Part shown: positions 1 through 64,000 of the stretch, in pieces
Position numbering within the stretch: position 1 is the first letter of the stretch
Layout: every line of letters starts with the position of its first letter
Source of the DNA: Epithemia pelagica
Lineage: Eukaryota > Protista > Bacillariophyta
DNA: 64,000 nucleotides
Direction: 5' to 3'
NCBI GenBank assembly: GCA_946965045.2
Contig: OX337237.1
Location: 2,356,001-2,420,000 of the forward strand
Notes under the pieces: model-generated
Databases searched by the model: none
What the model was told of the DNA's origin: nothing
The model's input: only the letters and a program-made list of their open reading frames with translations
Program-made: the position numbers and the translations under genes

Positions 1-26
1 TGCAGTTTTATCACTCGTGTCATCAC

Positions 27-761
27 GTGCATTCTGCTTCCTTATCCTCCACCTCTTCTTCAACATCATCGTCCTCGACATCTTCGTCATCGACATCATC
101 GCACGGCAGTAATGACGATGACCACAATGATGATCACCCTCATCACAAACGAACTTGGCGCGAACGTTACAAGGAAGGGACGGCATCAGTGCGTGCTCAA
201 GCAAAACATTTGCGAGAAAATGCACAAGCCTCCTTGACGGAATTCCGGGAGCATCCTGGAGAATCGGTCAAGGAAGGTGCCAAAAGCTTTTCGGGTATGA
301 TGAAAGCTTATGGACCCGTCTTTGCAGGCGTCCATGTGAGCTTGTACTTTGCCACCATTGCCGGCTTGTTTGTGGGTGTCGATTCGGGCTTGCTCGATCC
401 AGTCTACCTCATCAATCTGTTGGGGAATGCCGATACTTCCGCCACTGGTGTGGCCACGGAAACAAAAAATACTGTCGATGTCGTGGTTGAATGGATGCAA
501 GCGCACACGTGGACCCAAGGCCTGGCGCCTGTCATTGAACGGAATCCTCATTTTGCCAGTTTCGCTGTGGCATGGATTACGGTCAAATTTACCGAACCAA
601 TACGATTACCCATTTCCCTCTTTTTGACTCCACGTTTGGCCAGATACTTGGGCATCAAAGCCAAGTCCGAGACTCCTAGTGACGAGAAGAATGAGGATAC
701 AACGGCGGCCGCCAAGGACTCTATAGAGACGGACGAAAAGTCAAATTCCTCCACAAAATAG
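27..761 (+). CDS. FAM210/DUF1279-like membrane protein (probably 5'-partial; frame is open to the window edge)
   Basis: ORF contains 'MMKAYGPVFAGVHVSLYFATIAGLFVGVDSG' and 'FAVAWITVKFTEPIRLPISLFLTP', typical of DUF1279/FAM210; Ser-rich N-terminus. Confidence 0.7.
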   Translation: MHSASLSSTSSSTSSSSTSSSSTSSHGSNDDDHNDDHPHHKRTWRERYKEGTASVRAQAKHLRENAQASLTEFREHPGESVKEGAKSFSGMMKAYGPVFAGVHVSLYFATIAGLFVGVDSGLLDPVYLINLLGNADTSATGVATETKNTVDVVVEWMQAHTWTQGLAPVIERNPHFASFAVAWITVKFTEPIRLPISLFLTPRLARYLGIKAKSETPSDEKNEDTTAAAKDSIETDEKSNSSTK

Positions 762-1314
762 AGAAAACAAACGATTCAGACCTCCATTCATTATCTCGTT
801 GTTTTGCGACATACATTGACAACTACACTTGGTGTTTTCTGATGATTTTCTTACATCTCTTGTACAGGATAGGGTCTCAACCACACAATAATCTTCCCTT
901 TCTTTTGACACGCTTCCCAACCACAAACATATACACCCTGAAACTCCAAATATTCACATATGTGCGGAATCTGTTTTCCGCTCACTTGTCACTGAAAACT
1001 GAAATACAAGATATTTAATAGAAATTTTTTTCATCCGCGTAGAGCTTGCTCGAGGAAATTTTGGAACACTTGCGTCACCATTTCATTGTGCGCTGGTTCT
1101 ACGAGAGTTGCAGAGCTGGGTAGAACCAAAGAAAACATTTTAACGACGATAATGTATTCTCTAGGTTTAGAGTGTTTTTGGTTCTAAATTGGAGCATTTG
1201 ACTTTAAAATGACCTCTCGTACAATGTGGAGAAATGTCCTGAAACGACAAGACTTTGAATTTAGAGAAAAGACCTCCCTCTAGGCTCTCTCTTGTTGTTC
1301 TTCTCCTGACATGT

Positions 1315-2934
1315 TTAGTTGGTGGCGACACCATTTCTCCTGGTACCGCGCGAAGCGGCTGATTTGCTTCGCGTAGTGGAGGCCGTAGATGCCCCTCTCG
1401 ACACGGATCGTCCCCGGTTGCTAGATGCTGTGGTTGTCGTCGTACCATTCTTTTTGCCGTTGGTAGAAGTAGCCTGTTGTTGCTTGGCCACCGATCGAGC
1501 GGTTTTGGTCGATTTGGTGCTTTTTTGTGAACCAATACTGTTGCGACGAGTGGCTGTGGTGGCCTTGGTCGATGCTGTGTTGCTGCTCGCATTGACTCCT
1601 CGCTTGACTGAGCCTGCCCGCGAGACAGAAGCCGATCGAGTGGATTTGGCATCTCCCGCTACCGATTTGATTTGCACTTGGCTTGTTTTCTTCTTTTTAC
1701 TTGAGCCGGCGCCGGATTTTTCCAACGCGTATTGACTGAATTGAGCCATGTCATAAATGGAGGATTGGGTCACTTCGGGAGAATGAGAAGTGAATAAATG
1801 CTGATCGTGAACTCCTCCCGATGTTATGTTGAAGGAAGCTTCGACACCAGCCTTCATGAGCTTAAAATGCATGGCAATGCCCATGTCGCGTAGCATATCC
1901 AACTGATAAACAATGACTTTTGTGGGAGGAAGGCCTTTGAGATCATTCTGAGAGGCACTCATGGGGAAGAGCGCTTTGGATGGTGCGGAATTAGTCTCGT
2001 CCTTCACCATGTTCACACAAGCATGCAAATAGCCTTCAGATATGTAATATCCATTGAATTCTTTCATGGAAGGATACTTTGGTCCACTAGCCACAGCTTC
2101 CGCCATGGGACAAATGGCATAGATGCCCGAAATCTTTTCGACCCATCCTTCCTTGTTGGCCTTGACGGCCGTCGCCAAGGCCAGCGAGGCACCGGTAGAG
2201 TTTCCAGCCAACATAACGGGTCCCTCTCGTATGCCAGTGATTTTTCCATTGGCGGCAGCTTGTGTGACGAGGGCGCAATCGTTCAAGGCGGCCGCATAAG
2301 ACTTGGATGCAATCGGAGCATGGTCCACCGCAATCACGATGCATTTGCCCAAGGCAGCAAGGCGGTACAAGTAATTTTTGTACACTACATCATTGAAGGA
2401 ACCTCCACCAAAGCCACCACCATGAATATACATGACAACTGGGGCGCCAAACAAATCTTTTTTCTTGAGAATAAGGACATTTACACCTTGCACCATGCGC
2501 TTGACGCTGTTCACCGAATCTTCGATATCTGTGGGAAGAGTGCCGCTCCATTGCCCTTGCATCACGAGCAAATCGGAGATATTGGTGTTCCACCAAGTGG
2601 CTGTCTGTTCTTTGGTCCAATTGGCCTCTGGATATTGCATATCCGGCCGAGCCGTAGCGACAATGGCTTCTTTTGTGGCCGCATACAAGCGGTCGTCGAC
2701 GGCCAAGGCCGACGCACTCTTGTTGGAAGAAGCGTTACCATTCTCCAAGGCTTTGGGCTGAAGAAATGCTTTAGCAAAATCGCTATCTTGGCCGAAGTGG
2801 CGCTCCAAGAACACGCTGATTGCAACAGAGATACAAAAGGAAGACATGAGATGACTAATAGATTCGCCGAGCACCAGCTCAATAAACAACATATGCGTCG
2901 GTCGTCCTAGCACACACCTGATTTCGTTACCCAT
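1315..2934 (-). CDS. Alpha/beta hydrolase, hormone-sensitive-lipase (GDXG) family; 2 exons (2934-2918, 2815-1315), ~505 aa
   Basis: HGGGF oxyanion motif, GNSTG nucleophile elbow, 'DMLRD' and 'VHDQH' Asp/His motifs. Removing the in-frame 102-bp GT-AG intron 2816-2917 gives the N-terminus MGNEISVFLER. Basic S/T/R-rich C-terminal tail. Confidence 0.85.
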   Translation of the reverse strand: MGNEIRCVLGRPTHMLFIELVLGESISHLMSSFCISVAISVFLERHFGQDSDFAKAFLQPKALENGNASSNKSASALAVDDRLYAATKEAIVATARPDMQYPEANWTKEQTATWWNTNISDLLVMQGQWSGTLPTDIEDSVNSVKRMVQGVNVLILKKKDLFGAPVVMYIHGGGFGGGSFNDVVYKNYLYRLAALGKCIVIAVDHAPIASKSYAAALNDCALVTQAAANGKITGIREGPVMLAGNSTGASLALATAVKANKEGWVEKISGIYAICPMAEAVASGPKYPSMKEFNGYYISEGYLHACVNMVKDETNSAPSKALFPMSASQNDLKGLPPTKVIVYQLDMLRDMGIAMHFKLMKAGVEASFNITSGGVHDQHLFTSHSPEVTQSSIYDMAQFSQYALEKSGAGSSKKKKTSQVQIKSVAGDAKSTRSASVSRAGSVKRGVNASSNTASTKATTATRRNSIGSQKSTKSTKTARSVAKQQQATSTNGKKNGTTTTTASSNRGRSVSRGASTASTTRSKSAASRGTRRNGVATN

Positions 2935-3732
2935 GGTCTATTGCAACAAATAATGTGTTTTCTCGAGATCCGAAGCTCTAAGTCCTTTCCAGTTGCAACA
3001 AACCAGAGAAGGCCAATAAAGGATGAATTGATATTTTTTTGGTTTGGTTCCGCGTTGATCTTCGCCTTGTTGAGAATGATAAAATAAGCTTTCGCAAAAA
3101 TCAATCCGATGTGCTTCGTCATCGATAAATACGATCGGTATTCCGACCATTCGTAGCCGTTTGTCGGTTAATAAGACGTTTAGGTGTGTTGTTCATAAGG
3201 ATCGGCTCGTGATTATCGCCGGGCCAGCACACGGCCAAATCTTCCGCGTGCTCCGAGCTCCTCTGTCCCACAAGATACGCACTTGACCGACGTCTTGCCT
3301 TCTGTCCATGAAGGGTGAAGGCAGTCACGTATCTTTTCGTACTACCTATCAGACAAAAGCGTAAAATGAATTATCTTCTTAAAATATTGCTTCCAATGGA
3401 TGTTTCGTTGACCGCTGGAGAGCGTATCTTGCTTTGAGTCCCGGGACCATCAGAATACCCAGAAGTTCGATTGAATACATCTACCGATAGGAATTGTGAT
3501 CTTTTCGGCGTGGAATTAAAAAACCTATCTTCCAAAAAATGTAAGTTTTTATATTGAATTACTCATATCTAAAGTCTCTCTCCGAGGAATAGAATCTCCA
3601 TCGATCCAGATCAGGTGATAAGTAGGATTCGTTCCTCGGGAGTGTGATGGAAGCATTCCCAATTCCCAATCCTTTCAGTTTTCATGTTCTGCAACCGAGC
3701 TGTAACAGGAGAAACAAACGGAGAGCCAAACA

Positions 3733-6700
3733 ATGTCGAGCTACGCTGACGGCCACTATGGTCGTGGCGGTGGTGGTGGGAACAATGACAATTATGACAA
3801 TCGTCCCAGAGGAAGAGACCGCTACCCAGGAAATGGAGGGAATTATGGGAGAGGTAAGAGTAAAGAAAAAAGACAAAAGATCCACGTTACCCGCAAAACC
3901 CGAAATGCCCCTGACTTGTGTAAGTTCTCTCTTAACTCAGGTGACTTCGAACGAGACCGGTCGAGAGATCACCGTGGTCCTGGGAATGCGCCTGGTTCAG
4001 TCATGGTGGAGGCTAATCTTTTCAAAGTGAAATTTCATCGGGAAGGAGCTCAAACGTTTTACAAGTACCATCTTCAGATGAATTACTCCCACAGACCACT
4101 CCTGAAGAATGAAGAAGGACAGCCCATGAAGGACGAGAACGGAAGGCGTTTGTATGGAGAACGAGAGATCGGAAAGTCAATCTTTGATGATCGCGACTTG
4201 TCGAAGGACACGCCGGAAGCACAGCGGAAACAAGAACGCCGGAACCGTTCCTCCCCCTTGTCTGAGCGGGTTATTCGAGGCCTTCAGCATGCCCTTCGCG
4301 AACAAGGAAGTAGCTTCCAGTTCGTTTCAGATGGATCGAGGAGTGCCTATTCTATCCATAAGCTTGAAGGATTGACGGAAGAACCGGATACCCGACCAGC
4401 GAGGAAGAAGAGATCGAATCAGAACAAGTCGCAAGCGGGTATTTATGGACCTGCGGATCAAGGAGGATCGGCGCCTGATCCGGAACAAAGTCCTATCATT
4501 AAACCATGGAGAATCTTTGATCCCATAAGGGTCCGCCGTGAGTGTGATGACGAAGAGGCGAAAGATGATCCTGATGCTCATAAGCGAAAGAACTTTGTAT
4601 GGATTCAGGTTAAAATGACCCTTGTTGGTAAAGTGGAGGCGACCGTTAATCAGGAAGGAAAGGTTGAGGAAGCTTTGAACGACCAAGACGCGTCTTTGGG
4701 TCAAGCAATCAATTTGTGCATGAACAACGCCATGCTCGGTCATATGATGGCACTCCAACGAGGTCCCAAGTTTTTCTACTTCAAAGAAGATCTTTTCTCT
4801 CACTTGACTCGTCAATGGGGATTCGACCCGCAGAGTATGCCTGTATATGGTATGCTTCAGAGCGCCAGAAAAACTGCGGATGGATCTTATCGCATTTTGG
4901 CAGACCTTGGACTAGGTAAGAAAGAGATCTGGACCGTTCAAACCACGAGGACCTTGTGTATTTAACGGCGCGTTCTTTTTGTCATTAGGGTGGAAGAGGC
5001 CTGAGTTCGACAGGAATGGGCCAATTCCCATCTTGGATCCTGCACGTGGGACGCTGGCCAACGTGCCCCTTGGACGTGGTAACATACGCGACGCTTTAAG
5101 TGAAGAGGTCCCACATGGAATGCGGCGAGAGGTCGCTACAGCCCTTAGCAAGCTCACTTTCCACATAAAGTATACGGTGGGAGAAGAGTGGATTAACATG
5201 ATGATGACAAAACCCATTAGAGGGATGGATGACACAACCTCTGACGCGGATAAGAGAAAAGAACTTTCCAAAAGGGCCAAACGAGTCTTCCGGAACAAAA
5301 AAATGATGAAGCCGGTAGATGGAAACCCAGAGACTAGTATTAGATGGGCTGCTGATGATCCGGAGATATATTCCTTTGATTATGATTACAAGGGAAAAGA
5401 TGGTCAGTTTGAAGGGCTTCGGCCAACTACAGTGTACGAGTATTTTCTCCGTCGACACTTCATTCGACTGAAGTACCCCAAGATGCCTCTCGTGCAGATA
5501 GGCCAAAAAGAATTTCTTCCTGTCGAACTCCTCTTTCAAGCTCAAGGTGCCGCCAAGATAATGCAAAAGGCCGATCAAGTCACCAGGTTCGCTCTTAGTT
5601 TCAACGATGAGTTTTCCTGCGGAAAAAGGATTCGTGCGATCACCGATCTCTACATGAGACCAGATATGCTTGGGAACGATAGCCAGGGTCCCATTGGAAA
5701 ACTACTACGCAGCGTTGGTATGTCCCTTGATCCCGCTCCATTGAAGCTTGAAGCGAAGGCTTTGAAACCTCCAAAGCTCGTATTTGCTAATAACCAGGTA
5801 GTAAGCAATCGCGATGGTTCCTGGAGCTTGCAAGAAAGAAGGCAAGATGTAGGATTCCACAAGTCGGCCACACTCCACTCTTTTGCTGTTGTCAATATGA
5901 GTGGCGACCGAGATAATGAAAGTCTTCCTCGAGTTGATGAAGTACTTCCTGCTAAGCTTTTTGGTGCCCTTTCCAGACATGGTGTCGATACTCCTTTAAT
6001 CTCCAATGGAGCTGATGCTGAATGGTGGTGGAAGAAAGTAGAGGTTGCGATGCATCCATCGAATCCAGAATTCCGCGAGGGATTCATTAGCGCAAAAGAA
6101 CGTGCGCGTAGAGCATTCATGGACGAAACTCTTGAGCACAATCTTTTTTTTCACACGCTGGCTCTCATTGACAATGGAAACGGGGAGAAGGTGTGCAAGG
6201 AAGTCGCAGTTTTCCCGCCAGACTTGGTGACGACACAATTCACGATTCCAAATGGCATGTACGGAGTCCTAGAATTTGAGCATATGAGAAACGAGAAGGC
6301 GTCTCATTATGCAGACATTGAAGGGCGATCTGTGGATGCGTGGCTGTGGTATCAGACCGAAGATTTGAAGTGTGTATGCGCTTTCAACGTCCAAATGAAA
6401 GGAGGACGTGTCCATATTTGGTGGAATAATTCGTGGCAACCGGTCAACGGGCGTTTGACACCAGTTTTTAAGGACGAACATAAAAGAATTCTTCCCCGTG
6501 ATCGAGTGCAGCTGCAGCAGGATATAATGCTGGACGGAGTGGAACGAAGAGTTGGGCATCTGGTTGACCTTCAGTCAATTGAATGTCCTTCTATCGTATT
6601 TGTCATTTTGCCACAGAAATCTGGATCCACAGATACCTATTATAAGAGTAAATTGATGTCATACCTGGAGTTGGGTGTCAACTGTAAGTGCCAACACCGA

Positions 6701-8275
6701 GAAGTCATTTTCTTTGTATGAATTGCTCACTTGTTGTTCAATTGATTCCAGCTCAAGTCATTGTCATGGAATCATTTACAAAACAAAAGCGAAAGGAACA
6801 GTATTGCTCAAACATTGCCTTGAAATTGAACACTAAACTGGCGACTCTCAAAGGCAAGCAATGTGCATGGTCCTGGGAACGATGCCATGAGAACGGCACG
6901 CCAGACAAGGCAAGACAATGGTTGGACGAGACCCCAACTTTGGTGATTGGTTTGGCAAAGTCGTCAGGTACGTGATAACCATTGCGCTATATTATCGAAA
7001 CAGAGCATGGAGATTCTTTAGTCTAACACAAGTGAAATGATACTTCAGGCCAAGGCCAGGGTGCGAAGATGATTGTGGTGGGTACAGCTTATGTTGCTGT
7101 TGGTGGTCAAATGTTCTGCTTTGAAAGCCGAGCCCAGGCCAAGTCAGCAGTAATTGATCCCACAATCGTAAAGAGGATTGTGAAAGTACGTGAATTGGAG
7201 GCATGAAATCCGAAGTTTGGATACATGTTCTCACAACTGTTAAACTTGTATTATCATGTCATTAGAACTTGGTCGTTCAGTTCTATCGTTGCAATGGTGT
7301 CCCTCCTGAACGGATTGTGGTCGTTCGGTCAGGTGAACACGATGGTCTTTTTAAAGGTACGACGAAATGCTTCAGATCTGAATGATGGCAAAGTCTTATC
7401 CAATTTCCCTTGCCGTGAATACAGAAATTATCGAGAAAGAAATCAGGGGCATTCGTCAAGGCTATCTTGAGGCGAAACCGGGTCAGAATGAGTGCGAACA
7501 CTGCGGAGGGGAGGTAGGCTGTCACCATTGTTGTCCATTGATAACGTTTTTGGTAGCTCAAGGAGGAGGTAGCACTCGCCATAACATCAAACTTGTTCCA
7601 CAACGTGGCAGCAACAATGGCGGGAAACCAAATCCAAATGTGCCTTCGGGAACATGTGTCGACGGTGAACAACTACTCATGCCCACCAATTTGGAGGTAA
7701 AACATCACGAGGACCAGATGCGGGAAAACTCGGCTGGAATGGACATGTACCATGCTACAAGTGAGCGCACATCTGACTTTTTCCTTGTCGCACACGGCGG
7801 TTTAAAGGGAACTTCAAACGGAGTCTATTATCGAGTGATTCTGAATGAGAATCGCGTGTTCCGAAAACAAGATTCCATGAACCCGCTTGACAGAGAAACT
7901 CTACAGCAGCTGATCTTCTCTTTGAGTTTTATTTATGGTAAGTCACCGAATGAACAGCGGGTCGGTTTAACATACTGAGTGTTGTTCTTAAGCTCATGAC
8001 TCATGATTACTTTGGTAGGAAAAGCCACGAAGTCTCCTCGTGATTCGGCTTTGATAAAATGCTCTGAGTTACTGGCCAACATTATTCACGGTATGATTGG
8101 CCATATGGACAGAGACCAGGAGAGCCGTTTTCTGGAACGGTGGATGACGGATGATAACGTGGAAGCGTTCGGTGATAGTCTTCTTCCCGCATTTGGTCCG
8201 TACGCTTCCGATATCATTGATGAAGAACAGCAGATCCGTCTCAAAGATGCTTTCCGCCCCCACACTCTTTCGTAA
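3733..8275 (+). CDS. AGO: Argonaute protein, divergent and predicted slicer-inactive; exons 3733-4915, 4989-6683, 6752-6967, 7049-7185, 7266-7356, 7425-7937, 8019-8275 (4092 nt, 1363 aa)
   Basis: Gly/Arg-rich N-terminus; N-domain 'VMVEANLFKV'; PAZ 'TVYEYFLRRHFIRLKYPKMPLVQIGQKEFLPVELL'; L2 'LEAKALKPPKLVF...DGSWSL'; MID 'IVFVILP...YYKSK...GVNSQVI...NIALKLNTKL'; PIWI 'QFYRCNGVPPERIVVVRSG', 'PSGTCVD', 'FFLVAHGGLKGTS..VYYRVILNEN', 'LQQLIFSLSFIYGKATKS'. All six introns are GT-AG (68-81 bp) and splice phases close consistently. Confidence 0.93.
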
Positions 8276-8926
8276 AATGATAGTTTTCGACAACAGTTCT
8301 CAGGCTGTGACTGAAGGTTTTCTTTGTTTCGACGAAAAGGGACGACTTGAATTCTCACTGACCTTGTTAGGGAACTGTTTTGTTCCATTTATTTGACTAC
8401 ATCTCTGTGAATACGACAAAACGTGACCAAAAAGCTTTATTAGTTTTCTTCAAGTTACTCGTTACGTAACCAAACCAATTATGCATGTACTTTCGGAGAC
8501 AATGCGTGAATTACAACTACGTAATGCCCTACGGGTATAGTTTACGGTTTCTTGTTGAGGAACCACCAACGATTGTTTCTGAACATCCATGTGACCTGAG
8601 AAATTTCAACTCAACTTTTCTAGCTCGGTGCTCATGATCACAATGGGACAAGGCGTACCCAGCAAGTGATGAACGAGTCTTCCAACAAGTAAATCCGCAA
8701 ATCTTTCTCCTCCACACACCACGGTCGAAATTGTACATCATGCGAAATCGGCCGAGCATGACCAGGCACTGAGGTGTGTCCAATGTGCCTTGAATGGGCA
8801 ATTGGTCAGAAAAGAGTCAAAAGATTATAACTGCCGGGATCGTTTCAAAAATGTTGTTGAAAGGGTGTGTAAGAGGCGATGGCCCTGCGATTATTTGTAC
8901 CGTGCAAAGTGGTCAAACGTCGTCTT

Positions 8927-10240
8927 TCACCTTCGCGAAATCAAGATATGCTCTCGATGGAGGTCAAGGCATTCAGGATTCGTGCAAATGGGAATCCGGC
9001 AGACTTTGCACAATTTGGATGTTTTGGTTTTGACTTGTGTGGTTGTCTTGCAGAGCTGACAAAGTTTACGCTTCTTTCTTGGTTTGAGATTGCCATTCTT
9101 TTCTGTCAAATCAGTCTCAACTAATCGGTGTCGTCGTAGGTGTTTCTCTTTGTACTGGAGAAGTAGATTGCGAAGTTCAACGTAATGCTGAGGTGTTTCC
9201 AACAATTTGGCAACATCTTCTACCAACGGTCGAAGATGTGCATAGGCCTCGCCCCGACAAAGCATTTCGTGGACGCGTTGTTCCTCCATGGGGTCTAACG
9301 GGTGTTGTTGCACTTGCCTGGCCAAATCGTTGAGCCCTATGGTGTCGTCGTTGTCGTCCGCCTCCTCATCTTCTTCGTCTCCTGCCTCCAACCGAACGTG
9401 GCCTCGGTGCCAACCATGTCCTGGACCAAACTCTTTTAAGAACCATCGCGAATGAACTCGATCCCAATAAACCAAAAACCGAAACAGACAGCCGCAACTG
9501 GAACCATTTATACTCTTTGTCTGTGAATGAAACAGGAGTGTTCAGGATTTCCATCAGTAAACCAATACTTGTTTCGTTGTTCGTTCGGAGAGTGTGTGGT
9601 CGACACATACCTGAAATTTGAGATTGTGTACGCATCGAAATATGATTTTATACTCCGCCTTTTCCCATCCCATGGATATTTGAAATCCAGCACGTTGGCA
9701 GGGCTTCTTGAAAAGTGGCGCAATATGTTGCCGACGGAAGTCGTCCGTATTTTGATTGTACCAGGAAGGAAGGTACAATTTCCTTCCTTCGTTGCCATGC
9801 GACCATTTTCCGATGGAGGACATGATATTGAACTGAATCAACGTGTCATCGTGAAGCGACGTGGCGATAGGAATGGAAATTTCTTCGACTTCCCAACAGT
9901 GATCGGCTGGTATGACTGCGACAGCTGTTGTCGTTGTTGGTGGATCACCACCACCTGGTTGCAATGACGGCGAATCAAAGGACAACTCGGTGTAATCGTT
10001 TTCCTGCTCCTCCTCATCTTCATTATTTTCATTGTATCCAGTACAATCATTGTTTCTTGGATGATATTTTTCTTCCTCATTGTGCTGGCCTTCTTGTTGC
10101 GTCGTGGAGAAATTGTCATGGTCGCTTTTGTCCTGTCCAGAGCTATGATTTCTCGTCTCGAAATTCTGGAATCCTCTTTTCTTCTTGGTGCATAAACTGG
10201 CTGAATCTATGGTGCTGCATATCAATGCAGCGGGATCCAT
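8927..10240 (-). CDS. Transposase-derived DNA-binding protein: FAR1/MULE-type (WRKY-GCM1-like) Zn domain plus C-terminal piggyBac-like Cys-rich domain, no DDE core; exons 10240-9611 and 9520-8927 (~407 aa)
   Basis: A phase-0 90-bp intron (GTATGT...CACAG, 9521-9610) joins two ORFs into 'IIFRCVHNLKFQ|TKSINGSSCGCLFRFLVYWDRVHSRWFLKEFGPGHGWHRGH' (C..C..H..H pattern). The C-terminus is 'KPRKKRKLCQLC-x11-CKVC-x4-C-x4-C-x3-H'. Confidence 0.6.
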
Positions 10241-10716
10241 GCTTTTGCAAAGCTTGGAGTTCTACCTCAGTTCCTTTCGTTTGTCATCATTGTGCAGTCC
10301 AATGCTGCGAAACGCAGAAATCTGATCCATGTAGCCCCCTCTTCCTCCTGTCCCCGCCCCCTGGAAAAGGGTGCGCTGATCGCCATTTTTCCTCTCTCTG
10401 GGGGTGCGGATGCGGACGCCGTTTGTTTTTGGTTGCCCCTGGATCTTTGTTGTGTTGTGTAATGCAAAATGATAAGTGCGAGAATCCGATTGGTGCATCA
10501 TTCTCTATATCGTTGCTTCCTTCCAGTCTGCACCAATCAAGCTTAGAAAGATGAGGTTGAGCACCAGCCTATGAACCCTCTACCAGTGGTTGTACGAGCT
10601 TGGTATCTTCAGGTCACATCGGACCATGAGCTTCCATTCGCTGGAACGATTAGAATGGCAATGAGTGCGTTTGCGGGATGGGTTGAGACCAACTTGGTCG
10701 ATTTTGCGAGAGGTCA

Positions 10717-11880
10717 ATGGGGATACACAACAATGCGCACAGGAAAATTCGAAATTCTCGGGTGGAGCGATTCCTCTCGTCTGTCTGTCGCTCCATCCCC
10801 CCACGACGTACCCCGACCACCGAAACTCCCATGCCCTACCAAGGATCCATATTGGTTTCCATTGAGCAAACGAGATCGTTCAGAGCATTCCGAGGAGACA
10901 GTACCATGGTAGACTTTGAACAAGATGGTCGTCCAGACCAAGATGTTGACGAAGAGCAGACATCCAAAGAGAGACAGGAGCAGCCAACCACGTCCGCAAA
11001 GGAAACACCACCGAATGAGAAAGATACGGCTGGGGACGACGAGGCCGAGGGAAAATCCAAACGCCGACGCAAACGCAAGCGCAAAACGAACAAGGGAGAA
11101 GAGGCAGCCACAACGAAGGATCCAGCAGGATCGTCCGAATCAACGACTGATCCGGTCGCATCGTCCGTCTCGGATGAAGTGAATCGTACTGTGTACATGG
11201 AAGGAATTCCCTTTACCTGCACACCGGACGACGTTCGAGCGTTTTTGGCGGACAATGGCGGATTGAACCATTTGGTGGATCTCCGTTTGCCCGTATGGCA
11301 GGACTCGGGACGTTTGCGAGGATATGGACACGTGGTCTTGTCCACGGCTCAAGACTACGAAACAGCCTTGGCCATGAATGGGAAACATTACATGGGGAAC
11401 CGGTACATTTCCCTCCGACCCGCTCAAGCACCAAAATCGAATACACCAGCCTCCATGGCCGCTGTGGATCATTCCAATCCATCCAAAACCCTAATGTTGG
11501 CCAACCTTTCCTATACGGCTACCGAAGACGACATTGCCCAAGCTATAGAACCATATTTGACCAAGGGAGGAATTGCGGACGGTGGAATTCGCGTTGTCCG
11601 ACATTCTCATACCGGCCGTTCCAAAGGGATTGGCTACGTTGAGTTTGTGGAGTTAAAAAGTGCGCAACACGTTATGCAACAACACACGAATCATTCGCCA
11701 TTGGTGATTTGCGGTCGTCCGTGCCGATTAGACTATGATCATGGACGTATTCGAGGATCATTTCGTACGGCCAATGGACAATTGTGGCACAAGGAACACA
11801 AGCAGCAACAACAGTACGATGCCTCTTCTTCCAGAGGGAATGACAAGACTTTCAAGAAACCGCGAGCGTCCATGGACTGA
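10717..11880 (+). CDS. Two-RRM RNA-binding protein (nucleolin/NSR1/RBM34-like); true start may be a downstream ATG
   Basis: RNP2 'VYMEGIP' with RNP1 'RGYGHVVL', and RNP2 'LMLANLSY' with RNP1 'KGIGYVEF'; basic NLS 'KRRRKRKRK'. Confidence 0.85.
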   Translation: MGIHNNAHRKIRNSRVERFLSSVCRSIPPRRTPTTETPMPYQGSILVSIEQTRSFRAFRGDSTMVDFEQDGRPDQDVDEEQTSKERQEQPTTSAKETPPNEKDTAGDDEAEGKSKRRRKRKRKTNKGEEAATTKDPAGSSESTTDPVASSVSDEVNRTVYMEGIPFTCTPDDVRAFLADNGGLNHLVDLRLPVWQDSGRLRGYGHVVLSTAQDYETALAMNGKHYMGNRYISLRPAQAPKSNTPASMAAVDHSNPSKTLMLANLSYTATEDDIAQAIEPYLTKGGIADGGIRVVRHSHTGRSKGIGYVEFVELKSAQHVMQQHTNHSPLVICGRPCRLDYDHGRIRGSFRTANGQLWHKEHKQQQQYDASSSRGNDKTFKKPRASMD

Positions 11881-13422
11881 CTTGCGTTTCAGTCGAATGC
11901 CAAAATTTCTCATCATGTCCACAACGCGTTTTGTCGGGAACGACGGGTACTGGGATTCAATTCCATATGCCCATCGTCGAGCTCTACAGCGACTGTGTCA
12001 GGAACCGGGACGATTGATTGTTTTATTGTCACAAGGACTAGACGACAGTGGCTTGCGATTTGAACTTTGATCTGACAGAGGAGGGAACCAGGATCTCAGA
12101 ACACAGCGAAACGAAGAACGCGGATATGCTTGCTGCACTTCCAAGTGGCAAACTACAAGTATAACGTGGCCGCCACAAAGTGAAATTCGAAATTACCTCG
12201 CGAGATCCCCGAAAGCCCACCTCATTCTTGTCAGAAGGCAACCTACGTAGCTAAATTCTTTCCCTCAGTCATCAGTCATCAGAATATTTCACTCATTGCT
12301 TCCATCACTGCCGTTTTATGATTGATGTCTATGATCGTGTTTCGTCGAAGTCATCAGAATATGGCATAGATCCATTCCTTCCATCGCTTCCGTGTTTCTG
12401 ATTGCGGTAGCCATGTCATATCACCGGCGAGGGTTTATTGGATGATTGCATGAGGTAGACGAACGACAGTGTCAAGTCTGATGCATTTACAAGAGACTTT
12501 AGACATAGACAACTGACATGGTTCGATCACAGAAAGACACACAACCAAAAAATGAGCGGTCACCTATCACACGCGAACGCTGGATTTTGGATAGCGTTGC
12601 AGTTGCACACACGTGGATCTCGCGCAAGCAAGGCCACATCCAGTCCCATGTGCGACTGCGTCAGCCAAAAGTTCTCGTTTTTATTCGGCAGCAACACGTG
12701 TTCTTCCTTCCTCTTCAAAAATTCTTCTCCTTTGCTGGGCATCAATTCGACACACTCCCCAGTGCTTATTTTTGATTCATAGACAGGGAGTACTTGATGC
12801 GAATTACTTTAGTTTATTTTAGCTTTAACCCTAAGATTTTATACTTGGAACCTATCGCTAAGGACTACAGCAATAAAAACAAGAACGATGCTTCCGAAAA
12901 ACGAACACGCATCATCCTTCCGTCGTACGCGTCGATTGTTGTCCGTCTGTGGCTATCATTCGTGGCCAAAGCAGAACCACATACCCATACCTCGATTCTT
13001 CTTATTACAAAAAATGTCGCTCGTACATTTTTACGGCCACTGCTGCGTTTGAGAACATGAGGAGTATGCGACCGACACCACGAATCTCAGCTTACGAATC
13101 ACGACGACCACTCAGCCTGTTGGATTCTAGATGGGGATGGTTCTTTCACTACTCGTTGCCTCATGGAGCGTCGCTTTTGATTGGGTGAGGGTCTCTTCTC
13201 TCTACAATACGCCTCGTCGCGAACACACAAATTAAAGCGTTCTCCTTCCTCCAATGGAAATGGACGGCTCCGTGTAGTACGTACTCGTTCTCCTCTGTGT
13301 TGCCCTATTGCCATCTTGCGATCCAATTGCTGATCTCTCCTGCCACGCTACGGCGTTTGGATTCCTCTAGGTCGTCCCTTGAGACATCTCTCCTGCTTGC
13401 ACACGAAGATATTTACTAGGAG

Positions 13423-16112
13423 TATGCCGCAAAGTGCCGATACGGGCAATGGAACAGGGTCTTCTTTATGGCAAAACCTGCCTCCATGGTATGTCCGACA
13501 AGACCGCCCACAACAGCAGGAAGATTCGTCTAATTGCAGTGGTAGTTCTCCCACCACTACGAATACCATGACGGTTGGAGCGGAGGGTTCCGATGCGAGT
13601 AACCTTGCTTGTTGGAAGACATCGTTTGGATGGAATCCCAATGGCAATGATACTCCTACCGAAGATGACGATGAGGAAGATGGAATTGTAGTCATCAAGG
13701 GGACACGAGGTCCTCGTAGGAACCACAACAAGCCCTACAATCGATCCTGCTTGGTATTCCTAAGTGTCGTTTGTTTACTGGCCGTGCTCATTTGGGTTAT
13801 GGAAGTTGCAGCAAATGGGAATTCTTCCTCGGAAAGTAAAACGACAGCCACTTCTTCCGTAACTGCGCATGACAAAGGCATGACCAATCAGAGCAATAGC
13901 AAGGAAGGTGAACAAGTTGTGGAGGTCACGTCTGGTGCCAAAACTCCATTGGGCGACGATCAAGGACCTGGCTACAAATGTGGAAGACGTCCGTCGGAGA
14001 AAGATGGTAACTTTTCCGAAGCCCTCTTAGGTACTTGCGAAGATCCGATTTATCAATTGGAATCGCAATCCTGTAAATTGGGATTGGTCCGTGGTGCCGT
14101 AGCATCCGATCAACCGTTATGCTCGCAATTAGGTACATCAATCATGCGTGATTTGGGTGGCAATGCCATAGATGCCTCCGTTACGACGGCCCTGTGTCTA
14201 GGCGTTGCCAATCCAGCCTCGAGTGGCGTCGGCGGAGGAGCCTTTATGCTCATCCATGCCGATCGACCGAGTGACGAGAAAAAATTGCCTCCGTTTATCG
14301 ACGCTCGGGGAACCAGTGGACCGCTGTTGCAAGCGCGATCTGGAAAAATTACCGAAGTGATTGATAGTCGAGAAACGGCACCCCAAGGAGCCCATCGAGA
14401 CATGTTCATTGAACCCAATGTCAGTGCAACGGCTTCCACCATGGGTGGTTTGGCCATTGCTGTTCCTGGAGAATTAAAAGGATTGGAATTGGCCCATGCT
14501 CGACATGGACGATTGTCATGGTCGCAAGTTATTCAACCCGTTGTGGACCTGGCGCGTCGCGGTGTACCTGTGAGTGAACATTTGGCTTACAAATTGGAGT
14601 TGTTTAGTCGACAGTTCCGACGCGCCGCCAAGCAGGAAACCAAGGAGGAAGAGCCGGTCTTGCCGAAATACTTGTTGCCCCTGCGCAAATTGCTCACCAA
14701 GGACAATGATTGGAATCATCCCCTGCAAGAAGGAGATCTTATGCGGAACCCTGCCTTGGCGAATACTCTGGAAAAAGTCATGAATGAAGGAACCGAAAGT
14801 GTGTTTAGTAGTACCAATGACTTTGCTCAGGAATTGGCAGAGGATATTCAAAAGTCTGGAGGCGTCATCACGGCACAAGAATTGGAAGACTTTCGACCAA
14901 CCTTGATGGATCCCATTATGGCACCCGATGTTTTTGGCTTCGCCTTGGCCGGTGTCCCTCCTCCAAGTTCGGGTGGTGCGGCCGTGATTGGAATCGCCCG
15001 ATTTTTGGCTACCATGTCTACTCCCCTTTCTACCAATGCCGAAACCTTATCCAAGCATTGGTTCGTCGAAGCCTGCCGACACGTGTTTGCCATTCGCATG
15101 TCGTTGAGTGACCCCAATTTCAATACCGAAACCGTCCGAGAGGCGGTCCGTGATTTAGTAGCCGGTGATTACATTAAAAAATTGTTCCGGACCAGCAAGT
15201 CAGATCATACCTTGACTGCCTTGTCGAAGTATGGTGGAGCAAAATGGGCGCTTCTGTCGGACCCTTCAGAAGAAGATATGCAGTCGAATGAGGTTGTTCA
15301 TGGGAGTGAACGACGATTGGCCCGTACCTTTGGATACCTAGAAGACAATGGGACCTCGCACTTTTCAGTTGTGGATAAGGATGGAAATGCAGTCGCCATG
15401 ACCTCCACGATTAATACGTGGTTTGGATCATCGTAAGTACTACTGAATTCCGCAATCGTATTGGTGGTTCTGTATGTGGTCTCATGATTTGACTCACGTT
15501 GAATGTATACTCAGTGTCATGAGCCAAAGCACAGGAATTATTCTCAACAATGAAATGGATGACTTTGCCACACCTGGACGAAGCAACAGCTATGGACTTG
15601 CTCCGGCCGAATCAAACTTCATTTGCCCAGGGAAGAAGCCTCTATCATCTATGTCACCTACGCTTGTTTTTCGGTTGGATGATGATAATGACGACGAGGG
15701 CCATCACCAACCGTACAGTGAGGATCCAAGACAGAAGCAGGACTTATTGGGGCCACTCGTATTGGCGGTGGGTGGTAGCGGCGGTTCTCGCATCATTACG
15801 GCAGTGGCACAAGTGTTATTGAACTTTGTTGTTTTGGGTATGCCCTTGTACGAGTCCGTCATTCATGCACGCGTTCATAACCAACTCTTGGATGGTGGGG
15901 CCCCTGTGACATCGGTGGAAAGGAGAAAGATTGTTTCAGGTGAACATATTGCCGTTTCTCACCAAACCCAACAGGCCTTACTTCGACGCAATCACAACTT
16001 GTACGAAAGTAGCTTTATGGGTGTCGTCCAAGCCATCGGAGTGGATCATGAAACGGGAACTCTGCAGGCTGTCAGTGATGTTCGCAAAGGAGGGGCACCG
16101 GATGGGTACTAA
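13423..16112 (+). CDS. GGT: Gamma-glutamyl transpeptidase, type II membrane; intron 15433-15514
   Basis: 'GAVASDQPLCSQLG', 'GGNAIDA', 'SGVGGGAFMLI', 'IDSRETAP', 'AVPGELKG', 'PPPSSGG', autocleavage 'GTSHFSVVDKDGNAVAMTSTIN', 'LNNEMDDF', 'PGKKPLSSMSP', 'GGSGGSRI', 'SDVRKGG'; N-terminal TM helix. Confidence 0.95.
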
Positions 16113-16816
16113 GCTATCCGTTATGGCGAGACTGCTTTCCGGACTGGATGGAGACTTTTGTTTCTTTGCTACTATCATCGTATATATCGCTGTACCATCG
16201 CACTTTTAATGTCGCGTCAACTCTGTACGTGGGGTCTGTTCTGTTGCGATCGAATGGTTTGTTGCCACTGGGTCAAACCTTTGTTGTTATACGCGGTACA
16301 GCAACCGTTGTTGTGTAACTTGGCTACTTTGAACATACTTTTGATTCATGTTCATTGAATGAAGCATGGAATCAATCAAATATATCTGCATATCTTAAAG
16401 CAAATCCAGTTCCTTCAAATTGATGCCCTCTCTTATGTTAGGACCTTACTTATCCGTAGTCTGGGTATCCGTTTTCTGGGAATCCAATACACCTTACTCC
16501 TCAAGATACCAGTAACGTACCCAACATAGAGGTAGAGTGACTGGTCAACAACAACCGAGCGCTCCGTAGAATTTCACTTTTTGACTTCGAAAGGGTAAAG
16601 ATCCGTTTTCCCCGCTCGTGACTCCCCCAAGAGACACCAGAGAGACACCATTCATTTATTGTCTCGCTATCTATTACAATAGCCCCAGACCGGTTTCTCA
16701 TGGGATAAAATAGAGCCGCTGAGGGTGAGGAAGCTGAGTGACAAGTGACAACAAACAACAAAGCACAAACGGAACACAGAAATACGCAAGGGTTCAAAGT
16801 ATAAGAAGGAAAACCA

Positions 16817-18127
16817 TGGATATCGACATATTGCTAACCAAGGATGCCAATCTTCTAAGAGCTCTACAGAGTAGTGATACAAATGAAGGCGACCAAGATT
16901 ACATAGCTCCTGGGACGATTTTCTTCGTTGCCTTGGCGGCATGTTTTCTTTGGTGTTGGTGAGTAGTGTCACCGTGTCTATTTTTGGCGGCTATTTGAGC
17001 ATCGTTCTTCAAATGCGCGCTTGTTTCATTTCGACTGATCACGCTACTTTCACTCACACTGCCTAATTCGCGTTAAATTTATTGCAGTGGCCCTTCAATA
17101 CTTGGATATCTCAAAAAATGTTGCCTTCGCATCACAGGCGATGGCAACCAATCCTCACAAGACCAACGTCCCTCCGCTGGAGATCCTTCGCAAGATGCCG
17201 AACAAGCAACATTAACGGAAGACCATAGACGAATTATGATCAACACCTTCTTACAGACAAAGGTATGTGCCTATGGATGACATATTCTTGTGTTGTGCAT
17301 ACTTTCGAAACTCACCACTGCTACAGAAATATGAACCTATCAAATCGCTGGATACGAATTCTGCCACAGTCGATGCGACCACAAGTAGCGTAAGCAATGG
17401 AGAAGATGAAGCAAATGTTTCGGCAGATACGGTGAAGGAGACCGAATGCAAGTCGGAGACTCCAGCCGAAGCGAGCTCCAAAACCCAGATATATTTGCAA
17501 GATCGTGAATATGATTTGGATGGAGAAGCGACGGCGGATTGCTGTGTTATTTGTTTGACTGCCTACGAAGAGGGAGACGAAATTGCGTGGTCACAAAACC
17601 CCAAATGCACTCATCTCTTTCATCGTGAATGTATCATGGAGTGGCTGCTGAAACGAGATGATTGCCCCATTTGTCGGCATAATTTCTTTTTTGATGATGA
17701 AAGCAACAATCACGAGTGTGATAACAACAACAGCAATTATATGAGTGGTGTTGAAAATCGAAGCCCCGCCTTTCGGGCTGCCGAGTTGTTTTTGGAAGAC
17801 GTCTCGGAAACTGGTTCCGCCCTTCCTGATCAACTGTTGCGAGGTCTGGAATTATTGCATAGAGCACAAGAGAATTTGGAACAGTCAGCCTCCCGACTTG
17901 CGTCCTTGTATCTCCAAGGAGACCTCTCTGGTGACGCTGAACGACTGGAGGAACCAATTTCCAGTCCGGACGAGTCGGGTCGGACGATCGGAACCAACGT
18001 TACACTGGAAATGGTGCCACCGGAAAGTGCCCTTGCCACGAGTGTAGGCAGCAGCGGGGGCGCTGGTGAACCTGCACCAACAGTTTCCGACCCTGAAATT
18101 GAAAATGCCCGTGATGCGTCGGCATGA
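16817..18127 (+). CDS. Membrane-anchored RING-H2 E3 ligase-like protein; exons 16817-16958, 17088-17261, 17327-18127
   Basis: 'CVICLTAYEEGDEIAWSQNPKCTHLFHRECIMEWLLKRDDCPICRH'; N-terminal TM 'TIFFVALAACFLWC'; two GT-AG introns restore the frame. Confidence 0.8.
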
Positions 18128-18903
18128 GCATCCGATTGGTTCCAATGAATAGACCAGACATGCCGTGTGCGTCCCCCTTGCAACTAAGCGGGATGCATCG
18201 GTGCTTGGAATGGTGGTGTTCTGGCTTGATCGATTGTAGAGCTATCTCATGTCGCGCGAACTTTGTTTTCACTCATTTTTGCAAGCGTAGAGCAGGAAAC
18301 GAGTTTGGTATACAGTGGTTGAGTACATGGATAATCCCTCTCGCATTGCCAAGGAAACGGAGGACTGTTGAAGCATATCGCTGTTCTCTGGTTGTGAAAA
18401 TGCCATTGTTTTCGAAACAGTTGCCGTTGGTCCCACGCAGTTTGCTGTTGCTGCTTGACGGGCACCAGGTGGCTGTTGTAGGATTGCTCCATAGCTCTTA
18501 CTCCTACGATTTTGGGCGAATGGAGATGTAGGAAACTCTCCTGTAAGACTAAAGAATCGTAGATTTAAGGAAGAAACCGAAAAGATGTGGACATAAAGGG
18601 AAAGGAGATCCTCCAATATGAAAGTTGTGGAAGATATGATAGGGGAGCAGCACCCAATCTTCGATCCCAGTGTGGCTATGCCTTGCCTGTAGAGTGATAA
18701 GTAAACGCTAGTAGCGCTCACTTAAAAATGTCTTGCCATTTCCCCCTCTAAGCCTGTTCTAGAACCTTCGTCCATCACAAGACCAATCAAACATACTTGA
18801 CGAAGTGAATTCTGCTGCATCACCATGTGAGCCAAAAAAGTATCTTTACTGGCGAGAATACCAAGGGAAGACAGAAGGGGAAAGACCATGCAGCAAGACC
18901 ATG

Positions 18904-19776
18904 CTAAGAATGGGACGTTGGCATACGACGGAGAATCGTACCAAAGCCCAAAGCCATTCCCGCGATTCCCACGAGTGCCCCCGCGATTCCCACAAATGCC
19001 AACTTGTCAATTTTCGCATTGACCTTGTCAATCAATTTGTCAATTTTCGCATTGACCTCGTGTAACGCACCATAAACATTACGGTACGGAGTGAAAATTG
19101 CGAACACGGGAATATTATGACTGAAAATCTCCCAGTTCTTCAAAAACGCCTTGTCTGTATTCAAGTCTCGAACTTTACTAGTTGCAATCGTAAACTTTTC
19201 TCGCTCGCCGTTCAAGCAAACGATAAAGGCCTTCACGTTTGGTGGACGGTTATTCCCTTCCTGTTTGAAATGGCGAAATGCTCGCTCGAGTTGCCAAAGT
19301 TTCCCACGAAGAGACTTTGGAGTCTCCGCGATCTCCATCCATACTTCATCTCCCGAAGTCAATAGAACTTGTTCCATTGCTTTTTGGCCGTCAGGTTTAG
19401 AGAGGGCAGAGCTTGGGTTGAAGTAAACAACCTCATCGCAGACATCGCGAAGTATGGATCCCAAAGTGGTTCCATGACTGCTGCTCTCTATTCGCAGATA
19501 GAGGTCAACCTCATATTGCGCGTCGCCCTCATGTACATTTCTGGCAGGGTTGTTCCCCTCCCACCTAAGATTCTCGGGATAGCGACAACTTTCAAAGGCA
19601 TTCTTGTGAGCCGAAGGCAGCGCCTCCTTCTCCGATTGATCTGTTACCGCGTATGACTCCATTCGCCGGACTTCAAGTGTCACTTGAAGTCCTGCGAATG
19701 GAGTCATACGCGGTAACAGATCACCTTTGGCTTGTGCATGTTGAACGTTTCCGACCTGATTCCAAAGGGCGCTCAT
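18904..19776 (-). CDS. Uncharacterised protein with a possible PD-(D/E)xK-like fold, short coiled coil and C-terminal hydrophobic anchor
   Basis: Long ORF (first plausible ATG 19776). Motifs 'YEVDLYLRI' and 'VWMEIAE..KLWQLER'; duplicated 'VNAKIDKL' (33-bp period) and 'VGIAG' (21-bp period); C-terminal TM segment. Confidence 0.55.
   Translation of the reverse strand: MSALWNQVGNVQHAQAKGDLLPRMTPFAGLQVTLEVRRMESYAVTDQSEKEALPSAHKNAFESCRYPENLRWEGNNPARNVHEGDAQYEVDLYLRIESSSHGTTLGSILRDVCDEVVYFNPSSALSKPDGQKAMEQVLLTSGDEVWMEIAETPKSLRGKLWQLERAFRHFKQEGNNRPPNVKAFIVCLNGEREKFTIATSKVRDLNTDKAFLKNWEIFSHNIPVFAIFTPYRNVYGALHEVNAKIDKLIDKVNAKIDKLAFVGIAGALVGIAGMALGFGTILRRMPTSHS
19637..19723. repeat. 87-bp quasi-perfect palindrome (43-bp arms, 1 mismatch, 1-nt centre)
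   Basis: Left arm TGATCTGTTACCGCGTATGACTCCATTCGCCGGACTTCAAGTG (19637-19679) equals the reverse complement of 19681-19723 except at one position. The ORF track gives near-identical peptides on both strands (MTPFAGLQV..MESYAVTD). Confidence 0.97.
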
Positions 19777-20096
19777 CTTTCTTGGTGGTCCGCGTTTGCT
19801 TTCTTTTTGAAAAGGTGTGTGTGGGTACAGTTGCCATGCCAACGGTACTATTACACTATCGACATCGCACAATGTCGATCGATCGTGTGGTTGTGGTGGG
19901 TTGGTCGTTTTGATGCGATTAAAATGCGTCTCATCGTATTGCGTCTGCCATGCGCCCGAGTACCTTCTTTCGCTCCAGCCACAAAGCCACAAGATACAAT
20001 GGTATCTTTCCAGGAGAATCGATTTGATCTTCGTCTTCTTCCGCACCCAACGAACACCGGCTACCCCAACGGAAACAGAAAGAAGGAGAAGACATA

Positions 20097-21419
20097 ATGC
20101 TGCGGTGTACTAACCCACAACAAGTCGCCAGTGCGTTGAAGCACTGGACGAGGAACAGAAATGGCGTTTTTCTTAAGCAACCATTGTCACCGCTGTCAGC
20201 GCTGGATTCTCTTCGGAAATCGTTGATTCACACAGCTGCGACCACACCAGAGTGTATCATTCAACCCGTGGGTCGGATCCCTTGTGGTAGTCATCGCTGG
20301 TATTCTAGTACTACAATTTTGCCTCGAAAGATGACGGAAGAAGAAAAAGTAATTGCCCAGATATCAGAAGAGATACCCGATTTTCAAACTATGAATGTTC
20401 CAGACGACTGGACCCAGGAGGACATTGACAAAACAATTGAACAGGCAAGACAACAATTGAAAGAAGAAGAAGAAGAGCGCTGGGTCAAAAACTGGAAACC
20501 CGGAATGCGCAAGCGCCCATGGTATGTTACGATCAAAGAAGAAGACGTTTTGGACTATACCGATGAAACGCGGCCACCTCGCTGGACACAACTGGACAGA
20601 CGTTGTGGTATGTTGGCCATAAAAGTTGGAATGATGCCGTATTTTGATCGATGGGGAATTCGACATGCTTGTACCATTTTGTTTGCCGATCAAAATGTCG
20701 TCCTGGGTCACAAAGTCCTAAATAAGCATGGATATATTGGAATACAAATCGCAGCAGGACAGCGCAAGCGAAAGAATGTAAAACCTGCCATCCTAGGACA
20801 GTACAAAAATCTCATGCTGGAAACGGAATACGAAGACAACAATCCTCCCAAACTTGTTCGTGAGTTTCGTTTGTCTGATGAGAAATGGTTGATTCCCATC
20901 AACACTACCATTCATGCCCGCCACTTTGTGCCGGGTCAAAATGTGGACGTTTCAGCATTGTCCAAGGGTAAGGGCTTTCAAGGAGTTATGAAACGCCACG
21001 GTTTCAAGGGTGGACGAGCCTCGCACGGTGTCACCAAAAATCATCGAAAACCGGGAACGCTTGGTTCCAGTATGGGTAGGGTATGGAAGGGAAAGAAATT
21101 GCCTGGCCACATGGGTCATGTCCGTGTCACCATTCAGAACCAGCGCATTGTAAAGATTGATCGAGGACGTAATTTAATCTATGTGCGTGGTCATGTTCCG
21201 GGGCCACGTGGTGCCTTTGTCGAAATCCGCGATGCCAAGAAAGCCCCTTTGTGGAAAACTGACAAGGTTCAGCCTAATGCGGATGGAGAAATCCCTGATC
21301 GACCACCACTTCCCACCTTTGACTTTGATCCCAACATTGATGGAAGTGGCGAAGCTGGATACGAAGAGATCATGCCCCTTGAACAAAAGGATCCCTTGGT
21401 GCTCGAAGAAGAAGCTTGA
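20097..21419 (+). CDS. MRPL3: Mitochondrial ribosomal protein L3 (uL3m)
   Basis: 'RRCGMLAIKVGM', 'HFVPGQNVDV', 'SKGKGFQGVMKRHGFKG..ASHG', 'GKKLPGHMG', 'NLIYVRGHVPG'; Arg/Ser-rich mitochondrial-type presequence. Confidence 0.93.
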   Translation: MLRCTNPQQVASALKHWTRNRNGVFLKQPLSPLSALDSLRKSLIHTAATTPECIIQPVGRIPCGSHRWYSSTTILPRKMTEEEKVIAQISEEIPDFQTMNVPDDWTQEDIDKTIEQARQQLKEEEEERWVKNWKPGMRKRPWYVTIKEEDVLDYTDETRPPRWTQLDRRCGMLAIKVGMMPYFDRWGIRHACTILFADQNVVLGHKVLNKHGYIGIQIAAGQRKRKNVKPAILGQYKNLMLETEYEDNNPPKLVREFRLSDEKWLIPINTTIHARHFVPGQNVDVSALSKGKGFQGVMKRHGFKGGRASHGVTKNHRKPGTLGSSMGRVWKGKKLPGHMGHVRVTIQNQRIVKIDRGRNLIYVRGHVPGPRGAFVEIRDAKKAPLWKTDKVQPNADGEIPDRPPLPTFDFDPNIDGSGEAGYEEIMPLEQKDPLVLEEEA

Positions 21420-21909
21420 AGAAATGAGCAGAAGTAAAAACGTAACGCAAAGGACATGTACTACGGACGAGGACACCTGGAGTCACTATTGCTTCATCTT
21501 TGTAACTGACATTTAACTACTTTACCATCGTGACAAGACGATCCTGTCTATGTTTGTAGCTTCAATGGCCTTTATCTTTCTTTAAGATAAACCAGAGAGA
21601 ACGGAATCGTCGAGTCGGAACCAGACGCGATGTGAACTCAAACTGGGGTAGGAGTATCAACTTTTTTCACAACTTTTGCAACAAGTCCATCGACTTTTCG
21701 GGCATAGCGCATAGCCCACATAGATATACCAGTCGTATGAGTCCCGCTTTGGGATCGTGAATCGTGAATGAATGTCCAATAGATAAAGATCTCATCAAAC
21801 GACAAAAGTCATGCGAAGACACAGCTTATAGGCAACTGAATGACCATCCTGATCATTGAAATGATCAAAGCGAACGCCACTGTGTAACAAAATCGTGTGA
21901 TCCAACCAA

Positions 21910-22620
21910 ATGGAGGAACTAGAGCAGAAATGTCAGGATTACGTGGAAAGCCACCTTCCGAGTGGCCTTGATTTGGATGCCCATCAAGTCGCACAGATAA
22001 CACAAACCGTGTTGGATGCACTTCTTCAGCAAGATGCCTTGGAAGATCGGTACGATTCACGCAAGCTACACCTCTTTCATTTTAACGACTGCTACAATTA
22101 ACGACCCGCCGTGGACGCTGCCTCTGCAGAGCCCGATCACCCCTACGGTGGATTTGCGCGCTTTTGGACCGTCTTTCAAGAACAACAAGCGGCCTGTTCT
22201 GGCAAACCACTTGTTTTGTTTTCGGAGAATCATTGAAGCTCATCGATATGGGCAAGAATTATACGTGTGCCGTCACAAAACTACTTGCCACAGCCCGAGG
22301 GTTTGGAACTGACTTTGTTGCCGACGCTCCTCGTGTCGTAGATGAGGAAAATGCCATTCCCATTATTGACTTGATCGTGGAACACCTGGAGGAGCGCAAT
22401 TCTACTTCCATTGATACAACGCAGCCGCACAAACACGGTCGTGTGATTGAACGGCACCACGGAGAATTTGATTAACTACAGCGAAAGGGCTCAGCAACAG
22501 TACCATGATTTTGGATGTGAACATTCCCTTGCTCATACTTATGGGTTTGCAACGTACTGCTGTTGAGTGGACGGCTGCTTTAAGTACGATGCACCATCAA
22601 CAAAATTCATCCTCCTACAG
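21910..22620 (+). pseudogene. Possible frameshifted gene remnant abutting the duplication breakpoint
   Basis: Three overlapping short ORFs in successive frames (21910-22101, 22016-22312, 22164-22475) with protein-like composition; family not recognised. Confidence 0.3.
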
Positions 22621-22685
22621 AATTATAGATTGAACCTGTGCTATACCTCTAACATCGCTAATAGACCCATAGCTGACAAACATCG

Positions 22686-23685
22686 AAGCAAAAAGCGAGT
22701 GTCAAGGGTGACTTGACTTTCAAATCGATCCCTCTAGGCTGGAAGACGTCGGTTCCCGTATCACATAAACGGCACTTCCGGTGCCAAGTCGTGGCTAGTT
22801 ACAGCTTTGTGACAGAGTCTTTACCTCTCTGTCATCAAGTTGTTGCTCACCCAGAGGCGACATGGTTGTATAAAGTCTGCGATATTCACCATGTGCACGT
22901 CTCATGGTCCCGAAAAAGGTAATGATGTACACGTCTCAGTAACCTGAAGGGTATCAAAAGCAAAAAGCGAGTGTCAAGGGTGACTTGGCTTTCAAATCGA
23001 TCCCTCTAGGCTGGAAGACATCAGTTCCCGTATCACATATACGGCACTTCAGGTGCCAAGTCGTGGCTCGCTACAGCTTTGTGACAGAGTCTTTACCTCT
23101 CTGTCATTAAGTTGTTGCTCACCCAGAGGTTACATGGTTGTATAAAGTCTGCGATATTCACCATGTGCACGTCTCATGGTCCCGAAAAAGGTAATGATGT
23201 GCACGTCTCAGTAACCTGAAGGGTATCAAAAGCAAAAAGCGAGTGTCAAGGGTGACTTGGCTTTCAAATCGATCCCTCTAGGCTGGAAGACGTCGGTTCC
23301 CGTATCACATAAACGGCACTTCAGGTGCCAAGTCGTGGCTCGCTACAGCTTTGTGACAGAGTCTTTACCTCTCTGTCTTGCTCACCCAGAGGTGACATGG
23401 TTGTATAAAGTCTGCGATATTCACTATGTACACGTCTCATGGTCTCGAAAAAGGTAATGATGTACACGTCTCAGTGACCTGAAGGGTATCAAAAGCAAAA
23501 AGCGAGTGTCAAGGGTGACTTGACTTTCAAATCGATCCCTCTAGGCTGGAAGACGTCGGTTCCCGTATCACATATACGGCATTTCAAGTGCCAAGTCGTG
23601 GCTCGCTACAGCTTTGTGACAGAGTCTTTACCTCTCTGTCTTTAAGTTGTTGCTCACCCAGAGGTGACATGGTTGTATAAAGTCT
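22686..23685. repeat. Tandem array of ~272-bp units (272, 272, 263, partial 193)
   Basis: Unit start AAGCAAAAAGCGAGTGTCAAGGG at 22686, 22958, 23230, 23493; unit 3 lacks 9 bp (ATTAAGTTG). Confidence 0.97.
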
Positions 23686-23888
23686 TGGATGACCACAATG
23701 TGCATGTCTTGGTACCGGTTCCATCAGCAAACGACAAAGTGAAGTAAACACAGAGATGTTGCAGTCATTGCAGAAAGCTCTACCACTTAGTGTTTGCAGA
23801 GATGGGGACGTGGAGTGATGCTTCGAAGAATCGCACACAAGGATTCTTTGTGTTAAGAACAGCAGCGCTATCGACTGGCTTTGTTGGA

Positions 23889-25373
23889 TTAACCAGGACT
23901 GGCGTGTGATTGCTTGCGCACTCGGACGAGTTCGCGAATATTGGAAACCCCATTATCATAGACTCGAATGGTTTCCAAGGTCAAAAGGTTGGGATAATTT
24001 GTCTCCACAACCCGCCACAACTCTTGAGTTCCTCCGCCAACACCAAAGTAATACCGTTTGGTCGCAAGGTAGGCCATCCCCGTTTCCGGTTTTAACCAGC
24101 GAGCCAACAAATGGCAAGTTTCTTGAGCTGATTCTAACGTGTATAAGGTTTCCGCGGCCAAAATCAAATCATACAATTCATCCGAATCCGTCGTTTTGCG
24201 ATTTACATCACTTATTACAGTAGGGCCTTCAGAGCCCTCTCCCAGACCACCGTTGTTCGTTTCGAGCCCATTTGAGGGAAACGGGACGAGACCCAACCAA
24301 TCACCCGTTCCAGCGTGGACGCTTTGAGTGAGTTGGTGAGCACATTGTTCCCGGGTGAGAGCTGCGTTGGCATTTGTTTTCTTGGATTCTGGTTCGTCCA
24401 CCACCTCCATGGTGGTGGTGGAGTAGCCTGGCGTCTCGTACAGCATGGCATGTAAGACATTAAGGACGAGATTGGGTATCGTCACAGTGGATATCACGGG
24501 AGCATTGTATTCGCACACATGAAGCTGAGGAAGCCGCTGCATCGAGTATGTCATGGACTCTTGTTTCAGTCCCTGCTGCTGCAACCAGCACTGTCGCAGT
24601 AAGTAAATGCTAGGCAAGGCATGTCCACATCCCAACTCCAAAATTTTGGGGACTGCGTGATCTGCAGATTCAGTCGGAGGCGCTCTCGTTGTCGTAGGAT
24701 CTTTTGCATCATTGTGCGATTCACCAAAGAGGAGCGATTGCAACCAGGGTCCATCTACAAACTCGGGAAGATTGCGGGGATCCATACCCTCGTACTGTGT
24801 GTGTTGTGGTTTTCCGGAAAGAGAAGAGTTGTCGTCGTTCCAAAATAAGCACTGATGCAAATAGCGGACCAAATCCAAACTGCATTCCCAGACTTGCAAA
24901 CCACCTTCGTAGACACCAGGCTTCACCACGCTCGTTTGATCGACCACTGTGGTTGTTGATGCCGTCGTCTGTGAAGGTTCTTGACCTTCCAATGGGGGAT
25001 GTTCCACCATTTCGGGCATATCCACAACCCAACGCAAAAGTCCATCGGATGCCTTTGACGAATCTTCCGGATCTTGTGATAATGGTTCCGCGTTGGACGG
25101 ATCTAGATTAACCGTTAGTTCGCGACAGGTGAGTTCGATTTCACATGCTTGTTCCAGAAGTTGCTGTACAACTTCTGGTTTCATCCATACAAAGGGTTGA
25201 CGGAGCGGGCGGTCCGTGACTGGTGTGCCAGAGCCACTAGTGTTGTCGTCCTGGTGGCTCCCTTGAACACTGTCGGATGTCGATTCTCGTCCTTGCGCAT
25301 TCTCTTGGGTACTTGTGGCGATTACGGCCTCGTCTGCCTCTGAAGGAATTTGAAAATCAAATGCAAAGGACAT
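23889..25373 (-). CDS. METTL18: Histidine protein methyltransferase (METTL18/Hpm1-like, Methyltransf_16 family), copy 1
   Basis: 'MSFAFDF' N-terminus, 'PGVYEGGLQVWECSLDL', motif I 'ILELGCGHALP', 'EYN..V', 'GDW', 'YDLILAAETLY', 'LATKRYYFGVGGG'. Confidence 0.85.
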   Translation of the reverse strand: MSFAFDFQIPSEADEAVIATSTQENAQGRESTSDSVQGSHQDDNTSGSGTPVTDRPLRQPFVWMKPEVVQQLLEQACEIELTCRELTVNLDPSNAEPLSQDPEDSSKASDGLLRWVVDMPEMVEHPPLEGQEPSQTTASTTTVVDQTSVVKPGVYEGGLQVWECSLDLVRYLHQCLFWNDDNSSLSGKPQHTQYEGMDPRNLPEFVDGPWLQSLLFGESHNDAKDPTTTRAPPTESADHAVPKILELGCGHALPSIYLLRQCWLQQQGLKQESMTYSMQRLPQLHVCEYNAPVISTVTIPNLVLNVLHAMLYETPGYSTTTMEVVDEPESKKTNANAALTREQCAHQLTQSVHAGTGDWLGLVPFPSNGLETNNGGLGEGSEGPTVISDVNRKTTDSDELYDLILAAETLYTLESAQETCHLLARWLKPETGMAYLATKRYYFGVGGGTQELWRVVETNYPNLLTLETIRVYDNGVSNIRELVRVRKQSHASPG

Positions 25374-25841
25374 TATTGGGCCGTGATGATGATGATAACA
25401 GGGCAGCCGAAGAGAAACAAACTGCTGTTGTGCTGTTTTCCATTCAACCGCACTGCACTGCGTTGCTCACTTCCTAATGTAGAAAATGAATAAGGTCCCG
25501 CGAACTGACAAAGACGTTGAGCAACAGGACAAATTAGCAATCTAAAAGGATGCCGTCATCGTCGGACCGTTTCACATTCCATTGAAAGGATGGGTGGAAT
25601 GGAATGCTCGGGGGAGATTTTAAAAACAGCAATACATCTCATCGTTTAGATCTCATTTTTGTTTTTGGTATCCTAAAAACGGTTTCTTAGAAACGATAGA
25701 GAGTATTAAGTTCCGTGCCACGAAGATCTTTCTGTCACGCACGGTCACACTCGATCGCGAAATGGACAGTTCGAGTGACAACAAGGGGCAAAAGGAAGAT
25801 TCAACTCCACGGGATGGTCCAACTTATTGCTCGTTCAAAGG

Positions 25842-26687
25842 ATGCCGCTTTATAACTGTCAACACATCTCATCATACTCGTCCATGTGGAGATGCCGGGT
25901 CCTGTTGAAGCGGTGGCGTCGGCAAGTATCCTCCTCTATGACGCCCAACCATGGCTCCTGTTCCTTGAAGAATCATCGAATCTGCTGGCTTTCTTCTTCT
26001 ACTGGTACAAGCAGTAGTTCGAGTGGGATCCGTCACGAAAAGGACGAATCGACGATGAAGGAACCAGAAGTTTCGTTTTCCAAGAACCATCCGCGGTCTT
26101 TGGCGTCCACTCCTCCCACCACCGCATCGGAAACGGAAAACGCTCCTCGACCGCGGCGGAAACGCCATCGTTTTGATGGAATGAATGAGATTCCATCATT
26201 TCAACAGTTTCAGCAGAAACAACAAGTACGAGCACTCTACCGCAAATTCTTGCGATTAATTTACTCCATTGATGAATCGGACAATGATGGTACAAGTACT
26301 CGCCGAGAACTCTTGAATCAGTTGCAGCGACAGTTTCGGCAAAACTACAATAGCGATGGAAGTAGTCCTACTCAAGCTGGTGAAAGTGGTGGATCCACCA
26401 CCGGAGATTCTGTGAGTGGATCTTCGGCATCCATGTCCATGTGGGATATTAAACGAGCCTTGAGCGAAGGAAGCAAACGATACAAGGAAGTATCGGCGAT
26501 GCTAGGCAATGCCGTCAAGTCAAAGAAGAAGGCTCGTCAACAGGACAAGGACCAAACTTCTGAGGCATCACCATCGTCACCCAAGCCAATCGCGACAACC
26601 GCGTGGCCATGGCAGCAACAATCAGAAGAAGAACCAAATGGCATACCCAAGCGTCCTTCGCCATTTCCCAAAAAATCCGGTCTCTAA
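25842..26687 (+). CDS. Mitochondrial LYR-motif protein, copy 1
   Basis: 'VRALYRKFLRL...LLNQLQRQFR' LYR pattern; Arg/Ser-rich presequence. Confidence 0.7.
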   Translation: MPLYNCQHISSYSSMWRCRVLLKRWRRQVSSSMTPNHGSCSLKNHRICWLSSSTGTSSSSSGIRHEKDESTMKEPEVSFSKNHPRSLASTPPTTASETENAPRPRRKRHRFDGMNEIPSFQQFQQKQQVRALYRKFLRLIYSIDESDNDGTSTRRELLNQLQRQFRQNYNSDGSSPTQAGESGGSTTGDSVSGSSASMSMWDIKRALSEGSKRYKEVSAMLGNAVKSKKKARQQDKDQTSEASPSSPKPIATTAWPWQQQSEEEPNGIPKRPSPFPKKSGL

Positions 26688-26988
26688 GACAAAGAGACTA
26701 AGAGTTAAGGGAATGTAATTGAAGCGACATGGAACAAACGATGTGGTGGAACCAGCATGGTACTAAGCTCCTAGCCACGAAAATCACAAGGAGGAAATGG
26801 TAAGAGTGACTGCCGATCAAGAAGCCTGACGGAAATATGTTTGGAGTATTCACTTTGCCTTTCAATATGCCCTTCACTATTTTGTGAATGGTCTAAAACA
26901 GATGCGGCACAAGAGAAAAGGGATACTTTGAGATCTCGAAGAGTAAAATCATGCGGCATCTAGTCACTTCACGTTATGCATATCAGTT

Positions 26989-27984
26989 TCATGCTGTTTT
27001 CTTTTGAGACACCGAGATATAATCGACTTCCATTGTGTGCTCGGTAAAGTTTTCGTCGGGGGCAGATCCCCACTCGGGATGCAGGGCGTTATTCAAGATA
27101 AGATAAAAGGGATTGTCCTCAGTGTACGGCCAGTTATTTACGTTGGAATCTGCAGGACGATTGTATCGTCCAATTTCCTCGCCGTCATGGGAAAAGGAAA
27201 TAAAATCAGGCGTCCATTCCATGGTATACAAGTGCCAATCCTTGGTAAGGAAGTTCTCCGTCCCATGAAACGAAAGTGCGTCACCGCCATGTCGATCCTG
27301 AAAATGAAGGGTAGCAGGGGTATAATTCCATATGGATTGATATTCGAAGAAATCAATCTCGCCACACAGCGGCCAATTGACATTTGGGTCATCTTTCTTG
27401 AGGGATAAGGCCCACACAGCCGCAAAAGGACCATCAATGTGATCTTTAATTCGGATTCTTGCTTCGACCTTACCATAGGCAAACGAGAAGGTGTCTCGGG
27501 TCACCAGGCGGGCCGATGTGTAAGGGTATTCCGATGAAGGATCCTCCTTGACGATACGAACATGAAGACTACCATTCTCGGTAAAGGCATTGGAAGGTGA
27601 ATCGGTGTAATATTGCTGCTCTCCATTCCCCCACCCTGAGTTATTAGGGCCTCTGCCAATGTCAAATCCCCAAACATCAAGATTCAAGGGACCGTCAAAG
27701 TCGTCCCGGAATACCTCTTGGTAGTCGTCATTGGTCAAGGACGAGTGAAGAGATGACGAGCAAAACGAACGACCACAAAATGTGAGAAAGGAAGGGTAGC
27801 GATCCGTGAAACGTTGCGACTTGTAATCAAACCCATGAGAACTTAAGCTTGATGACTTGCTTAAGGTGGAATGAGAAACAAAGGATGGGTGTTTCGCTGG
27901 CGAATACAAGTTACTGAACCCAATCACTCCTTGTTGAGAACACAAGATTAGACAGATGGGAACAAACTGAATGGTCCACGACAT
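26989..27984 (-). CDS. GH16 beta-1,3-glucanase (laminarinase-like) with signal peptide + Phe presequence, copy 1
   Basis: 'FRDDFDG', 'GWGNGEQQYY', 'YTSARL', 'YGKVEARI', catalytic 'WPLCGEIDFFE' (ExDxxE), 'WHLYTMEWTPD'; ATG 27984 gives MSWTIQFVPICLILCSQQGVIG-FSN. Confidence 0.9.
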   Translation of the reverse strand: MSWTIQFVPICLILCSQQGVIGFSNLYSPAKHPSFVSHSTLSKSSSLSSHGFDYKSQRFTDRYPSFLTFCGRSFCSSSLHSSLTNDDYQEVFRDDFDGPLNLDVWGFDIGRGPNNSGWGNGEQQYYTDSPSNAFTENGSLHVRIVKEDPSSEYPYTSARLVTRDTFSFAYGKVEARIRIKDHIDGPFAAVWALSLKKDDPNVNWPLCGEIDFFEYQSIWNYTPATLHFQDRHGGDALSFHGTENFLTKDWHLYTMEWTPDFISFSHDGEEIGRYNRPADSNVNNWPYTEDNPFYLILNNALHPEWGSAPDENFTEHTMEVDYISVSQKKTA

Positions 27985-28405
27985 CGTTATTGCGTGCCAT
28001 GTAGTATACTTTTGGATGGTTGCGAGTTGCGAATGGTATAAGACCAAGTTTTGTGAGAACAAGAAAGTTTTACATTGTGGGTTCGGCTGTCTGTCGCTCG
28101 ACAGAGATGCAGGGATATCATACGATCTTACCCCGTACACGTGCACGATACAAACAGCTGGCCACTCGCGTGGCTTCAAAGTCGTGACTAAAAGGATTCG
28201 GAACAAGATGCAGCCACATGCATCCAAGATCCAAGGCAATCCTGTGTGCAGTTGCACAGAGTGACCAATCACTCAACAGAGCAAGAGCGTAAGAAGGTAC
28301 TGTTTGGATTCGGGCTTTCACGCTTTCCCTCCACAAAGGTCGACGAGGATCACACAAAAACCAATTTTGGAGATCATTCACTTTTTCTCACCAGTCACAT
28401 TCATT

Positions 28406-29086
28406 ATGCTTGTAAAAGCCACTTCTATTGTCGTTGGTCTTTTGGCGAGCCATGTGTCCTGTTTCAGCCCCGTCCCTAAATCTTCTATTTCGTCAACCAC
28501 AAGGAATACAGGCCTAAAAAGTTCGACTGAAAGTACGGAGTACCCCTTTCGTCCCACAGAGCAGTCATGGTACCAATACTACGGCCTTGAGGCAGATTTT
28601 TCGACCGTCGGTGTTCCTCAAGAAACCATCGACGCATTGGTCCAAAAGTCGATTGATTACATTGCTCTTCGGGAGGAAACATTTCCGGACATTTCTGAAG
28701 AATACACCCTCGAGATGATTGAACAAGAAAACAAGGAATGGTTTCCGACTCATTGCGGTACCTACTTTGCAGGCCGTGGGGATCTAAACGAGCAGGAATA
28801 CAACACCAATGTGGTGTATCACATGTCGGATGGAATCATCGTGGGTGCCGAAGCATCGCATGCTCGTGAGGCTCAGTGGCCACTCGGTCCCCCTAACAAC
28901 ATGTTATGGCCCCTTGTCCAATTTTGGGGTGAGATGGTGTACTTTGAATGGATCTATTTGGATCAGTATACAGGAGAAATGCTCGCCAAGGGAAGCTGTA
29001 CCATGGCCCGACGCGGTCACCGCGGTGGTATCTACTACAAATCCGAGCAGCTCTCATTCTTCAGAGATGTGTATCGAAAGGAATAG
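28406..29086 (+). CDS. Uncharacterised protein, probably plastid-targeted, NTF2/SnoaL-like fold suspected, copy 1
   Basis: MLVKATSIVVGLLASHVSC-FSP presequence. Core 'EWFPTHC..GRGDL..EY...VVY', 'LWPLVQFWGEMVYFEW', 'RRGHRGGIYYKSEQLSFFRDVY' recalls bacterial SnoaL-like proteins (recognition only). Confidence 0.6.
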   Translation: MLVKATSIVVGLLASHVSCFSPVPKSSISSTTRNTGLKSSTESTEYPFRPTEQSWYQYYGLEADFSTVGVPQETIDALVQKSIDYIALREETFPDISEEYTLEMIEQENKEWFPTHCGTYFAGRGDLNEQEYNTNVVYHMSDGIIVGAEASHAREAQWPLGPPNNMLWPLVQFWGEMVYFEWIYLDQYTGEMLAKGSCTMARRGHRGGIYYKSEQLSFFRDVYRKE

Positions 29087-29327
29087 TTCCAGAGATAAAA
29101 TAGAAAGCTCATTGTGGTTGATGCATTGAATTCCATTTTCTTTGTTGGATAGGGGAAAGGAACTTCTCATGTAGGCTGGTCGATGGCCTGTGAAGGTCGA
29201 ATCAGAGTCAATTGGTGGTGGATCATGGGAGAGGGCGAGTCATTCCGCATAGAGCGTATTCGTGACGTAGGTTGCTGGGAAAAGCGACCGCTCATGGAGC
29301 ATGGAATGCCCATCGAACAGTTCATGA

Positions 29328-29579
29328 AGTCCTCTATTCACGACTTTCGACGCTATCTTTTCCTCTATATTGAGTGCAGCCTATCGACGTCGCCTTCTCG
29401 TGGATATAGGTCGATTCTCTTTCGTACTCGTAGTTGGTTATGGAGTCCTCTAATCACGACTTTTAAGGCTATCTTTTCTTCTGTTCAAGATTGCTCATGA
29501 ATAGTGAATGCTGGAGATGAATTCTCCTCGCGGGAGATCACGGAGTCCTCTAATCACGACTTTCGGTGTTATCTTTTCT
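29328..29579. repeat. Three degenerate ~36-bp direct repeats (AGTCCTCTAATCACGACTTT..ATCTTTTC) at 116/100-bp spacing; duplicated at 38507-38758
   Basis: Copies start at 29328, 29444 and 29544. Confidence 0.8.
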
Positions 29580-30311
29580 TATGCTCAGGCTGTCTCAAGC
29601 ACCGTCAGCCGACCATGTCGATTGTTGATACGATCGAATCTGGGAAGGGGCTAGCCTGCATCCGACACAGGGAATCGTTGGCTACGTCGTCTCTTTCGAG
29701 CAGCACGAAATTCTGAACAGATGGACCCAACAGCAGGACATAGATGGCCTGAGCCAACCAAAGTGAGACACGGTGACGAACAAATCTGGGGATTGTTCTG
29801 TCATCCATTGTTCCCTAGTCACGATTTTCACTGCGGTCAGCTACGTAGAAAGATCGGTCTTGGAAATCACGACATGTCCTTTAATCACGTCTTTGGAAGG
29901 CCATTCCGAGAACAATTTTATGTTACGTGGACCGTTCGTGTTCGCAATCTTTTCCACCCTGCGTGTGGGTGTTTTGCCTCTACAACGTATTGTAGGCTAT
30001 GCACGCGTGATAGGCCATGTGAGATAATAGAGACACGTGTCCATTCAGTGAAACGCGGGGGGGCAACCCCCCCAACAAGACCATGTCTCGAAATTTGCTT
30101 CGTCATCGATGATACTCCCTCCTTTTCTTCCCAACAATCAGCGACATCAACAGTAGCACAAGGACAAGTCGAAAAGATATAATCACGACTTTAAAAATCA
30201 AGACTAATCCTCTACTTGGAAAGATCTTTGCGCGAAACTCAATGGATACCAAGATTTGTGTTCGAATGAACGTCTCATTACGTGAGCTCATAAATTCACA
30301 CTTGCAAGTGA

Positions 30312-31718
30312 ATGAAACACAATATGAAATTCTCAAACGCTGCTTTTCTGACCCTCCTCAGCTCGGTGTCCGCGCCATGGGCCTCTGCTTTTGTACCCGG
30401 TGTGGCACCTCGACGCCCCGTGGCATTTGCACCGAGTGCCATCCAAGAACAAGGCTCATTGTTCCGTTCGCTGGTAGCCTCTGAACTGTGGGCAGCATCC
30501 ACGGATACAATTCCGGCAACTGGAACCGTCACGGCAACGGACACCACGTGGACATTGAACTTCGTACATACGCTTGCTGACATTGACGCTGGAAAGCCCC
30601 AATGGTCTGAAGATGTTCCCGCTATCCAGCTTGCCAACGACGTCGGCGTGACGGTGACCGCCATGCCAAAGGGGGCAAACATGGTTGAATTGTCTCTTGG
30701 TGGAAAGAACTTTGTATGGGAGAACAAGGAGGGTGCCACCTACTATGGAGAAGGCTCTGATGCTTTCCCCCTGACCCGTGGACTCATCTTGAACGGCGGC
30801 ATTCGGTTCGCCGCCGTGTGTGCGGAACACGGATTGTACTACGACACGGATTGGGACATGACCTGGGAAGGTACGGACGATGAAAAGAGCATCTTGTTGT
30901 CGATTACGGACACCGCAGAGCAACGTGCCAAAGTTGGTGATCCCTTGAACGTTGGACAATGGAACCGTGAAGATCAAGCAGGCAAGGAAATTCCAGGCAC
31001 CATGACCAAGTACCCCGTGACCAACATGAAATTCACTTACAAGATCACCTTGAAGGCAGGTGAAGATTTTGTACGACTCTCCATGACCGTGGAGAACCCA
31101 ACTGACCAAGGCGCCAATGCCGAAGCATGGCTCCCCATGACCTTCCCGATCGACGCGGACTCGGAGATTCTGTCTCGTCAAGTCACTCGCTGGCGTCGTG
31201 ATGAATCGTGGAATGGTTTCCTTCCCAACGTGATCCGTTGGGCCGACATTGGACAGTACGGCTACGATTTCAATAAGCCCCTCAGCTGGCCTGAGTCTGG
31301 TATCTTCTACGATTTCCCCGAGAAGCAAGGCACCTACCACGGTTGCACGGTCGACGAGCCTGGCAAGGGCGTCGTTTACTATGCCCCAGAAACCAGCTCC
31401 CATTACACCAAGATGTGGGGCTGGGGAGATCCAGCCAACTTTGACCGTCAGGATGCCATTGTCAACGATCCGTTGGCCGCCGGACGTCCCTACTCTGAGT
31501 ACTATGAACCTTGGAGCAGTGGCTTCAACTTTGCCTTTTTCCAGACGACGGAATTCAAGCCCAAGATGAAATACAACTGGGAAGTCGCTGTCCTCCCGAT
31601 CCCGGCTGGTCTCACGGGAGACTTGGAAGCCAAGCTTACCGCTGTTGAAGGTCACATTGAAGATCGCAAAGACAAACTTGCGTCCATTGCCGATGTCACC
31701 GCAACTCCTGTGGAGTAG
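30312..31718 (+). CDS. Plastid-targeted (ASAFVP) DUF5107-like / galactose-mutarotase-fold protein, copy 1
   Basis: Signal 'MKFSNAAFLTLLSSVSAPWASA-FVP'. 'LAN..VTVTAMP.G...NFVWEN', 'NGGIRF....EH', 'LSMTVENPT', 'TKMWGWG', 'YYEPWSSG' resemble bacterial DUF5107. Strong C/G-ending codon bias. Confidence 0.7.
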   Translation: MKHNMKFSNAAFLTLLSSVSAPWASAFVPGVAPRRPVAFAPSAIQEQGSLFRSLVASELWAASTDTIPATGTVTATDTTWTLNFVHTLADIDAGKPQWSEDVPAIQLANDVGVTVTAMPKGANMVELSLGGKNFVWENKEGATYYGEGSDAFPLTRGLILNGGIRFAAVCAEHGLYYDTDWDMTWEGTDDEKSILLSITDTAEQRAKVGDPLNVGQWNREDQAGKEIPGTMTKYPVTNMKFTYKITLKAGEDFVRLSMTVENPTDQGANAEAWLPMTFPIDADSEILSRQVTRWRRDESWNGFLPNVIRWADIGQYGYDFNKPLSWPESGIFYDFPEKQGTYHGCTVDEPGKGVVYYAPETSSHYTKMWGWGDPANFDRQDAIVNDPLAAGRPYSEYYEPWSSGFNFAFFQTTEFKPKMKYNWEVAVLPIPAGLTGDLEAKLTAVEGHIEDRKDKLASIADVTATPVE

Positions 31719-31864
31719 ATAGAGAACTCAAGTCATCATTTTAGGCAAAGTCTTTCAGCCCACGACACTTGTTTCTCTCGTCTCTGCGTTGACTGCACCT
31801 CGTATAGATTGAACCTGTGCAATACCTCTAACATCGCTAATAGACCCATAGCTGACAAACATCG

Positions 31865-32864
31865 AAGCAAAAAGCGAGTGTCAAGGGTGCTTTGACTTTC
31901 AAATCGATCCCTCTAAGCTGGAAGACGTCGGTTCCCGTATCACATATACGGCACTTCAGGTGCCAAGTCGTGGCTCGCTACAGCGTTGTGACAGAGTCTT
32001 TACTTCTCAGTCATTAAGTTGCTGCTCACCCAGTGGTGACATGGTTGTATAAAGTCTGCGATATTCACCATGTACACGTCTCATGGTCCCAAAAAGGTAA
32101 TGATATGCACAACCTGAAGGGTATCAAAAGCAAAAAGCGAGTGTCAAGGGTGACTTGACTTTCAAATCGATCCCTCTAGGCTGGAAGACGTCGGTTCCCG
32201 TATCACATATACGGCACTTCAGGTGCCAAGTCGTGGCTCGCTACAGCTTTGTGACAGAGTCTTTACCTCTCTGCCATTAAGTTGTTGCTCACCCAGAGGT
32301 GACATGGTTGTATAAAGTCTGCGATATTCACCATGTGCACGTCTCATGGTCCCGAAAAAGGTAATGATGTGCACGTCTCAGTAACCTGAAGGGTCTCAAA
32401 AGCAAAAAGCGAGTGTCAAGGGTGACTTGGCTTTCAAATCGATCCCTCTAGGCTGGAAGACGTCGGTTCCCGTATCACATGTACGGCACTTCAGGTGCCA
32501 AGTCGTGGCTCGCTACAACTCTGTGACTGAGTCTTTACCTCTCTATCATTAAGTTGTTGCTCACCCAGAGGTTACATGGTTGTATAAAGTCTGCGATATT
32601 CACCATGTGCACGTCTCATGGTCCCGAAAAAGGTAATGATGTGCACGTCTCAGTAACCTGAAGGGTATCAAAAGCAAAAAGCGAGTGTCAAGGGTGACTT
32701 GGCTTTCACATCGATCCCTCTAGGCTGGAAGACGTCGGTTCCCGTATCACATGTACGGCACTTCAGGTGCCAAGTCGTGGCTCGCTACAGCTTTGTGAAA
32801 GAGTCTTTACCTCTCTGTCATTAAGTTGTTGCTCACCCAGAGGTGACATGGTTGTATAAAGTCT
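31865..32864. repeat. Tandem array of ~272-bp units (263, 272, 272, partial 193), second copy
   Basis: Unit starts at 31865, 32128, 32400, 32672; unit 1 carries a different deletion (GTCTCAGT plus 1 G). Confidence 0.97.
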
Positions 32865-33046
32865 TGGATGACCACAATGTGCATGTCTTGGTACCGGTTC
32901 CATCAGCAAACGACGAAGTGAAGTAAACACCGAGATGTTGCCGTCATTGCAGAAAGCTCTACCACTAAGTGTTTGCAGAGATGGGGACGTGGAGTGATGC
33001 TTCGAAGAATCGCACACAAGAATTCTTTGGGTTAAGAACAGCAGCG

Positions 33047-34552
33047 CTATCGACTGGCTTTGTTGGAGTAACCAGGACTGGCGTGTGATTGTTTGCGCAC
33101 TCGGACGAGTTCGCGAATATTGGAAACCCCATTATCATAGACTCGAATGGTTTCCAAGGTCAAAAGGTTGGGATAATTTGTCTCCACAACCCGCCACAAC
33201 TCTTGAGTTCCTCCGCCAACACCAAAGTAATACCGTTTGGTCGCAAGGTAGGCCATCCCCGTTTCCGGTTTTAACCAGCGAGCCAACAAATGGCAAGTTT
33301 CTTGAGCTGATTCTAACGTGTATAAGGTTTCCGCGGCCAAAATCAAATCATACAATTCATCCGAATCCGTCGTTTTGCGATTTACATCACTTATTAAAGT
33401 AGGGCCTTCAGAGCCCTCTCCCAGACCACCGTTGTTCGTTTCGATCCCATTTGAGGGAAGCGGGACGAGACCCAACCAAGCACCCGTTCCAACGTGTACG
33501 CTTTGAGTGAGTTGGTGAGCACATTGTTCCAGGGTGAGAGCTGCGTTGGCATTTGTTTTCTTGGATTCTGGGTCGTCCACCACCTCCATGGTGGTGGTGG
33601 AGTAGCCTGGCGTCTCGTACAACATGGCATGTAAGACATTGAGGACGAGATTGGGTATCGTCACGGTGGATATCACGGGAGTATTATATTCGCAGACATG
33701 GAGTTGGGGAAGCCGCTGCATCGAGTATTTCATGGACTCTTGTTTCAGTCCCTGCTGGTGCAACCAACACTGCCGCAGCAAGTTAATGCTAGGTAAGGCA
33801 TGTCCACATCCCAACTCCAAAATTTTGGGAACTGCATGACCTGCAGGTTCAGTCGGAGGCGTTGTCGTTGTCGTAGGCTCTTCTTCATTGTTGTGCGATC
33901 GACCAAAGAGGAGCGATTGCAACCAGGGTCCATCTACAAGCTCGGGTAGATTGCGAGGATCCATATCCTCGTACTGTGTGTGTTGTGGTTTTCCGGAAAG
34001 AGGAGAGTTGTTGTCTTTCCAAAATAAGCACTGATGTAAATAGCGGACCAAATCCAAACTGCATTCCCAGACTTGCAAACCACCTTCGTAGACACCAGGC
34101 TTCACCACGCTCGTTTGATCGACCACTGTGGTTGTTGATGCCGTCACCTGTGAATGTTCTTGACCTTCCAATGGGGGATGTTCCAACATTTCGGGCATAT
34201 CCACAACCCAACGCAAAAGTCCATCGGATGCCTTTGACGAATCTTCCGGATCTTGTGATAATGGTTCCGCGTTGGACGGATCTAGATTAACCGTTAGTTC
34301 GCGACAGGTGAGTTCGATTTCACATGCTTGTTCCAGAAGTTGCTGTACAACTTCTGGTTTCATCCATACAAAGGGTTGACGGAGCGGGCGGTCCGTGACT
34401 GGTGTGCCAGAGCCACTAGTGTTGTCGTCCTGGTGGCTCCCTTGAACACTGTCGGATGTCGATTCTCGTCCTTGCGCATTCTCTTGGGTACTTGTGGCGA
34501 TTACGGCCTCGTCTGCCTCTGAAGGAATTTGAAAATCAAATGCAAAGGACAT
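33047..34552 (-). CDS. METTL18: METTL18-like methyltransferase, copy 2 (GDW changed to GAW; 7-aa C-terminal extension)
   Basis: Same motifs as copy 1; about 28 amino-acid differences; stop TAA changed to TAC. Confidence 0.8.
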   Translation of the reverse strand: MSFAFDFQIPSEADEAVIATSTQENAQGRESTSDSVQGSHQDDNTSGSGTPVTDRPLRQPFVWMKPEVVQQLLEQACEIELTCRELTVNLDPSNAEPLSQDPEDSSKASDGLLRWVVDMPEMLEHPPLEGQEHSQVTASTTTVVDQTSVVKPGVYEGGLQVWECSLDLVRYLHQCLFWKDNNSPLSGKPQHTQYEDMDPRNLPELVDGPWLQSLLFGRSHNNEEEPTTTTTPPTEPAGHAVPKILELGCGHALPSINLLRQCWLHQQGLKQESMKYSMQRLPQLHVCEYNTPVISTVTIPNLVLNVLHAMLYETPGYSTTTMEVVDDPESKKTNANAALTLEQCAHQLTQSVHVGTGAWLGLVPLPSNGIETNNGGLGEGSEGPTLISDVNRKTTDSDELYDLILAAETLYTLESAQETCHLLARWLKPETGMAYLATKRYYFGVGGGTQELWRVVETNYPNLLTLETIRVYDNGVSNIRELVRVRKQSHASPGYSNKASR

Positions 34553-35020
34553 TATTGGGCCGTGATGATGATGATAACAGGGCAGCCGAAGAGAAACAAA
34601 CTGCTGTTGTGCTGTTTTCCATTCAACCGCACTGCACTGCGTTGCTCACTTCCTAATGTAGAAAATGAATAAGGTCCCGCGAACTGACAAAGACGTTGAG
34701 CAACAGGACAAATTAGCAATCTAAAAGGATGCCGTCATCGTCGGACCGTTTCACATTCCATTGAAAGGATGGGTGGAATGGAATGCTCGGGGGAGATTTT
34801 AAAAACAGCAATACATCTCATCGTTTAGATCTCATTTTTGTTTTTGGTATCCTAAAAACGGTTTCTTAGAAACGATAGAGAGTATTAAGTTCCGTGCCAC
34901 GAAGATCTTTCTGTCACGCACGGTCACACTCGATCGCGAAATGGACAGTTCGAGTGACAACAAGGGGCAAAAGGAAGATTCAACTCCACGGGATGGTCCA
35001 ACTTATTGCTCGTTCAAAGG

Positions 35021-35866
35021 ATGCCGCTTTATAACTGTCAACACATCTCATCATACTCGTCCATGTGGAGATGCCGGGTCCTGTTGAAGCGGTGGCGTCG
35101 GCAAGTATCCTCCTCTATGACGCCCAACCATGGCTCCTGTTCCTTGAAGAATCATCGAATCTGCTGGCTTTCTTCTTCTACTGGTACAAGCAGTAGTTCG
35201 AGTGGGATCCGTCACGAAAAGGACGAATCGACGATGAAGGAACCAGAAGTTTCGTTTTCCAAGAACCATCCGCGGTCTTTGGCGTCCACTCCTCCCACCA
35301 CCGCATCGGAAACGGAAAACGCTCCTCGACCGCGGCGGAAACGCCATCGTTTTGATGGAATGAATGAGATTCCATCATTTCAACAGTTTCAGCAGAAACA
35401 ACAAGTACGAGCACTCTACCGCAAATTCTTGCGATTAATTTACTCCATTGATGAATCGGACAATGATGGTACAAGTACTCGCCGAGAACTCTTGAATCAG
35501 TTGCAGCGACAGTTTCGGCAAAACTACAATAGCGATGGAAGTAGTCCTACTCAAGCTGGTGAAAGTGGTGGATCCACCACCGGAGATTCTGTGAGTGGAT
35601 CTTCGGCATCCATGTCCATGTGGGATATTAAACGAGCCTTGAGCGAAGGAAGCAAACGATACAAGGAAGTATCGGCGATGCTAGGCAATGCCGTCAAGTC
35701 AAAGAAGAAGGCTCGTCAACAGGACAAGGACCAAACTTCTGAGGCATCACCATCGTCACCCAAGCCAATCGCGACAACCGCGTGGCCATGGCAGCAACAA
35801 TCAGAAGAAGAACCAAATGGCATACCCAAGCGTCCTTCGCCATTTCCCAAAAAATCCGGTCTCTAA
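35021..35866 (+). CDS. Mitochondrial LYR-motif protein, copy 2 (identical translation)
   Basis: Translation identical to 25842-26687. Confidence 0.7.
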   Translation: MPLYNCQHISSYSSMWRCRVLLKRWRRQVSSSMTPNHGSCSLKNHRICWLSSSTGTSSSSSGIRHEKDESTMKEPEVSFSKNHPRSLASTPPTTASETENAPRPRRKRHRFDGMNEIPSFQQFQQKQQVRALYRKFLRLIYSIDESDNDGTSTRRELLNQLQRQFRQNYNSDGSSPTQAGESGGSTTGDSVSGSSASMSMWDIKRALSEGSKRYKEVSAMLGNAVKSKKKARQQDKDQTSEASPSSPKPIATTAWPWQQQSEEEPNGIPKRPSPFPKKSGL

Positions 35867-36167
35867 GACAAAGAGACTAAGAGTTAAGGGAATGTAATTG
35901 AAGCGACATGGAACAAACGATGTGGTGGAACCAGCATGGTACTAAGCTCCTAGCCACGAAAATCACAAGGAGGAAATGGTAAGAGTGACTGCCGATCAAG
36001 AAGCCTGACGGAAATATGTTTGGAGTATTCACTTTGCCTTTCAATATGCCCTTCACTATTTTGTGAATGGTCTAAAACAGATGCGGCACAAGAGAAAAGG
36101 GATACTTTGAGATCTCGAAGAGTAAAATCATGCGGCATCTAGTCACTTCACGTTATGCATATCAGTT

Positions 36168-37163
36168 TCATGCTGTTTTCTTTTGAGACACCGAGATATA
36201 ATCGACTTCCATTGTGTGCTCGGTAAAGTTTTCGTCGGGGGCAGATCCCCACTCGGGATGCAGGGCGTTATTCAAGATAAGATAAAAGGGATTGTCCTCA
36301 GTGTACGGCCAGTTATTTACGTTGGAATCTGCAGGACGATTGTATCGTCCAATTTCCTCGCCGTCATGGGAAAAGGAAATAAAATCAGGCGTCCATTCCA
36401 TGGTATACAAGTGCCAATCCTTGGTAAGGAAGTTCTCCGTCCCATGAAACGAAAGTGCGTCACCGCCATGTCGATCCTGAAAATGAAGGGTAGCAGGGGT
36501 ATAATTCCATATGGATTGATATTCGAAGAAATCAATCTCGCCACACAGCGGCCAATTGACATTTGGGTCATCTTTCTTGAGGGATAAGGCCCACACAGCC
36601 GCAAAAGGACCATCAATGTGATCTTTAATTCGGATTCTTGCTTCGACCTTACCATAGGCAAACGAGAAGGTGTCTCGGGTCACCAGGCGGGCCGATGTGT
36701 AAGGGTATTCCGATGAAGGATCCTCCTTGACGATACGAACATGAAGACTACCATTCTCGGTAAAGGCATTGGAAGGTGAATCGGTGTAATATTGCTGCTC
36801 TCCATTCCCCCACCCTGAGTTATTAGGGCCTCTGCCAATGTCAAATCCCCAAACATCAAGATTCAAGGGACCGTCAAAGTCGTCCCGGAATACCTCTTGG
36901 TAGTCGTCATTGGTCAAGGACGAGTGAAGAGATGACGAGCAAAACGAACGACCACAAAATGTGAGAAAGGAAGGGTAGCGATCCGTGAAACGTTGCGACT
37001 TGTAATCAAACCCATGAGAACTTAAGCTTGATGACTTGCTTAAGGTGGAATGAGAAACAAAGGATGGGTGTTTCGCTGGCGAATACAAGTTACTGAACCC
37101 AATCACTCCTTGTTGAGAACACAAGATTAGACAGATGGGAACAAACTGAATGGTCCACGACAT
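36168..37163 (-). CDS. GH16 beta-1,3-glucanase, copy 2
   Basis: Translation identical to copy 1. Confidence 0.9.
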   Translation of the reverse strand: MSWTIQFVPICLILCSQQGVIGFSNLYSPAKHPSFVSHSTLSKSSSLSSHGFDYKSQRFTDRYPSFLTFCGRSFCSSSLHSSLTNDDYQEVFRDDFDGPLNLDVWGFDIGRGPNNSGWGNGEQQYYTDSPSNAFTENGSLHVRIVKEDPSSEYPYTSARLVTRDTFSFAYGKVEARIRIKDHIDGPFAAVWALSLKKDDPNVNWPLCGEIDFFEYQSIWNYTPATLHFQDRHGGDALSFHGTENFLTKDWHLYTMEWTPDFISFSHDGEEIGRYNRPADSNVNNWPYTEDNPFYLILNNALHPEWGSAPDENFTEHTMEVDYISVSQKKTA

Positions 37164-37584
37164 CGTTATTGCGTGCCATGTAGTATACTTTTGGATGGTT
37201 GCGAGTTGCGAATGGTATAAGACCAAGTTTTGTGAGAACAAGAAAGTTTTACATTGTGGGTTCGGCTGTCTGTCGCTCGACAGAGATGCAGGGATATCAT
37301 ACGATCTTACCCCGTACACGTGCACGATACAAACAGCTGGCCACTCGCGTGGCTTCAAAGTCGTGACTAAAAGGATTCGGAACAAGATGCAGCCACATGC
37401 ATCCAAGATCCAAGGCAATCCTGTGTGCAGTTGCACAGAGTGACCAATCACTCAACAGAGCAAGAGCGTAAGAAGGTACTGTTTGGATTCGGGCTTTCAC
37501 GCTTTCCCTCCACAAAGGTCGACGAGGATCACACAAAAACCAATTTTGGAGATCATTCACTTTTTCTCACCAGTCACATTCATT

Positions 37585-38265
37585 ATGCTTGTAAAAGCCA
37601 CTTCTATTGTCGTTGGTCTTTTGGCGAGCCATGTGTCCTGTTTCAGCCCCGTCCCTAAATCTTCTATTTCGTCAACCACAAGGAATACAGGCCTAAAAAG
37701 TTCGACTGAAAGTACGGAGTACCCCTTTCGTCCCACAGAGCAGTCATGGTACCAATACTACGGCCTTGAGGCAGATTTTTCGACCGTCGGTGTTCCTCAA
37801 GAAACCATCGACGCATTGGTCCAAAAGTCGATTGATTACATTGCTCTTCGGGAGGAAACATTTCCGGACATTTCTGAAGAATACACCCTCGAGATGATTG
37901 AACAAGAAAACAAGGAATGGTTTCCGACTCATTGCGGTACCTACTTTGCAGGCCGTGGGGATCTAAACGAGCAGGAATACAACACCAATGTGGTGTATCA
38001 CATGTCGGATGGAATCATCGTGGGTGCCGAAGCATCGCATGCTCGTGAGGCTCAGTGGCCACTCGGTCCCCCTAACAACATGTTATGGCCCCTTGTCCAA
38101 TTTTGGGGTGAGATGGTGTACTTTGAATGGATCTATTTGGATCAGTATACAGGAGAAATGCTCGCCAAGGGAAGCTGTACCATGGCCCGACGCGGTCACC
38201 GCGGTGGTATCTACTACAAATCCGAGCAGCTCTCATTCTTCAGAGATGTGTACCGAAAGGAGTAG
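37585..38265 (+). CDS. SnoaL-like uncharacterised protein, copy 2
   Basis: Translation identical to copy 1; two silent changes near the 3' end. Confidence 0.6.
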   Translation: MLVKATSIVVGLLASHVSCFSPVPKSSISSTTRNTGLKSSTESTEYPFRPTEQSWYQYYGLEADFSTVGVPQETIDALVQKSIDYIALREETFPDISEEYTLEMIEQENKEWFPTHCGTYFAGRGDLNEQEYNTNVVYHMSDGIIVGAEASHAREAQWPLGPPNNMLWPLVQFWGEMVYFEWIYLDQYTGEMLAKGSCTMARRGHRGGIYYKSEQLSFFRDVYRKE

Positions 38266-39490
38266 TTCCAGAGATAAAATAGAAAGCTCATTGTGGTTGA
38301 TGTATTGAATTCCATTTTCTTTGTTGGATAGGGGAAAGGAACTTCTCATGTAGGCTGGTCGATGGCCTGTGAAGGTCGAATCAGAGTCAATTGGTGGTGG
38401 ATCATGGGAGAGGGCGAGTCATTCCGCATAGAGCGTATTCGTGACGTAGGTTGCTGGGAAAAGCGACCGCTCATGGAGCATGGAATGCCCATCGAACAGT
38501 TCATGAAGTCCTCTATTCACGACTTTCGACGCTATCTTTTCCTCTATATTGAGTGCAGCCTATCGACGTCGCCTTCTCGTGGATATAGGTCGATTCTCTT
38601 TCGTACTCGTAGTTGGTTATGGAGTCCTCTAATCACGACTTTTAAGGCTATCTTTTCTTCTGTTCAAGATTGCTCATGAATAGTGAATGCTGGAGATGAA
38701 TTCTCCTCGCGGGAGATCACGGAGTCCTCTAATCACGACTTTCGGTGTTATCTTTTCTTATGCTCAGGCTGTCTCAAGCACCGTCAGCCGACCATGTCGA
38801 TTGTTGATACGATCGAATCTGGGAAGGGGCTAGCCTGCATCCGACACAGGGAATCGTTGGCTACGTCGTCTCTTTCGAGCAGCACGAAATTCTGAACAGA
38901 TGGACCCAACAGCAGGACATAGATGGCCTGAGCCAACCAAAGTGAGACACGGTGACGAACAAATCTGGGGATTGTTCTGTCATCCATTGTTCCCTAGTCA
39001 CGATTTTCACTGCGGTCAGCTACGTAGAAAGATCGGTCTTGGAAATCACGACATGTCCTTTAATCACGTCTTTGGAAGGCCATTCCGAGAACAATTTTAT
39101 GTTACGTGGACCGTTCGTGTTCGCAATCTTTTCCACCCTGCGTGTGGGTGTTTTGCCTCTACAACGTATTGTAGGCTATGCACGCGTGATAGGCCATGTG
39201 AGATAATAGAGACACGTGTCCATTCAGTGAAACGCGGGGGGGCAACCCCCCCAACAAGACCATGTCTCGAAATTTGCTTCGTCATCGATGATACTCCCTC
39301 CTTTTCTTCCCAACAATCAGCGACATCAACAGTAGCACAAGGACAAGTCGAAAAGATATAATCACGACTTTAAAAATCAAGACTAATCCTCTACTTGGAA
39401 AGATCTTTGCGCGAAACTCAATGGATACCAAGATTTGTGTTCGAATGAACGTCTCATTACGTGAGCTCATAAATTCACACTTGCAAGTGA

Positions 39491-40897
39491 ATGAAACACA
39501 ATATGAAATTCTCAAACGCTGCTTTTCTGACCCTCCTCAGCTCGGTGTCCGCGCCATGGGCCTCTGCTTTTGTACCCGGTGTGGCACCTCGACGCCCCGT
39601 GGCATTTGCACCGAGTGCCATCCAAGAACAAGGCTCATTGTTCCGTTCGCTGGTAGCCTCTGAACTGTGGGCAGCATCCACGGATACAATTCCGGCAACT
39701 GGAACCGTCACGGCAACGGACACCACGTGGACATTGAACTTCGTACATACGCTTGCTGACATTGACGCTGGAAAGCCCCAATGGTCTGAAGATGTTCCCG
39801 CTATCCAGCTTGCCAACGACGTCGGCGTGACGGTGACCGCCATGCCAAAGGGGGCAAACATGGTTGAATTGTCTCTTGGTGGAAAGAACTTTGTATGGGA
39901 GAACAAGGAGGGTGCCACCTACTATGGAGAAGGCTCTGATGCTTTCCCCCTGACCCGTGGACTCATCTTGAACGGCGGCATTCGGTTCGCCGCCGTGTGT
40001 GCGGAACACGGATTGTACTACGACACGGATTGGGACATGACCTGGGAAGGTACGGACGATGAAAAGAGCATCTTGTTGTCGATTACGGACACCGCAGAGC
40101 AACGTGCCAAAGTTGGTGATCCCTTGAACGTTGGACAATGGAACCGTGAAGATCAAGCAGGCAAGGAAATTCCAGGCACCATGACCAAGTACCCCGTGAC
40201 CAACATGAAATTCACTTACAAGATCACCTTGAAGGCAGGTGAAGATTTTGTACGACTCTCCATGACCGTGGAGAACCCAACTGACCAAGGCGCCAATGCC
40301 GAAGCATGGCTCCCCATGACCTTCCCGATCGACGCGGACTCGGAGATTCTGTCTCGTCAAGTCACTCGCTGGCGTCGTGATGAATCGTGGAATGGTTTCC
40401 TTCCCAACGTGATCCGTTGGGCCGACATTGGACAGTACGGCTACGATTTCAATAAGCCCCTCAGCTGGCCTGAGTCTGGTATCTTCTACGATTTCCCCGA
40501 GAAGCAAGGCACCTACCACGGTTGCACGGTCGACGAGCCTGGCAAGGGCGTCGTTTACTATGCCCCAGAAACCAGCTCCCATTACACCAAGATGTGGGGC
40601 TGGGGAGATCCAGCCAACTTTGACCGTCAGGATGCCATTGTCAACGATCCGTTGGCCGCCGGACGTCCCTACTCTGAGTACTATGAACCTTGGAGCAGTG
40701 GCTTCAACTTTGCCTTTTTCCAGACGACGGAATTCAAGCCCAAGATGAAATACAACTGGGAAGTCGCTGTCCTCCCGATCCCGGCTGGTCTCACGGGAGA
40801 CTTGGAAGCCAAGCTTACCGCTGTTGAAGGTCACATTGAAGATCGCAAAGACAAACTTGCGTCCATTGCCGATGTCACCGCAACTCCTATGGAGTAG
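39491..40897 (+). CDS. DUF5107-like plastid-targeted protein, copy 2 (V to M at the penultimate residue)
   Basis: Identical to copy 1 except G to A at 40889. Confidence 0.7.
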   Translation: MKHNMKFSNAAFLTLLSSVSAPWASAFVPGVAPRRPVAFAPSAIQEQGSLFRSLVASELWAASTDTIPATGTVTATDTTWTLNFVHTLADIDAGKPQWSEDVPAIQLANDVGVTVTAMPKGANMVELSLGGKNFVWENKEGATYYGEGSDAFPLTRGLILNGGIRFAAVCAEHGLYYDTDWDMTWEGTDDEKSILLSITDTAEQRAKVGDPLNVGQWNREDQAGKEIPGTMTKYPVTNMKFTYKITLKAGEDFVRLSMTVENPTDQGANAEAWLPMTFPIDADSEILSRQVTRWRRDESWNGFLPNVIRWADIGQYGYDFNKPLSWPESGIFYDFPEKQGTYHGCTVDEPGKGVVYYAPETSSHYTKMWGWGDPANFDRQDAIVNDPLAAGRPYSEYYEPWSSGFNFAFFQTTEFKPKMKYNWEVAVLPIPAGLTGDLEAKLTAVEGHIEDRKDKLASIADVTATPME

Positions 40898-41438
40898 ATA
40901 GAGAACCCAAGCCATCATATTAGGCAAAGTCTTTCGGCCCAAAACACTTGTTTCTCTCGTCTCTGCATTGACTGCACCTCGTATTCGTCGGCGTCTGTAA
41001 TACACTCCAGGAAAAGCTTGTTCATCTCCCGGTCTCCTTGTCAGGGGGCAGACTTGGGCGTTATGGTAGGAACCAAAACGTCGCAGCTACTCGTTTACTT
41101 CTACAGCTCGTCTTGGAAAGATAGAAATTGAAATGTATCAGCTACTCATTTGCTTCCGCAGATCTTCTTGAAGTTGTTGTTGTTTCATCAACCTGTTGAA
41201 CGCTTTTTAGCCCGTCCAAGGAGTAAATGCTACAAGTAAGGGTTCGCAGCTGTACATGCTGGGATCCAAGTTCTCATTCATAACATGACATCTCTGGCAA
41301 TCCCATATGTTCTTGGATGAACCCAAAACTGGTGGAACTACAGAAGGGCATTGGGTGTCCATGTCAACCTTGTCGAAGTAAGGAAAAAGGGAATGCGTGC
41401 GAAAGTGATAATCGACAAAACTTGTTCTCTATATCTCA

Positions 41439-41879
41439 TCACTGGTCCGATGACAGTTTGGAAGTTTCATCCCGGAGTTTTTCCAGCTGAACTTGTTGCT
41501 CTTTTGATAATTGCACATTCTCTGGCAGATCAGCTCCGAACTGAATGGTAGCAGTCTCGTCGCTTGGAAGATTGGAATCAGAAGAATTAATGGAATCGTC
41601 TCCCTTCATTTGTTCTCCTGTACTGGTAATTTGGTGCAAATATTTTTCCCATTCCGTACAAAAGGTTGCCAATTGTTCGGGTGTCGTGGTTTTGGTGGAA
41701 GTGGAAGAATCTCCTCCTTCGGCTGGTTGTTTCTTGGCGTGCAATCGGAATTCAGACTTGACATAGGCATCACCCAATGATCTCATGTCTGTCGGAAGGT
41801 ATTGACGATGTGCCCTCAGTAATGATCGATACAGGTTGACCACCTGTCGGGATGCGGCAACAGACGACGCCATGGTCAT
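41439..41879 (-). CDS. SDHAF3: Succinate dehydrogenase assembly factor 3 (ACN9/Sdh7, LYR family)
   Basis: 'LYRSLLRAHRQYLPTDMRSLGDAYVKSEFRLH', 'F..EWEKY', 'LSKEQQVQLEKL'. Confidence 0.9.
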   Translation of the reverse strand: MTMASSVAASRQVVNLYRSLLRAHRQYLPTDMRSLGDAYVKSEFRLHAKKQPAEGGDSSTSTKTTTPEQLATFCTEWEKYLHQITSTGEQMKGDDSINSSDSNLPSDETATIQFGADLPENVQLSKEQQVQLEKLRDETSKLSSDQ

Positions 41880-42245
41880 TGGTATATCTTTTGGTCGACT
41901 GTTTTCTCCTTCGTTCTGCGAGCAGGGCTGGTAAATCCCGGCGGCTTGTATTCATAAAGATTCGTAAAACTGTTACTCCATCAGTGCTTTCACCTCGGTA
42001 GAAAGTTGTGGTCATGATTCCCGCCCCCAAGAAAAGGGAAAGGGGGTACTGATAGGAGACCTAGTTTCAAGGAAAAGGTTCCCAAAGTAACCTCATCATC
42101 TCTATTGAACCTCTATCTAGGTCTAGGGCATGTTCGTATCGTCCATCGTAGATGTCGCAAAAATACAACTGCAGAACGGTTAGCATTCTTCCTATGCAGA
42201 GCATCGTGGGACGACAAAGTAGATCTCTTCATAGCAAAAGCCCTG

Positions 42246-43317
42246 TCACCAAACAAGGGGAATGACGGCCGTCCGTTCCTTGGGATAGTCCTGACCAAAG
42301 TAAGTCTGGTACCAGGCATGTTGTGCCACGCCACGGGGAATGAGGTTGCAAGACGTATAAATACATAAAGAGACAGAAACCAAGGACCACTGACACGCCA
42401 TGGCAAATCCAGTCCACTCCAGTATTTCTCCAAAATAATGCGGTGTCGAACACCAGCGAAACAATCCACCATAGGGAATGCGATAATAACTTGTCGTCGT
42501 TGTATTCGTGGTGCGGCTTTGCAGCGCTTCTTGTTTGACACGTCGCAAAATGGCATCCGATTGTAAATTGATCATGGCTCCTGTCACGGCCAAGGCCATT
42601 CCCACAAGGAATTGTCCATGATAGATCCAATCCGTGGGAAATGTTTGATACTTTAAGAGGAAACGGCATTGAATACTGTTCACAGAAAGGACACCCAAGA
42701 TAAATGAAAGAAACCAATCATGAGATGACCATCATCACTTCAACTTTGACTTTTGCAACATGGCAGAGTGGGTAGGTGACATGGAAAACACAGCGGAGCA
42801 AACAGCAACCTGGGTCATGAATCATGTTGTAAAGCGCCCTGAAAAGGACGGTGGATCCAAGAAAGAAACTGTAGGGGCACACATACAAAACTTACTATCC
42901 ATTGCAGGTGCAAAACACGAGAGCCGAGACAAAGACCAGTAAAGGCACCGGCTTTGAGGCCGAGGAGGACATACACAATGGATAGTAAATGCCTCGTTGT
43001 AAATAATGAAGGGTGAAAAAGGCAAACAAAATGACATTGGGTAGGGACGAGATGGCTGGTTGTTCTTGTAGCTTCCAAATCCAACAGCAACCAGCCCAAA
43101 GTAGATTCGGCGATTCAAAGAGCATCCAAGACCATTTCGCAGGGAATCGAGGTCCCAACGACCGTGTCATCCAGTTCTTTTGTTGTTCTTGTGGCAGCAA
43201 TTTTCCGTATGGCGATGGAATCCAAAAGAACAAAATGAGAAAAATAGGAATCGAGACAGCCAGATTGGACCAAGCAATCCATGCAATCAGTGTTGTTTCT
43301 CCTGGAACCTCCATCAT
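42246..43317 (-). CDS. Steroid 5-alpha-reductase (SRD5A/DET2-like); exons 43317-42896, 42675-42246
   Basis: 'SPYGK', 'WMLFESP', 'HYLQR', spliced 'NGYIQ', 'INLQSDAIL', 'YRIPYGGLF', 'PHYFGEILEW', 'HAWYQTYF...YPKERTAVIP'; 220-bp GT-AG intron 42676-42895. Confidence 0.92.
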
Positions 43318-43759
43318 ACTCCCCCGTAACAGTCAAAACAAAAATTGGTTCTCTGGCACGCCCGAAAAACAACTCTACAGGTAGTTCTGTTGTCTGTTCC
43401 GTCTCGGTTTGTGAACATCAAACGTTCCATTTTTATTTTTGAAATGGGGTTGAAGGACGCGCTCTGGACTGTCGATGGGAGTGTCGCTCGTAATATCGAG
43501 ATGGCACCGCATGGGTCACTGATGGGAGAGTCACTAGGAATCCTATCCCCACCATGATCAAAATAGAGACCATCGACAGCCACCCTGCTGTGTCTCATTA
43601 CAACTTCATCTATTCCTCTTATGGGATAGTGTATGGGTATTGCAACCATTGCTCTTTTCTCTTGAACATCTTGCTTGATTTCAGTACACAGGAAGCAAAG
43701 CAAGACAACAGACGCACTCATTTTGAGAACAACATACGTACGGTACGTACACACGAAAG

Positions 43760-45391
43760 ATGGTGGCCGGCCTCAAGTTTTTGTCCAAAAAGGCATTCAA
43801 TCCACAAAACTTGTCCAATCAAAAACGAGTATGGGAGCGAGAACAAGATGAGAAATTGCAGGCTCGACGAATCAAGGAGCGAAACGATCAATTGCAACGA
43901 GAACGAGATGATGAAGAATTGGCCAAGGCACGGGGAGACTACCAACCCAAGGTACAGTTTCTGTATCAACTTCCTCCCGGATGTGCAACCAAGACCAACG
44001 AGGAATCCCCTAACGACGTCCCAAACAACCTCAACACTAATGATGACCAAAAACCTGCTGCTGCGTCGACCACAACTACAAATACGGTAGAATTGTATCG
44101 ACAACCAGGAGATGACGATGCCGCTGCGGCTTTTCGTCAAATGCTGGCGCAACAACAACAACCGCAACCAGCACCTTCAGAGACGGAAGCCAAGAGCACA
44201 CTCGGATTGCGGCATGAAGGAAAGTTTGGTGTTGTTTTGCAAGGCATTCAAGAACCACCGCAAAATGGAGACCGGGACGCCACAAACGATCCGTCGTCCA
44301 AATCGTCGTCCGCCAATACAAACAATAACAATGCTACGTTATCGGCCTTGGAAAAGGCTGTGGGACGTCACGGTGGCTCGACGTCGGCCGGTACCTTGGA
44401 AGATCAAATTGCCAAATTTCCCGTCTTGGCTCAAGCTCCTCGCCAACGAGGGTTGGATGAAACCTCGCAGGGTGTTACCTTTAAACCCCTGGGAGCTCAA
44501 ATTCGGAACGTCAAATGTTTTAAATGTGGTATGTGGGGACATTCCCGAGGAGATCGAGAATGTCCCCTCTCGGGATGGGATCCCTTTGCCGCGGCTACGA
44601 CCACAACGACCGTGGCGACGACCAACACAACGAGTACAATCAACAACAACAACGAGAATAACAAAACAGAGGATGTCATCACAACGACATCAGAATTCAA
44701 AACAGAAACCAAGGAGAGTGCTGCCCGAGATCGTCGTCGGGAAAGGATTGACAGCAGTAGTGACGATGATAGCGAGGAATCTCGGAGAAGACGACGAAAA
44801 CGCAAACGGCACAAGCGACGACGACGTGAAGAACGACGACTACGGCGCGAAACACAAGACGCTAACGAGGAAAGACATTGGCGTGATAGCATGGAACGAG
44901 AAGATTCCGAGGACAATGGCAATAATCGAGATGAAGAACGGCGACGACGGCGAAAACGGAAACAAGATCGACGACGACACAATGACAGTCCTCGCCGTGG
45001 TTACAAAAAGGAGGGCTGGGACGAACGCAGGGAAAAGTACGATAACGAATACCGAACGGACGATGATTCCTACGATGAAATGTCGTACCATCGACGGCGA
45101 CGACACGATAGCCCTCATAGCGACAGAAAGGAGGACCGTCACGAACCGACACGTAGCGAGACGAACAAGAGGGATTATGATACAGACGAAGATTCCTATG
45201 ATGAAAAAGCAAATCCTCGACCACGTCGACGTGAGGCGAAAGATGACCATGGCCGTCACAGGCATGAACATCACCACCAGAAAGCAAGGTATAAATCAAG
45301 AAACAGCGATAAGCATGATCGGGACAGGTCACCTCGACACGAACGCAATGAGCGAAATAGCGGCGGTCACAGATCATATCGTTCATCTTGA
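43760..45391 (+). CDS. CIR1: CIR1/CWC25-family splicing-associated protein
   Basis: Cir_N-like 'GLKFLSKKAFNPQNLSNQKRVWEREQ', Zn knuckle 'RNVKCFKCGMWGHSRGDRECPL', R/D/S-rich tail. Confidence 0.75.
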   Translation: MVAGLKFLSKKAFNPQNLSNQKRVWEREQDEKLQARRIKERNDQLQRERDDEELAKARGDYQPKVQFLYQLPPGCATKTNEESPNDVPNNLNTNDDQKPAAASTTTTNTVELYRQPGDDDAAAAFRQMLAQQQQPQPAPSETEAKSTLGLRHEGKFGVVLQGIQEPPQNGDRDATNDPSSKSSSANTNNNNATLSALEKAVGRHGGSTSAGTLEDQIAKFPVLAQAPRQRGLDETSQGVTFKPLGAQIRNVKCFKCGMWGHSRGDRECPLSGWDPFAAATTTTTVATTNTTSTINNNNENNKTEDVITTTSEFKTETKESAARDRRRERIDSSSDDDSEESRRRRRKRKRHKRRRREERRLRRETQDANEERHWRDSMEREDSEDNGNNRDEERRRRRKRKQDRRRHNDSPRRGYKKEGWDERREKYDNEYRTDDDSYDEMSYHRRRRHDSPHSDRKEDRHEPTRSETNKRDYDTDEDSYDEKANPRPRRREAKDDHGRHRHEHHHQKARYKSRNSDKHDRDRSPRHERNERNSGGHRSYRSS

Positions 45392-45541
45392 CAAAGAGAA
45401 GAAAGACTCTCTCAACAACCCGTAGGTACAAAATTTTGTTCTAGTAGTGGTTAACCAATAAACCACAATCGTTGAGACCTAGCTCCGACATTTCTTCACA
45501 TTCGAGCCAATGCCGAAGACAATTGACACATCTGTCTTCGT

Positions 45542-48500
45542 TCATAATTTTAAGACTTTGGGTTGCGAATCTCCCAATGGCGTGGTTGTGGCTGTGTTGG
45601 TGGGAGATTGATCCACAGCATTAGTGTCTTTGGATGTGTGTGAGGTGGAAACTGTGGTATTTTGCAATGCAGGTGCAGATTTGTCGGCGCTGTCGTTCTT
45701 TTTGTCTGCGACATTCTGCGTTGGATTGTTTCCCTTGCTGGCTGCTTCGTCGTCATTTTCGTCGGTTTTGCCATTGTTCCCTTCTAGTACACTCGTACTG
45801 GTGAGTTCGTTGGAAGTCTCTTCACACTTGTCATCTTCCTTGCTCCCATTTATACTCCTGTCAGCTTCTAGGGGCTCTCTTTGTTCTCCATCAAGTTCGT
45901 CTGTTCTGGTAGATGCCTGTTCTGCGTTCACACTCAGTGAACCAACCAATTCCGGTGTAATTTCCTCTAGGTCTAACTCTTCCGCACTTTCGAGGTTCTC
46001 CTTGTTCGCGTTACTACTTCCGACGAGCTCGGGCGTACTTGCCTCACTCTTCGGTTCGTTCATAGAAGTACTCACCACAAATTCCGGAGATCCATCCACT
46101 TCGTCTACTCCACCGGCATCCATTTCCTCGCTTTTTGATCTCACATTTGACCGATCATGAACACTCCATCTCAACCCAATTTTCTTGAGCTTCTCTTCAT
46201 ATTCAGGTTTCAGTTTCTTCTTGATTCGTGCCGTTCGTTGTCGATTGATCCATCGACCCAAAGCTTTCGGAGGGTCGTCCAATGTCTTGTAGGTGGTGGG
46301 TACATTACCGTCCCATTCGCCACCACTTTGTGCTTTCCGTTCTGCCACATATCTCACCAACAGACTGTACATTTTATCCCAAGTTGTCAACTCCAACATC
46401 GACCACTTCAAGCCCAGCTTCTCCAGTGCCGCCTGACGGTCCTTTCTTAGTTTCCCCGATTGATATTGGCTGCGTTGTCGATTCACCCATCTACCCAAGT
46501 TCCGATCTTCGCCAGCAAACTTGCCGTCTGGTCGAGCTTTGATTTGGTAGCTGGTAGGCACATTGCCGTCCCATTCACCACCATCCTTAGTCTGTTCTTC
46601 CACATAGAGTCGAAGTTCTTCCAATGTTTCATTCCACGAGTTAGCAGGTAAGACACTCCACCTCAGTCCAACGTCCTCAAGTCTCTTGCTTCGGTCTTCT
46701 CGCAGTGATCCCTTTGCTTTGGATGTTCTTTGATTGTTCACCCATCTCCCCAGTTTCTTGCCGTCGACCGTAATGTGGTTGGTAGGGACATTGCCATCCC
46801 AAATCCACATGTCTTGCTCATATTCTGACAGATCCTGTGTATCTTTCCGACGACGATCGTCAATAAACTGGATGAGACTGGTGAACATGCTCTCCCACTT
46901 TTGAGTGGACTTGTCCCCTCCTGCAGGTTTGGATGGCACCGGTGCTGATGTCGTCGCCACTGGCATTGGCATTTCCGCGGATCGGACCAAAGGCGCAATG
47001 GGAACGTTTTCCGGCTGGGCCACTGTGCGGTTGGATTTCTTGGGTGTTACGTGCAACACGGTGGGTGTTGACTGTTGCGACGAGGAACGACAGGCGGTGG
47101 GTTTTACCGCCGTTTGGTCCTCAACGGACAAGTTTGTTGGTGACGTTCGTTTCACGCGCTTTTTCAAGGGTATCGAACTTGTCGTGTTGGTGGAGGCCGA
47201 TGCTGCTGTACTACAACTATTACTGTGCTCGCGAACACGTTTCTTCAATGGATGGCTTCGTGCACTCACGGCAGCACGTGCTCGTTTTCGCAGTTCCGCT
47301 TCTTCGCGTTCATCCATGGAAGATTTTCGAACTCCATCCTCATATTGTTCTGGTGGTTGCTCTTGTTCCGAATCCGATGAGTTGTCGCTACCAGCTTTTG
47401 TTCGTTGTGCTACCAAGGGGAGTGCTCTCCGATTGGACCGACGAGTCGATACTCTCAACGAAAGCGACGAGGGAGAAGATGGTCGTTGATTCTTTTTGGG
47501 CGATCGAGAATTTCGTTTCCTCGGTCTCTTGCTCGTTTTGGGTTTGGGTACATTTTCCTCTTCTTCCTCCATTTCCACGTCCTCCTCCTCCTGCTTGGCG
47601 GTTGTGTTCTCGTCGACAACCACCTCCGTTGTAGCAGGATCCATGGCCAATAACGAAGACGCGGAGCCAAATGAATGCTTTCGACCAAGCATGGCCAAAT
47701 CCAACGTCGCTGCAGCCGCATTGGCAGCATCCACCGCGACTGCCAACGCTTCGGGGTCCAACCCCACCGTAGCGGAATTGACCGACAAGGATCGGGCTCG
47801 CAGGCGCATTATTGTACTACTGGTATCACTTCCATCAATGGCCAAATGCTTGTCTAATACCGTCTCCTGAATGTTTTCATGGTCGTCCTCTTCTTCCTCA
47901 TCTTCGCCCTCGGCCGGGTCCTCGGGATCTCGTCGCAATACAGCGTCTTCTTCCAAATTTCCCACCAACTCTACAGCTCCCGCAATTTCCGCCAACTGAT
48001 CCCCCATTGAGGCTACCGTGGCCGACACAAAGGCTTGAAGATCAATGGTAACATCAATGCCTTCTACTTGCATGGGCAATCCAGTCATGGATGCTTCTGA
48101 TGCCGAAGACAAGGAATTGAGGCGATCGCGCGTGACAAATCGACCCGAAGCTGGATTGGTGCTGCTCGTATGGTTCTGGTTTGTGGTGCCCGCCGCTACT
48201 GTGCTGGCACCTGCGGTGGACCCAGGTGCTGCCGCATCGGCCAAGCCATCCATTTCCGGCAAGGTTGCTTCCCCATCGTCGGGAGGGGGTGGCATCATCA
48301 TGGCCATGGTGAAATGACCGGGAACGCTCGAGTTGGCCGTCCGAGAAACGCCACCACCCAGTTGTTGCAAAGCTCCACTCAAATCCGACATGGCGCCCCA
48401 AGATTCCAATCGTTCTCGTCGTTGACCCGAGACAGATTCCTCCCCCGCATCTGAGGCGCTCCCCAAAGACCCTAAACGATCTCGTCGACTTTCCTCCAAA

Positions 48501-50371
48501 AAATGTTGCAATCCCGGAAGAACGCTGCTACTTACGACCGATTCTTGTCGTTCCCGGCCCGCAGGAACTCCATCTGTGGTAGTGGTGTTGGTGTTCAAGA
48601 GCATGGCGTCCATTAACCCTTTGGGACCGGACCCAAAGGAAATATCGTCTTCGATTTGTTTGGTCGTGCCCTCGTCTTTTTTCAGACTGGATTCTTCCAG
48701 GGCCGTGTCCGAGGGATTGGTGGTGACCGCGGCGGTGGAAGTCATGGTGGAGAGGGGTTTGGAAGGTGCCAATCGGAGGGGACCCGTCGTTGTAGAGGCA
48801 GGAGGATCCTCGTCTGGAATAGCTGGAGCAGCCAAAAGTTCTTCAAACTTTGGCAAGCGAGCATCGGGAGTACCTTCCAATGAATCCTGGCGTCGCGTTT
48901 TTGTCAATGCTGCTACCGCCGCATCCGGAGATGAGGGAAGTTCTGGTAAGGTCGAATCGTTGGAAAATTTTCGCGCTCCCTCTTGGGTGGTACTACGAGC
49001 AGGGTTGCTCGTAGTGTTGTGGTTGTTGTTGTTGTTATTGTTGGGCGAGACGGTCGAGGCATGACTCAGTGACAACAAATCAATGGAAAAGGTTCGTTGA
49101 GGTTTGGCAGTGGTTGTGTTGTGGGTGGTGGTTGTGTAATGGCCCGTGGAGGATTCGGTCGAATCTTTTCGTATTCTACTACGAGAAGTCGTGTAGGTGG
49201 AGGTGGCAGCAGCGGCAGCATGTTCGGCTGTACTAGAGCTATTCCATTGTTCTGTGCTTGTTTTGGACGGTGGCACACTTGTCGTCGAAGAAGTAGTGGT
49301 GGTGTTTTGGGTTGTTGCATGGGCCAAGGAAGCGTTGGAGGTTGGATACGAATCGTGTGATCCTTTCCGTTTTTTGGACGGCAATCGGCTGGGACAAATA
49401 TTGCTCTTGGCCAGAGGGCGGCTCGTGTGGGTAGAAGTCGTCACATTAGTGGCAGCAGTAGAGGGAGGCATCGTAGTGCACGTTGGGTGCGGAGTCCGAC
49501 CAGTGGAAGAGGAACCGGGTGGTTCCTTGCTTACCTTGGTAACAGTCGGATCTGCAACGTCTGTGGTGGATGACGAAGCAGGTCCATCGGAGAGAGGAGG
49601 TGGAACAGAGAGGCCCAAGTGTGTTGTAGAAGTAGTAGTAGTAGTGGAGGTTGGGTGACCAGTGTTGGTGGAGGAGGAATCTTTGGGTGGTTCCTTGGTT
49701 GCATATTCACTAATGGTTGCAGTGGAAGGTGCAGCAACCGCAGCATCGGTGGCAAGTGCACAAGTTAGTGCACTGGGGAGCGGCAACACAGGACAAAGGT
49801 TGTCCGCGACTGCCGTGGTAAAAGTTTCGGGGGCATTGGCTGCGACAGTCGCTTCGCGATCCTCGGACTGTCCTTTGGACCGTTCTTCGGTCTGGTCTTG
49901 TGATGATGAGGGTTCAGCTTCTTTCGGTTGTTGTCGATGCTGTGGATCCGTTGCTTCTGGCGAATGCAAGGCTGGTTCTAGTTCCTCTTTCTTCTCGTTT
50001 ATTGGCTGCTCTTGCTGTGCGTTGGTTATACTTTGTTCACGTTTCACAGTCTCATTGGTTTCGGGAGAGATGTCCGTCTGGATACTTGCAGCAGCCGTTT
50101 CTGGAGTAGCATCATGATTGTTGCTACTACTTGTAACAGTCGTGCTGTTAGAATGATCCTCCGAGGTTTTGCGCTTCTTGCTGGGAAGATGTCCGGAATT
50201 GGGAGGCATTGGGGTGTGGTCCTGGTACACGTGTTGTTTCGCACGCTCCGTAGTGTGTCTGTAGAAACTGCCAATCTCGTTCTCGCTCTCGAATCGCCCG
50301 ACCGCCGCGACGCCGCCCTCCCAAAAACGACCAAGAGAGAAGGATCGTGTCGTTGTTCGATCCAACGACAA
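45542..50371 (-). CDS. Large low-complexity protein with three C-terminal Helicase-associated (HA) repeats
   Basis: Three repeats of 'W...f..L..Y....DGNVP.....LGRW(V/I)N.QR......L...R...L...G(L).W'; long S/T-rich regions. Confidence 0.85.
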   Translation of the reverse strand: MSLDRTTTRSFSLGRFWEGGVAAVGRFESENEIGSFYRHTTERAKQHVYQDHTPMPPNSGHLPSKKRKTSEDHSNSTTVTSSSNNHDATPETAAASIQTDISPETNETVKREQSITNAQQEQPINEKKEELEPALHSPEATDPQHRQQPKEAEPSSSQDQTEERSKGQSEDREATVAANAPETFTTAVADNLCPVLPLPSALTCALATDAAVAAPSTATISEYATKEPPKDSSSTNTGHPTSTTTTTSTTHLGLSVPPPLSDGPASSSTTDVADPTVTKVSKEPPGSSSTGRTPHPTCTTMPPSTAATNVTTSTHTSRPLAKSNICPSRLPSKKRKGSHDSYPTSNASLAHATTQNTTTTSSTTSVPPSKTSTEQWNSSSTAEHAAAAATSTYTTSRSRIRKDSTESSTGHYTTTTHNTTTAKPQRTFSIDLLSLSHASTVSPNNNNNNNHNTTSNPARSTTQEGARKFSNDSTLPELPSSPDAAVAALTKTRRQDSLEGTPDARLPKFEELLAAPAIPDEDPPASTTTGPLRLAPSKPLSTMTSTAAVTTNPSDTALEESSLKKDEGTTKQIEDDISFGSGPKGLMDAMLLNTNTTTTDGVPAGRERQESVVSSSVLPGLQHFLEESRRDRLGSLGSASDAGEESVSGQRRERLESWGAMSDLSGALQQLGGGVSRTANSSVPGHFTMAMMMPPPPDDGEATLPEMDGLADAAAPGSTAGASTVAAGTTNQNHTSSTNPASGRFVTRDRLNSLSSASEASMTGLPMQVEGIDVTIDLQAFVSATVASMGDQLAEIAGAVELVGNLEEDAVLRRDPEDPAEGEDEEEEDDHENIQETVLDKHLAIDGSDTSSTIMRLRARSLSVNSATVGLDPEALAVAVDAANAAAATLDLAMLGRKHSFGSASSLLAMDPATTEVVVDENTTAKQEEEDVEMEEEEENVPKPKTSKRPRKRNSRSPKKNQRPSSPSSLSLRVSTRRSNRRALPLVAQRTKAGSDNSSDSEQEQPPEQYEDGVRKSSMDEREEAELRKRARAAVSARSHPLKKRVREHSNSCSTAASASTNTTSSIPLKKRVKRTSPTNLSVEDQTAVKPTACRSSSQQSTPTVLHVTPKKSNRTVAQPENVPIAPLVRSAEMPMPVATTSAPVPSKPAGGDKSTQKWESMFTSLIQFIDDRRRKDTQDLSEYEQDMWIWDGNVPTNHITVDGKKLGRWVNNQRTSKAKGSLREDRSKRLEDVGLRWSVLPANSWNETLEELRLYVEEQTKDGGEWDGNVPTSYQIKARPDGKFAGEDRNLGRWVNRQRSQYQSGKLRKDRQAALEKLGLKWSMLELTTWDKMYSLLVRYVAERKAQSGGEWDGNVPTTYKTLDDPPKALGRWINRQRTARIKKKLKPEYEEKLKKIGLRWSVHDRSNVRSKSEEMDAGGVDEVDGSPEFVVSTSMNEPKSEASTPELVGSSNANKENLESAEELDLEEITPELVGSLSVNAEQASTRTDELDGEQREPLEADRSINGSKEDDKCEETSNELTSTSVLEGNNGKTDENDDEAASKGNNPTQNVADKKNDSADKSAPALQNTTVSTSHTSKDTNAVDQSPTNTATTTPLGDSQPKVLKL

Positions 50372-50517
50372 TGCGCACTATTTTATGTCTTGTGGTTTGG
50401 TTGGAACACTGGCAAAGACAACAAGAAGGAGATGGGAGAGACGAGCATAATCGCGATTAGGAAATTTGTGTGTGTGTGTGAATGTTGACACAATTGCTGG
50501 TGGATGGCGAGTCCCGC

Positions 50518-50630
50518 TTTTAAGTCACAGGCCGATAATGGATGACGTACAGACATTCATTCGTCCTTGACTCGCGGTTCGATCGCGAGTTCTGCATTTA
50601 AGTCACGGATAGCGGATGACGTACAGGCAT
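50518..50630. promoter_or_regulatory. Divergent promoter with duplicated TTTAAGTCAC..GGATGACGTACAG motif and intervening hairpin
   Basis: TGACGT at 50543-50548 and 50617-50622; ACTCGCG/CGCGAGT stem at 50570-50590; lies between divergent starts at 50371 (-) and 50855 (+). Confidence 0.45.
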
Positions 50631-50854
50631 CTTTCAGTCGTGTTAGAGTCGCGTTACGGCCGCCGCGATGATTCACAACAGAGTTGCTGTTGACTTTGCT
50701 GACGCATGACATCATTTTTCACTCGCTTTCTCAACAAAACAACGAAGACGGCCTCAAATTGAGTCGAAAGTGACGAGAGAAGGGCAATTTACAATCCCAG
50801 GAGAGTGCTGTGCTAATAATATAAAGATTGATTCTGGATAGCTCGTTTGGGACG

Positions 50855-51563
50855 ATGATGATGATGATTGCAAAGAATAAGTTTAGTTGGGTTCTCTTGT
50901 TGGTGTGTCTGGTCGTTGGTTGGTTCCGTCCGGTGCAGGGCTTTCAATCCGTCCAACCTCGCACGGTGGTTGTGTCACCCACAACAACAACGACGGCCTT
51001 GAATGTCTTTGGCAACAAGAAAACGGCCGCCTCCCGGGCCGCCGAAGCCGAGGCCGCAGCCAAGTACTGGCAAGGAGAATGGGTCTGCAAAGATTGTGGA
51101 TACATTTACAATCGGGTACGTCGTTGGTTGGTGTCCAAGTTGCTGTGGTCTTTGTGTTTTGAAAATCCCAGTGGCCTCCGAATTTTTGGTGAAGGAAACG
51201 TTGATGGGAAGAAATCGATTGAACATCCTGTCATCCTACAATCCCGGTATATTTCTAACCATTGACTCTTTGTCTATTGTTGTTCTGGTTGCAACCAACC
51301 CTTGTTGTTGTTGTTGTTGTTGTTGATGTGTGTATACGTCATGTTGGATTCGACAGGCCGAATGTGCCGGCATGTACTTTGAAGAACAGGGACCCGGTTT
51401 CCGTTGTCCGCAATGTTCCGGTCCTCGTCGTCGTTACGCCAAAAAGGTGGGAGATCGCGTCGGAACGACCTTGGATGGAGGTGATGCCCCCATTCTCATT
51501 TTTTCCTTTGGCGGTGTGATTGCCACCATTGCCTTTGGAATCTGGGCCGTCCAAAACTTGTAA
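50855..51563 (+). CDS. Plastid rubredoxin-like protein; exons 50855-51115, 51357-51563
   Basis: Presequence 'VQG-FQS'; spliced 'WVCKDCGYIYNR|AECAGMYFEEQGPGFRCPQCSGPRRRY'; C-terminal TM. Confidence 0.85.
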
Positions 51564-53131
51564 TAAACGGGACATTTGGTAGACTGTTTCTTCATGGATC
51601 CAATCACACGCTATAGTATTACTTGACCGAAACCAAACGCAAAGCACACACACACAAACTTGTTCTAGCCACAAAGACGACGACAACAACGAGAGCGCTG
51701 CTCCTACTACACATCGTGAAACCCCAATGTCAAAGCCAACCCAACCAGCATCTTATCACCGTTTCCGGTGATGAAATGAATAAACACTCTTGTCCTATAT
51801 CTCACTACCTAGTACTTCGTTTCACCCGCATCCACGGCAGTCCTTCTTGAGTACACCAAAACCAGAAAATTCCACAAACGAGACGAAGAAGAGAGAACGA
51901 CCAATGTCCTGTTTTCCTTGTTCGGCTTCCATGGCATGTGTCAAGTCCTTCAGCGAGTGGATTTGTATTTCTGCATAGATGCGATCCTCCATCCAGGTTG
52001 TCAGCGTTGTTCTACCTTGTCTAGGTGGACTTGTTATTCTTTGGCCCAGATCGATCCATGTCGTGAACATCCTAAATAAAAGAGGGGATTCTCGGGACGT
52101 CAAGACATTCAAACCTTTTCTCAAGAAAGCGACAGAGGTGCACTCAATGACTCCATGTTGAGGACCATTGTTGAAAAGAGAGTGGAGTAGGAAGAGGTAT
52201 AGAGGTAGCACTAGGTAGCACTGCGTCTGATCTGTCCCCCGCGCAGCCACAGCTGTTTTCGAAGGACGCAAGCGGGATCTTGGCGATAAAGGGGATTTGT
52301 CTTCAGATTTAAGGGTGCGGTGTAATCTTCCCCCAAAACGTTTCTGGTTATGAAGACCGAAACGAGATATTGTTCAAGAGATTGAATCATCCTTGGGAAA
52401 CTGGAACGCTTGAAATTCTTTTGCCCCCATATGGTGAAATAATTCGGGGATGGATATCTATTCGTAATCGCTCCGCCGGGACAGATCGCAGAAACCACGC
52501 AAAATACAACTCTCTCTCTCTATGATCATAGAGAACACAGCGTCTCCTATTTTTGTTGCGGTGTGGTTCTTCTTCTTTGGTTCTTACCATATATACTACG
52601 CCCTGGATCCTGACACAGTGCAAGTACCAAACAAGACCAGGAATCACAACCACACCCACCAAGCAAAAAGAGTGGACGTCAAGGAGAAAGTGTGGTTCCT
52701 CTCAAGCAACCGGTGTTGGCGCTGTATTGGTTGCGGCGCGCTGCCATAAGTGATCGCAACGGCTGGAAGGTGCACCTTGGAGTGTGAACAACGGACTTGC
52801 TGGCAAAATTCTATCTAGGAGTGTCCACCAGAGAGAGAGGTCAGGCATTGGTTGCTGCGTGACGAGAATCGGTGGTGTTGGCAGGAAGGAGAGAGAACCA
52901 CAACACCACGTGTCTTGTTGTTGTTGGTGTTGGTGGTGGTGGTGTTGTTGCTTCCCATACAAACGGTTCAGCATCGTTTTAGTTGGTTGTTGGGTGGCTA
53001 CTTTCTTCGTGTCCTGCTTACGACAGGAGAGAGTCTCCAAGAAATTGTTGCACACAACAGCGGCCTTGTGGACAAGACAAACCTCCATTCTTGGAGTGTG
53101 ACTTGACGTCGTCTTTCACCAGTGTCACAGG

Positions 53132-55399
53132 ATGTGGTGGAACCGTCGAGAGGAAAGCAGTAGTAACGGATATAGCAGTACAGAAGATCGCAGCGAAGAC
53201 GAGAGCAGTCACTCCAATCATCGATCCACTTCCTTTTCCAAACACAGCAACCACAGTCAAAGCAACAACAACCACAACAACAACAACAATACCTATTCCT
53301 TTCGAAGCACTACTTCGTCTACTTCCAAAAAGACCAAAAGTGCCGGTGCCAGTAGTCGACAATCCTTTTTGGGTGGTTCCAAATCCCTTGTCCCTCAACG
53401 ACGATCGAGACGAAACAACACCAACAACCTCAAGAAACAGCGAAGCAAAAGTACCAAGGAAACGACTTCGGGTATTTTTTCCAAACTAGGAATCACTGGC
53501 AACAGCAGTAGTACAGACGACGCTCTGCACGATTTGGAAAATACCGTGGCGGAAACCCACATGGGATTTGAAGTGTCCTTGGCTTCCTTGAACAACAACG
53601 ACAAAAGCAACAACGCGACGACTTCTCCTCGCATTACAGCACCCTCCAATAATAGTAGCGGTCAGTATCGATCCCCCGCGGCCATGAAGCATCATTCGTC
53701 ATTCTCCGGTGCGGCGGCTGCTTCTCCCTCATCCTATTCGTCTCCTTCGCAATCTTCTCCGTCACGCTATCATGCCACCAACACAAAAGTCGGTGGAAGC
53801 AAGCATACCACACATCGGGGTGTTCAAATGAAACCGGTTATGTCCTTTCAAGAAGAATTGTTGGCTCGGCAAAAAATTCATCGAACCCAATATACCGTGA
53901 CCCAATGGCCTGCCTTGGGACCCAAACCCAAGGGGCAAGCTTCGTCGCCATCTCATTTGTCGTCGCGACTATGGTCCAGCAGCAACACCAACAACAGCAA
54001 ACCGCCCGCCAATGCCTTGATGACTCTGTCCCGACATCATCGAGTCCAATATCCAGCCGCTGGTATGGATTCCTCCTCAAAACCAGCATTTTCCTTTGAC
54101 GATTGCTTGTTTTTGTTGCGAAGCCATGAAGTTGTGGATGAAATGACAAGTTTAAGGGAAGAGTTGGCCCACATGGATGCTGAAGTCGATGCCTTGCAAA
54201 AGGATAAAAAACAATTGGAAGATTTGGTTTCTGGATCACAACCTCAACAAGCACCATCCTCTCCTTCTGGAGCTCTTTCCCCACCGGAATTTCCCAGCCC
54301 CGGTGGTACGACTTCGGGTAACAATATTCCAACCGCCTGGGATGTCAATGAATTGTTGGGATCACGCAGCATTACGGTAGCCCAACGATCGCAATTGCAA
54401 ACTCAACGAGGCATTCATTTGACGGTCCATTTTCATGATCGGAGTGCCACTGAAGCCTTGGCCTCTCGATGTGGTATAAAGAACCATGTCTTGGCCAAAT
54501 TCAAGGAATCGCACAAGCAACAATTTGTCCGCAATTCGTCCACGGCGTCCTCCTCGACGCCAATACACCAACACAAGTACCAGAACAATGGTCCCCTATC
54601 GGTTGTCAACAACCAATTATTATTGGAATTAACACCCGACACGTGTCGAGAGGGTGGTGCAGCCACACATATTCAACAAATAGCCTTGTTGTGCAAGGAT
54701 GGTGGTCGAGAATTGAGTTTCTTTTTGGGCAAGGACCAAGGCAAATCAGTCTACTGGGGCCATTTACCGGATCGGTTATATCGACGAATGCAAGATCAGG
54801 GAATGAATCCCAAACAATCGGCGTCGGAATTGACCTATTTGGCAACCGGTCCCATGGATTATTATTATGCCGAATTTCGATCGGGAGAAGCCTGGTGGGG
54901 TTCCTCGGTGGACGACCGAGCCTTTCATTCCATTTGTACCGAATGGGATGTCTACCGTGTAGCTTTTGGTCCCTGTCTGGTTGTAGAAGAAGAACCAGAA
55001 ACTATGGGAGATGCTGGAACCTCCCCTCCCATGTCCCCCCAACAGCAACAACCTCAATCACCGACACCCGCACAACAATCCCGAACTCCCACAACGACCT
55101 CGTCCTGGGTCGTTTTGAGTCGCGATGGCCGGGCCGCCTGGAAGAATATCCCCTCTCGTTTGGATCGTTTGTTGTCCAGTCGCATGGCCAATCAAGCCGG
55201 TGTGGCCGAAGTGTCCTTGGGCTGTGGCGATTCTTACTTTTGTCGATTCTTGGATGGGACGGTCGATTATTGTTTGCCCAGTACCGTTGCGGCCGTCTGT
55301 CAACAGTTGGAAGCCAAGGGATCGACGACCATTACCAGCATTGCCCTGCATCCCGAACTGTCCCAGGACTTTGTCATTCGAAGTGCCACCTTCTACTAA
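53132..55399 (+). CDS. Uncharacterised protein: S-rich N-terminus, coiled coil, C-terminal repeated 'G...Y(F).F..G...W..P..L' beta-rich units
   Basis: 755-aa ORF; coiled coil 'SLREELAHMDAEVDALQKDKKQLEDL'; repeats 'LATGPMDYYYAEFRSGEAWW' and 'VSLGCGDSYFCRFLDGTVDY'. Confidence 0.7.
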   Translation: MWWNRREESSSNGYSSTEDRSEDESSHSNHRSTSFSKHSNHSQSNNNHNNNNNTYSFRSTTSSTSKKTKSAGASSRQSFLGGSKSLVPQRRSRRNNTNNLKKQRSKSTKETTSGIFSKLGITGNSSSTDDALHDLENTVAETHMGFEVSLASLNNNDKSNNATTSPRITAPSNNSSGQYRSPAAMKHHSSFSGAAAASPSSYSSPSQSSPSRYHATNTKVGGSKHTTHRGVQMKPVMSFQEELLARQKIHRTQYTVTQWPALGPKPKGQASSPSHLSSRLWSSSNTNNSKPPANALMTLSRHHRVQYPAAGMDSSSKPAFSFDDCLFLLRSHEVVDEMTSLREELAHMDAEVDALQKDKKQLEDLVSGSQPQQAPSSPSGALSPPEFPSPGGTTSGNNIPTAWDVNELLGSRSITVAQRSQLQTQRGIHLTVHFHDRSATEALASRCGIKNHVLAKFKESHKQQFVRNSSTASSSTPIHQHKYQNNGPLSVVNNQLLLELTPDTCREGGAATHIQQIALLCKDGGRELSFFLGKDQGKSVYWGHLPDRLYRRMQDQGMNPKQSASELTYLATGPMDYYYAEFRSGEAWWGSSVDDRAFHSICTEWDVYRVAFGPCLVVEEEPETMGDAGTSPPMSPQQQQPQSPTPAQQSRTPTTTSSWVVLSRDGRAAWKNIPSRLDRLLSSRMANQAGVAEVSLGCGDSYFCRFLDGTVDYCLPSTVAAVCQQLEAKGSTTITSIALHPELSQDFVIRSATFY

Positions 55400-55667
55400 C
55401 ACACAAACCCGTTTTTTCTCTACGCTGTCTACACACAACATACCATAGAGCAAGTATGGCTAGTTTTAGAACGAGACCCCAAGGTTGAGTCTGTGTATCG
55501 TAGAAATGGTAGTACAGATGAAAATACCATGACCAAAGTCAGTTTGGTACCATGTGATGGATTTGTAGAGAGATATGGTCTATTCTGAGTTGAGAAGCCC
55601 TACAAGCTGAGATATATGCTTGGCATTCATCCACGACAATCCATCTTTTTTTCCTGGTAGACACGTC

Positions 55668-57696
55668 TCACGGTTGTGTCATTCGCGCAGCAGAGGCAAA
55701 GTCAAACTGTTCCTGTGGCCAGAGGCATTGCTTGTCTTTCATATGACTGTATTCACAAGACGGGCACGACGATAGGAGATTGGCCCATTTCCCATAATTC
55801 TATTAAAGTAAGGCCGAAGAAAGCACACGCACACACACGCACATGAGAGTCTTAGAAACCAACCAACAACAAGGCGAGACAAAAATTCTCCCAGTACCTT
55901 CACATAACACTTACCCCCAAGTTGTGCACAATGCATTTCGCATGAGACAAGATATACAAATCCACAAAGGTGTCGTAGTGCTCCGATGCCTCATGCGGTG
56001 ACAAGGCTTCCGAGGGCGGATCGGCCTGAATGTCCTTGCCGTCATCCCTTGTTTCTGATTGTTTCCTGTTCTTTTTCTTTTTATTGGGTGGGGACAAATA
56101 GGCATGTCCCAGATCCAAATGCAATGTGTGATCGTCGCCCGCCGCAGAGCTCTGATTCCCTGTTGATGATGAGGCTGGATGACGCCGCATCGTGGCATGG
56201 ACCAAACCCATGTTTTGAGCATAGTGGACCGCGGCTTGGGCCGCCATACCATGGTCGGCCGCCACAAAAATCCGTGTTTGATTATGAAAGGCCAGTGACA
56301 TGGGAGTCGAGGCATTGTTGCGTGCAACCGCGGTCGTGTTGTTGTAGTCGTTTACAAGACTAGTGCTTGAACTCAGTGGATGATGCGCCACCACCAAATG
56401 TCCCAAACAATGGACGGCATTGGTCGCCATGGCCACGCGTTGTGGCTCGGTCAATCGTCGATGGTATCGCGATCGAATGTGAATGGCATGATAGTGATTG
56501 GGAATCAAGTGCAGCTCCTTCATGGAGCGGTCAATTTGTTCCTGAACGGGTGGAGAGGGAACAAAGACGGCCTTCCAACAAGGGTCAAACACTTGTTGGT
56601 AGGATGGAGCAGAGAAAGTTTCGAGAGGCGAGTGGTTCCGAGTGACGTTGGACTCGTCGCCGGATTGTGGCAACACATGAGCATTGTATTCATGGGCGCC
56701 GTGGAAATGTGATTGAATGAGTACCGACATGACTTCCGGGCCCTCGTTCTCAGGGGGAGTGTCCTTGGTCGTGTGTCGCTTTGATGGTATGGTTTCTGAA
56801 ACTTCATGATCTTTGCTGTTGTTTTCATTTTCATTGTTGTCGTCTATATGATGTTGATGATTCAACATCCATTTGTTGAGCTGTGTCATGGATCGGATAT
56901 TGGCGTTTTGGGAAAACTTGTAGTGCTCCATATCTGGATGCGGAGGCCATGTCCAATTAAAGCCAACCAGACTTGATGATTTGGTGGTGGACGACGGTGT
57001 GGTAGGAGGTAACAGAAAGGACTCCAACCGGGCCGGTCGTTCCCAATAGAAAAACAAGAGACGTTTGGTTTGGGCAGCCACGAGAAGATAATAGGGCAAG
57101 GGTTTGAGTCTGTCGGCGGCTCCTCCACAAACCTTGTCTTGAGTCAAACAACGAACTACCAAATAGTCATAATCCTTCCAAGACTCTGTCGCGGAACTAT
57201 GAGTCATGTTCCAACAGGCTTGTCGATGCCAGGCAAAGTACTCGGTCATCCATTTTGGAAGGGGAGGCTTGATGTCACTTGGGTTGATAGCAAGAGGACT
57301 TGTGCTGTTGGTTGGCAAAGGAGGATCCGAAACGGTGTCTTCTTTGTTGATTGGAGCCGTTGGGTTTGACAATTCAATGGACCATTCTTGTGGTCGAAGA
57401 AACTGAAACGGAGGATTGAGGGAAGTCATTCTACGGTCCAGTAGTATCCCAATACCTCCAGACAGAACCATCCAACCAATGGTCGACACTCCCACAGCTG
57501 CGCTCAGCATGGACGCTCTACTTCTCCGCTTTTGCTTGGTTTGGTTGTTTCTCGTGGAATCCTGTAGAATCGTCATGGTGCCGTCACTTTTGGATATCAC
57601 GGATGGCATCCCGAGACGACGAATCAAGCATATCACGAAGCTCGAAGGGAACAAAACTGTGAGATGATTCTTGGGCGACCACATTCTTATTTGCAA
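55668..57696 (-). CDS. Type II membrane O-fucosyltransferase-like (GT-B) protein; intron 55800-55914
   Basis: TM near the N-terminus; 'CGGAADRLK', 'YHAIHIRSR', 'IFVAADH', 'FVDLYILSHAKC', spliced 'LGNYGKWANLL'. The true ATG is probably downstream of 57696. Confidence 0.7.
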
Positions 57697-58455
57697 AACT
57701 GAGACCCTCCCAGAGATCTTGTGTGCGACGTGTAGCTACAAGTTCCGTATGTCTCATAGACGAATACATAGGGAAATGATACTGGTACCTGTTAGGCCTG
57801 CGATGAAGGCAATACTAATATTTTGATATCATCACGACTAAAAATGAGTGCATGACTAAAATCGCCTTAACAAGAAACCAAAAAGGCTTAAAGGGAGTCC
57901 GTTGAAGCATGTGAGACTGCAAGACTTGCGCGCATAACGGATAAGAGATGTTGTGTGTTGTGTGCGCAACCTTCGTTCTCACAAAACCCAGAGACAACAA
58001 TATTATGTTGCACTGTTTTCAAACCTGTCCAGATATGTTGGTGCTGTTGGGTGTACAAGGGAGAATATGGTGTGCCTTAATACCAGTGCTCACTTATGAA
58101 TCTGGTTGAGTGCATCCATTGTGATTTCACATGGGTAAAAGTCGACAACAGAGAAAAACACTGCCGAATTTCTGTCAATCACTCCCACAAATCCCCTTAA
58201 CAGTCAACCACAAATTCCACTGGATACGCTTACCACATAACAACTTGCAATTATAAAAGACTCCACACAATATGTTTCATGGTGTCAATGACTTGGAGCA
58301 ACTTCTCAATTCCCGCGACAACAACAATAACAGCGTTCTCCGAAATGGCATCTACTTTATTCCGATGATGATACGAATGTCAAAAACTCCATGCTTTAAG
58401 TGCAAAATCCTAGATTAAAACTATATCCTTTTCTGGACACGACCTTTCGTATAAT

Positions 58456-60864
58456 TCACAAGCTAATTTGGCCCCATTCATCATCAATTGTGATTGAGGA
58501 ATAATCGTCGTCGTCATCCTCTTCGTCCAGTTCGTATGACGACACCACAGAATCCTGATCTGTATCATCTTTTGCCGACACTGGCGTTTCATGGATCTTT
58601 TGGTTAGTGATAAACACAATGACTCGATTAGAAAGCTCATCTTTGGAGCTGTTGTCCGTCTCTGTTTCGGTCTCTTCTTGTGGGGCTGGTAGATGCTCAT
58701 CGGGAGAATCCGTACGGCGGTCGTCACGAATCGCAACACCCGAACCTCGAGCTCGACACAACCGCATGGCCTTGGCAATGAACCGACCACAACCAACGCA
58801 AATACAGCACACAAAAAATGATAAAATGACCCAAAACAAGAGATCGGCCAGGTCAAAATTGGATGGATCCGCATTGGGAATCCCCCACATGGCTTCGTCA
58901 TCGTCGTGTCCGTGGAGTCCCCCCGTTTGAATCAGGCTTTCCATTGCCGGTATTTGGATGGTTGCAGTTTCACGGTAACAACCATCAAACCATGTTTCAG
59001 AAAACGGTAATGCCAAAGAATCGATTCCTCCAACGATTCTTCTGTGTTCTTCATGTTCATGGGTGGTCAAACAATCGTCGCCGTCAGCACCGTCATAAAT
59101 GGCAAGGAGGACTTCATCGGCGGCACCCGGCTCAAACCCCTCGTAGACAAGATTCTGCAATACTTGTTCCACCTGACTAGGAACCGCGACAAACGTCATG
59201 TGACGATCGCCCACTCCGTTACCAAAGCACTGCCAACTGGATTGAGACCGACCACGACAGGACCAAAAGTCTGCCAAGTGCCTGAATTGAGGATCCAAGG
59301 TCAAACGACCGTTCCTCGTGGTGACATCCACTCGAATCAGATTCAAGTCAAAATCTTTTGAGTCTGTCACCCGTATACCATGGCACAAAAGCTCTTTTGA
59401 ATCCTTTGTACGGTTTGCCGGCAACACGGCTTCTTTCGGGGCATGAAGTTTTGGGCGGTGATTCTTGTGACGAACCACAATGGACTGGACGACAGCTTCT
59501 TGTTGCTTCGCCACAACTACTCCATCATCATCAAGCACCAAAATCCGGTAGGCAAAAGATTCGTTCCAACGCCAGCTGTTGTTGAGTTCAAGTGGCTCGC
59601 CAAGTGCATTCAGTTTGGGGGTATTGAAATACTCCTCGTCGGAGAGGGTATACAGGACAGAGAGTCTCGAAGCATTTTGTCCGTTCATTGGAAGACGGGT
59701 TTGAAGGGTAATGGGAAGAAATTCAGTCTCGTTCCCGGACGACAATGACACGGCCTTGACTGATAGATTCCCATGGGCTGGTAGAGTGGTAAACTCCATG
59801 GCCAAATTCAAAATCGTCTTGGTCCTTACGGTACTTTCGTTGTCGGACCCAATCCCCACCAAGTCAATGGCAACCGCGTCACGAGAAGCTTGAGGTAGCA
59901 CAATAGCGTCCAGAGTCGGACTCTTCCAGTCGAGCGAAACAACATCTTTCGGTTTTTCGTTTTGCAGCGAGGACAAGCCCTCTTGGTACACACTCAACAC
60001 TTGTGCATCGGTGAGACTGGAATCAAAGAGGGAGACTTGGTGAATGGCTCCATGAAAGCGTGCTGTCGACCCGTGTGTTCCAAAGACTTGGAGTTTGGTC
60101 GTATCCCACTGTGCCACAGGTGAAGACGAAAAGGAATTCTTCAAGCCGTGATGCAAGACGTGTCCATTCCAATGAACCGATGTAGTACCCGAGCCCAATG
60201 TTAACACCAAGTGATTGGAGGTGCCACTCGTTTGGGAAACATTAACGTGGTGCAGATACAGAATTCTGCACGACTTTGCTTCGTCGTCATCTTGGTATCG
60301 AATCAAAATGTGATTTAAATACAAGGCGATTTGGAGCTCGTATCCGGGACATCCGAGTGAGGTGACGTAGTCTTGTTCATCTTGATTCTTGTCGACGGTG
60401 GTCCAGGTCAACAACGGATAAAGTTTTGCCTCTTGTGGATGCTCCACTTCTTGTGGATCCGGTCGGAACCAGACCGACACGACCAAGGCTGACGTCGATT
60501 CTCCTTGAGCAAAGTGATTGGACCAAAAATGACGATCGAGAGCCTGTGATTCCAGGTGAGCACCGGTACTGGTATGATTTCCCGATGCTTGAGGGTTCAA
60601 GCTAAGACCAGACTGATATCCACAGGACCATGGATTGGCGTTTGTGGAAGTTGTAGCAGTATGGTTGTTGCTGCTGGACAGCAAATCCGCATGCCCCGAT
60701 ACAGCAGATGGAAAGCGCCATTCGGAAACGGGGCACACTCGGAAATCGTAGTGTTCCACGGCCTCTGGCAGTGGTGCTTCGTCGTCACCGGACTCAATTT
60801 GTCGCCGCAGGTACGGGCGAGCCATGGTTCGTGTGGTTATATCGTCCTTTTCTGGATTGGACAA
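58456..60864 (-). CDS. Single-pass membrane protein with LamG/concanavalin-like and cadherin-like domains (possible extra 5' exon ending at 60968)
   Basis: 'VSVWFRP', 'NHLVLT..TSVHWNG', 'FHGAIHQVSLFDSSLTDAQVLSVY'; 'NHRPKL..IRVTD..IRVDVTTRNGRLTL'; TM 'LLFWVILSFFVCCICVGC'; acidic tail. Confidence 0.75.
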   Translation of the reverse strand: MSNPEKDDITTRTMARPYLRRQIESGDDEAPLPEAVEHYDFRVCPVSEWRFPSAVSGHADLLSSSNNHTATTSTNANPWSCGYQSGLSLNPQASGNHTSTGAHLESQALDRHFWSNHFAQGESTSALVVSVWFRPDPQEVEHPQEAKLYPLLTWTTVDKNQDEQDYVTSLGCPGYELQIALYLNHILIRYQDDDEAKSCRILYLHHVNVSQTSGTSNHLVLTLGSGTTSVHWNGHVLHHGLKNSFSSSPVAQWDTTKLQVFGTHGSTARFHGAIHQVSLFDSSLTDAQVLSVYQEGLSSLQNEKPKDVVSLDWKSPTLDAIVLPQASRDAVAIDLVGIGSDNESTVRTKTILNLAMEFTTLPAHGNLSVKAVSLSSGNETEFLPITLQTRLPMNGQNASRLSVLYTLSDEEYFNTPKLNALGEPLELNNSWRWNESFAYRILVLDDDGVVVAKQQEAVVQSIVVRHKNHRPKLHAPKEAVLPANRTKDSKELLCHGIRVTDSKDFDLNLIRVDVTTRNGRLTLDPQFRHLADFWSCRGRSQSSWQCFGNGVGDRHMTFVAVPSQVEQVLQNLVYEGFEPGAADEVLLAIYDGADGDDCLTTHEHEEHRRIVGGIDSLALPFSETWFDGCYRETATIQIPAMESLIQTGGLHGHDDDEAMWGIPNADPSNFDLADLLFWVILSFFVCCICVGCGRFIAKAMRLCRARGSGVAIRDDRRTDSPDEHLPAPQEETETETDNSSKDELSNRVIVFITNQKIHETPVSAKDDTDQDSVVSSYELDEEDDDDDYSSITIDDEWGQISL

Positions 60865-62478
60865 TGTGATGGACTAGCGTTGAGTTCGAAGTGTGGCTTT
60901 TGTGTGCAAAGTGTTTGACGTCGGTGAATGGTATGCAGTATCAAGATCGACTTGTTGATGGACTCACTAGAGAGTTTATGTGTTTGCAATGGAAGGAAAT
61001 CCTCGTCCACTGGAGGAAGAAAAAACCCATTGCGGTGTTGTGTTGGTGATTTGCATCCGTTTCGCGAAACGGCACAAACCACGAATCACGGATTTGGGGC
61101 AGCTGCTGCGAGACATGAGAGATGGAGCCAGTGTCTTGTGGGTTGCTCATTATTATGAATCGAAACATGATGCAATATCCATAATGGATTCGTAATTCGG
61201 GTGGCTTCGATACAGCTCCGTCAAAACAATTGCAGTTCCTTTGACAGTGACGGAGCGACGTTCCGCACAGACCACAAAAGAAAAATCAACGCCGCTTCTA
61301 CCAACAAGAAATGTAAGCTCAGGTCATGAAAGAACATGATCAATACCGTAGTGATCAGCTCAAATGACACGTTTGATAGGATATGACCTCGGATTGTTGC
61401 TTCTTGTACTGGTCGCGTTCCTGAACTATGATTCCAAAAATTGAAACCTGTCACACACAGTTCCAGCGTGTTCCATTGTCTTTATGATCTGATGGAGGCC
61501 TACGTCAGATTGAATATCTTCCTTTTGTGAAAGATTGGCATTGGACAATTTGCGAGTGACCTGGTTGCGGACCGCATCATCTTCTTAAACACTTCTTGTT
61601 GTCTTCTGGTCTCGAGACAAGAGATCAATGCCTCTGCGCCTGTGACGGACATGGAACGCGCCAAAAAGGGTCCCCCGGCGCGAAGCGCGGGTCCATCTGC
61701 CAGCAGAACAGACAGACCGACTCTATGGTTTGTCTTGCTCGCGAAATGGGTGGTCTAATGAGATTTTCTGGTGAGAAAAGGACATCTTGAAAAAAGATTG
61801 GCCATCAACCATGACAAATGACAACATCGAGTTTAGGTAGTTCATTCAACGGCCAATGGCCATACAATGGAAAGAAAGAAGAAATGGCACACCCCGTCTT
61901 TCGAGCTGGAGAGAGGAGCAGGTTCAAAAGTACTTACGAGCTTCCTCGCAGTCGGTCCGTATAGCATGAACCTATGGCTCCGAGAACAGTTCAAGGCTTT
62001 TACCGGTTATGGAGGCATTTTCCCCATTCGTAACAAAAGCACATCTACTATGCCTAGGTAGTCAAACCACTGGTAGACGCAGGAGTCAAGTAGAGCTGAA
62101 TGGTTGCTTTCAAACAAAATGCGGCCGCAAGACCTTCCAGTTCGCCCAACTTTTTGTTGAGGTTGGATCATGTCTAGATCCACTACCTAGGTTCGATCCA
62201 TGTATACAAACATGAATGTTCGAACGACGGAACACGGAATTCCAACTTGGTGAGTTTCTGACATGGCCGCGACAAGAGGGGGCAAGATCCCCCAGAGTGC
62301 GGAGGTGTACAATAACATGGGGCGTCATCATTGTCGTCTTCTCAACGTACAGAGCGACACACTCGTAATCCTCATTGCGATTACGACGCCCATTATTCTC
62401 ATGCGGTGGACCGTAGGCATGTATTTTTTTCTCTTCACACTGTATCGGACGAGTTTCTGTCGGAAAATTCACCATTCA

Positions 62479-63995
62479 TTACTTGTGTGGGGATTGTGTA
62501 AACAATGGCCAACCTCTCTTGGGACGAAACGTGGAGGAGGAGTAAAGTGGTGATTCCTCTTGGACCCACACGGATTCGTTCCTGGAGGTATGGTCGGTCC
62601 AGTTCCACTCAAACAGGACAAGTCGTTCTTCGGACGTGGAGGCATGGAAGGAAATGAGCATGGTTGTCCTCAAATGGTCCTCCTTCTCGTCCATGGTGGT
62701 AGCATCAAGGATGACACTTGAAGCCAATCTGGTTTCGTTCGTACCGGCAAGAGGGAGAAGAAGGCGACGTGCCTTACACACTCGTAACGAAGGGTTATGC
62801 TGTAATTTGGGGCGTTGCACAAACAATTGAAATGGACTCATGGAATTTTCTTTACATGGCTGGGGAGTGAGAGTTCCAGTGCCATGGTTGGCCGTGAGAC
62901 ACATGGTAGGATCGTGGGTGTCGCGGATTCGGATGGGACGAATGTGAGACAACACCCATTCCACTTGTTTGGGCAGGGGGGAACAATACGCTTGCAACAA
63001 GAGTTCTGCCACGAGACATGGTAATTGTGGAACGGGCGAGCGGGCATATTGGACCGCGGGAGAGACAAAGCGTCGGGGAAGACAGACCAAGCGCTTGTGG
63101 GGCAGTGGCCGCAAAATGTTCACCGCCGCGGGAAAGGTGCGATCGTGAAGCTGGACACTGTTTTGAATTTTTCGCTGCAAAATGTGTTCGGACCAGCCTT
63201 GTGCGGAACGAGGTTCTTCTTCTTGACACCAAAAGGGTTCGGCAATGCTTGTCATGTTTATCTTGTCCAACTTTTGTTTGGTAATTGTTTGATTCAGGTT
63301 GGGACCACCCAAACAAAAGATTCCCGGTTCCAGTAGTGGTTTGAGCGAAAAATAGTCATTGGCCACGTGTGCATTGGGCAGATAGGCAATGGTATCGGGT
63401 ATGTAGGAAAAGTACGTGTCATGGAACCAAGCTTCTCGATCACTCTGTTGGAACGTGTCAAAAAAGGTTTTGGAAGGAACCGGCAAAAACCAAAAGAGAT
63501 CGGGACGAACAAAGAAAAAGTTATCGAGCTTGACGCCTTGTGTGGACATGAGGTTTTGAACATGCCGCCAGGCCCAGGCTCGGGCAAACCACATGGAATA
63601 CCGACGGGGATCTCCGAAACGCGCCATTCGAAGGCGACAACTCAGCAAGTCATTGTCCTCTTTCTGCAAGTATTCCTCTTCCAATTGGTCCATGGCCTGC
63701 TGCTCTTGCAGAGACCCAATGTCATAGGCAGGTTCTACCTTGTGGTAGAAAAAGTATGGGTTCTCCTTGTCATCGTCATTGTCAAGAGACCAAACATTTT
63801 AGCTATTGTTGTTGTTCTTGTCCAATTGGTCGAGTGATGCTGTGACCACGACGACGACGAACCCAAACGAGACGACGACGACGACGACCGGGGTGGTGGT
63901 GATTGTGATGGCAATGGCAAGGTGGTGGACCACCACAATTGAATGGCAAGCATCACGACCAACAGAAGAATCAATGGTACCACTGTACGACCCAA
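62479..63995 (-). CDS. Type II membrane glycosyltransferase-like protein with a ricin-B-like segment; 5'-partial, apparently split by a 1-nt frameshift near 63797-63800
   Basis: The N-terminal TM ORF (63735-63995) and the 404-aa ORF ('FFFVRPDLFW', 'MCLTAN..LTPQPC...FQLF') join if one base is added to the A4 run (minus strand). Confidence 0.55.
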
Positions 63996-64000
63996 GAAAG

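Follow-up and report, generated by a model that had tools for sequence, protein, structure and literature searches.

A diatom Argonaute with none of the four slicer residues and a conserved guide-binding pocket

The window, by which is meant the whole stretch of 64,000 nucleotides of Epithemia pelagica DNA that was analysed, carries an Argonaute gene on its forward strand at positions 3733-8275, start codon to stop codon. The gene model was rebuilt from the raw sequence and the list of open reading frames. Built from sequence alone, it comprises seven exons, six GT..AG introns of 68-81 nt and 1363 codons with a single terminal stop, in agreement with the intact reading frame described in the first-pass annotation. 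The features of the gene are as follows, numbered by position in the window.

3733-4915, 4989-6683, 6752-6967, 7049-7185, 7266-7356, 7425-7937 and 8019-8275, + strand: exons of the sequence-only model
3733-3853, 3941-4915, 4989-6683, 6752-6967, 7049-7185, 7266-7356, 7425-7937 and 8019-8275, + strand: RNA-based exons
3733-3855, + strand: RGG-like disordered N-terminal tract, rich in Gly, Arg, Tyr and Asn (translation), with the composition of the family consensus
3854-3940, + strand: seventh intron, 87 nt, GT..AG, in frame; joint at 3851>3939 (cut +2) in the X4 contig
5252-5548, + strand: PAZ domain in the exon 2 translation; Pfam PF02170 scores 30.2 bits (cut-off 28.8) at E=4.7e-7
6122-6577, + strand: insertion in MID, 152 aa, predicted all-beta, found across the whole diatom Argonaute clade
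6578-8086, + strand, introns included: PIWI domain, from the end of exon 2 to exon 7, from Pfam Piwi matches on exon pieces
6638-6640 (Y), 6650-6652 (K), 6754-6756 (Q), 6823-6825 (K) and 6835-6837 (K), + strand: 5′-phosphate residues of MID
6820-6837, + strand: LKLNTK, the motif with two of the pocket lysines
6946-6960, + strand: IGLAK; the Ala codon 6955-6957 corresponds to AGO2 D597, the first catalytic Asp
7129-7158, + strand: RAQAKSAVID; the Ala codon 7147-7149 corresponds to AGO2 E637, the glutamate finger
7320-7337, + strand: VVRSGE; the Ser codon 7329-7331 corresponds to AGO2 D669, the second catalytic Asp
7490-7534, + strand: Cys-rich insertion in PIWI, C-x2-C-x5-C-x2-CC, following the D669 strand and preceding the PLITF strand
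8054-8077, + strand: IKCSELLA; the Glu codon 8066-8068 corresponds to AGO2 H807, the fourth tetrad residue
8252-8272, + strand: C-terminal FRPHTLS, the clade's PFRPHxSA-type ending in place of the canonical M-Y/F-F/Y-x

Four public sequencing runs of the source organism contain the locus (X1-X4), none of them recorded as RNA. The DNA runs X1-X3 hold the unspliced form of the gene. Run X4 contains one contig of 5959 nt in which each of the six predicted introns is replaced by an exact GT..AG joint, which indicates that the gene is transcribed. GATC junction artefacts, typical of Hi-C, are seen in one of the three DNA runs. The six introns first proposed are thus reproduced by the X4 contig, but a seventh, in the N-terminal low-complexity Gly/Arg-rich tract, had been overlooked. 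Since it is in frame and is removed in the contig, the product is 1334 aa long, or 1363 aa if the intron is retained. The N-terminus of the protein agrees with the family consensus MSxYG....

Pfam searches with the separate exon translations returned ArgoN (E=2e-5, under the cut-off), PAZ, a weak ArgoL2 and three pieces of Piwi, identifying the gene as a divergent eukaryotic Argonaute. In full-length orthologues Piwi scores 83-91 bits, where the cut-off is 28.9. N, PAZ, MID and PIWI are present in that order, the arrangement of the Argonaute/PIWI superfamily, and PAZ, which had been described as retained, lies above its Pfam cut-off (30.2 vs. 28.8 bits). When a 16-member family profile was compared with the Protein Data Bank, human AGO2 was matched at E=4e-64 over PAZ and MID-PIWI. 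The structure was modelled on an Epithemia orthologue, P0167, 47% identical to the window protein and standing in for it. AlphaFold2, given a 26-row alignment, folded its MID-PIWI region (P0167:900-1365) with pLDDT 80 and pTM 0.84. The best 50 PDB matches of this model are all Argonautes (E 4e-19 to 6e-16, TM 0.53-0.59, about 400 columns), comprising human AGO1-4 and Arabidopsis AGO10 (E ~1e-19). The structure prediction proposed in the first-pass annotation therefore gives an Argonaute MID-PIWI fold and, as modelled, an RNase H-like PIWI fold packed on a Rossmann-like MID appears to be retained with its catalytic chemistry gone. The Cys-rich loop of PIWI is found in many members of the clade and is absent from canonical Argonautes and from one close relative, L004; it could bind zinc.

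When 1.84 billion representatives were searched exhaustively by HMMER with exon 2, no more than 154 proteins were obtained at E≤0.001, of which only four reached E≤1e-30. The family was also collected by a region-restricted word search and by contig look-ups. These searches gave five close relatives, each about 1360 aa long.

P0167: Epithemia clementina, hypothetical protein at NCBI, 47% identical to the window protein
P0004: full-length open reading frame, 41% identical, from a Logan contig of 4.3 kb that is probably a transcript
P0152: Entomoneis paludosa, MMETSP transcriptome, uninterrupted full-length open reading frame, 37% identical
L001 and L004: ENA genomic loci, close relatives of the window gene

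Downstream of the gene at L001 there is an unrelated piggyBac-type gene (DDE_Tnp_1_7 and SAP). Linkage with a downstream transposase-derived gene was sought by comparing window positions 8301-12500 with L001, L003 and L004 by tblastx, and nothing was found at 1e-6.

A wider set of proteins of 1000-1350 aa comes from Nitzschia, Thalassionema, Thalassiothrix, Thalassiosira and marine metatranscriptomes. All named sources of the clade sequences are diatoms (Epithemia, Entomoneis, Nitzschia, Thalassionema, Thalassiothrix and Thalassiosira). In a maximum-likelihood tree built from the exon 2 region by a quick search, with 39 rows, 530 columns and SH-aLRT as the only support measure, a long branch with an SH-aLRT of 100 divides 27 diatom rows from 12 canonical Argonautes. 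The phylogeny proposed at the outset thus places the window gene inside a diatom clade, where it forms a sub-clade with its five close relatives (support 99, stem of 0.65 changes per site). Deeper relations within the diatom clade are not resolved by this tree. Four derived characters are shared by the clade, all of them present in the window gene: the absence of D597, the absence of His807, the insertion of about 150 aa in MID and the PFRPHxSA-type C-terminus. They summarise the present alignment and are not a published definition.

Residues were mapped with the 16-member family profile against human AGO2 and with a 36-sequence MAFFT alignment that includes 11 canonical Argonautes. Both place Y, K, Q, K and K of the window protein at AGO2 Y529, K533, Q545, K566 and K570, in a stretch (6638-6837) that spans the intron at 6684-6751, and so bear out the earlier reading that the 5′-phosphate residues of MID are retained. 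The five are kept in all 25 diatom-clade rows compared, except for one Q-to-S change. This near-invariance is hard to explain without a 5′-phosphorylated ligand, and we infer that the window protein loads small RNAs. The pocket departs from the canonical one, since the C-terminus is unlike that of canonical Argonautes. The canonical terminal motif is indeed absent, as had been noticed, but this is not a loss: the PFRPHxSA-type ending is common to the clade and is a conserved clade character rather than a sign of erosion. The equivalent of AGO2 R812, a further 5′-phosphate contact of the human protein, is not conserved in the diatom clade alignment.

These departures bear on whether the protein still uses a guide. 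It might no longer load small RNAs and might serve as a guide-independent platform for binding RNA or protein. Such a role would fit a clade that has neither the canonical C-terminal motif nor the R812 equivalent, that has acquired 152 aa within MID, and whose PAZ domain in the window gene barely exceeds the Pfam cut-off. The five main 5′-phosphate contacts, however, are conserved across the clade bar the single Q-to-S change, and the entire N-PAZ-MID-PIWI architecture has been kept. A guide-independent scaffold is accordingly considered unlikely, and loading of a guide is the preferred reading.

The same two alignments were used for the slicer tetrad. The 11 canonical Argonautes have D-E-D-H or D-E-D-D throughout, and the family profile has columns opposite AGO2 GADVTH (D597), RQEIIQD (E637), YRDGVSEGQF (D669) and the YYAH region (H807). 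At these four positions the window protein has A, A, S and E, which departs from D-E-D-H/D at every site. The loss of all four catalytic residues, claimed when the sequence was first read, was therefore found at the codons listed above by both methods. Slicing requires the catalytic tetrad (summarised in PMC6284064). As every one of the four metal-holding catalytic residues is missing, we infer that the window protein cannot slice.

How far this loss extends was seen from a table of 25 diatom-clade rows, the window gene and 24 others, 20 of the rows lying outside the sub-clade. D597 is lost in 23 of the 24 other members; the one exception is P0204, with Asp, whose cluster mate is nearly identical but has Asn. 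At H807 His occurs in none of the 24; P0016 and P0167 have Asp there, and P0176 ends before it. Outside the sub-clade D669 is kept in 16/20 rows and E637 in 8/20. In the sub-clade D597, D669 and the His at H807 are gone from all six members, with Ser or Cys in place of D669, and L001 alone retains E637. Across these six genes the replacements are A/T, A/H/P/E, S/C and E/A/S/D/G at the four sites in order, and the flanking PIWI motifs NVPSGTCVD, GGLKGTS and GKATKxPRDSAL stay conserved. Varied replacements among conserved neighbours suggest that the catalytic site was freed from constraint long ago. The same substituted motifs are carried by orthologues from transcriptomes and from NCBI annotation. 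On the aligned residues, loss of the first Asp and of the last His reads as a trait of the whole clade, and loss of the second Asp, in the window gene also of the Glu, as the mark of the sub-clade. The first-pass annotation had allowed that the gene might belong to an Argonaute clade already described. It is a member of the known diatom-specific clade, but the loss of the second Asp sets its sub-clade apart.

Might the protein still be a nuclease, with an active site rebuilt from other acidic residues or by a bound partner? Glu stands in for His at the fourth position in the window protein and Asp does so in two relatives, and insertions unique to the clade, including the Cys-rich loop, lie near the PIWI core. 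Yet both metal-binding Asp residues are replaced, by Ala/Thr and by Ser/Cys, in 6/6 sub-clade members, and none of the four sites has a conserved acidic replacement. Nor does the PIWI alignment contain a new invariant acidic column, its invariant residues being N, K, R, E214, T and G. As the requirement for the tetrad is established (PMC6284064), retained cleavage is judged very unlikely, and a protein that does not slice is preferred.

Selection on the gene can be read from its other haplotype and from its relatives. A second genomic copy, L002, is 98.5% identical to the window gene in nucleotides over 12.7 kb and has exactly the alternative alleles of the organism's DNA runs, and so represents the other haplotype. 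The two differ by six synonymous and six non-synonymous changes (dS 0.0069, dN 0.0019), giving a dN/dS of 0.28 that is based on just these 12 differences; PIWI has no non-synonymous change. Between genes of the sub-clade, pN ranges from 0.34 to 0.40 for exon 2 and from 0.19 to 0.31 for the portion of PIWI encoded by exon 6; pS, at 0.70-0.83, is saturated, so that the comparison across species serves as an upper-bound argument only. The reading frame is open in all six sub-clade genes, which have introns at the same positions around PIWI. The window gene is under purifying selection and is not a pseudogene. Relaxed selection or absence of expression had been named beforehand as grounds for rejecting the proposed function; the spliced transcript contig, the allelic dN/dS and a pN far under the saturated pS point the other way.

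The same data weigh on the view that the gene is decaying or recently dead, the tetrad having been lost by relaxed selection on a redundant Argonaute copy. All four catalytic residues are gone, their replacements differ among relatives, and the raw allelic counts of the two classes of change are equal. Against decay, the frame of 1334/1363 codons is open and seven introns are correctly spliced in the transcript contig. The five other members of the sub-clade, genes or transcripts encoding about 1360 aa, are intact as well. Corrected per site, the allelic ratio favours synonymous change and leaves PIWI untouched, the excess of pS over pN holds across species, and the MID pocket has changed once in 25 rows. 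The decaying-gene reading is largely refuted, and the chance that it holds is slight.

An annotation artefact, in which other splicing or another reading frame would restore the canonical motifs, might be suspected of a first model made by eye from sequence alone, but it is ruled out for the transcript form seen by the X4 contig, whose joints are exactly as predicted around every catalytic-site exon and leave no alternative splicing that restores DEDH, and with orthologues from transcriptomes and NCBI annotation showing the same substitutions its probability is negligible.

The reading preferred here, held with fairly high confidence, is of an expressed and functional diatom-clade Argonaute that does not slice and that most likely takes part in small-RNA-guided silencing without cutting. 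The first-pass annotation had proposed a maintained, non-slicing, guided effector. An intact, spliced and expressed gene under purifying selection with no tetrad agrees with that proposal, but the loss is largely clade-wide. In the proposed mechanism small RNAs made by Dicer would be loaded by the window Argonaute, the 3′ end of the guide being held by PAZ and its 5′ phosphate by the Y-K-Q-K-K pocket of MID. Complementary transcripts would then be located by base pairing, and the targets would be silenced uncut, through the recruitment of other proteins. The favoured output would be nuclear, the formation of heterochromatin directed at transposons; alternatively, the protein could act by translational repression or by partner-mediated decay.

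Work on other diatoms bears on this choice. Target mRNAs may still be present in diatoms after a knock-down, and the canonical mechanism seems not to apply (reviewed in PMC11910954). In Phaeodactylum tricornutum, Dicer yields small RNAs of 26-31 nt from transposons with repressive marks (PMC11910954), and these small RNAs are reported to be necessary for H3K9me3 and H3K27me3 on transposons (PMC12203969). Persisting mRNAs, together with the Dicer and transposon small RNAs of P. tricornutum, favour guide-directed recruitment, and on this analysis an output at chromatin would be more likely than a translational or cytoplasmic one.

The insertion in MID is the most conspicuous addition to the protein. 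At this place human AGO2 has some 28 residues, against about 180 positions in the family profile. Folded alone, the insertion gave an AlphaFold2 model of pLDDT 91.4 and pTM 0.83, and the family alignment has an invariant His within it. Foldseek returned nothing for the insertion at E<0.1, and the ESM Atlas gave no convincing match. An exhaustive scan with VIA-align gave Z scores of 3.4-4.7 over about 50 residues, lower than the level that the program itself trusts. Among its top 50 rows the upper ranks are mostly Tudor, SAWADEE, PWWP and chromo-barrel domains, which are SH3-like, at Z ≤4.7. With Z under the trust level, a Tudor-like identity is a lead only.

That lead can be extended into a broader proposal. 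The diatom clade may have dropped slicing and gained a Tudor-like reader in MID that couples the guide RNA to recognition of methyl-histone or methyl-arginine. The sub-clade of the window gene would be the end point of this course, and the window gene and L004 would probably be two slicer-dead paralogues in the present genome. A reader of methyl marks inside a slicer-dead Argonaute would, if true, be a neat mechanism. The proposal taken as a whole is rather unlikely.

L004 and L002 come from one ENA assembly, L004 from a contig of 2.2 Mb. Its protein is 39-57% identical to the window protein, has T, P, C and D at the tetrad positions and does not have the Cys-rich loop. No repeats common to the L004 locus and the window were found, and GC content was uninformative. 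The match of L002 to the alternative alleles of the organism's DNA runs supports, indirectly, a common origin for L004. L004 is probably a second slicer-dead paralogue in the source genome.

Diatoms are major primary producers in which knock-down by RNAi is routine. With the pocket kept and the first and last catalytic residues almost always gone, slicer-independent silencing would be expected across the diatom group, for which the table of 25 clade Argonautes names concrete candidate proteins.

Non-slicing Argonautes are common, and the protein described here has several points of likeness to known systems. The nearest are the Argonautes of other diatoms. De Riso et al. (2009) reported a single Argonaute-like protein from P. 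tricornutum (Pt2_47611) and a single one from Thalassiosira pseudonana (Tp3_1029), described the endonuclease site as ‘only poorly conserved’ and found that diatom Argonautes cluster at a distance from AGO-like and PIWI-like proteins and from nematode group 3 (PMC2724275). The window protein, compared with these two by their published description, shares their diatom origin, N-PAZ-MID-PIWI plan and poorly conserved catalytic site, and the present tree and table repeat the pattern for 24 other diatom sequences. Unlike most of the main diatom clade, in which the second Asp is frequent and the Glu persists in some rows, its sub-clade has no second Asp in any of six members. The clade-wide loss and the 2009 report reduce the novelty of the window gene. 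What seem new are the breadth of the pattern over 25 sequences, the sub-clade of about 1360 aa without the second Asp, and the pocket kept beside a dead site, priority for these being uncertain.

Human AGO1, AGO3 and AGO4 likewise silence with a guide RNA by recruiting partners, with no cutting needed, and they are among the best structural and profile matches. The human proteins are of about 860 aa and keep most or all of the tetrad, of which the window protein has 0/4; it differs from them further in the 152-aa insertion in MID, the Cys-rich loop in PIWI and the C-terminus, and is 22-25% identical to them in MID-PIWI. The WAGO proteins of nematodes are a lineage-specific expansion of Argonautes in which the catalytic residues are absent and silencing proceeds without slicing. 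They are named as a group, group 3, in earlier surveys (PMC2724275; PMC6284064). In the tree of De Riso et al. (PMC2724275) the diatom proteins stand apart from that group. The pocket residues of the diatom proteins are those of 5′-monophosphate binders. Within the stramenopiles, the Argonautes of brown algae and oomycetes belong to the same larger lineage and have the same domain plan as the window protein. Those of Ectocarpus and other brown algae keep the full DEDH tetrad (PMC12867755), and those of oomycetes group with AGO-like proteins, the diatom Argonautes lying outside the main groups (PMC6284064). Set beside these systems, the window gene is an extreme member of the known diatom Argonaute group rather than a new kind of system.

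A second Argonaute (AGO) without the slicer tetrad lies in the same ENA assembly as the other haplotype of the window AGO gene (L002), and it is probably a paralogue within the same genome.

L004:4800-9200 (ENA ERZ21939226 ctg1360l): AGO without the tetrad, from the sub-clade of the window gene

At the sites of human AGO2 D597, E637, D669 and H807 this protein has T, P, C and D, respectively. Over window 3769-8321, what distinguishes the two haplotypes of the window gene itself is a deletion of 3 nt at 3769 together with some 14 single-base substitutions spread over the AGO gene. GATC-flanked chimeric contigs were seen in the genomic run X3 at window 6845, 7155 and 7375, as expected for a Hi-C library.

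The AGO gene is flanked by the following genes in the window and at the orthologous locus, L001.

Window 1315-2934, minus strand: alpha/beta-hydrolase (Abhydrolase_3) gene, upstream of AGO
Window 8927-10240, minus strand: gene convergent with AGO
L001:9847-12411: piggyBac-type gene (DDE_Tnp_1_7 + SAP), immediately downstream of the orthologous AGO

The upstream gene, which carries a long Ser/Thr/Ala-rich tail, also adjoins AGO on the other haplotype, L002, where this arrangement is conserved. Since tblastx found no sequence similarity between the piggyBac-type gene and the downstream gene of the window, AGO and a transposase gene do not form a conserved neighbouring pair. On the 3′ side (region 8276-10300), the spliced contig from run X4 extends about 1.9 kb beyond window position 8400, and if colinear it covers the convergent gene. 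The convergent transcripts may share sequence at their 3′ ends, or they may have been fused during assembly.

Two insertions are found within the AGO protein.

Window 7490-7534: Cys-rich loop, C-x2-C-x5-C-x2-CC, in PIWI directly before the PLITF strand
Window 6122-6577: MID insertion of about 150 aa, common to the whole diatom AGO clade

The loop, which could be a zinc knuckle, has counterparts in many AGOs of the diatom clade; canonical AGOs and L004 lack it. The MID insertion contains an invariant His within a P-S/T-H motif, and in isolation it is predicted to form an all-beta domain at a pLDDT of 91. Its structural matches are uniformly weak (Z up to 4.7), and most are Tudor-type or SH3-like barrels.
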